From IMG/VR virus record IMGVR_UViG_3300030060_000981, positions 58,681-78,680 of that record: a DNA stretch of 20,000 bases, one strand, 5' to 3'. Origin of the DNA: an uncultured virus (IMG/VR IMGVR_UViG_3300030060_000981). Taxonomy: Duplodnaviria; Heunggongvirae; Uroviricota; Caudoviricetes. The notes under the pieces were generated by a model. That model searched no databases, was not told the DNA's origin, and saw only the letters and a program-made list of their open reading frames with translations. Shown here in pieces: positions 1 through 20,000 of the stretch. Position 1 is the first letter of the stretch, and each line of letters begins with the position of its first letter. A program made the position numbers and the translations under genes.

Positions 1-1
1 C

Positions 2-673
2 GAGTGCGTGTAATACTAGATCATCTAATTCTACACCCTCTTTGATACATCTATTAAGATGTTTCTTAACTCGTGCAACAATAGTTCTATCGGGGAACTC
101 ACATAGTGTTGCAATCTGCTTTGCAAAGTTACATTTAGTGGTGATACTATCAACATCTAAATCTATCTCTGCTTCTGGTTCTATCCATTTAACATACTCA
201 TTGTCTGCCCAATTAAACTCAAAAGGTTTAACAACTGCGTTCCTCAAATCATTATGTGCCTCATAATAAGTATGTGGTGCAATAATAATAGGTTGATCAA
301 TAACTTTACTGAAAGCGTATGCAATTAGGTTGGGTTGATATACATTATCACCACCAAATCCTATAAAGTCACCTTGATAAATGCCATCCAAAAATGGTAA
401 ATTGTCATAACATTCATGTAGAATTCTTGCTACTTTACCAGAGTGGTTAGTATCAATATCCTCATGCGATTCATTGATCTTAATTTTAACTTTGTTGAAT
501 ACAGATTTAGTACCAACAAAGAAATTGCCAGTGGCAGGATTAGTACCCCAAACTATTGCTGGAGAACCATCAATCTTAACTGATATTTTAGAATCAGCAG
601 TGAACCAGTTTAATACACTTAGATCACCACTTAATACCAAATCTTCAGGGTGTTCCATGTGTGTGTTTTTCAT
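2..673 (-). CDS. Conserved cyanophage protein (DUF6267-like), 3'-partial, with nucleotidyltransferase-like KxDG motif
   Basis: Not in the ORF track because it runs off the left edge. Manual translation from ATG at 671-673 gives MKNTHMEHPEDLVLSGDLSVLNWFTADSKISVKIDGSPAIVWGTNPATGNFFVGTKSVFNK...GIYQGDFIGFGG..., open to the window edge. The HPED / KxDGxPA / FFVGTKSxFNK pattern is recalled from T4-like marine phage proteins. Confidence 0.8.
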   Translation of the reverse strand, partial: MKNTHMEHPEDLVLSGDLSVLNWFTADSKISVKIDGSPAIVWGTNPATGNFFVGTKSVFNKVKIKINESHEDIDTNHSGKVARILHECYDNLPFLDGIYQGDFIGFGGDNVYQPNLIAYAFSKVIDQPIIIAPHTYYEAHNDLRNAVVKPFEFNWADNEYVKWIEPEAEIDLDVDSITTKCNFAKQIATLCEFPDRTIVARVKKHLNRCIKEGVELDDLVLHAL

Positions 674-679
674 ACTATT

Positions 680-736
680 ATTATAAACTAAAAAACCCCC
701 GAATGGGGGTTGTGTGTGCCAGTTCTAAAACTGGTT
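680..736 (-). promoter_or_regulatory. Early promoter cassette copy 1 (palindrome, stem-loop, TATAAT)
   Basis: Minus strand reads AACCAGTT-TTAG-AACTGGCACA (715-736), then TATAAT at 680-685, 6 nt before the ATG at 673. Confidence 0.75.
690..711 (-). terminator. Intrinsic terminator nested in the promoter spacer
   Basis: Minus strand AACCCCC-ATTC-GGGGGTT followed by TTTT, just downstream of the stop at 725. Confidence 0.75.
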
Positions 737-994
737 GTTGATAAGTCTTTTTGTGAAATCTTCAAGATATAATAGAGGGAGTAAGATTAACTCTAGTCCA
801 TCTAATTCTCTTACAGATCTTCTTACTTTCTTTTCAACATTTTTAACTGGTGTTTCTGTCACTTTAACTGCCTCAATCTGTGTAATCTTATTTACACTTT
901 TTGCTGGAGTTACAGTGGTTTTCTTAACAACAGTTCTAGGTGTTTTCTTAGCAGTTGTAGATTTAACTGCTGAAGTTCTTCTCCTAGTTGCCAT
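725..994 (-). CDS. Hypothetical basic K/T/R-rich phage protein
   Basis: ORF 725..1003; the likely start is ATG at 994 (MATRRRTSAVKSTTAKKTPR). Low-complexity basic N-terminus and hydrophobic C-terminal helix. Confidence 0.7.
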   Translation of the reverse strand: MATRRRTSAVKSTTAKKTPRTVVKKTTVTPAKSVNKITQIEAVKVTETPVKNVEKKVRRSVRELDGLELILLPLLYLEDFTKRLINNQF

Positions 995-1020
995 AAGTAA
1001 CAAAAATGCAAGTGTGTAAT

Positions 1021-1079
1021 GTGGGACTTACAGGACGTAATTTCTCTGCTGAACAGAGACAACCATAGATCCTTGCCCA
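1021..1079 (-). ncRNA. Candidate structured RNA hairpin, 3' companion of the rod RNA or leader of the 725-994 gene
   Basis: Minus strand GGGC-A-AGGAT-CTATGGTTG-TCTCTG-TTCAG-CAGAGA-AATTAC-GTCCT-GTAA-GTCC folds by eye into nested stems GGGC/GTCC, AGGAT/GTCCT and TCTCTG/CAGAGA. Confidence 0.5.
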
Positions 1080-1088
1080 AATGGTGAG

Positions 1089-1250
1089 GGAAAACAAAAC
1101 TGAGGGGAAGTCAATTACCTCAACAGTCATTTCTCTGCTTCTTATCATCTATCCTAACGGTATTTTTTACGATATGCGTGATGCAGTGACCAACCGTAAC
1201 ATAATTAAGATGAATGTCAGAGTAGTTGAGAACCTCGTTTGTTTTCCACA
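1089..1250 (-). ncRNA. Candidate ~160-nt rod-shaped non-coding RNA
   Basis: Six colinear nested complementary segments (plus-strand coordinates): 1089-1098/1238-1247, 1102-1105/1233-1236, 1119-1124/1225-1230, 1133-1137/1218-1222, 1145-1150/1208-1213, 1157-1161/1193-1197. The 5' end coincides with the expected start site of promoter copy 2. Confidence 0.65.
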
Positions 1251-1255
1251 TTTAT

Positions 1256-1312
1256 ATAATACATGATTTTGGTGGCAGTGGGGTAAAGCGTGTGCCACTT
1301 TGTTGACTGTCC
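1256..1312 (-). promoter_or_regulatory. Early promoter cassette copy 2
   Basis: Minus strand GGACAGTC-AACA-AAGTGGCACA (1291-1312) with -10 TATTAT at 1256-1261, the same spacing as the other copies. Confidence 0.7.
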
Positions 1313-1650
1313 TAATAGTCAGGATGTCTTCCCTCTTGCGATTTATAACCATCTGCCATATTATATTCTCTTCTATTCTTTACATATTCCAACTCATTCC
1401 AGTTCTCTTTATTACATATTAGCAAGCAATGTATGTTCTTATGTCTCATTGGTTTACCAGAAGTATAAACACAATCTTTCTTTGGATATACATGAATCTC
1501 TATAGTTATATACTGTGAAATTGAGTTCCACCCTTGCTTTATACGCTTTTCATTATCTACAGGTTCACCCTTAAAATATACCCACCCCTCGTCTATATCT
1601 CCATTTGGTTTTCTCCAAATAACATAATCATCAACTTTTGGTTCATACAT
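1312..1650 (-). CDS. Conserved cyanophage hypothetical protein
   Basis: ORF 1312..1659; likely ATG at 1650 (MYEPKVDDYVIW...EGWVYF...YITIE...WNELEYVKNR), a pattern typical of small cyanomyophage genes. Confidence 0.75.
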   Translation of the reverse strand: MYEPKVDDYVIWRKPNGDIDEGWVYFKGEPVDNEKRIKQGWNSISQYITIEIHVYPKKDCVYTSGKPMRHKNIHCLLICNKENWNELEYVKNRREYNMADGYKSQEGRHPDY

Positions 1651-1672
1651 TAGTATCAATTAGTAGGGTGAA

Positions 1673-1837
1673 TTAGTCTTCAATAATATACTCGTGTTCT
1701 TCAAACCATGAGTATAGGTTTAAAGATAAACTGAAACTATCTTCATCATTAATATTATATTCTTCAACCAACTGGTCAACCATACGTTCAATATCTGATG
1801 TTTTTATACTCTTCACATTGAAAGATCGTGTACTCAT
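1673..1837 (-). CDS. Small acidic hypothetical protein (54 aa)
   Basis: Manual translation MSTRSFNVKSIKTSDIERMVDQLVEEYNINDEDSFSLSLNLYSWFEEHEYIIED*. It fills the gap between co-oriented genes. Confidence 0.65.
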   Translation of the reverse strand: MSTRSFNVKSIKTSDIERMVDQLVEEYNINDEDSFSLSLNLYSWFEEHEYIIED

Positions 1838-1849
1838 TGTTATATATTA

Positions 1850-2044
1850 TCAGTAGAATCTTTCATAATCATCACTAACTTGTACTTCAATAGTATCAAA
1901 GATTCTATTCAATGATCTAGCAAAAGTTCTATATCCAGATCCAACATATAATTGACCAGCAACTACAGAGAAGGTTGCAATTCCCCAGAATAAGTAATAG
2001 AATCTTGACTTAACTTGATTTCTTATTTTGTCTTTAGTAATCAT
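1850..2044 (-). CDS. Small membrane-anchored cyanophage hypothetical protein
   Basis: 64-aa ORF with one hydrophobic segment, FYYLFWGIATFSVVAGQLYVG. Confidence 0.75.
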   Translation of the reverse strand: MITKDKIRNQVKSRFYYLFWGIATFSVVAGQLYVGSGYRTFARSLNRIFDTIEVQVSDDYERFY

Positions 2045-2094
2045 AATCTTTGTTGCGAAGTATGTAATAATTGTCAGTAATTGATGACAAAATG

Positions 2095-2102
2095 AATAAA
2101 TA
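2095..2102 (+). promoter_or_regulatory. Possible T4-type late promoter AATAAATA
   Basis: One mismatch to TATAAATA, upstream of GGAG (2130-2133) and ATG 2140. The AT-rich context lowers confidence. Confidence 0.4.
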
Positions 2103-2139
2103 GTGGTATATTATGAATTAAATTCAATCGGAGTTTAAA

Positions 2140-2313
2140 ATGCACAACTTAATGTCACATAATCAGTTAGAAGGTTGGAGATCTAATGTTACTCAATTAG
2201 AGGAGACAACAGATTACCAGAATCAGTTACTCAATGATTACTTTAATTGTCTCATTGAATGTGAAGATGATCAATCAAGTTGCAAACGAGTCTGCAAGGA
2301 TATGCTCACTTAA
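2140..2313 (+). CDS. Small twin-CX3C protein (57 aa)
   Basis: Manual translation MHNLMSHNQLEGWRSNVTQLEETTDYQNQLLNDYFNCLIECEDDQSSCKRVCKDMLT*. GGAG RBS 6 nt upstream and a terminator downstream. Confidence 0.8.
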   Translation: MHNLMSHNQLEGWRSNVTQLEETTDYQNQLLNDYFNCLIECEDDQSSCKRVCKDMLT

Positions 2314-2340
2314 CGAATGAATCAAATTAAATATACCAAC

Positions 2341-2366
2341 AACCCTCTATGAAAATAGGGGGTTTT
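2341..2366 (+). terminator. Hairpin terminator between convergent genes
   Basis: AACCCTCTAT-GAAA-ATAGGGGGTT-TT: 10-bp stem with one G-U pair, GNRA loop and short T tract. Confidence 0.75.
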
Positions 2367-2381
2367 ATATTGCATAGTATA

Positions 2382-3299
2382 TCACAAAAGCTTTGTAATA
2401 TCAACTGGTACACGTTCACCTATTAACTTATTGTAATCTTCATGCAGTTCACATCCAATATAATACCGACCCAAACTCCTTGCTACTGCTGCGGTTGTGC
2501 CACTTCCCATAAATGGATCAAGCACAATATCATTCTTCTCACTACCTGCTAATATACATGGTTTAATTAACTCTTCAGGATAAGTTGCAAAATGAGCACC
2601 TTTATATGGTTTCTTGTTTATACTCCATACACTACGTTTATTCCTCTTTGAGTATGATTTAGTGAGTCCAGAATGAGGTTGTAAACCTGTACCTTCATTG
2701 TGATATTTGCCGTTAGTTCTATCTCTTGTACCCCAATCTTGTGCTGGTTCTTTTATACTTTCATTGTCATAATAATAATATTTACTCTTACTTAAGAGGA
2801 AGATATATTCATGTGATTTAGTACATCTATCCTTCACACTTTCTGGCATTGGGTTAGGTTTATGCCATATAATATCTTGTCTTAAATACCATCCATCTGC
2901 TCTTAATGCAAATGCTAACATCCAAGGTATTCCAATTAAATCTTTATCTTTATATCCTACAAGTTTATTACTCCTACGAGGTGTAGTCTTTGGTAGATCT
3001 TGTCTACTATTTGTAAATGTTTGTTTAGGTATGCAACCATCTTTCCTATAATTATAATAACTATCACCAATATTCAACCACAATGTACCATCATCAGTAA
3101 GACAATCTCTTACTAACCTGAATACATTTACCATCTCTTCAATATATTCTTCTGGTGATTGTTCCTGTCCTATTTGATTATCCTCACCACCATAATCACG
3201 AAGACCATAGTAAGGTGGAGATGTCACACAGCACCTAGCTTTTTCATCGAATTGTTTAAGTGTCTCTCGACAATCACCAAATAGTATTGTATCCTTCAT
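2382..3299 (-). CDS. DNA methyltransferase, N6_N4_Mtase family, beta-class motif order (SPPY suggests N4-cytosine)
   Basis: Catalytic VTSPPY near the N-terminus, GTLWLNIGD, IIWHKPNPMPES, HFATYP, and SAM-binding VLDPFMGSGTT near the C-terminus. Confidence 0.93.
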   Translation of the reverse strand: MKDTILFGDCRETLKQFDEKARCCVTSPPYYGLRDYGGEDNQIGQEQSPEEYIEEMVNVFRLVRDCLTDDGTLWLNIGDSYYNYRKDGCIPKQTFTNSRQDLPKTTPRRSNKLVGYKDKDLIGIPWMLAFALRADGWYLRQDIIWHKPNPMPESVKDRCTKSHEYIFLLSKSKYYYYDNESIKEPAQDWGTRDRTNGKYHNEGTGLQPHSGLTKSYSKRNKRSVWSINKKPYKGAHFATYPEELIKPCILAGSEKNDIVLDPFMGSGTTAAVARSLGRYYIGCELHEDYNKLIGERVPVDITKLL

Positions 3300-4468
3300 C
3301 GTGTAATTACAGAAATTGCTGGTTCACCCTGATTGAAAATAGTATCAACAACTGCCTCAACTTTGCGTGATGTAGATATACCAACTCTATCATATACTGG
3401 TACAGAAATCAACCCATAAGTCTTAGTATCATTTCCCTTTCTTATTACTCTACCAATAGTTTGACTGATACCAATGTAATCCATGTTTCTTAAGAATACT
3501 GCTGCTTCTAATCCTTTGACATTGATGCCCTCAGATAATATACTATGATGTAATACAACGAACTTCTTAGTATCATCATTACCCCACTCATTAAGTGTAG
3601 TAAAGAACTCATCACGATCTACTTTCTTACCATTGATAACACCACCAGTTTTAGCAGTTATATACATCCAGTCATAACCACGAGCATTAAGTTCAATGCA
3701 GAAGTCAGATTGAGATACTAGATTAACAATCTGTTTGGTAGATCTAGCACAGACTAATACTTTATCAATATCAATATCATCTATAGTTGATATAACATGG
3801 TCACAATCATGCTCATGTTTGAATCTACTATCTTCTACTACATCTATCTTCTTGATCTTAACTTTAGGTGGTAATATATGTCCTTCATCTACCAACTGAG
3901 GTGCTGGTACGTTGACTATAACTTTACCATAGATGTCCTCATCATTCATCCCTATCTTAAAAGGAGTCTTAGAATGTTTGGGTGTAGCAGTAAAGAAATA
4001 GCAACGATTAGCATACATTGAAAAGAACTCAGTTGGTTCAACAAAGTTCTTCTGAACACTATTATGTGCTTCATCGAAGTATATTGCATCCACCTGAATA
4101 TTACTTTCTTGTACTCTATGTAATGAATGATATGTTGTGAATATCAATACATTATCTGTATTATTATTAACCCAATAATCTATCTCGTCTGCTTTAGTTG
4201 TGCTTTTGTGATGTGTCTCTCCTGAGTGAACATGAAGTACATCTACATTATCAATTAGTTCTAAGAAATCTTCACATAATTGCTGTGCTAATAGTATGCG
4301 AGGTGCAACAATTACAATAGTCTTAGGTAAACTACTTGCAAATTGTATCTTAGCATCCTCAATCATACACATTGTTTTACCACCACCAGTGGGAACAATC
4401 ACCTGACCTTTAGATTGTAACTGCATTACATCTAAAGCATCCTGTTGATGTAATCGTAGTTTAATCAA
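3296..4468 (-). CDS. SF2 DEAH-box helicase/ATPase (ResIII-like), no evident nuclease domain
   Basis: Q motif LRLHQ, Walker A PTGGGKT, Walker B FDEAH, motif III TAT, motif V LSEGINV, motif VI QTIGRVIR. TTG start; ATGA overlap with the methyltransferase. Confidence 0.9.
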   Translation of the reverse strand: MIKLRLHQQDALDVMQLQSKGQVIVPTGGGKTMCMIEDAKIQFASSLPKTIVIVAPRILLAQQLCEDFLELIDNVDVLHVHSGETHHKSTTKADEIDYWVNNNTDNVLIFTTYHSLHRVQESNIQVDAIYFDEAHNSVQKNFVEPTEFFSMYANRCYFFTATPKHSKTPFKIGMNDEDIYGKVIVNVPAPQLVDEGHILPPKVKIKKIDVVEDSRFKHEHDCDHVISTIDDIDIDKVLVCARSTKQIVNLVSQSDFCIELNARGYDWMYITAKTGGVINGKKVDRDEFFTTLNEWGNDDTKKFVVLHHSILSEGINVKGLEAAVFLRNMDYIGISQTIGRVIRKGNDTKTYGLISVPVYDRVGISTSRKVEAVVDTIFNQGEPAISVITR

Positions 4469-4491
4469 TACATTTAATTCTCAATACATGT

Positions 4492-4547
4492 ATTATAACA
4501 GAAAATCTTGGATTATGAAAGAGCGTGTGACAGTTCTCGAAGTGCCA
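4492..4547 (-). promoter_or_regulatory. Early promoter cassette copy 3
   Basis: Minus strand TGGCACTT-CGAG-AACTGTCACA (4526-4547) with extended -10 TGtTATAAT (TATAAT at 4492-4497). Confidence 0.75.
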
Positions 4548-4734
4548 CCATCTTAGTGAACAGTCCTTCCATATTATAAAATAACTTATAATTCTCTGTT
4601 GTAACGTAATGACCCATGATGTCATTACCATCACAATGCCATCCGTATGCTTGAACCTGTTCCTCTATACCATCTATTCTCATTTTCTTACTACCGTCTA
4701 AGTAAGAATGGTATCGTTCGTCTAAGTTAATCAT
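4513..4734 (-). CDS. Hypothetical protein (73 aa)
   Basis: ORF MINLDERYHSYLDGSKKMRIDG..., with its own upstream -10 box. Confidence 0.75.
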   Translation of the reverse strand: MINLDERYHSYLDGSKKMRIDGIEEQVQAYGWHCDGNDIMGHYVTTENYKLFYNMEGLFTKMVALRELSHALS

Positions 4735-4758
4735 AGTTCTATGGTGGAGTGTGTTGAT

Positions 4759-4767
4759 ATTATAACA
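4759..4767 (-). promoter_or_regulatory. Extended -10 sigma70-type promoter without the palindrome
   Basis: Minus strand TGtTATAAT, about 25 nt upstream of ATG 4734. Confidence 0.5.
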
Positions 4768-4818
4768 TAAGATATGTATTATATCTATAAACTTAATTAT
4801 CTCTTTAGACTTGAGTAA

Positions 4819-5031
4819 TCATTCGATATATTTACGAGGGTTGTGCATCTTCTTAGTCATATCAACAACATAGTCTCTAATTTCCATCAACTCGTCATAA
4901 CATTGTTGGTTATGAGCGCATGATCTGAGATGATTATCAGGTTTCAACAACGATTCTAAAAAAATAGAATGTGCAGCATCCCACTTCTCAAACGAAGTCA
5001 GTTTCTTTTCTAATGTGTTTTGATCCTTCAT
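4819..5031 (-). CDS. Conserved cyanophage hypothetical protein (70 aa)
   Basis: ORF MKDQN...FLESLLKPDNHLRSCAHNQQCYDELMEIR, co-oriented in the early cluster. Confidence 0.75.
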   Translation of the reverse strand: MKDQNTLEKKLTSFEKWDAAHSIFLESLLKPDNHLRSCAHNQQCYDELMEIRDYVVDMTKKMHNPRKYIE

Positions 5032-5053
5032 GTGATTCAGAATGTAAGTTTAG

Positions 5054-5248
5054 TTATTTAACAACTTCCCAGTTGTCATCTCCACTCTCAAAGATCTCGA
5101 AAGAATACCTACGAGATATAGATGCAAGCACAACCTTACCATGCTCACGCTTTACTACACGACATGAATGTAGACGATCCATGTCATTATTAAACCTATC
5201 CTCTGCAACAGGAGACTTGGGTTTAACACATAAAAATTCTGATTTCAT
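5054..5248 (-). CDS. Conserved cyanophage hypothetical protein
   Basis: ORF 5054..5293; the likely start is ATG at 5248 (MKSEFLCVKPKS...LHSCRV...LASISRRY), coupled by TGATG to the upstream small ORF. Confidence 0.7.
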   Translation of the reverse strand: MKSEFLCVKPKSPVAEDRFNNDMDRLHSCRVVKREHGKVVLASISRRYSFEIFESGDDNWEVVK

Positions 5249-5352
5249 CAATAAACGAATGTAATGGCGGACTGAGTTAGACGTACACCCCAATTCATAA
5301 AAATGAGGAACGTGGTGACAAATAGTAGTTTGTCCGATAACGAATATTTCAT
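5248..5352 (-). CDS. Small hydrophobic peptide (34 aa)
   Basis: Manual translation MKYSLSDKLLFVTTFLIFMNWGVRLTQSAITFVY*. First ORF after promoter copy 4; its stop overlaps the next start. Confidence 0.6.
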   Translation of the reverse strand: MKYSLSDKLLFVTTFLIFMNWGVRLTQSAITFVY

Positions 5353-5376
5353 CAATGGAAATTATTTGATGGACTT

Positions 5377-5432
5377 ATTATAACACAGATATTGCCGAGT
5401 TAACGAATGGTGTGACAGTTCTTAAACTGTCC
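5377..5432 (-). promoter_or_regulatory. Early promoter cassette copy 4 (best palindrome)
   Basis: Minus strand GGACAGTT-TAAG-AACTGTCACA (5411-5432) with TGtTATAAT (TATAAT at 5377-5382). Confidence 0.8.
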
Positions 5433-8128
5433 TATGCATGGGCGTAGTAGATGTATTTGTCATTATTGTAATTGTAATGTAAGTACCCAACTTTTAACTG
5501 GAAGCCTGTAGAAGACGGCTCAACATAAACTTCAGAAGGAGTGCTTTGTGCATCATCATCATTTAACTTCAAAAGCTTATTACTGGAACTTGATAAACCT
5601 CTAACTGTGTCAAGAATATACCAATCTCCATCACCAGAAACACGCTTAATCATAATTAGTCTTGGAGCAAAACCTGTTGTTATAACTGGACCAGTAGTTG
5701 ATCCATTTCCTGTATATACACCAACCTTGCTGATTTTGTCTATGCTGGCGAACAACAACGCCATTATAGATTCACCACTTTGATTTGTACTATAAGTATC
5801 ACCTACCCTGAAATGAGTGCTGTTCGGATGAGTGTGATCCCAAGTACCACTCATACTAAAGTTAGCTTGATCAGTTGTATTTAATTCTAAAGTTGGTGGA
5901 TTATTTCCATAATTATCTGGATCACTACCATAAACTGACAGGTGAGTTATTCCACTTACATATACCATCCAATCTGCTCCACCTCCAGCAGTTCTTGTTC
6001 TGTTCTTCAACCACATCATATTCGGGGCAACCCCTAGGCTATGCCTAATATCACGACCCTGAACACCGTCACCTGTGAAATTAACCACATCCATGCCAGC
6101 ACCTCGTTTCCATAACCAACCAAATCTTATACCTGAACCACTTGCATAACTACTCATACCACTTTGATAATCAAATACTTGATATGTATTAGCAGATTCA
6201 GCAGCCTTTGTATTAGGTGTTAGTTTCTTTCCAGATATTAATCTTGCAGTAGCGTTCCAATCTACAGCTTGTGTTGCAAAATTACTATTCTTTTGAAGAC
6301 TAAAATCTACAACATGGTTATTAGATTTAAACATTGGAGCGTTTACACTTCCGTAAACTGGAGTAAAGACCTGATTACCAAGTTCGGGAGGCTTGCCAAC
6401 GTATCCATCTGGTCTTCTTATGGCTGTAAATGAGTATGTTTCTGCTGAATTGTTCCAATGTGTTCCTGTAGATATAACCTTGAAGCCTGTAGAGGTAAAT
6501 TCAATTACATCAGCCGACCCCTCTACATCACCTCCATTTGCTTTTAGATATTCGTCATTTCCGTTAGTTACAACTCCTCTCATTGAATCCATAATATACC
6601 AATCACCTGTTCGACTTATAGCTTTTATCATTAACCAAGACGGCTCCCACCCGACATTAACTTCTAAGCCTGCGGAACCTGATCCTTTATAACTACCGCA
6701 CTTAATTACGTTTTGATCCTCTTCCTCACCAAATTTATATCCAGCTGGATCGTCGAAGGGACTATCTGTGCTTGCTGTTTGATTACCAGACCCACTAGCT
6801 GCTAGTACAGCAGGAGAAACAGTGTATCCAGTAACACTGGAATTATTACAACATAAAAGTTTAGTATTAGTTATGTTTGTTAATGGCTCATAAGGTGGTC
6901 TAAATCCTGATGTATAAACTGCTGTTCCTTTTACAAATCTAAGATTAGATATTTTCCCATTAAAACCATAAGCATTTGAACCACTATTGTATGAACCTAT
7001 ACTTGGGTAGTATCCATCAAGTCCAGCGACAGTAACATTATGCGTTGCACTATAAAATTGAGTGCCATTAAGAAATAATCTCCATGTATTCCCAGATCTA
7101 GTAACAGCTACATGATTCCAAGTACCGTCAGCTATGGACGGAGATGTCACATTATTAATAAACCAATTATTTCCTGTATCTTTAAAGAATATACCAATTG
7201 CATTTCCAGTAACATTATGCTGGAATTGAACTGGGTTACCAAACGAAAGGAAGTTTCTATTAGCAGATGTCACACCATCAGAGTTAATCCAAAGTTCAAG
7301 TGTAAAATCACTAGAACCCATTTCTAAGTCTGTACTGCTTGATTGTACGTTTAAATAATTTCCTGATCCTCCAATAAAATTAACTGATCTTGCAGTCGCA
7401 GCAGTGCTTTCTCCACCTCCGAATAGGTAGGCAATAAAAGTACCACCTGAAGTATTAACATAACCATTGTTGCCTTCTACAGTAAATGTTGTACTGGTGG
7501 GACTTGTAGAGTTCCAAGGTGACCCAGTACCAATTGCACTAGTTGTGTTTAATTTTCCATATTTTGCAGCTCCACCTTCTCTGTGATAAACCATCCAATC
7601 ACCACTAGAGTCTGTTCTCTTCACAATAATTAGACCTGGGACACAACCAAGATCGTGAGACAAAGTTTGAGCACTATTTGATCCTGAATATTCTTTTATT
7701 GTGAAAAACCCTTTTGCCTTGCGGAATGACCATGAGGTATAATCCATATCCAAAACATTTCCACCAGCAGATCTATAAGCAAGATCAAATCCATTTGAAT
7801 TAAATTGTTCTAATTCAGAAGAAGTTGAACCTCCTTGTGCGCCAGAACCATCTGATTTAAGTAAGTATCCAGCACCTCTAACAGTATCAACTAACTCGTG
7901 CATAGATTCAGATGTTCTGCTTTTTATCCATACCAGACCTCCTTTACCTGCCAAATCTATTCCATTAGTAATAGTATGTCCTGCTGTTTGATTTCCTGTA
8001 TATAAAAACGTCGAGAAAATATCGTCAAGATATGTTTTTTTAGCTACAGCACCACCAAATGCTAATCCAGTTCCTCCTCCACCCATACCAGTCAATCCAA
8101 GGAACGGAGATTGTTTAATGTTACTCAT
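5432..8128 (-). CDS. Virion surface / tail-fibre-associated protein with LamG (ConA-like) domain and repeated WxK-R beta modules
   Basis: 898 aa, G/S/T-rich. LamG signature DFTLELWI...WNHVAVTRSG...LFLNG...FNGKISNLRF. Repeated GLVWIKSR / PGLIIVKR / PSWLMIK / PNMMWLKNR / PRLIMIKR modules. Confidence 0.75.
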   Translation of the reverse strand: MSNIKQSPFLGLTGMGGGGTGLAFGGAVAKKTYLDDIFSTFLYTGNQTAGHTITNGIDLAGKGGLVWIKSRTSESMHELVDTVRGAGYLLKSDGSGAQGGSTSSELEQFNSNGFDLAYRSAGGNVLDMDYTSWSFRKAKGFFTIKEYSGSNSAQTLSHDLGCVPGLIIVKRTDSSGDWMVYHREGGAAKYGKLNTTSAIGTGSPWNSTSPTSTTFTVEGNNGYVNTSGGTFIAYLFGGGESTAATARSVNFIGGSGNYLNVQSSSTDLEMGSSDFTLELWINSDGVTSANRNFLSFGNPVQFQHNVTGNAIGIFFKDTGNNWFINNVTSPSIADGTWNHVAVTRSGNTWRLFLNGTQFYSATHNVTVAGLDGYYPSIGSYNSGSNAYGFNGKISNLRFVKGTAVYTSGFRPPYEPLTNITNTKLLCCNNSSVTGYTVSPAVLAASGSGNQTASTDSPFDDPAGYKFGEEEDQNVIKCGSYKGSGSAGLEVNVGWEPSWLMIKAISRTGDWYIMDSMRGVVTNGNDEYLKANGGDVEGSADVIEFTSTGFKVISTGTHWNNSAETYSFTAIRRPDGYVGKPPELGNQVFTPVYGSVNAPMFKSNNHVVDFSLQKNSNFATQAVDWNATARLISGKKLTPNTKAAESANTYQVFDYQSGMSSYASGSGIRFGWLWKRGAGMDVVNFTGDGVQGRDIRHSLGVAPNMMWLKNRTRTAGGGADWMVYVSGITHLSVYGSDPDNYGNNPPTLELNTTDQANFSMSGTWDHTHPNSTHFRVGDTYSTNQSGESIMALLFASIDKISKVGVYTGNGSTTGPVITTGFAPRLIMIKRVSGDGDWYILDTVRGLSSSSNKLLKLNDDDAQSTPSEVYVEPSSTGFQLKVGYLHYNYNNDKYIYYAHA

Positions 8129-8133
8129 GATAT

Positions 8134-9270
8134 TTACGCAGAAGTTTTAGAAAGATTACCTATTACGGTGAAGTCAGTTGTTCCAGCACCTGTTTTAATG
8201 ATTGTATACGAATATATGTCTACTCCCGAACCACCACCAGCAGCAGGTACTTCCCCTCCTATCCAGTTCTCTGTGGTTGCTGCACCTTCTATGGTTAACT
8301 GTGCTGAATATCCACCAGCAGCAGCAGTTGTGATGATTGTAACCACCATTGTATCACCAGTAGACATGATGGTATTGATACCAGCACTTGCAGTGATGTT
8401 AGGTGTAGATGTTGTTGTCTCAGTAGTGGTAAAGTAATGAACCATACCATTATCTAAGTTGATATTCTGGTTGTCACTTAACTTACCAGCAGTTATCTTT
8501 ACTTTCTCAGTTAACGAAGAGTTTGAAAATTTAAATGCAGAATCGTTTGTAATAGTTAATGATGTGCCACCCTGACCACCGATGTATGTATCAGTACCTT
8601 CATAATTCCATAAAAATCCTTTTTCACTACTATCTAAACCAACACTAAAGCCGTCTCCTGATGCTCCTCCTGTTGTTGTATTTTGGAATTGTACTTGTGT
8701 TTGTCCACTTGAATTTTCATAAAGAACAAAAGCTCTTTGTGGATTATTAGTTCCGATCCCGATTTTTCCATCATTTACAACACGAACTCTTTCAGTTCCT
8801 TCTGTTGATACTTTAAAATGACCATCAGAACCAGTATCAACTACCTCTGCTGTTGTATTACCTTCTTCAATTTTATCTATTCCTGTCAGTCCTGATCCAG
8901 CACCACTAAAGCTTGTAGCAGTAACAACACCAGTTACAGTCAATCCTGTATTAATTCCTACTCCACCCTTCTGATCATCATACTTAATAGTTACATTAGA
9001 AGGACCATATATCTCTATACCTGAACCATCCTGAGTCGCAGATGTAGGAGTAGCAGTTGAAGCGATACCAACTGTCTTATCCTTTACATCAAGTGTGTCA
9101 GAATTAATAATTGTCTGACTTCCCTGAACAGTTAAATCGCCAGAAAGTATTAAGTTTGTTCCAGTAGCATTAGTTGCTAATGCTCCATCAAACTTAGTTG
9201 CAGTAACAACACCAGTTACATTAAAACCACTTGGTAAATTAGCAACTAATTGGGTCTTTGTCTGGCTCAT
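8134..9270 (-). CDS. Tail-fibre-like stalk/adaptor protein
   Basis: 378 aa with VTGVVTATxF repeats and TEGTERVRVVNDGKIGIGTNNP fibre motif. The C-terminal domain is paralogous to that of 16975-17832. Confidence 0.7.
   Translation of the reverse strand: MSQTKTQLVANLPSGFNVTGVVTATKFDGALATNATGTNLILSGDLTVQGSQTIINSDTLDVKDKTVGIASTATPTSATQDGSGIEIYGPSNVTIKYDDQKGGVGINTGLTVTGVVTATSFSGAGSGLTGIDKIEEGNTTAEVVDTGSDGHFKVSTEGTERVRVVNDGKIGIGTNNPQRAFVLYENSSGQTQVQFQNTTTGGASGDGFSVGLDSSEKGFLWNYEGTDTYIGGQGGTSLTITNDSAFKFSNSSLTEKVKITAGKLSDNQNINLDNGMVHYFTTTETTTSTPNITASAGINTIMSTGDTMVVTIITTAAAGGYSAQLTIEGAATTENWIGGEVPAAGGGSGVDIYSYTIIKTGAGTTDFTVIGNLSKTSA
8880..9140. repeat. Shared fibre module copy A
   Basis: Identical blocks: 8901-8925 = 10760-10784; 9065-9094 = 10924-10953; 9002-9021 = 17468-17487; 8944-8960 = 10803-10819 = 17410-17426. 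Confidence 0.85.
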
Positions 9271-9288
9271 TTTCTATTACTTTCTAGT

Positions 9289-9295
9289 TATTTAG
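9289..9295 (-). promoter_or_regulatory. Late promoter variant CTAAATA
   Basis: Minus strand CTAAATA-ACTAGAAAGTA upstream of ATG 9270. Confidence 0.65.
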
Positions 9296-9296
9296 C

Positions 9297-11108
9297 TTAT
9301 TTAATAAGGAGTTTAGTACTATCTATTGCTACTCCAGCAACAGGAGCAGATGGTGTTGGTAAGTTATTGTCTATAAACGAAACGAGTCCACCATCACCTT
9401 GAGCATAATATTTTGATCCTGTAGTAAAACCAACCTGACCAGAAACGACTGTACCGACTGCCTTCACATTGACAGTTTGACCATTAGTATAAGCAGCATC
9501 AGAGTAACCAACATAATTTGTACCATCACCATTAAGAGTAGAATTTCTAAGTGCTTCTACTTTGGCATATGCGTTCAGAGGGGTCTCAATCGCACCAGAA
9601 ATAATTATAGAATTGCCTCCCTGTACTAATGATATCATACCACCGTACCCACTAGTAAGAACTTTTTCATCAGTCCAAGTCATCACTTCAGGATCTGAAG
9701 AATCTGCTGGATTTATCTTTCCACGATAATAATATAGTTTTGTGATACTAGATGTTCTGTAAGACATTAAAACATATGATTTATTATATGGATCATAAGC
9801 TAAGAAGTTACCACCATGTAGATTGGTTGCATCCTGTCTTATTCCAGTAGGTTCACCCCATGTTATGCTAGTAGCACTCACATATTTTCCTACAATAGAT
9901 TGTATTTCATTTGTGTTATAATTATATGAAGTAAGAACAATCCTTTCTCTCTCTTCATTATAGTGCATATTAAATCTATTCTGATTAGTATTATAATAGA
10001 TCTTACCAGCACTTACTATTGATATAGATGATCCACTTACTGTACCAATATATGCCCAAGCATTATTACTTTGACCTGCATCATAACCAAGACCTAAAAT
10101 AACTTTATTGTTCTTAGTATCATAGGTAACTCCTGGAGCATAAGAGTTAGAGCCAGCGACTTGTACTCCAGTTCCATATGATAGACCTGTTCCACTAATT
10201 GCAACCATATAAACGTTTGCAACATTACTACTATTCTTGAAATGAACAACTATTTGATTAGTATCAGGATCCATACAGCACTCAATTCCCTCTATGGTTC
10301 CAGAAGATAATTGTGCTATAGAACCAAATGAAGGTGTTGTACCACTTACTGAAATAACTTTTCCAGCGAGATTACTACTATTTCTCCAGAATACAACAAA
10401 TTTATCAGAGTTTGGATCATAGACTCCTCTAACATACCCATCCATATTACCACCTGTTTCAAATGCTGCCCAAGCACCCCATGTTATAGTAGTTCCACTT
10501 ATTGTTCCCACTGCACAATGACCAGTGCTATCAGAAGTCCTCCTTGCTAGAGCAACTACTTTACCATTTCCATATACAAGCTCACCAGATCCAGCAACTA
10601 AATCTGTTGATCCAATTTTTGCATATGGTCCCCATTCTGCTTTAGTTCCTGTAATGACACCAACTTTACCATCAGGAAGAATAGCAAGAGAACGATTTGC
10701 AGGTATTGTGCCAGAAGCAGTTGCAGTAAATCCAGTTACACCAGTTAATCCAGATCCATCACCACTAAAGCTTGTAGCAGTAACGAAACCAGTTACACTT
10801 AATCCTGTATTAATTCCTATTCCACCTTTCTGTCCACTATATGTCAACGTAACATTAGAAGGTCCATATATCTCTATACCTGCACCATCCTGTGTCAGTG
10901 CCGTTGGGTTTGCTGTTGACGCAATACCAACTGTCTTATCCTTTACATCAAGTATATCACTATTAATTACAGTCTGCGTTCCCTCCACTACCATGTCACC
11001 ATAGACATTTAGTGTGCTGCCAGCAGCAACTCGCATCCCATTAGGAAAGGTCGGTCCTAATGTAGAACCTGTCCTGTCTTTAATGTTGTCAACGTTTAAC
11101 TGAGACAT
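9297..11108 (-). CDS. Fibre protein with putative beta-propeller head
   Basis: 603 aa: shared fibre module, then repeated (V/I)GT(I/V)SGTxIx(W/F)G and YDP units. Paralogous to 11142-12917. Confidence 0.7.
   Translation of the reverse strand: MSQLNVDNIKDRTGSTLGPTFPNGMRVAAGSTLNVYGDMVVEGTQTVINSDILDVKDKTVGIASTANPTALTQDGAGIEIYGPSNVTLTYSGQKGGIGINTGLSVTGFVTATSFSGDGSGLTGVTGFTATASGTIPANRSLAILPDGKVGVITGTKAEWGPYAKIGSTDLVAGSGELVYGNGKVVALARRTSDSTGHCAVGTISGTTITWGAWAAFETGGNMDGYVRGVYDPNSDKFVVFWRNSSNLAGKVISVSGTTPSFGSIAQLSSGTIEGIECCMDPDTNQIVVHFKNSSNVANVYMVAISGTGLSYGTGVQVAGSNSYAPGVTYDTKNNKVILGLGYDAGQSNNAWAYIGTVSGSSISIVSAGKIYYNTNQNRFNMHYNEERERIVLTSYNYNTNEIQSIVGKYVSATSITWGEPTGIRQDATNLHGGNFLAYDPYNKSYVLMSYRTSSITKLYYYRGKINPADSSDPEVMTWTDEKVLTSGYGGMISLVQGGNSIIISGAIETPLNAYAKVEALRNSTLNGDGTNYVGYSDAAYTNGQTVNVKAVGTVVSGQVGFTTGSKYYAQGDGGLVSFIDNNLPTPSAPVAGVAIDSTKLLIK
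10740..11000. repeat. Shared fibre module copy B
   Basis: Encodes GDMVVEGTQTVINSDILDVKDKTVGIASTANPT...GIEIYGPSNVT...GGIGINTGL; shares identical DNA blocks with copies A and C. Confidence 0.85.
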
Positions 11109-11124
11109 CTTATTACTTTTTAGT

Positions 11125-11132
11125 TATTTATA
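11125..11132 (-). promoter_or_regulatory. T4 gp55-type late promoter TATAAATA
   Basis: Exact consensus, followed by ACTAAAAAGTA, upstream of ATG 11108. Confidence 0.85.
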
Positions 11133-11141
11133 GAAGTTGAT

Positions 11142-12917
11142 TCAAGTCTTAATGATCAAATTAGTTGTTGATAATGCGATACCAGCAGAAATATACCCAT
11201 ATTTTCCTTCTGGGTCATTAAAGAACTGTCCACTTAAAGAAGGAGTATTAGTTAACGAAGCATCAGGTAATACATAATATTTTTTTGAAGTCGATAATCC
11301 TACCTGATTAGTGTCTATTGCACCAGCAATCTTAATAGTTGCTGTCTGACCATCAGTATAGGAAGCTTTGGAGAATCCTAAGAAATTTTCTGACGTTAAA
11401 TTAGTATCTTGAGTTGAAGATGCCCATACAGCACCAAGTTTTGCACTTGTTTCTCCTGGCTTATAATAATAGGGGAATCCAGCAAAGACTTTCTTCCCTG
11501 TAGGATCAAATGCCATACTACTAAAATATGCCATAGGATAAGATCCTGCAAAACCAACTGGAGTTGTAGCCGCAACTCTTTCATATCCACCAAAACTATT
11601 ACCAATACCCAAAACACCTGATGAATTCTCTATATCTCCACTTATTATCTTAGCTCTGACCAATCTTGCTGCTTGATAGGATTCTCCTCTATAAATGATA
11701 TACATTTCATTATTTACAGTATCAAATGTGCTTGACACATATTCTCCCTTGACATCTTCTATTAGTTTGACTGATTGTACTCTAAACAATCCTTGTGTGC
11801 CACCACTAGCATTAACTGGAATACCAGTGGCAATCATTAAACCTCTTTCAGGAGAAGTGTTCTCTGCTTCAGACATCCAAGCAATCATCATTTTCTCATT
11901 TACAGGATCATATTCTATACAAGGATAGGCTTGTTGGTTGTTTCCGTTAGTTACTTGAACCGCATCCCCTTTAGTAATAGTTGTTCCAGATACAACTATG
12001 GTTATAGTCTGTAATTGACCAGCAGAATTATACCAAACAATTACACCAGTATCACTCGCAGTGTGCCAAGCACCATCCATAAAATTTGGAACTCCTCCTT
12101 GTAATTCGATTTGAGTACCAAACGTTACACTTGTGCCACTTATTGTACCACAAATAGCATCAGTACCACTAGAACCATTTTTTAATCCAATTATAAATTT
12201 ATTTGTATTACCAACATTAAATAAAGCAAATTGAGCAAAAGTGTTGGCAGTAGTAAATGTAACTATACTACCAAACGATATGGATGTCCCACTCACTGTT
12301 CCAATCACGCACTTTCCCCTTTGATTATCACCAGAATCAGAATTAATTATAACTACTTTACCAGTATTAGAATTAAAGATAACTCTAGGATAATAGGGTT
12401 CACCATCTTCAAATTCTACAGCAGTTCCCCATGATATACTCGTTCCTGTAACTGTACCAACCCTTGCACTTCCCTTACCAGAATCTCTATATACAATAAT
12501 TACTTTATTATTTGTAGTGTCATATGCAAGATCACACCAACTACTGTTAGCAGTAGCAAAGTCATTCTTATCTCCAAATCCCAAATTTGTACCAGTAACA
12601 ATACCTGCTTTACCGTCAGTTGTAACAACAACTGCTTTACCAGCACCTATTGAACCTGAAGCAACTATGTCTATTGTTGGTTCTGCCTTTACTCCAGTTA
12701 AGTTAGAAGCATCAAGAGATGGTAATGCACCACTCAACTTTGATGAAGATACAGTACCCAATCTCGCATCAGCTATCGTACCAGTCAATCCAGCAGCGGG
12801 TAAAGCACCACTAAAGGTAGTAGCAGTTACAACACCAGTTACATTTGCACCATGAGGAAAAGATGGTGAACTTGCACCCGACTGAGATCTTATGTTGTCA
12901 ACTCTAATTTCAGACAT
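11142..12917 (-). CDS. Fibre protein with putative beta-propeller head (paralog of 9297-11108)
   Basis: 591 aa. MSEIRVDNI start, ASGSIGAGKAVVVTTDGKAG, GTVxGTSIS(W/F)G repeats, and C-terminal GFSKASYTDGQT...QVGLSTSKKYY...AGIALSTTNLIIK. Confidence 0.7.
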   Translation of the reverse strand: MSEIRVDNIRSQSGASSPSFPHGANVTGVVTATTFSGALPAAGLTGTIADARLGTVSSSKLSGALPSLDASNLTGVKAEPTIDIVASGSIGAGKAVVVTTDGKAGIVTGTNLGFGDKNDFATANSSWCDLAYDTTNNKVIIVYRDSGKGSARVGTVTGTSISWGTAVEFEDGEPYYPRVIFNSNTGKVVIINSDSGDNQRGKCVIGTVSGTSISFGSIVTFTTANTFAQFALFNVGNTNKFIIGLKNGSSGTDAICGTISGTSVTFGTQIELQGGVPNFMDGAWHTASDTGVIVWYNSAGQLQTITIVVSGTTITKGDAVQVTNGNNQQAYPCIEYDPVNEKMMIAWMSEAENTSPERGLMIATGIPVNASGGTQGLFRVQSVKLIEDVKGEYVSSTFDTVNNEMYIIYRGESYQAARLVRAKIISGDIENSSGVLGIGNSFGGYERVAATTPVGFAGSYPMAYFSSMAFDPTGKKVFAGFPYYYKPGETSAKLGAVWASSTQDTNLTSENFLGFSKASYTDGQTATIKIAGAIDTNQVGLSTSKKYYVLPDASLTNTPSLSGQFFNDPEGKYGYISAGIALSTTNLIIKT

Positions 12918-12934
12918 CTGCTCTACTTTTTAGG

Positions 12935-12942
12935 TATTTATA
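12935..12942 (-). promoter_or_regulatory. T4 gp55-type late promoter TATAAATA
   Basis: Exact consensus, followed by CCTAAAAAGTA, upstream of ATG 12917. Confidence 0.85.
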
Positions 12943-12945
12943 GGA

Positions 12946-15900
12946 CTATGAATGTGCATAATAAATGTATCGGTAACCATCTTGATTTACATCACTGTTA
13001 GTGCTTATTAGTTTAAATGTTGTATCAGTAACCTCATAAAGTGCAGCATTGCTAACTTGAACCATCTGAACATTAAGGTAAATATACCAAGTGTTACCAC
13101 TAGTATTTTCTCTATAAGAATCAAAAAGCATCCAGTTACCAGGATGACTCGAACACTTAATGATGAGGACTCTGGGTTTAAATCCTAGTGTTATTTCAGG
13201 ACCAGTAGTACTTCCATTTCCAATGTACGATCCAAGTTTTGATACTCCAGTAACACTTCTGAATAATAAAGCTTGCATATAGTGTGCTTCAGCTAAATTA
13301 TTAGCACCATTTTGTACATTAATATTACCACCAATAGTGAAATGAGTGCTTGTAGGAGCTGTTCCATTCCAAACAGAATTCCACGCAGAACCAGTGTTAT
13401 CCCAATCTTGAGTTTCATTCAACTTTCCCCAATAATTTTCAGGAGTACCAGTACCATCAACAGCTTGAGAATACTTATGATAAACTGCCCAATGATTACC
13501 AGATGCATAATCTAAATTCTTAACAATCACCATTTCTGGTTCTCCACCCAAATTGTGCTGAATAGATTTTGGTTTATCTAATGCACCTATATGACCATTA
13601 AGACCACCAGGATATATAAGTGATTGAAAATCTCTACCATTCTTCCACATCCATGATTGATGTAAATCACCTGTACCTGAATTTGTTCTCCAACCAATGT
13701 TTGATTTCCAATCAAATGATGTATCCACACCACCATGAGTATAATTGTAAGCTGTATACCCAACCATACCATCACCCCATTCTCTCGAACCCACCATTAT
13801 TTGGTCATTTGAAGCAGGTTCTCTAAACCATGCATGATCAACAGGGAAACCCCTAGTAAATCCTGGTGAAGTGGTCAACCCCGCTCTCATAGCACCATAA
13901 TATTCTGGACTATATGCAGGAATATAGTCTTGCTCTCCACCTTTTGATAAACCAAATGTTTTAAATCCATCAGTATGTGTTTTCTCAAGTGCTCCATCTG
14001 CACCACGAATAGCCATCCAAACTATATCATCATTAGTACCAGAAAGGGTGGTAGATTGTCCAGGAAACGCTCCTCTTTCATATGGCCAACCATAATTTCC
14101 TGGTCCTTGTTCATCTTGAGATAGATTAGCAGCCAGATATCTATTGGTAGTATGATGCCATCCTCTCATAGTATCCATAATGATCCAATCACCAGTAGCG
14201 TTTGTTTTCTTTGTCAATATCCATTGAGGTTTAAATCCAATGTCATCAATCATTGATAGACCAGAATTAGCATCAGATTTGTATACTCCACACTTAATAA
14301 TTTCTTGATCACGATTCAATCCAAATTTCTGTGAATTTGGATCTGTAAATGGAGAACATTTACCTCCTCTATTAGCCTGAACTTGACCAGGCATTGGATC
14401 CTTAAGGTATACCCCATCAACATCAATCGCATAAAATGCAGTTGATCCAGCTACAGTAAAAGTAATAGAAGAAACAGTTGTTTCACTCGATACAACATCA
14501 TACCATGTTTGAGCTTGATACTCTTGACTTTGACTAGATCCACCATTAACTTGCCAAGTCAGAGTTGCAGAACCACCACGAGACATATTAAACCTAATAC
14601 TACTTGCAGTTATAGCAGGACTAAATGTAAGAGTTTGAGTGCCACTCTGACCATCTGCATAACTGGTGGTAGTTCCATCAAATATAGCATGTTTTGATGT
14701 GACAGTTCCTGAATATTTGGTAGACCATATAGTTCCATCATTTATCGTACCAGCAACAATATTAGGAGAAACAACTGCACCATTTACATTGGATGCATCA
14801 GTGAGACATAGAATCTTAACGTTTGATGGTATCGCACCTTGACTGGTTGTTGTTAGTGTTCTAGTGGGTGGTTTAAAATCAGCAGTATATAATGCTTGAC
14901 CTTTAGTATATCTAAAATTACTCACCATTCCATCAAACATATTAGAAGTTGCGAAAGCTCCACCAATCAATACATATATGTTTTCATAGTCATAGGTATC
15001 AGAATAACCTTGAGATGCATCACTAAATTGTTGAAGTCTTCCATTAATATACAATTTAAGAACATTCGACTCTTTCACGATAGCAGCATGATACCACTGA
15101 TTTAAAAGGAAATTGCCAGGTTCTTTTGTTTTAATTTCACTACTACCTCTATTCGCACCAAACACAAACACCTGATCATCACTATTCCAATTATATCCTA
15201 GTGTTATACTTCTACCTTTATTAGTTTCAAATTGAGCATCTTTACCAAGTGAGAATATTCCACCTTGAGTTTGAGATTCCGCTCTAAAGAAACATTCAGC
15301 AGTAAAATCACCTGTTCCTGCCATTAAATCAGTAGATGCTATTCCATTACCAAGTCTTTTAGAACCACTGGCATTAAAATATCCACATCCTGCATTTGGA
15401 TCTGGTCCTCCTCCAAAAATATAAGCGATATATGTTGCACCGTTCTTATTTACTCTATCATTATTACCAACTTGGAATTGAGTGGTAGTAGGATAGAAAC
15501 CATTCCAATAATCACTAGTTGATTGAGCTGCATCAGTTGCATTTAATCTCAATTGTTTAGCAGGAGCATCATTATTAGCAGTTGCAAGACCTGAGTGATA
15601 GACTGCCCAATCTTGTGATTCAGAAGTACACTTGACCATAATGACGCCAGGAATCGCTTTCAGATTATGAGCGATCGTCTGAGTGGAAGAATTATTTCCA
15701 GTGTATTCAATTATATCAAAGAAACCTTCACTCTTCTTCCAACTATATGATACAATTTTATGTCCACTCGTGTTGACAAGACCAGACGTACCAAGAGTAA
15801 ATCCATCTCTATTAAAAGATTTTAATGTATTTGTTTCGTTACCTGCTTGTGAAGCACCATCTGAGTACAATTGTTTGAGTGGTCCTCGAACCGTATCATA

Positions 15901-16968
15901 TAACATATGACTATATCCACTATTACCATAATCTTTTATCCATACCATTCCACCATCACCGTCTGCACCAGTCTCAGGTCCGAACGATGTATCAACAAAT
16001 GGTCCTTGTGTTGCTGTATTTGTATCTCCAGTTATATTACGTGGAACAAAGTCACCACCAGTTCCCAAGTTCTTGCCAGGTCCAGCAGTCACATCATTCA
16101 TTGGAAGATAAATGATCGGATTCAATGATGCTAAGTTAGTTACAGGTTGACCAGCAGCAGTTCTGAATAACCTACGATTTGATTCTGTGCTTAAATTCCT
16201 ATATGTATGATCGAGATATAAATGAGCCATCCAACCTTGGAGACTAGAACCAGCAGCGTTAGCCATATTAGTTCCAATTCTATGTGTTTCTGTGCCACTG
16301 GGAGCAAAATTTATATTTTGATTACTATAAACATCCCAAGATAGTGAACTGGTTTTATTAACACCATCAACATAAACATATCTATATGAAGTACTAGACA
16401 TATCAATGGATATTAAAACATGATGCCATTGTCCTTCAGTCAAGAAATAAGGACTACCTGAATATGCATCCAACAATCTTGTATTACTATTAGGTTCCCA
16501 AGCATTAAGATAAATTGTTCCATTAGCACCAATTCCAATTTCAAATGCAGTTCCAGAATAATCAGATCCTTTTACACAATATGCATTAGTTCCTATAGCA
16601 TCATCATTCCAAAATACCCAAAAACTACAAGTAAATGTTTTACCATCCGCATTACCTGTTAGATTACTAGTCCTACTCAAACTACTTACTTGTCTACTAA
16701 AATCACCATCATCATCCCTCAATTGTACAAACTTAGAACTACCTCCATATCCATTATTTCCCAAATTAAGACCATTTTGTCTTACTTGTGCTCCAGAATT
16801 TCTACTATTATTAATTCCAGGAGTTCCACCTATCCATGTATCAATAGCAAACACTTCATCCATATAGTTCAATTTAGGAACTATTGTACTTACATAAGAT
16901 GCTGGTCCTCCTCCTAACCCCGAAACACCAAGAAATGGAGATTGCTTTCTATGTCTTATTTCAGTCAT
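12946..16968 (-). CDS. Large virion surface protein with two LamG domains (paralog of 5432-8128)
   Basis: 1340 aa. Same KQSPFLG start, WxK modules and YIYYAH end as the 898-aa protein. LamG signatures FTCSFWV...WHHVLIS...YVDG and DFTAECFF...WYHAAIV...LYING...VSNFRY. Confidence 0.75.
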   Translation of the reverse strand: MTEIRHRKQSPFLGVSGLGGGPASYVSTIVPKLNYMDEVFAIDTWIGGTPGINNSRNSGAQVRQNGLNLGNNGYGGSSKFVQLRDDDGDFSRQVSSLSRTSNLTGNADGKTFTCSFWVFWNDDAIGTNAYCVKGSDYSGTAFEIGIGANGTIYLNAWEPNSNTRLLDAYSGSPYFLTEGQWHHVLISIDMSSTSYRYVYVDGVNKTSSLSWDVYSNQNINFAPSGTETHRIGTNMANAAGSSLQGWMAHLYLDHTYRNLSTESNRRLFRTAAGQPVTNLASLNPIIYLPMNDVTAGPGKNLGTGGDFVPRNITGDTNTATQGPFVDTSFGPETGADGDGGMVWIKDYGNSGYSHMLYDTVRGPLKQLYSDGASQAGNETNTLKSFNRDGFTLGTSGLVNTSGHKIVSYSWKKSEGFFDIIEYTGNNSSTQTIAHNLKAIPGVIMVKCTSESQDWAVYHSGLATANNDAPAKQLRLNATDAAQSTSDYWNGFYPTTTQFQVGNNDRVNKNGATYIAYIFGGGPDPNAGCGYFNASGSKRLGNGIASTDLMAGTGDFTAECFFRAESQTQGGIFSLGKDAQFETNKGRSITLGYNWNSDDQVFVFGANRGSSEIKTKEPGNFLLNQWYHAAIVKESNVLKLYINGRLQQFSDASQGYSDTYDYENIYVLIGGAFATSNMFDGMVSNFRYTKGQALYTADFKPPTRTLTTTSQGAIPSNVKILCLTDASNVNGAVVSPNIVAGTINDGTIWSTKYSGTVTSKHAIFDGTTTSYADGQSGTQTLTFSPAITASSIRFNMSRGGSATLTWQVNGGSSQSQEYQAQTWYDVVSSETTVSSITFTVAGSTAFYAIDVDGVYLKDPMPGQVQANRGGKCSPFTDPNSQKFGLNRDQEIIKCGVYKSDANSGLSMIDDIGFKPQWILTKKTNATGDWIIMDTMRGWHHTTNRYLAANLSQDEQGPGNYGWPYERGAFPGQSTTLSGTNDDIVWMAIRGADGALEKTHTDGFKTFGLSKGGEQDYIPAYSPEYYGAMRAGLTTSPGFTRGFPVDHAWFREPASNDQIMVGSREWGDGMVGYTAYNYTHGGVDTSFDWKSNIGWRTNSGTGDLHQSWMWKNGRDFQSLIYPGGLNGHIGALDKPKSIQHNLGGEPEMVIVKNLDYASGNHWAVYHKYSQAVDGTGTPENYWGKLNETQDWDNTGSAWNSVWNGTAPTSTHFTIGGNINVQNGANNLAEAHYMQALLFRSVTGVSKLGSYIGNGSTTGPEITLGFKPRVLIIKCSSHPGNWMLFDSYRENTSGNTWYIYLNVQMVQVSNAALYEVTDTTFKLISTNSDVNQDGYRYIYYAHS

Positions 16969-16974
16969 GTTATA

Positions 16975-17832
16975 TTAAGAAGAAGTTTTAACTAAGTTAC
17001 CAATAACAGTAAAGGTAGCATCTGCAGTTTTTATTATAGTATATGCATATAAATCTACACCACTACCTCCACCAGCAGATGGTGCATTTCCTCCAGTCCA
17101 ATTTTCAGTGACTGCACCACCATCAATCGTTAGTTCTGCAGAGTATCCTGCTGCTGCTGCAGTTGTAATAATATTAACTGATATTGCCTCTCCTATATTC
17201 ATCTTACTATTCAATGAAGTAGTAGCATTATACCTCAGATTGGGTGTGGATGTTGTCGTTTCTGCGCTTGTAAAATAATGAATCATCCCATCTTCTAGGT
17301 TTATATTCAGATTGTCACTCAGTTTACCAGCAGTTACTTTTACCGACTCCTTCAAATTACCATTAAAATCTGCTCCTTGAGTGAATGTACCAAACCCAGT
17401 GATCGTAAGTCCTGTATTAATTCCTACACCACCTTGCTGATCATTATAAAGAAGAGTTACATTAGACGGACCATATATCTCTATACCAGAGTTATTCTGA
17501 GTCGCAGATGTTGGTGTTGACGTAGACGCAATACCTACAGTTTTATCTTGTATGTTTAGTTCAGTACTGTTAATAATAGTTTGTGATCCACTAACTGTCA
17601 AGTCGCCTTGAATTGTAGCATTACCACCTATAGTAGTATTGCCAGTTATATTACCTGTCAAGTTTCCAGATACATTTCCAACAACACCACCACTTAATGT
17701 TGCAATTCCAGATAAAACTAATCCACCAGCACCATCTATACTTCTACCTGAAGGAACGATCAACCCATCAGTAAAAGTAGGAGCATCACCTGCTACCCTT
17801 CCTGCTAAACTAGATATCTTTAAGGTTGACAT
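16975..17832 (-). CDS. Tail-fibre-like stalk/adaptor protein (paralog of 8134-9270)
   Basis: 285 aa. GNV/GNL/GNI repeats, shared fibre module, and C-terminal VKVTAGKLSDNLNINLEDGMIHYFT...YAYTIIKT...FTVIGNLVKTSS. Confidence 0.7.
   Translation of the reverse strand: MSTLKISSLAGRVAGDAPTFTDGLIVPSGRSIDGAGGLVLSGIATLSGGVVGNVSGNLTGNITGNTTIGGNATIQGDLTVSGSQTIINSTELNIQDKTVGIASTSTPTSATQNNSGIEIYGPSNVTLLYNDQQGGVGINTGLTITGFGTFTQGADFNGNLKESVKVTAGKLSDNLNINLEDGMIHYFTSAETTTSTPNLRYNATTSLNSKMNIGEAISVNIITTAAAAGYSAELTIDGGAVTENWTGGNAPSAGGGSGVDLYAYTIIKTADATFTVIGNLVKTSS
17395..17610. repeat. Shared fibre module copy C
   Basis: Encodes GDLTVSGSQTIINSTELNIQDKTVGIASTSTPTSATQ...GIEIYGPSNVT...GGVGINTGL. Confidence 0.8.
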
Positions 17833-18623
17833 TAGAGATTACCTCCTATTCTTAAAACGTCTATAACAAGAGTCTTACCAACACCAACTGTAACTCCAAC
17901 ACCAGCAGCTATTCCCATATTAGGGATAACAGTAAAAACTATTGAAGTATTAATACCTGCATTTGATGCATCAAAGGTTATATTCTGATCTATTGTGGTT
18001 TCTGCCTCAACATATGCAAAAGGAGACTTAGTTCCGTTAGCATAACTAATAGCAGTTCCTATTCCATTTATTGTATCAACTCTTGCATCCTTTGTAAATA
18101 CATTTGCTTCCTTACCATCCAAGTTAATGGTGGTTCCAGCACCAACAAAGTTAATAACGGTAATTCCAGTTCCAACACTTGTGTATTGATTATGGACTCC
18201 TATGCCTCGTGTATCAGGTGCTAACTTATTAAAGGTAACTGAGTTATCAGCAACGACGTTCTGAGACATTGCAAACCCTAAGAACACCCCATTGAATGTT
18301 AGTCCACTAGTTGGTGCAGTTGCAAATACAAGAGTAGATCCTGAAATACTATAGTCATCATTTGGATTCTGAACAACACCACCAATACTTATTCTCAGTT
18401 GTTGTGCATTTGCTGGATTAACTGCTACTCCACCATTAGTCATGGCAAAAGAAGTCAGGGATCCATTAAAACCACTTGAAATATCATCTAATTCCTGAAT
18501 ATTTGCTGGTGCAGCAGGAGTTTTACTAATCCACACTGTACCATTATATTCATATGTAAACCCACTAGTGGAATCTGAATAAATATCACCTGTTGACGGA
18601 TTATCTGGAAAATTAAGTGCCAT
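17832..18623 (-). CDS. Virion structural protein (baseplate/fibre-associated)
   Basis: 263 aa. MALNFPDNPSTGD...YEYNGTVW N-terminus and LDDISSGFNG...ISIGGVVQNP..DY...GSTLVFATAP module recurrent in cyanomyophage structural proteins. TAATG coupling to the next gene. Confidence 0.65.
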   Translation of the reverse strand: MALNFPDNPSTGDIYSDSTSGFTYEYNGTVWISKTPAAPANIQELDDISSGFNGSLTSFAMTNGGVAVNPANAQQLRISIGGVVQNPNDDYSISGSTLVFATAPTSGLTFNGVFLGFAMSQNVVADNSVTFNKLAPDTRGIGVHNQYTSVGTGITVINFVGAGTTINLDGKEANVFTKDARVDTINGIGTAISYANGTKSPFAYVEAETTIDQNITFDASNAGINTSIVFTVIPNMGIAAGVGVTVGVGKTLVIDVLRIGGNL

Positions 18624-18640
18624 TATTCATTCTTTTTAAG

Positions 18641-18647
18641 TATTTAG
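18641..18647 (-). promoter_or_regulatory. Late promoter variant CTAAATA
   Basis: Minus strand CTAAATA-CTTAAAAAGA upstream of ATG 18623. Confidence 0.65.
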
Positions 18648-18652
18648 GGTAC

Positions 18653-18681
18653 TTGCTTTTCTTATTTATTTGTATTATAAT
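18653..18681 (+). promoter_or_regulatory. Sigma70-type promoter for the epimerase
   Basis: TTGCTT (18653-18658), 17-nt spacer, TATAAT (18676-18681), upstream of ATG 18696. Confidence 0.7.
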
Positions 18682-18695
18682 CTAAGTAAAAATAA

Positions 18696-19487
18696 ATGAT
18701 CATACTTACAGGACATGAAGGGTTTATTGGTAAGAATTTCTTACGAGCTCTTAAAATATTAGGTAAAGAAGTCTACACAGTTGAGAAGAATGGTAGTTGG
18801 CACTTCAGACAAAGTTTTAATGAGTGGCAAAAAGTAGAACTAATATTACATCAAGGAGCAATATCACATACCACATGCACGAATACTAAAGCATTGAATC
18901 ATTTCAATGTAGAGTTTAGTCAGTGGATACTAGAACAAGCAATCAAATATAAGATACCAATCAAGTATGCATCATCTGCATCAGTCTATGGTCATACTCT
19001 TACAGAAATGAACCCCCTAAACTACTATGCGATATCTAAACTCACAGTAGATTATTGGGTTCAGGATCATATGGATGAGTTTGAACTCGTACAAGGGTTC
19101 AGGTACTTCAATGTTTATGGTGAAGGTGAAGAGGACAAAGGAGATCAAGCAAGTCCTGTTCATAAGTTTACGAAACAGATCAAAGAAGATGGTAAGATTA
19201 AACTATTTGAGGGATCAAAAGATTTCCTCCGTGATTTTATATGGATTGAAGATGTAATGAATATAGTGTTAACGAATAAGAAACCATCAGGTATCTATGA
19301 TCTAGGAACTAGCAATCCTACAAGCTTCCAAGAAGTTGCAGATCTAATTGCATTTAAATATCAAGGACAAATAGAATACATTCCCTTTCCAGAACATCTA
19401 GAAGGGAAGTATCAGAAGTATACTAAAGCTAATAACGAATGGGGTGATTATAAATTTACGACTGTTCGAGAGTATCTCCAGCTATAA
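18696..19487 (+). CDS. rfaD: NAD-dependent epimerase, ADP-L-glycero-D-manno-heptose 6-epimerase-like
   Basis: IILTGHEGFIG Rossmann motif, HQGAIS, YASSASVYG, YxxxK (YAISK), FRYFNVYG, RDFIWIED, GKYQKYTKA, all matching the HldD/GmhD pattern. Confidence 0.8.
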   Translation: MIILTGHEGFIGKNFLRALKILGKEVYTVEKNGSWHFRQSFNEWQKVELILHQGAISHTTCTNTKALNHFNVEFSQWILEQAIKYKIPIKYASSASVYGHTLTEMNPLNYYAISKLTVDYWVQDHMDEFELVQGFRYFNVYGEGEEDKGDQASPVHKFTKQIKEDGKIKLFEGSKDFLRDFIWIEDVMNIVLTNKKPSGIYDLGTSNPTSFQEVADLIAFKYQGQIEYIPFPEHLEGKYQKYTKANNEWGDYKFTTVREYLQL

Positions 19488-19821
19488 CTCGGTTGGAGTC
19501 TTCATCAAAGTGTTGTGTAGAGAACTCAAACAACTCAGAGTCTGCCTGTGCAACCATTTGATGACGTAATCCCCTATAGATATGGAACTTATCACCAGGC
19601 TCCAGCAGAAGGGTCTTAGCATCCTCTAGAGAGTCTGTATCACCATAGAATAAAAGAATACTACCTGACTGCAGNNNNNNNNNNTTTATTTTGTGGTAAT
19701 GCCATGAGCATCTCTTGCCCTTATTAAAGAACAATAACTTACCGCAATACTCATCAGTATTGACGATCCATTTTTCATATCCCCATCCTTTAGGAACGTG
19801 TTTAATTGTTGAAGAAGTCAT
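19456..19821 (-). CDS. Cupin-fold sugar isomerase-like protein (interrupted by an assembly gap)
   Basis: Likely ATG at 19821. KGWGYEKWI...CSWHYHK...HIYRGLRHQM...LFEFST contains cupin metal-binding motifs. Confidence 0.75.
   Translation of the reverse strand: MTSSTIKHVPKGWGYEKWIVNTDEYCGKLLFFNKGKRCSWHYHKIXXXXLQSGSILLFYGDTDSLEDAKTLLLEPGDKFHIYRGLRHQMVAQADSELFEFSTQHFDEDSNRVIAGDTLEQS
19675..19684. other. Scaffold gap (10 N)
   Basis: Run of 10 n characters in the sequence. Confidence 0.99.
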
Positions 19822-19999
19822 CGCAATTAATTCCTTTGTCATCAATGAATAAGTCTGCATGTGGTTTACCCATGATCAATTCATGGTACTTACATCCCCA
19901 TATATCTAGTTGCATCTTGGTTAGGGGTTTCAACACCTCCTCTGCTGCTTTCTTTGCATCATCAATAGGTTTATCACTATTCCTACCCATAGCACGTGC
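19802..19999 (-). CDS. HAD-superfamily phosphatase-like protein, 5'-partial
   Basis: The frame stays open to the right edge (..ARAMGR..). C-terminal YHELIMGKPHADLFIDDK matches HAD motifs III/IV of small capsule-biosynthesis-type phosphatases. Confidence 0.65.
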   Translation of the reverse strand, partial: ARAMGRNSDKPIDDAKKAAEEVLKPLTKMQLDIWGCKYHELIMGKPHADLFIDDKGINCDDFFNN

Positions 20000-20000
20000 A

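Follow-up and report, generated by a model that had tools for sequence, protein, structure and literature searches.

A conserved, predicted RNA rod at the head of early transcripts in T4-like cyanophages

Results

Genes and features at the locus

The window analyzed here is a 20,000-nt stretch of a 78.7-kb virus record, and positions are given in window numbering. An earlier note on this DNA had flagged one stretch of it as a promoter-driven, rod-shaped RNA of ~160 nt with paired 5' and 3' ends. The flagged stretch occupies most of a 308-nt gap that runs from the stop codon of a 115-aa gene (1312) to the ATG at 994 of the next gene, and the neighboring genes are all on the minus strand. The proteins encoded around it (DUF6267, an N6/N4 methylase, a helicase and unknowns) gave no functional clue.

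The six complementary segments from which the rod had been drawn are all present and nest into one structure in RNA of the minus strand (Table 1). A covariance model of the homologues, R1, matched 1083–1247 over its positions 1–133 (cmsearch, 119.4 bits, E 5e-25). The internal loops of the rod are asymmetric, with 2 nt opposite 7 nt in one and 2 nt opposite 11–24 nt in the other.

It had been claimed that no credible open reading frame follows the promoter. This was not supported, as a conserved gene of 89 aa starts 88 nt after the rod (ATG 994); its product is homologous to P-SSM7 gp057 (PSSM7_057, E 1e-11), and PSSM7_057 also follows a rod. No terminator-like site was found between the rod and this gene, the first being the hairpin at 711–694. 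The absence of a terminator together with the conserved gene downstream places the rod at the head of a message, as the 5' domain of its leader; the discrete ~160-nt RNA that had been envisaged is the less likely form.

Table 1. Features of the rod RNA locus (window numbering; RNA letters for transcribed elements).
Feature	Position	Strand	Remarks
Upstream dyad (GACAGTCAACAAAGTGGCACA)	1291..1311	-	begins at stop codon of upstream gene; part of repeated stem-loop-plus-promoter cassette
-10 hexamer TATTAT	1261-1256	-	predicted start ~1249, two bases before P1; unlisted by consensus scan
Rod RNA, whole covariance-model match	1083..1247	-	P1-P2-P3-P4, apical insert and 3' tail
P1 5' strand GGAAAACAAA	1238..1247	-	pairs with 1089-1098, 10 bp; first base ~2 nt after predicted start
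P1 3' strand UUUGUUUUCC	1089..1098	-	pairs with 1247-1238
Extra C-G pair	C1237-G1100	-	between P1 and P2
P2 5' strand GAGG	1233..1236	-	pairs with CCUC 1105-1102
P3 5' strand CUCAAC	1225..1230	-	pairs with GUUGAG 1124-1119
P4 5' strand CUCUG	1218..1222	-	pairs with CAGAG 1137-1133
Variable apical insert	1143..1215	-	stem UCAUCU/AGAUGA, loop motif UAAUUA...GUUAGGAUA, inner hairpin ACGGU/ACCGU
Outer insert helix UCAUCU/AGAUGA	1213-1208 with 1150-1145	-	inside variable apical insert
Inner insert hairpin ACGGU/ACCGU	1197-1193 with 1161-1157	-	inside variable apical insert
Apical/internal loop AGAAG	1138..1142	-	faces AC 1217-1216; nearly invariant in alignments A2 and A3
3'-side internal loop between P4 and P3, AAAUGACU	1125..1132	-	family consensus ACAUGA(Y)
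3'-side loop GGUAAU and linker, between P3 and P2	1106..1118	-	G-G-U-A-A invariant in alignment A2; linker length variable
3' tail CUCACC	1083..1088	-	kept in most of 45 aligned members; weaker in divergent ones
Module 2, second conserved folded RNA domain	1023..1078	-	downstream here; inside rod apical loop in P-SSM5 and others
First gene of unit	725..994	-	89 aa from ATG 994, 92 aa from TTG 1003
Intrinsic-terminator-like hairpin ending unit	694..711	-	embedded in next cassette: dyad 733-712, -10 685-680, ATG 673

Homologues define a family with a ~90-nt core

When 50,697 phage records were searched with blastn, 14 matched, in each case within a spacer without annotation. The 14 records belonged to P-SSM2 (three), P-SSM5, S-SSM4 (two), S-SSM6b, P-SSM7 (two) and five single-cell-derived marine virus contigs, and the rod part lay at one place in each. 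Alignment of five homologues identified a core of ~90 nt common to all, in which the inner 73 nt of the window's rod appear as an insert at the tip of P4. That insert type is absent in S-SSM4 and P-SSM7, and its place is taken by other sequence in P-SSM2 and P-SSM5 and by other modules elsewhere; across the homologues the P4 tip accepts inserts of 0–85 nt. The size of ~160 nt is therefore peculiar to this phage. These comparisons show that the conserved unit is a ~90-nt rod in which P1 joins the first transcribed bases to a segment 75–150 nt downstream and P2, P3 and P4 stack on P1; a pyrimidine tail (CUCACC) comes after it. The apical part that the earlier note had listed with the rod is a variable insert, and the conserved heart is P2-P3-P4 with its purine-rich loops ACAUGA, GGUAAU and AGAAG.

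Scanning IMG/VR with a pattern for the 5' half returned 58 stretches. The 3' half followed at about 75–149 nt in 60 of 63 pattern matches, while the other three ran off the end of the contig. A mid-core pattern that is independent of P1 returned 68 stretches, and model R1 matched all 38 of the 38 sources given to it. In total, at least 82 distinct homologues were collected from T4-like cyanophage DNA. The model detected a single rod copy in the 78.7-kb record, and likewise a single one per contig in five contigs of 57–107 kb. Among cellular genomes, searched for exact matches only, the 5'-half pattern occurred in seven stretches of unrelated MAGs, and none scored with model R1.

The rod had been described as unlike the phage RNA motifs manA, wcaG, glnA and PhotoRC, and an Rfam search that included 6S RNA had been suggested. 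Rfam 15 gave no match to the whole window at the gathering score and none in 950–1350 on either strand at E<=10. For 26 related loci at E<=1, the only matches were the tRNA-Val of S-SSM4 and one sub-threshold match to sroH, and ARAGORN identified no tRNA at the rod locus. A search of the literature, by text and not by structure, did not find the family described. Together, these data show, at the level of sequence comparison, that the predicted rod belongs to a conserved structured-RNA family of the T4-like cyanophages (Kyanoviridae) that has so far not been catalogued.

The helices covary on the transcribed strand

Comparison of the folding energy with shuffled sequences, one of the checks that had been proposed, did not distinguish the rod from chance. 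The minus-strand fold had an energy of -37 kcal/mol (z -1.53; 13 of 200 shuffles were equally good), the plus-strand fold had a z of -2.38, and minimal homologues ranged from -1.1 to -2.25 with one at +0.70. We rejected folding energy as a criterion, since it is unremarkable against shuffles and in the window even favors the wrong strand. The unexceptional energies also indicate that, by nearest-neighbor energy, the rod is no unusually stable roadblock.

A test for covariation among homologues had been proposed as well, and here the outcome supported the fold. We used a MAFFT alignment of 45 distinct homologues, with a control in which the 3' partner was slid. In this alignment 99.6% of pair cells were standard, versus 41–54% with the slid partner, and changes on both sides were found in eight pairs (65 cells): all five pairs of P4, two of P3 and the terminal pair of P1. 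The covariation score was reached by none of 500 shuffles. A second alignment of 82 distinct sequences was fitted to the covariance model and so leans towards it; with that bias, 98.9% of cells were paired, 20 of 24 pairs had double changes (180 cells) and again none of 500 shuffles matched.

Each of the conserved helices contributed to this signal. P1, whose 10 bp bear out the proposed pairing of the 5' and 3' ends, is replaced in divergent members by UCAUCAAC/GUUGAUGA, GAAUAAA/UUUAUUC or GGGAAACAAAU/AUUUGUUUCCC, and P1 and P2 together had double changes in 12 of 15 pairs in the 82-sequence alignment that leans towards the model. RNAalifold drew a local hairpin (RGG/CCU) instead of P2. We preferred P2 and rejected the hairpin because two homologues keep P2 (as CGG/CCG in L136 and CUGGG/CCUAG in L118) and break the rival, although the two may alternate as a switch. 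In P3, three of four pairs covary, the outer conserved pair being UA in 35 members, CG in 27, UG in eight and AU in seven. All five pairs of P4 changed on both sides (e.g., CUCUG/CAGAG, GACUG/CAGUC, GUCUG/CAGAC and CUAAG/CUUAG). The two innermost helices are kept only in the subset with the same insert type, and within that subset the outer one covaries (CAUCU/AGAUG, ACUCU/AGAGU, ACCUG/CAGGU).

The pair cells included 84 G-U or U-G combinations versus one A-C or C-A, a bias that assigns the helices to the minus-strand transcript. Stops occurred in all three frames in 62 of 74 full-length members, and the remainder were open in differing frames. An ATG is found just before P1 in many copies; among homologues its frame differs or it is absent. 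Based on these stops and the shifting or absent ATG, the rod is predicted to be non-coding. Codon-periodic conservation, which the earlier note had named as an observation that would speak against its reading, was not seen in the 82-sequence alignment, where the substitutions were compensatory. The covariation, the G-U excess and the lack of a conserved frame thus agree with the note's proposal of a structured, non-coding RNA whose strand is the one that the upstream promoter would transcribe.

The strongest letter conservation lies at unpaired positions, namely GGUUC before P3, UA between P3 and P4, AC plus AGAAG at the tip, ACAUGA between P4 and P3, and GGUAA after P3. Several local likenesses to known motifs were considered and dropped: a hairpin-ribozyme-like loop (no Rfam match, and minimal members have no second helix), a T-loop formed by the P4 loop (members with an insert lose it), a k-turn at the ACAUGA loop (which has no tandem G-A) and, in the tail, either a CCA end like that of a tRNA or an sRNA seed (the tail varies in divergent members).

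Promoter and upstream cassette

The upstream promoter claimed for the rod was upheld in part, in its -10 element and by the homologues. In the window itself the -35 is poor and a consensus scan did not list this promoter. A -10 of at least 5/6 ending 4–12 nt, mostly 7–9 nt, before P1 was found in 62 of 73 distinct upstream contexts, an extended TG in 28 and a -35 of at least 4/6 in 47; in S-SSM4 the promoter before the rod is TTGACA-17-TATAAT. The remaining 11 of the 73 copies have no sigma-70-type -10 and carry a different upstream motif instead. These upstream sequences show a predicted host-type promoter, sigma-70-like and often with an extended -10, directly in front of the rod.

Where a hexamer was present, it ended 7–9 nt before P1 in 59 of 71 contexts, and the place at which P1 starts is constant though its sequence changes by compensation. 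This spacing between the -10 and the first paired base indicates that the 5' end would be sealed in P1. The claim that the start falls almost on the first base of the terminal stem was accurate, as the rod begins within ~2 nt of the predicted start.

The promoter is part of a repeated cassette. Copies recur at 53706–53769 (88%) and 56081–56106 of G000, with three in the 78.7-kb record and more by motif, and the gene after the second copy is Kyano_Gp96. The cassette precedes nearly every homologue, and behind its dyad there is often a G+C hairpin whose T run overlaps the -35.

Marine metatranscriptome contigs from four studies included pieces of the rod (1085–1158 and 1126–1227), of module 2 and of the flanks. 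They are consistent with transcription of the rod, although such contigs reveal neither ends nor strand nor level and may stem from carried-over DNA. Among the contig pieces listed, none fell on 1228–1247, and many phages contribute to the high summed depth on module 2.

Downstream contexts and interchangeable modules

Among 72 distinct downstream contexts, an ORF started within 60 nt of the rod in 37. In 29 another module came first (module 2 in 18, module 3 in eight and module 4 in three), and six had other features, including a fresh promoter cassette without an ORF. The ORFs behind the rod have at least ten unrelated N-termini; a 141-aa protein found downstream in many contigs had no Pfam match. 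In S-SSM4 the rod precedes a tRNA-Val gene, and in two contigs (L007 and L025) a new promoter cassette follows it directly, with no ORF.

Module 2, which in the window lies behind the rod, was found in 98 viral stretches, with a full rod also present in 41 of 80 examined. Without a full rod, it occurred alone after a promoter or gene, or inside a second, larger RNA family. Its fold (-18 kcal/mol, z -1.96) is maintained by compensation, as in UCUCUG/CAGAGA versus UCUCAA/UUGAGA and AGGAU/GUCCU versus AGGGU/GCCCU. The larger RNA is ~120 nt in its minimal form, starts with UUGAGGG after a promoter and closes with CCCUCAA; P-SSM2 has it in the gap between genes 070 and 071. Nesting goes both ways, with the P3-P4 core of the rod in a hairpin of the larger RNA and the larger RNA in the rod tip, and such nesting is also seen for module 4 and for the insert type of the window. 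At another early cassette of the window's genome, the -10 is directly followed by module 4, whose closing helix likewise takes in its own 5' end (GUGGAGGGG...CCCUCCAC). Each module is single-copy per record, and none of them, including module 2, module 4 and the larger RNA, was in Rfam (related loci, E<=1). Module 2, module 4 and the larger UUGAGGG RNA look like interchangeable units of the same kind as the rod. As the modules remain intact in tandem or nested either way, each fold as such appears to be under selection.

Discussion

Comparison with known RNA elements

The earlier note had likened the rod to 6S RNA. The rod does share a closing stem of its 5' and 3' ends, internal loops and a proposed early synthesis with 6S RNA. 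It has no large central bubble resembling an open promoter, no Rfam 6S match and no 3' end of its own, and its conserved unit is only ~90 nt, so the analogy fails.

Coremin, or xrRNA-C, of eukaryotic viruses is a small, modular, conserved fold proposed to stop a 5'-3' nuclease. In the parts of the two papers that concern us, it is defined by a 3-bp hairpin on the 5' side whose loop reads YGAD (or YGNNAD) (PMC6546385, PMC10520033), and the corresponding part of PMC6546385 describes a conserved 10-nt spacer in which A16–A20 are essential and a second hairpin directly after it. The rod has (Y)NRACUA(C/G) directly before P4; AACUAC with an immediate hairpin is a short string that it has in common with the spacer of coremin, at the essential end that the source describes. 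In contrast to coremin, the first four bases of this string are paired in P3, the spacer is 2 nt longer, and the bases upstream (AAACGAGG) pair in P1 and P2 with compensatory changes. The first hairpin with its YGAD loop is missing; only in the S-SSM4 type can a 2-bp stem with a CGAG loop be drawn at its position. The host enzyme would also differ, being RNase J or E and not Xrn1. We rejected membership in coremin/xrRNA-C, as the first hairpin is missing.

The upstream region has a precedent in the promoter-early stem-loop (PeSL) cassettes of T4-like phages, as these are described in the relevant portions of PMC2839356, PMC4122927 and PMC4503421. As in the PeSLs of those accounts, a dyad (often a terminator hairpin) and an early promoter are repeated here and flank units that differ among relatives. 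It is the promoter region (1311–1256), and not the rod, that combines a stem-loop or terminator with an early sigma-70-type promoter repeated in a variable region. The PeSL concept, as far as those portions set it out, covers the promoter/terminator cassette only, and the rod and downstream folded modules lie outside it. The rod itself is of a known kind, that of structured viral leader RNAs.

A cis-acting 5' domain and its alternatives

5'-terminal stem-loops are known to stabilize bacterial and phage mRNAs. The rod resembles them in that its first bases are paired with almost no single-stranded 5' end, it heads an mRNA, and it is independent of the downstream gene. It differs in being much larger, with conserved loops, an insert-tolerant tip and a family-wide fold that occurs once per genome, and an effect on decay is here only proposed. 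We speculate that the rod acts in cis as the 5'-terminal domain of the early message, as a shield or handle, and give this a probability of about 0.35. P1 would seal the 5' end, leaving ~0–3 unpaired nucleotides, and the conserved loops would hold a compact fold. The sealed end and compact fold would deny entry to RNase E, which senses 5' ends, and to RNase J, a 5'-3' exonuclease, thereby shielding the message downstream; the conserved loops might also serve as a handle for a protein. Cyanobacteria have essential RNase E and RNase J, and RNase E has a 5'-sensing mode, according to the portions of PMC8682795 and PMC10939160 that deal with these enzymes.

We ranked this shield first because the pairing of the first transcribed bases is kept through all sequence change and the main decay enzymes of the host enter from a free 5' end. 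The closed 5' end of module 4 at another early promoter of the genome repeats the same design, and the context is one of action in cis, with no terminator before the gene and a downstream gene conserved with P-SSM7. Against it, a plain stabilizer would have no need of loops with conserved sequence and should recur at many early promoters, yet the rod occurs once per record. The folding energies are not exceptional, and 11 of 73 copies have no sigma-70-type -10. Also at odds with a shield are the tRNA gene behind the rod in S-SSM4 and the two contigs where a promoter cassette follows with no ORF, an arrangement that resembles a free-standing RNA gene. A released, stable RNA accounts better than a shield for the contexts with a tRNA or without an ORF.

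Such an RNA, in which the rod and its tip module are released and bind a host or phage protein in trans as a decoy, sponge or scaffold, is a possible though doubtful alternative; the RNA polymerase decoy suggested earlier would be a sub-case. It would explain the single copy per record, the independence from downstream genes (at least ten N-termini) and a rod before a tRNA, as in stable-RNA operons, as well as the fresh promoter without an ORF in L007 and L025. Modules nested in a helix-closed rod would be protected in a processed product, and the conserved, asymmetric purine loops resemble a binding platform. These points are offset by the lack of a terminator or recognizable processing signal after the rod and by ORFs that start 15–60 nt after it in half of the contexts; the decoy sub-case lacks an Rfam 6S match at E<=10 and a central bubble. 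Promoter-proximal RNAs such as put and nut/boxA act in antitermination in lambdoid phages and rrn operons, and the rod is like them in its place just after an early promoter and its low copy number, in not depending on which gene lies downstream and in having no terminator after it. It lies between an early promoter and terminators, as a cis antitermination element would, in a region dense in terminator-promoter cassettes. We nevertheless think it unlikely that the rod acts on RNA polymerase, by antitermination or pausing, for read-through of the region's many hairpin terminators. The fold differs from the two-hairpin put type, and the complement of the picocyanobacterial box A primer given in the relevant part of PMC9769826 is absent from the minus-strand RNA 1083–1261, with only a 6–8-nt likeness on the opposite strand. 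In addition, the next gene has its own -10 (685–680) just after the terminator, so that read-through is not needed for its expression. A riboswitch or other sensor controlling translation of the gene behind the rod is distinctly unlikely. The helix-closed core, conserved internal loops and peripheral stem of variable length are aptamer-like, and an ORF often begins 15–35 nt after the tail. Those downstream genes are mutually unrelated, however, with modules, a tRNA or a promoter able to intervene, and neither a terminator, a start-site-masking alternative nor an Rfam riboswitch match was found; membership in that class was accordingly rejected.

The remaining readings carry little weight. There is a slim chance that the rod is an element of the DNA, either a palindromic mobile or recombination cassette or a replication signal, whose inverted repeats mimic an RNA rod. 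The modules are indeed bounded by inverted repeats, change position, occur nested or in tandem and travel with the repeated PeSL-type cassette. The pairing is nonetheless strand-specific and of RNA type, as the G-U excess indicates, the helices covary rather than keep a transposase-type repeat sequence, and each module is single-copy per record. Small self-cleaving ribozymes are abundant in marine viral DNA, and the rod, itself small, has unpaired purines that are conserved in two of its internal loops and peripheral helices that vary. A ribozyme at the head of the transcript would be slimmer still as a prospect, given the lack of an Rfam ribozyme match at E<=10 and minimal members in which one "loop" is reduced to a plain hairpin loop. 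The likelihood of a small protein gene is negligible. The window does contain a 43-aa ORF on the minus strand (1251–1120) and a 61-aa ORF on the plus strand (1081–1266), and many copies have the ATG before P1. The differing frames or absence of that ATG, the stops in all three frames of most members and the compensatory substitutions, which are not codon-periodic, all speak against translation.

Implications

The behavior of the modules led us to a broader, more speculative proposal, to which we give no great weight: T4-like cyanophages may possess a kit of autonomous, helix-closed folds (the P2-P4 core, module 2, module 4 and the larger RNA) that are plugged together, in tandem or one within the loop of another, at the 5' ends of early transcripts. 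The folds could be the counterpart, in viruses of prokaryotes, of xrRNAs; alternatively, they could serve as handles by which host RNA polymerase or ribosomes are reprogrammed.

A single flagged hairpin has thus led to a strongly covarying RNA family that is present in five cultured phages and dozens of uncultured contigs and absent from Rfam 15. Several folds of this kind behave as building blocks that can be exchanged for one another. A large part of the Prochlorococcus and Synechococcus in the ocean is killed by T4-like cyanophages. Cultured phages that bear the rod exist together with their hosts (P-SSM2, P-SSM5, P-SSM7 and S-SSM4), which makes the roles discussed above directly testable. 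If the folds do act as xrRNA counterparts or as such handles, the kit would constitute a new class of viral RNA device, one built from modules, and it would help to explain how phage messages survive while the RNA of the host is destroyed.

Folded RNA domains in early leaders

Downstream of the rod, the conserved structured RNA that opens the early leader, lies a second folded domain (module 2), which is supported by compensatory changes. Module 2 was found in 98 viral stretches, commonly independently of the rod, and some contigs carried two copies. In two marine RNA libraries, summed depth, which pools many phages, peaked on this domain at 83 and 86, compared with flank depths of about 10–19 (X1) and about 2 (X11). 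Module 3 contains GAGG/CCUC and GGAUGU/ACAUCC complementarities and, because these interleave, its sequence suggests that the domain forms a pseudoknot. Its inner stem covaries (CGG/CCG, GGG/CCC, UAG/CUA). The annotation of the P-SSM2 record (AY939844.2) has no locus tag PSSM2_069; the place of this tag, in the 068–070 interval, coincides exactly with the stretch occupied by the rod and modules 2 and 3.

A further fold, module 4 (GUGGAGGGG...GGUGAAGCACCUCUUGA...CCCUCCAC), lies directly 3' of an early cassette (locus L065), with a 52-aa ORF downstream of it. The genome that carries the rod thus has a second 5'-closed fold, at the start of a different early unit.

Positions of RNA domains and promoter elements in the window, the whole record (G000) and homologous viral loci (L-numbers; L001, P-SSM2)
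Feature	Position	Strand	Remark
Module 2	window 1023-1078	-	conserved folded RNA domain; compensatory changes
Module 3 (ACGAGGAGAUGGAUGUGCCUC...ACAUCC)	L141 rc 1640-1700; L143; many further rod-homologue loci
Early cassette, module 4, 52-aa ORF	G000:C1 about 56000-56110	-	L065; beyond the window
Larger RNA, P-SSM2 copy	L001 locus 715-835		between PSSM2_070 and PSSM2_071
Next cassette	window 680-733	-	dyad around stop codon of 89-aa gene
Its terminator hairpin	window 711-694	-
Its -10 TATAAT	window 685-680	-
AAsTGnCACA...TATAAT cassette copy	window about 2457-2505	-	within methylase gene
AAsTGnCACA...TATAAT cassette copy	window about 4492-4535	-
AAsTGnCACA...TATAAT cassette copy	window about 5377-5420	-
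AAsTGnCACA...TATAAT cassette copy	G000 53716-53760		record coordinates
TAAAGTGT...TATAGTG upstream of rod	L094, L100, L126, L163, L177, L192, L204, L216
TAAAGTGT...TATAGTG upstream of larger RNA	L209, L217

Cassettes and promoters

The cassette recurs elsewhere in the genome; the match near 2505, within the methylase gene, may be due to chance. The next cassette after the rod's own overlaps the end of the 89-aa gene. The message of the DUF6267 gene downstream may be leaderless, because its ATG (window 673) lies just 6 nt past the -10. Near the N-terminus of the DUF6267 protein (window 2-673, -) a K-I-D-G string was spotted by eye, which resembles, likewise by eye, nucleotidyl-transferase (ligase) motif I.

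In 11 of 73 rod contexts, the sigma-70-type -10 was replaced by the TAAAGTGT...TATAGTG motif, possibly representing another promoter class.

A larger RNA family

A larger RNA, whose UUGAGGG start lies immediately behind a promoter, was identified in P-SSM2 and at seven other loci (L090, L142, L150, L151, L164, L195 and L219). It ranges from a minimal size of about 120 nt to about 400 nt with inserts, and contains the hairpins GGUUCAGGUGUAAGCGAUUCC and GGUGAAACC. This RNA had no match in Rfam and is a second uncatalogued RNA family beside the rod.
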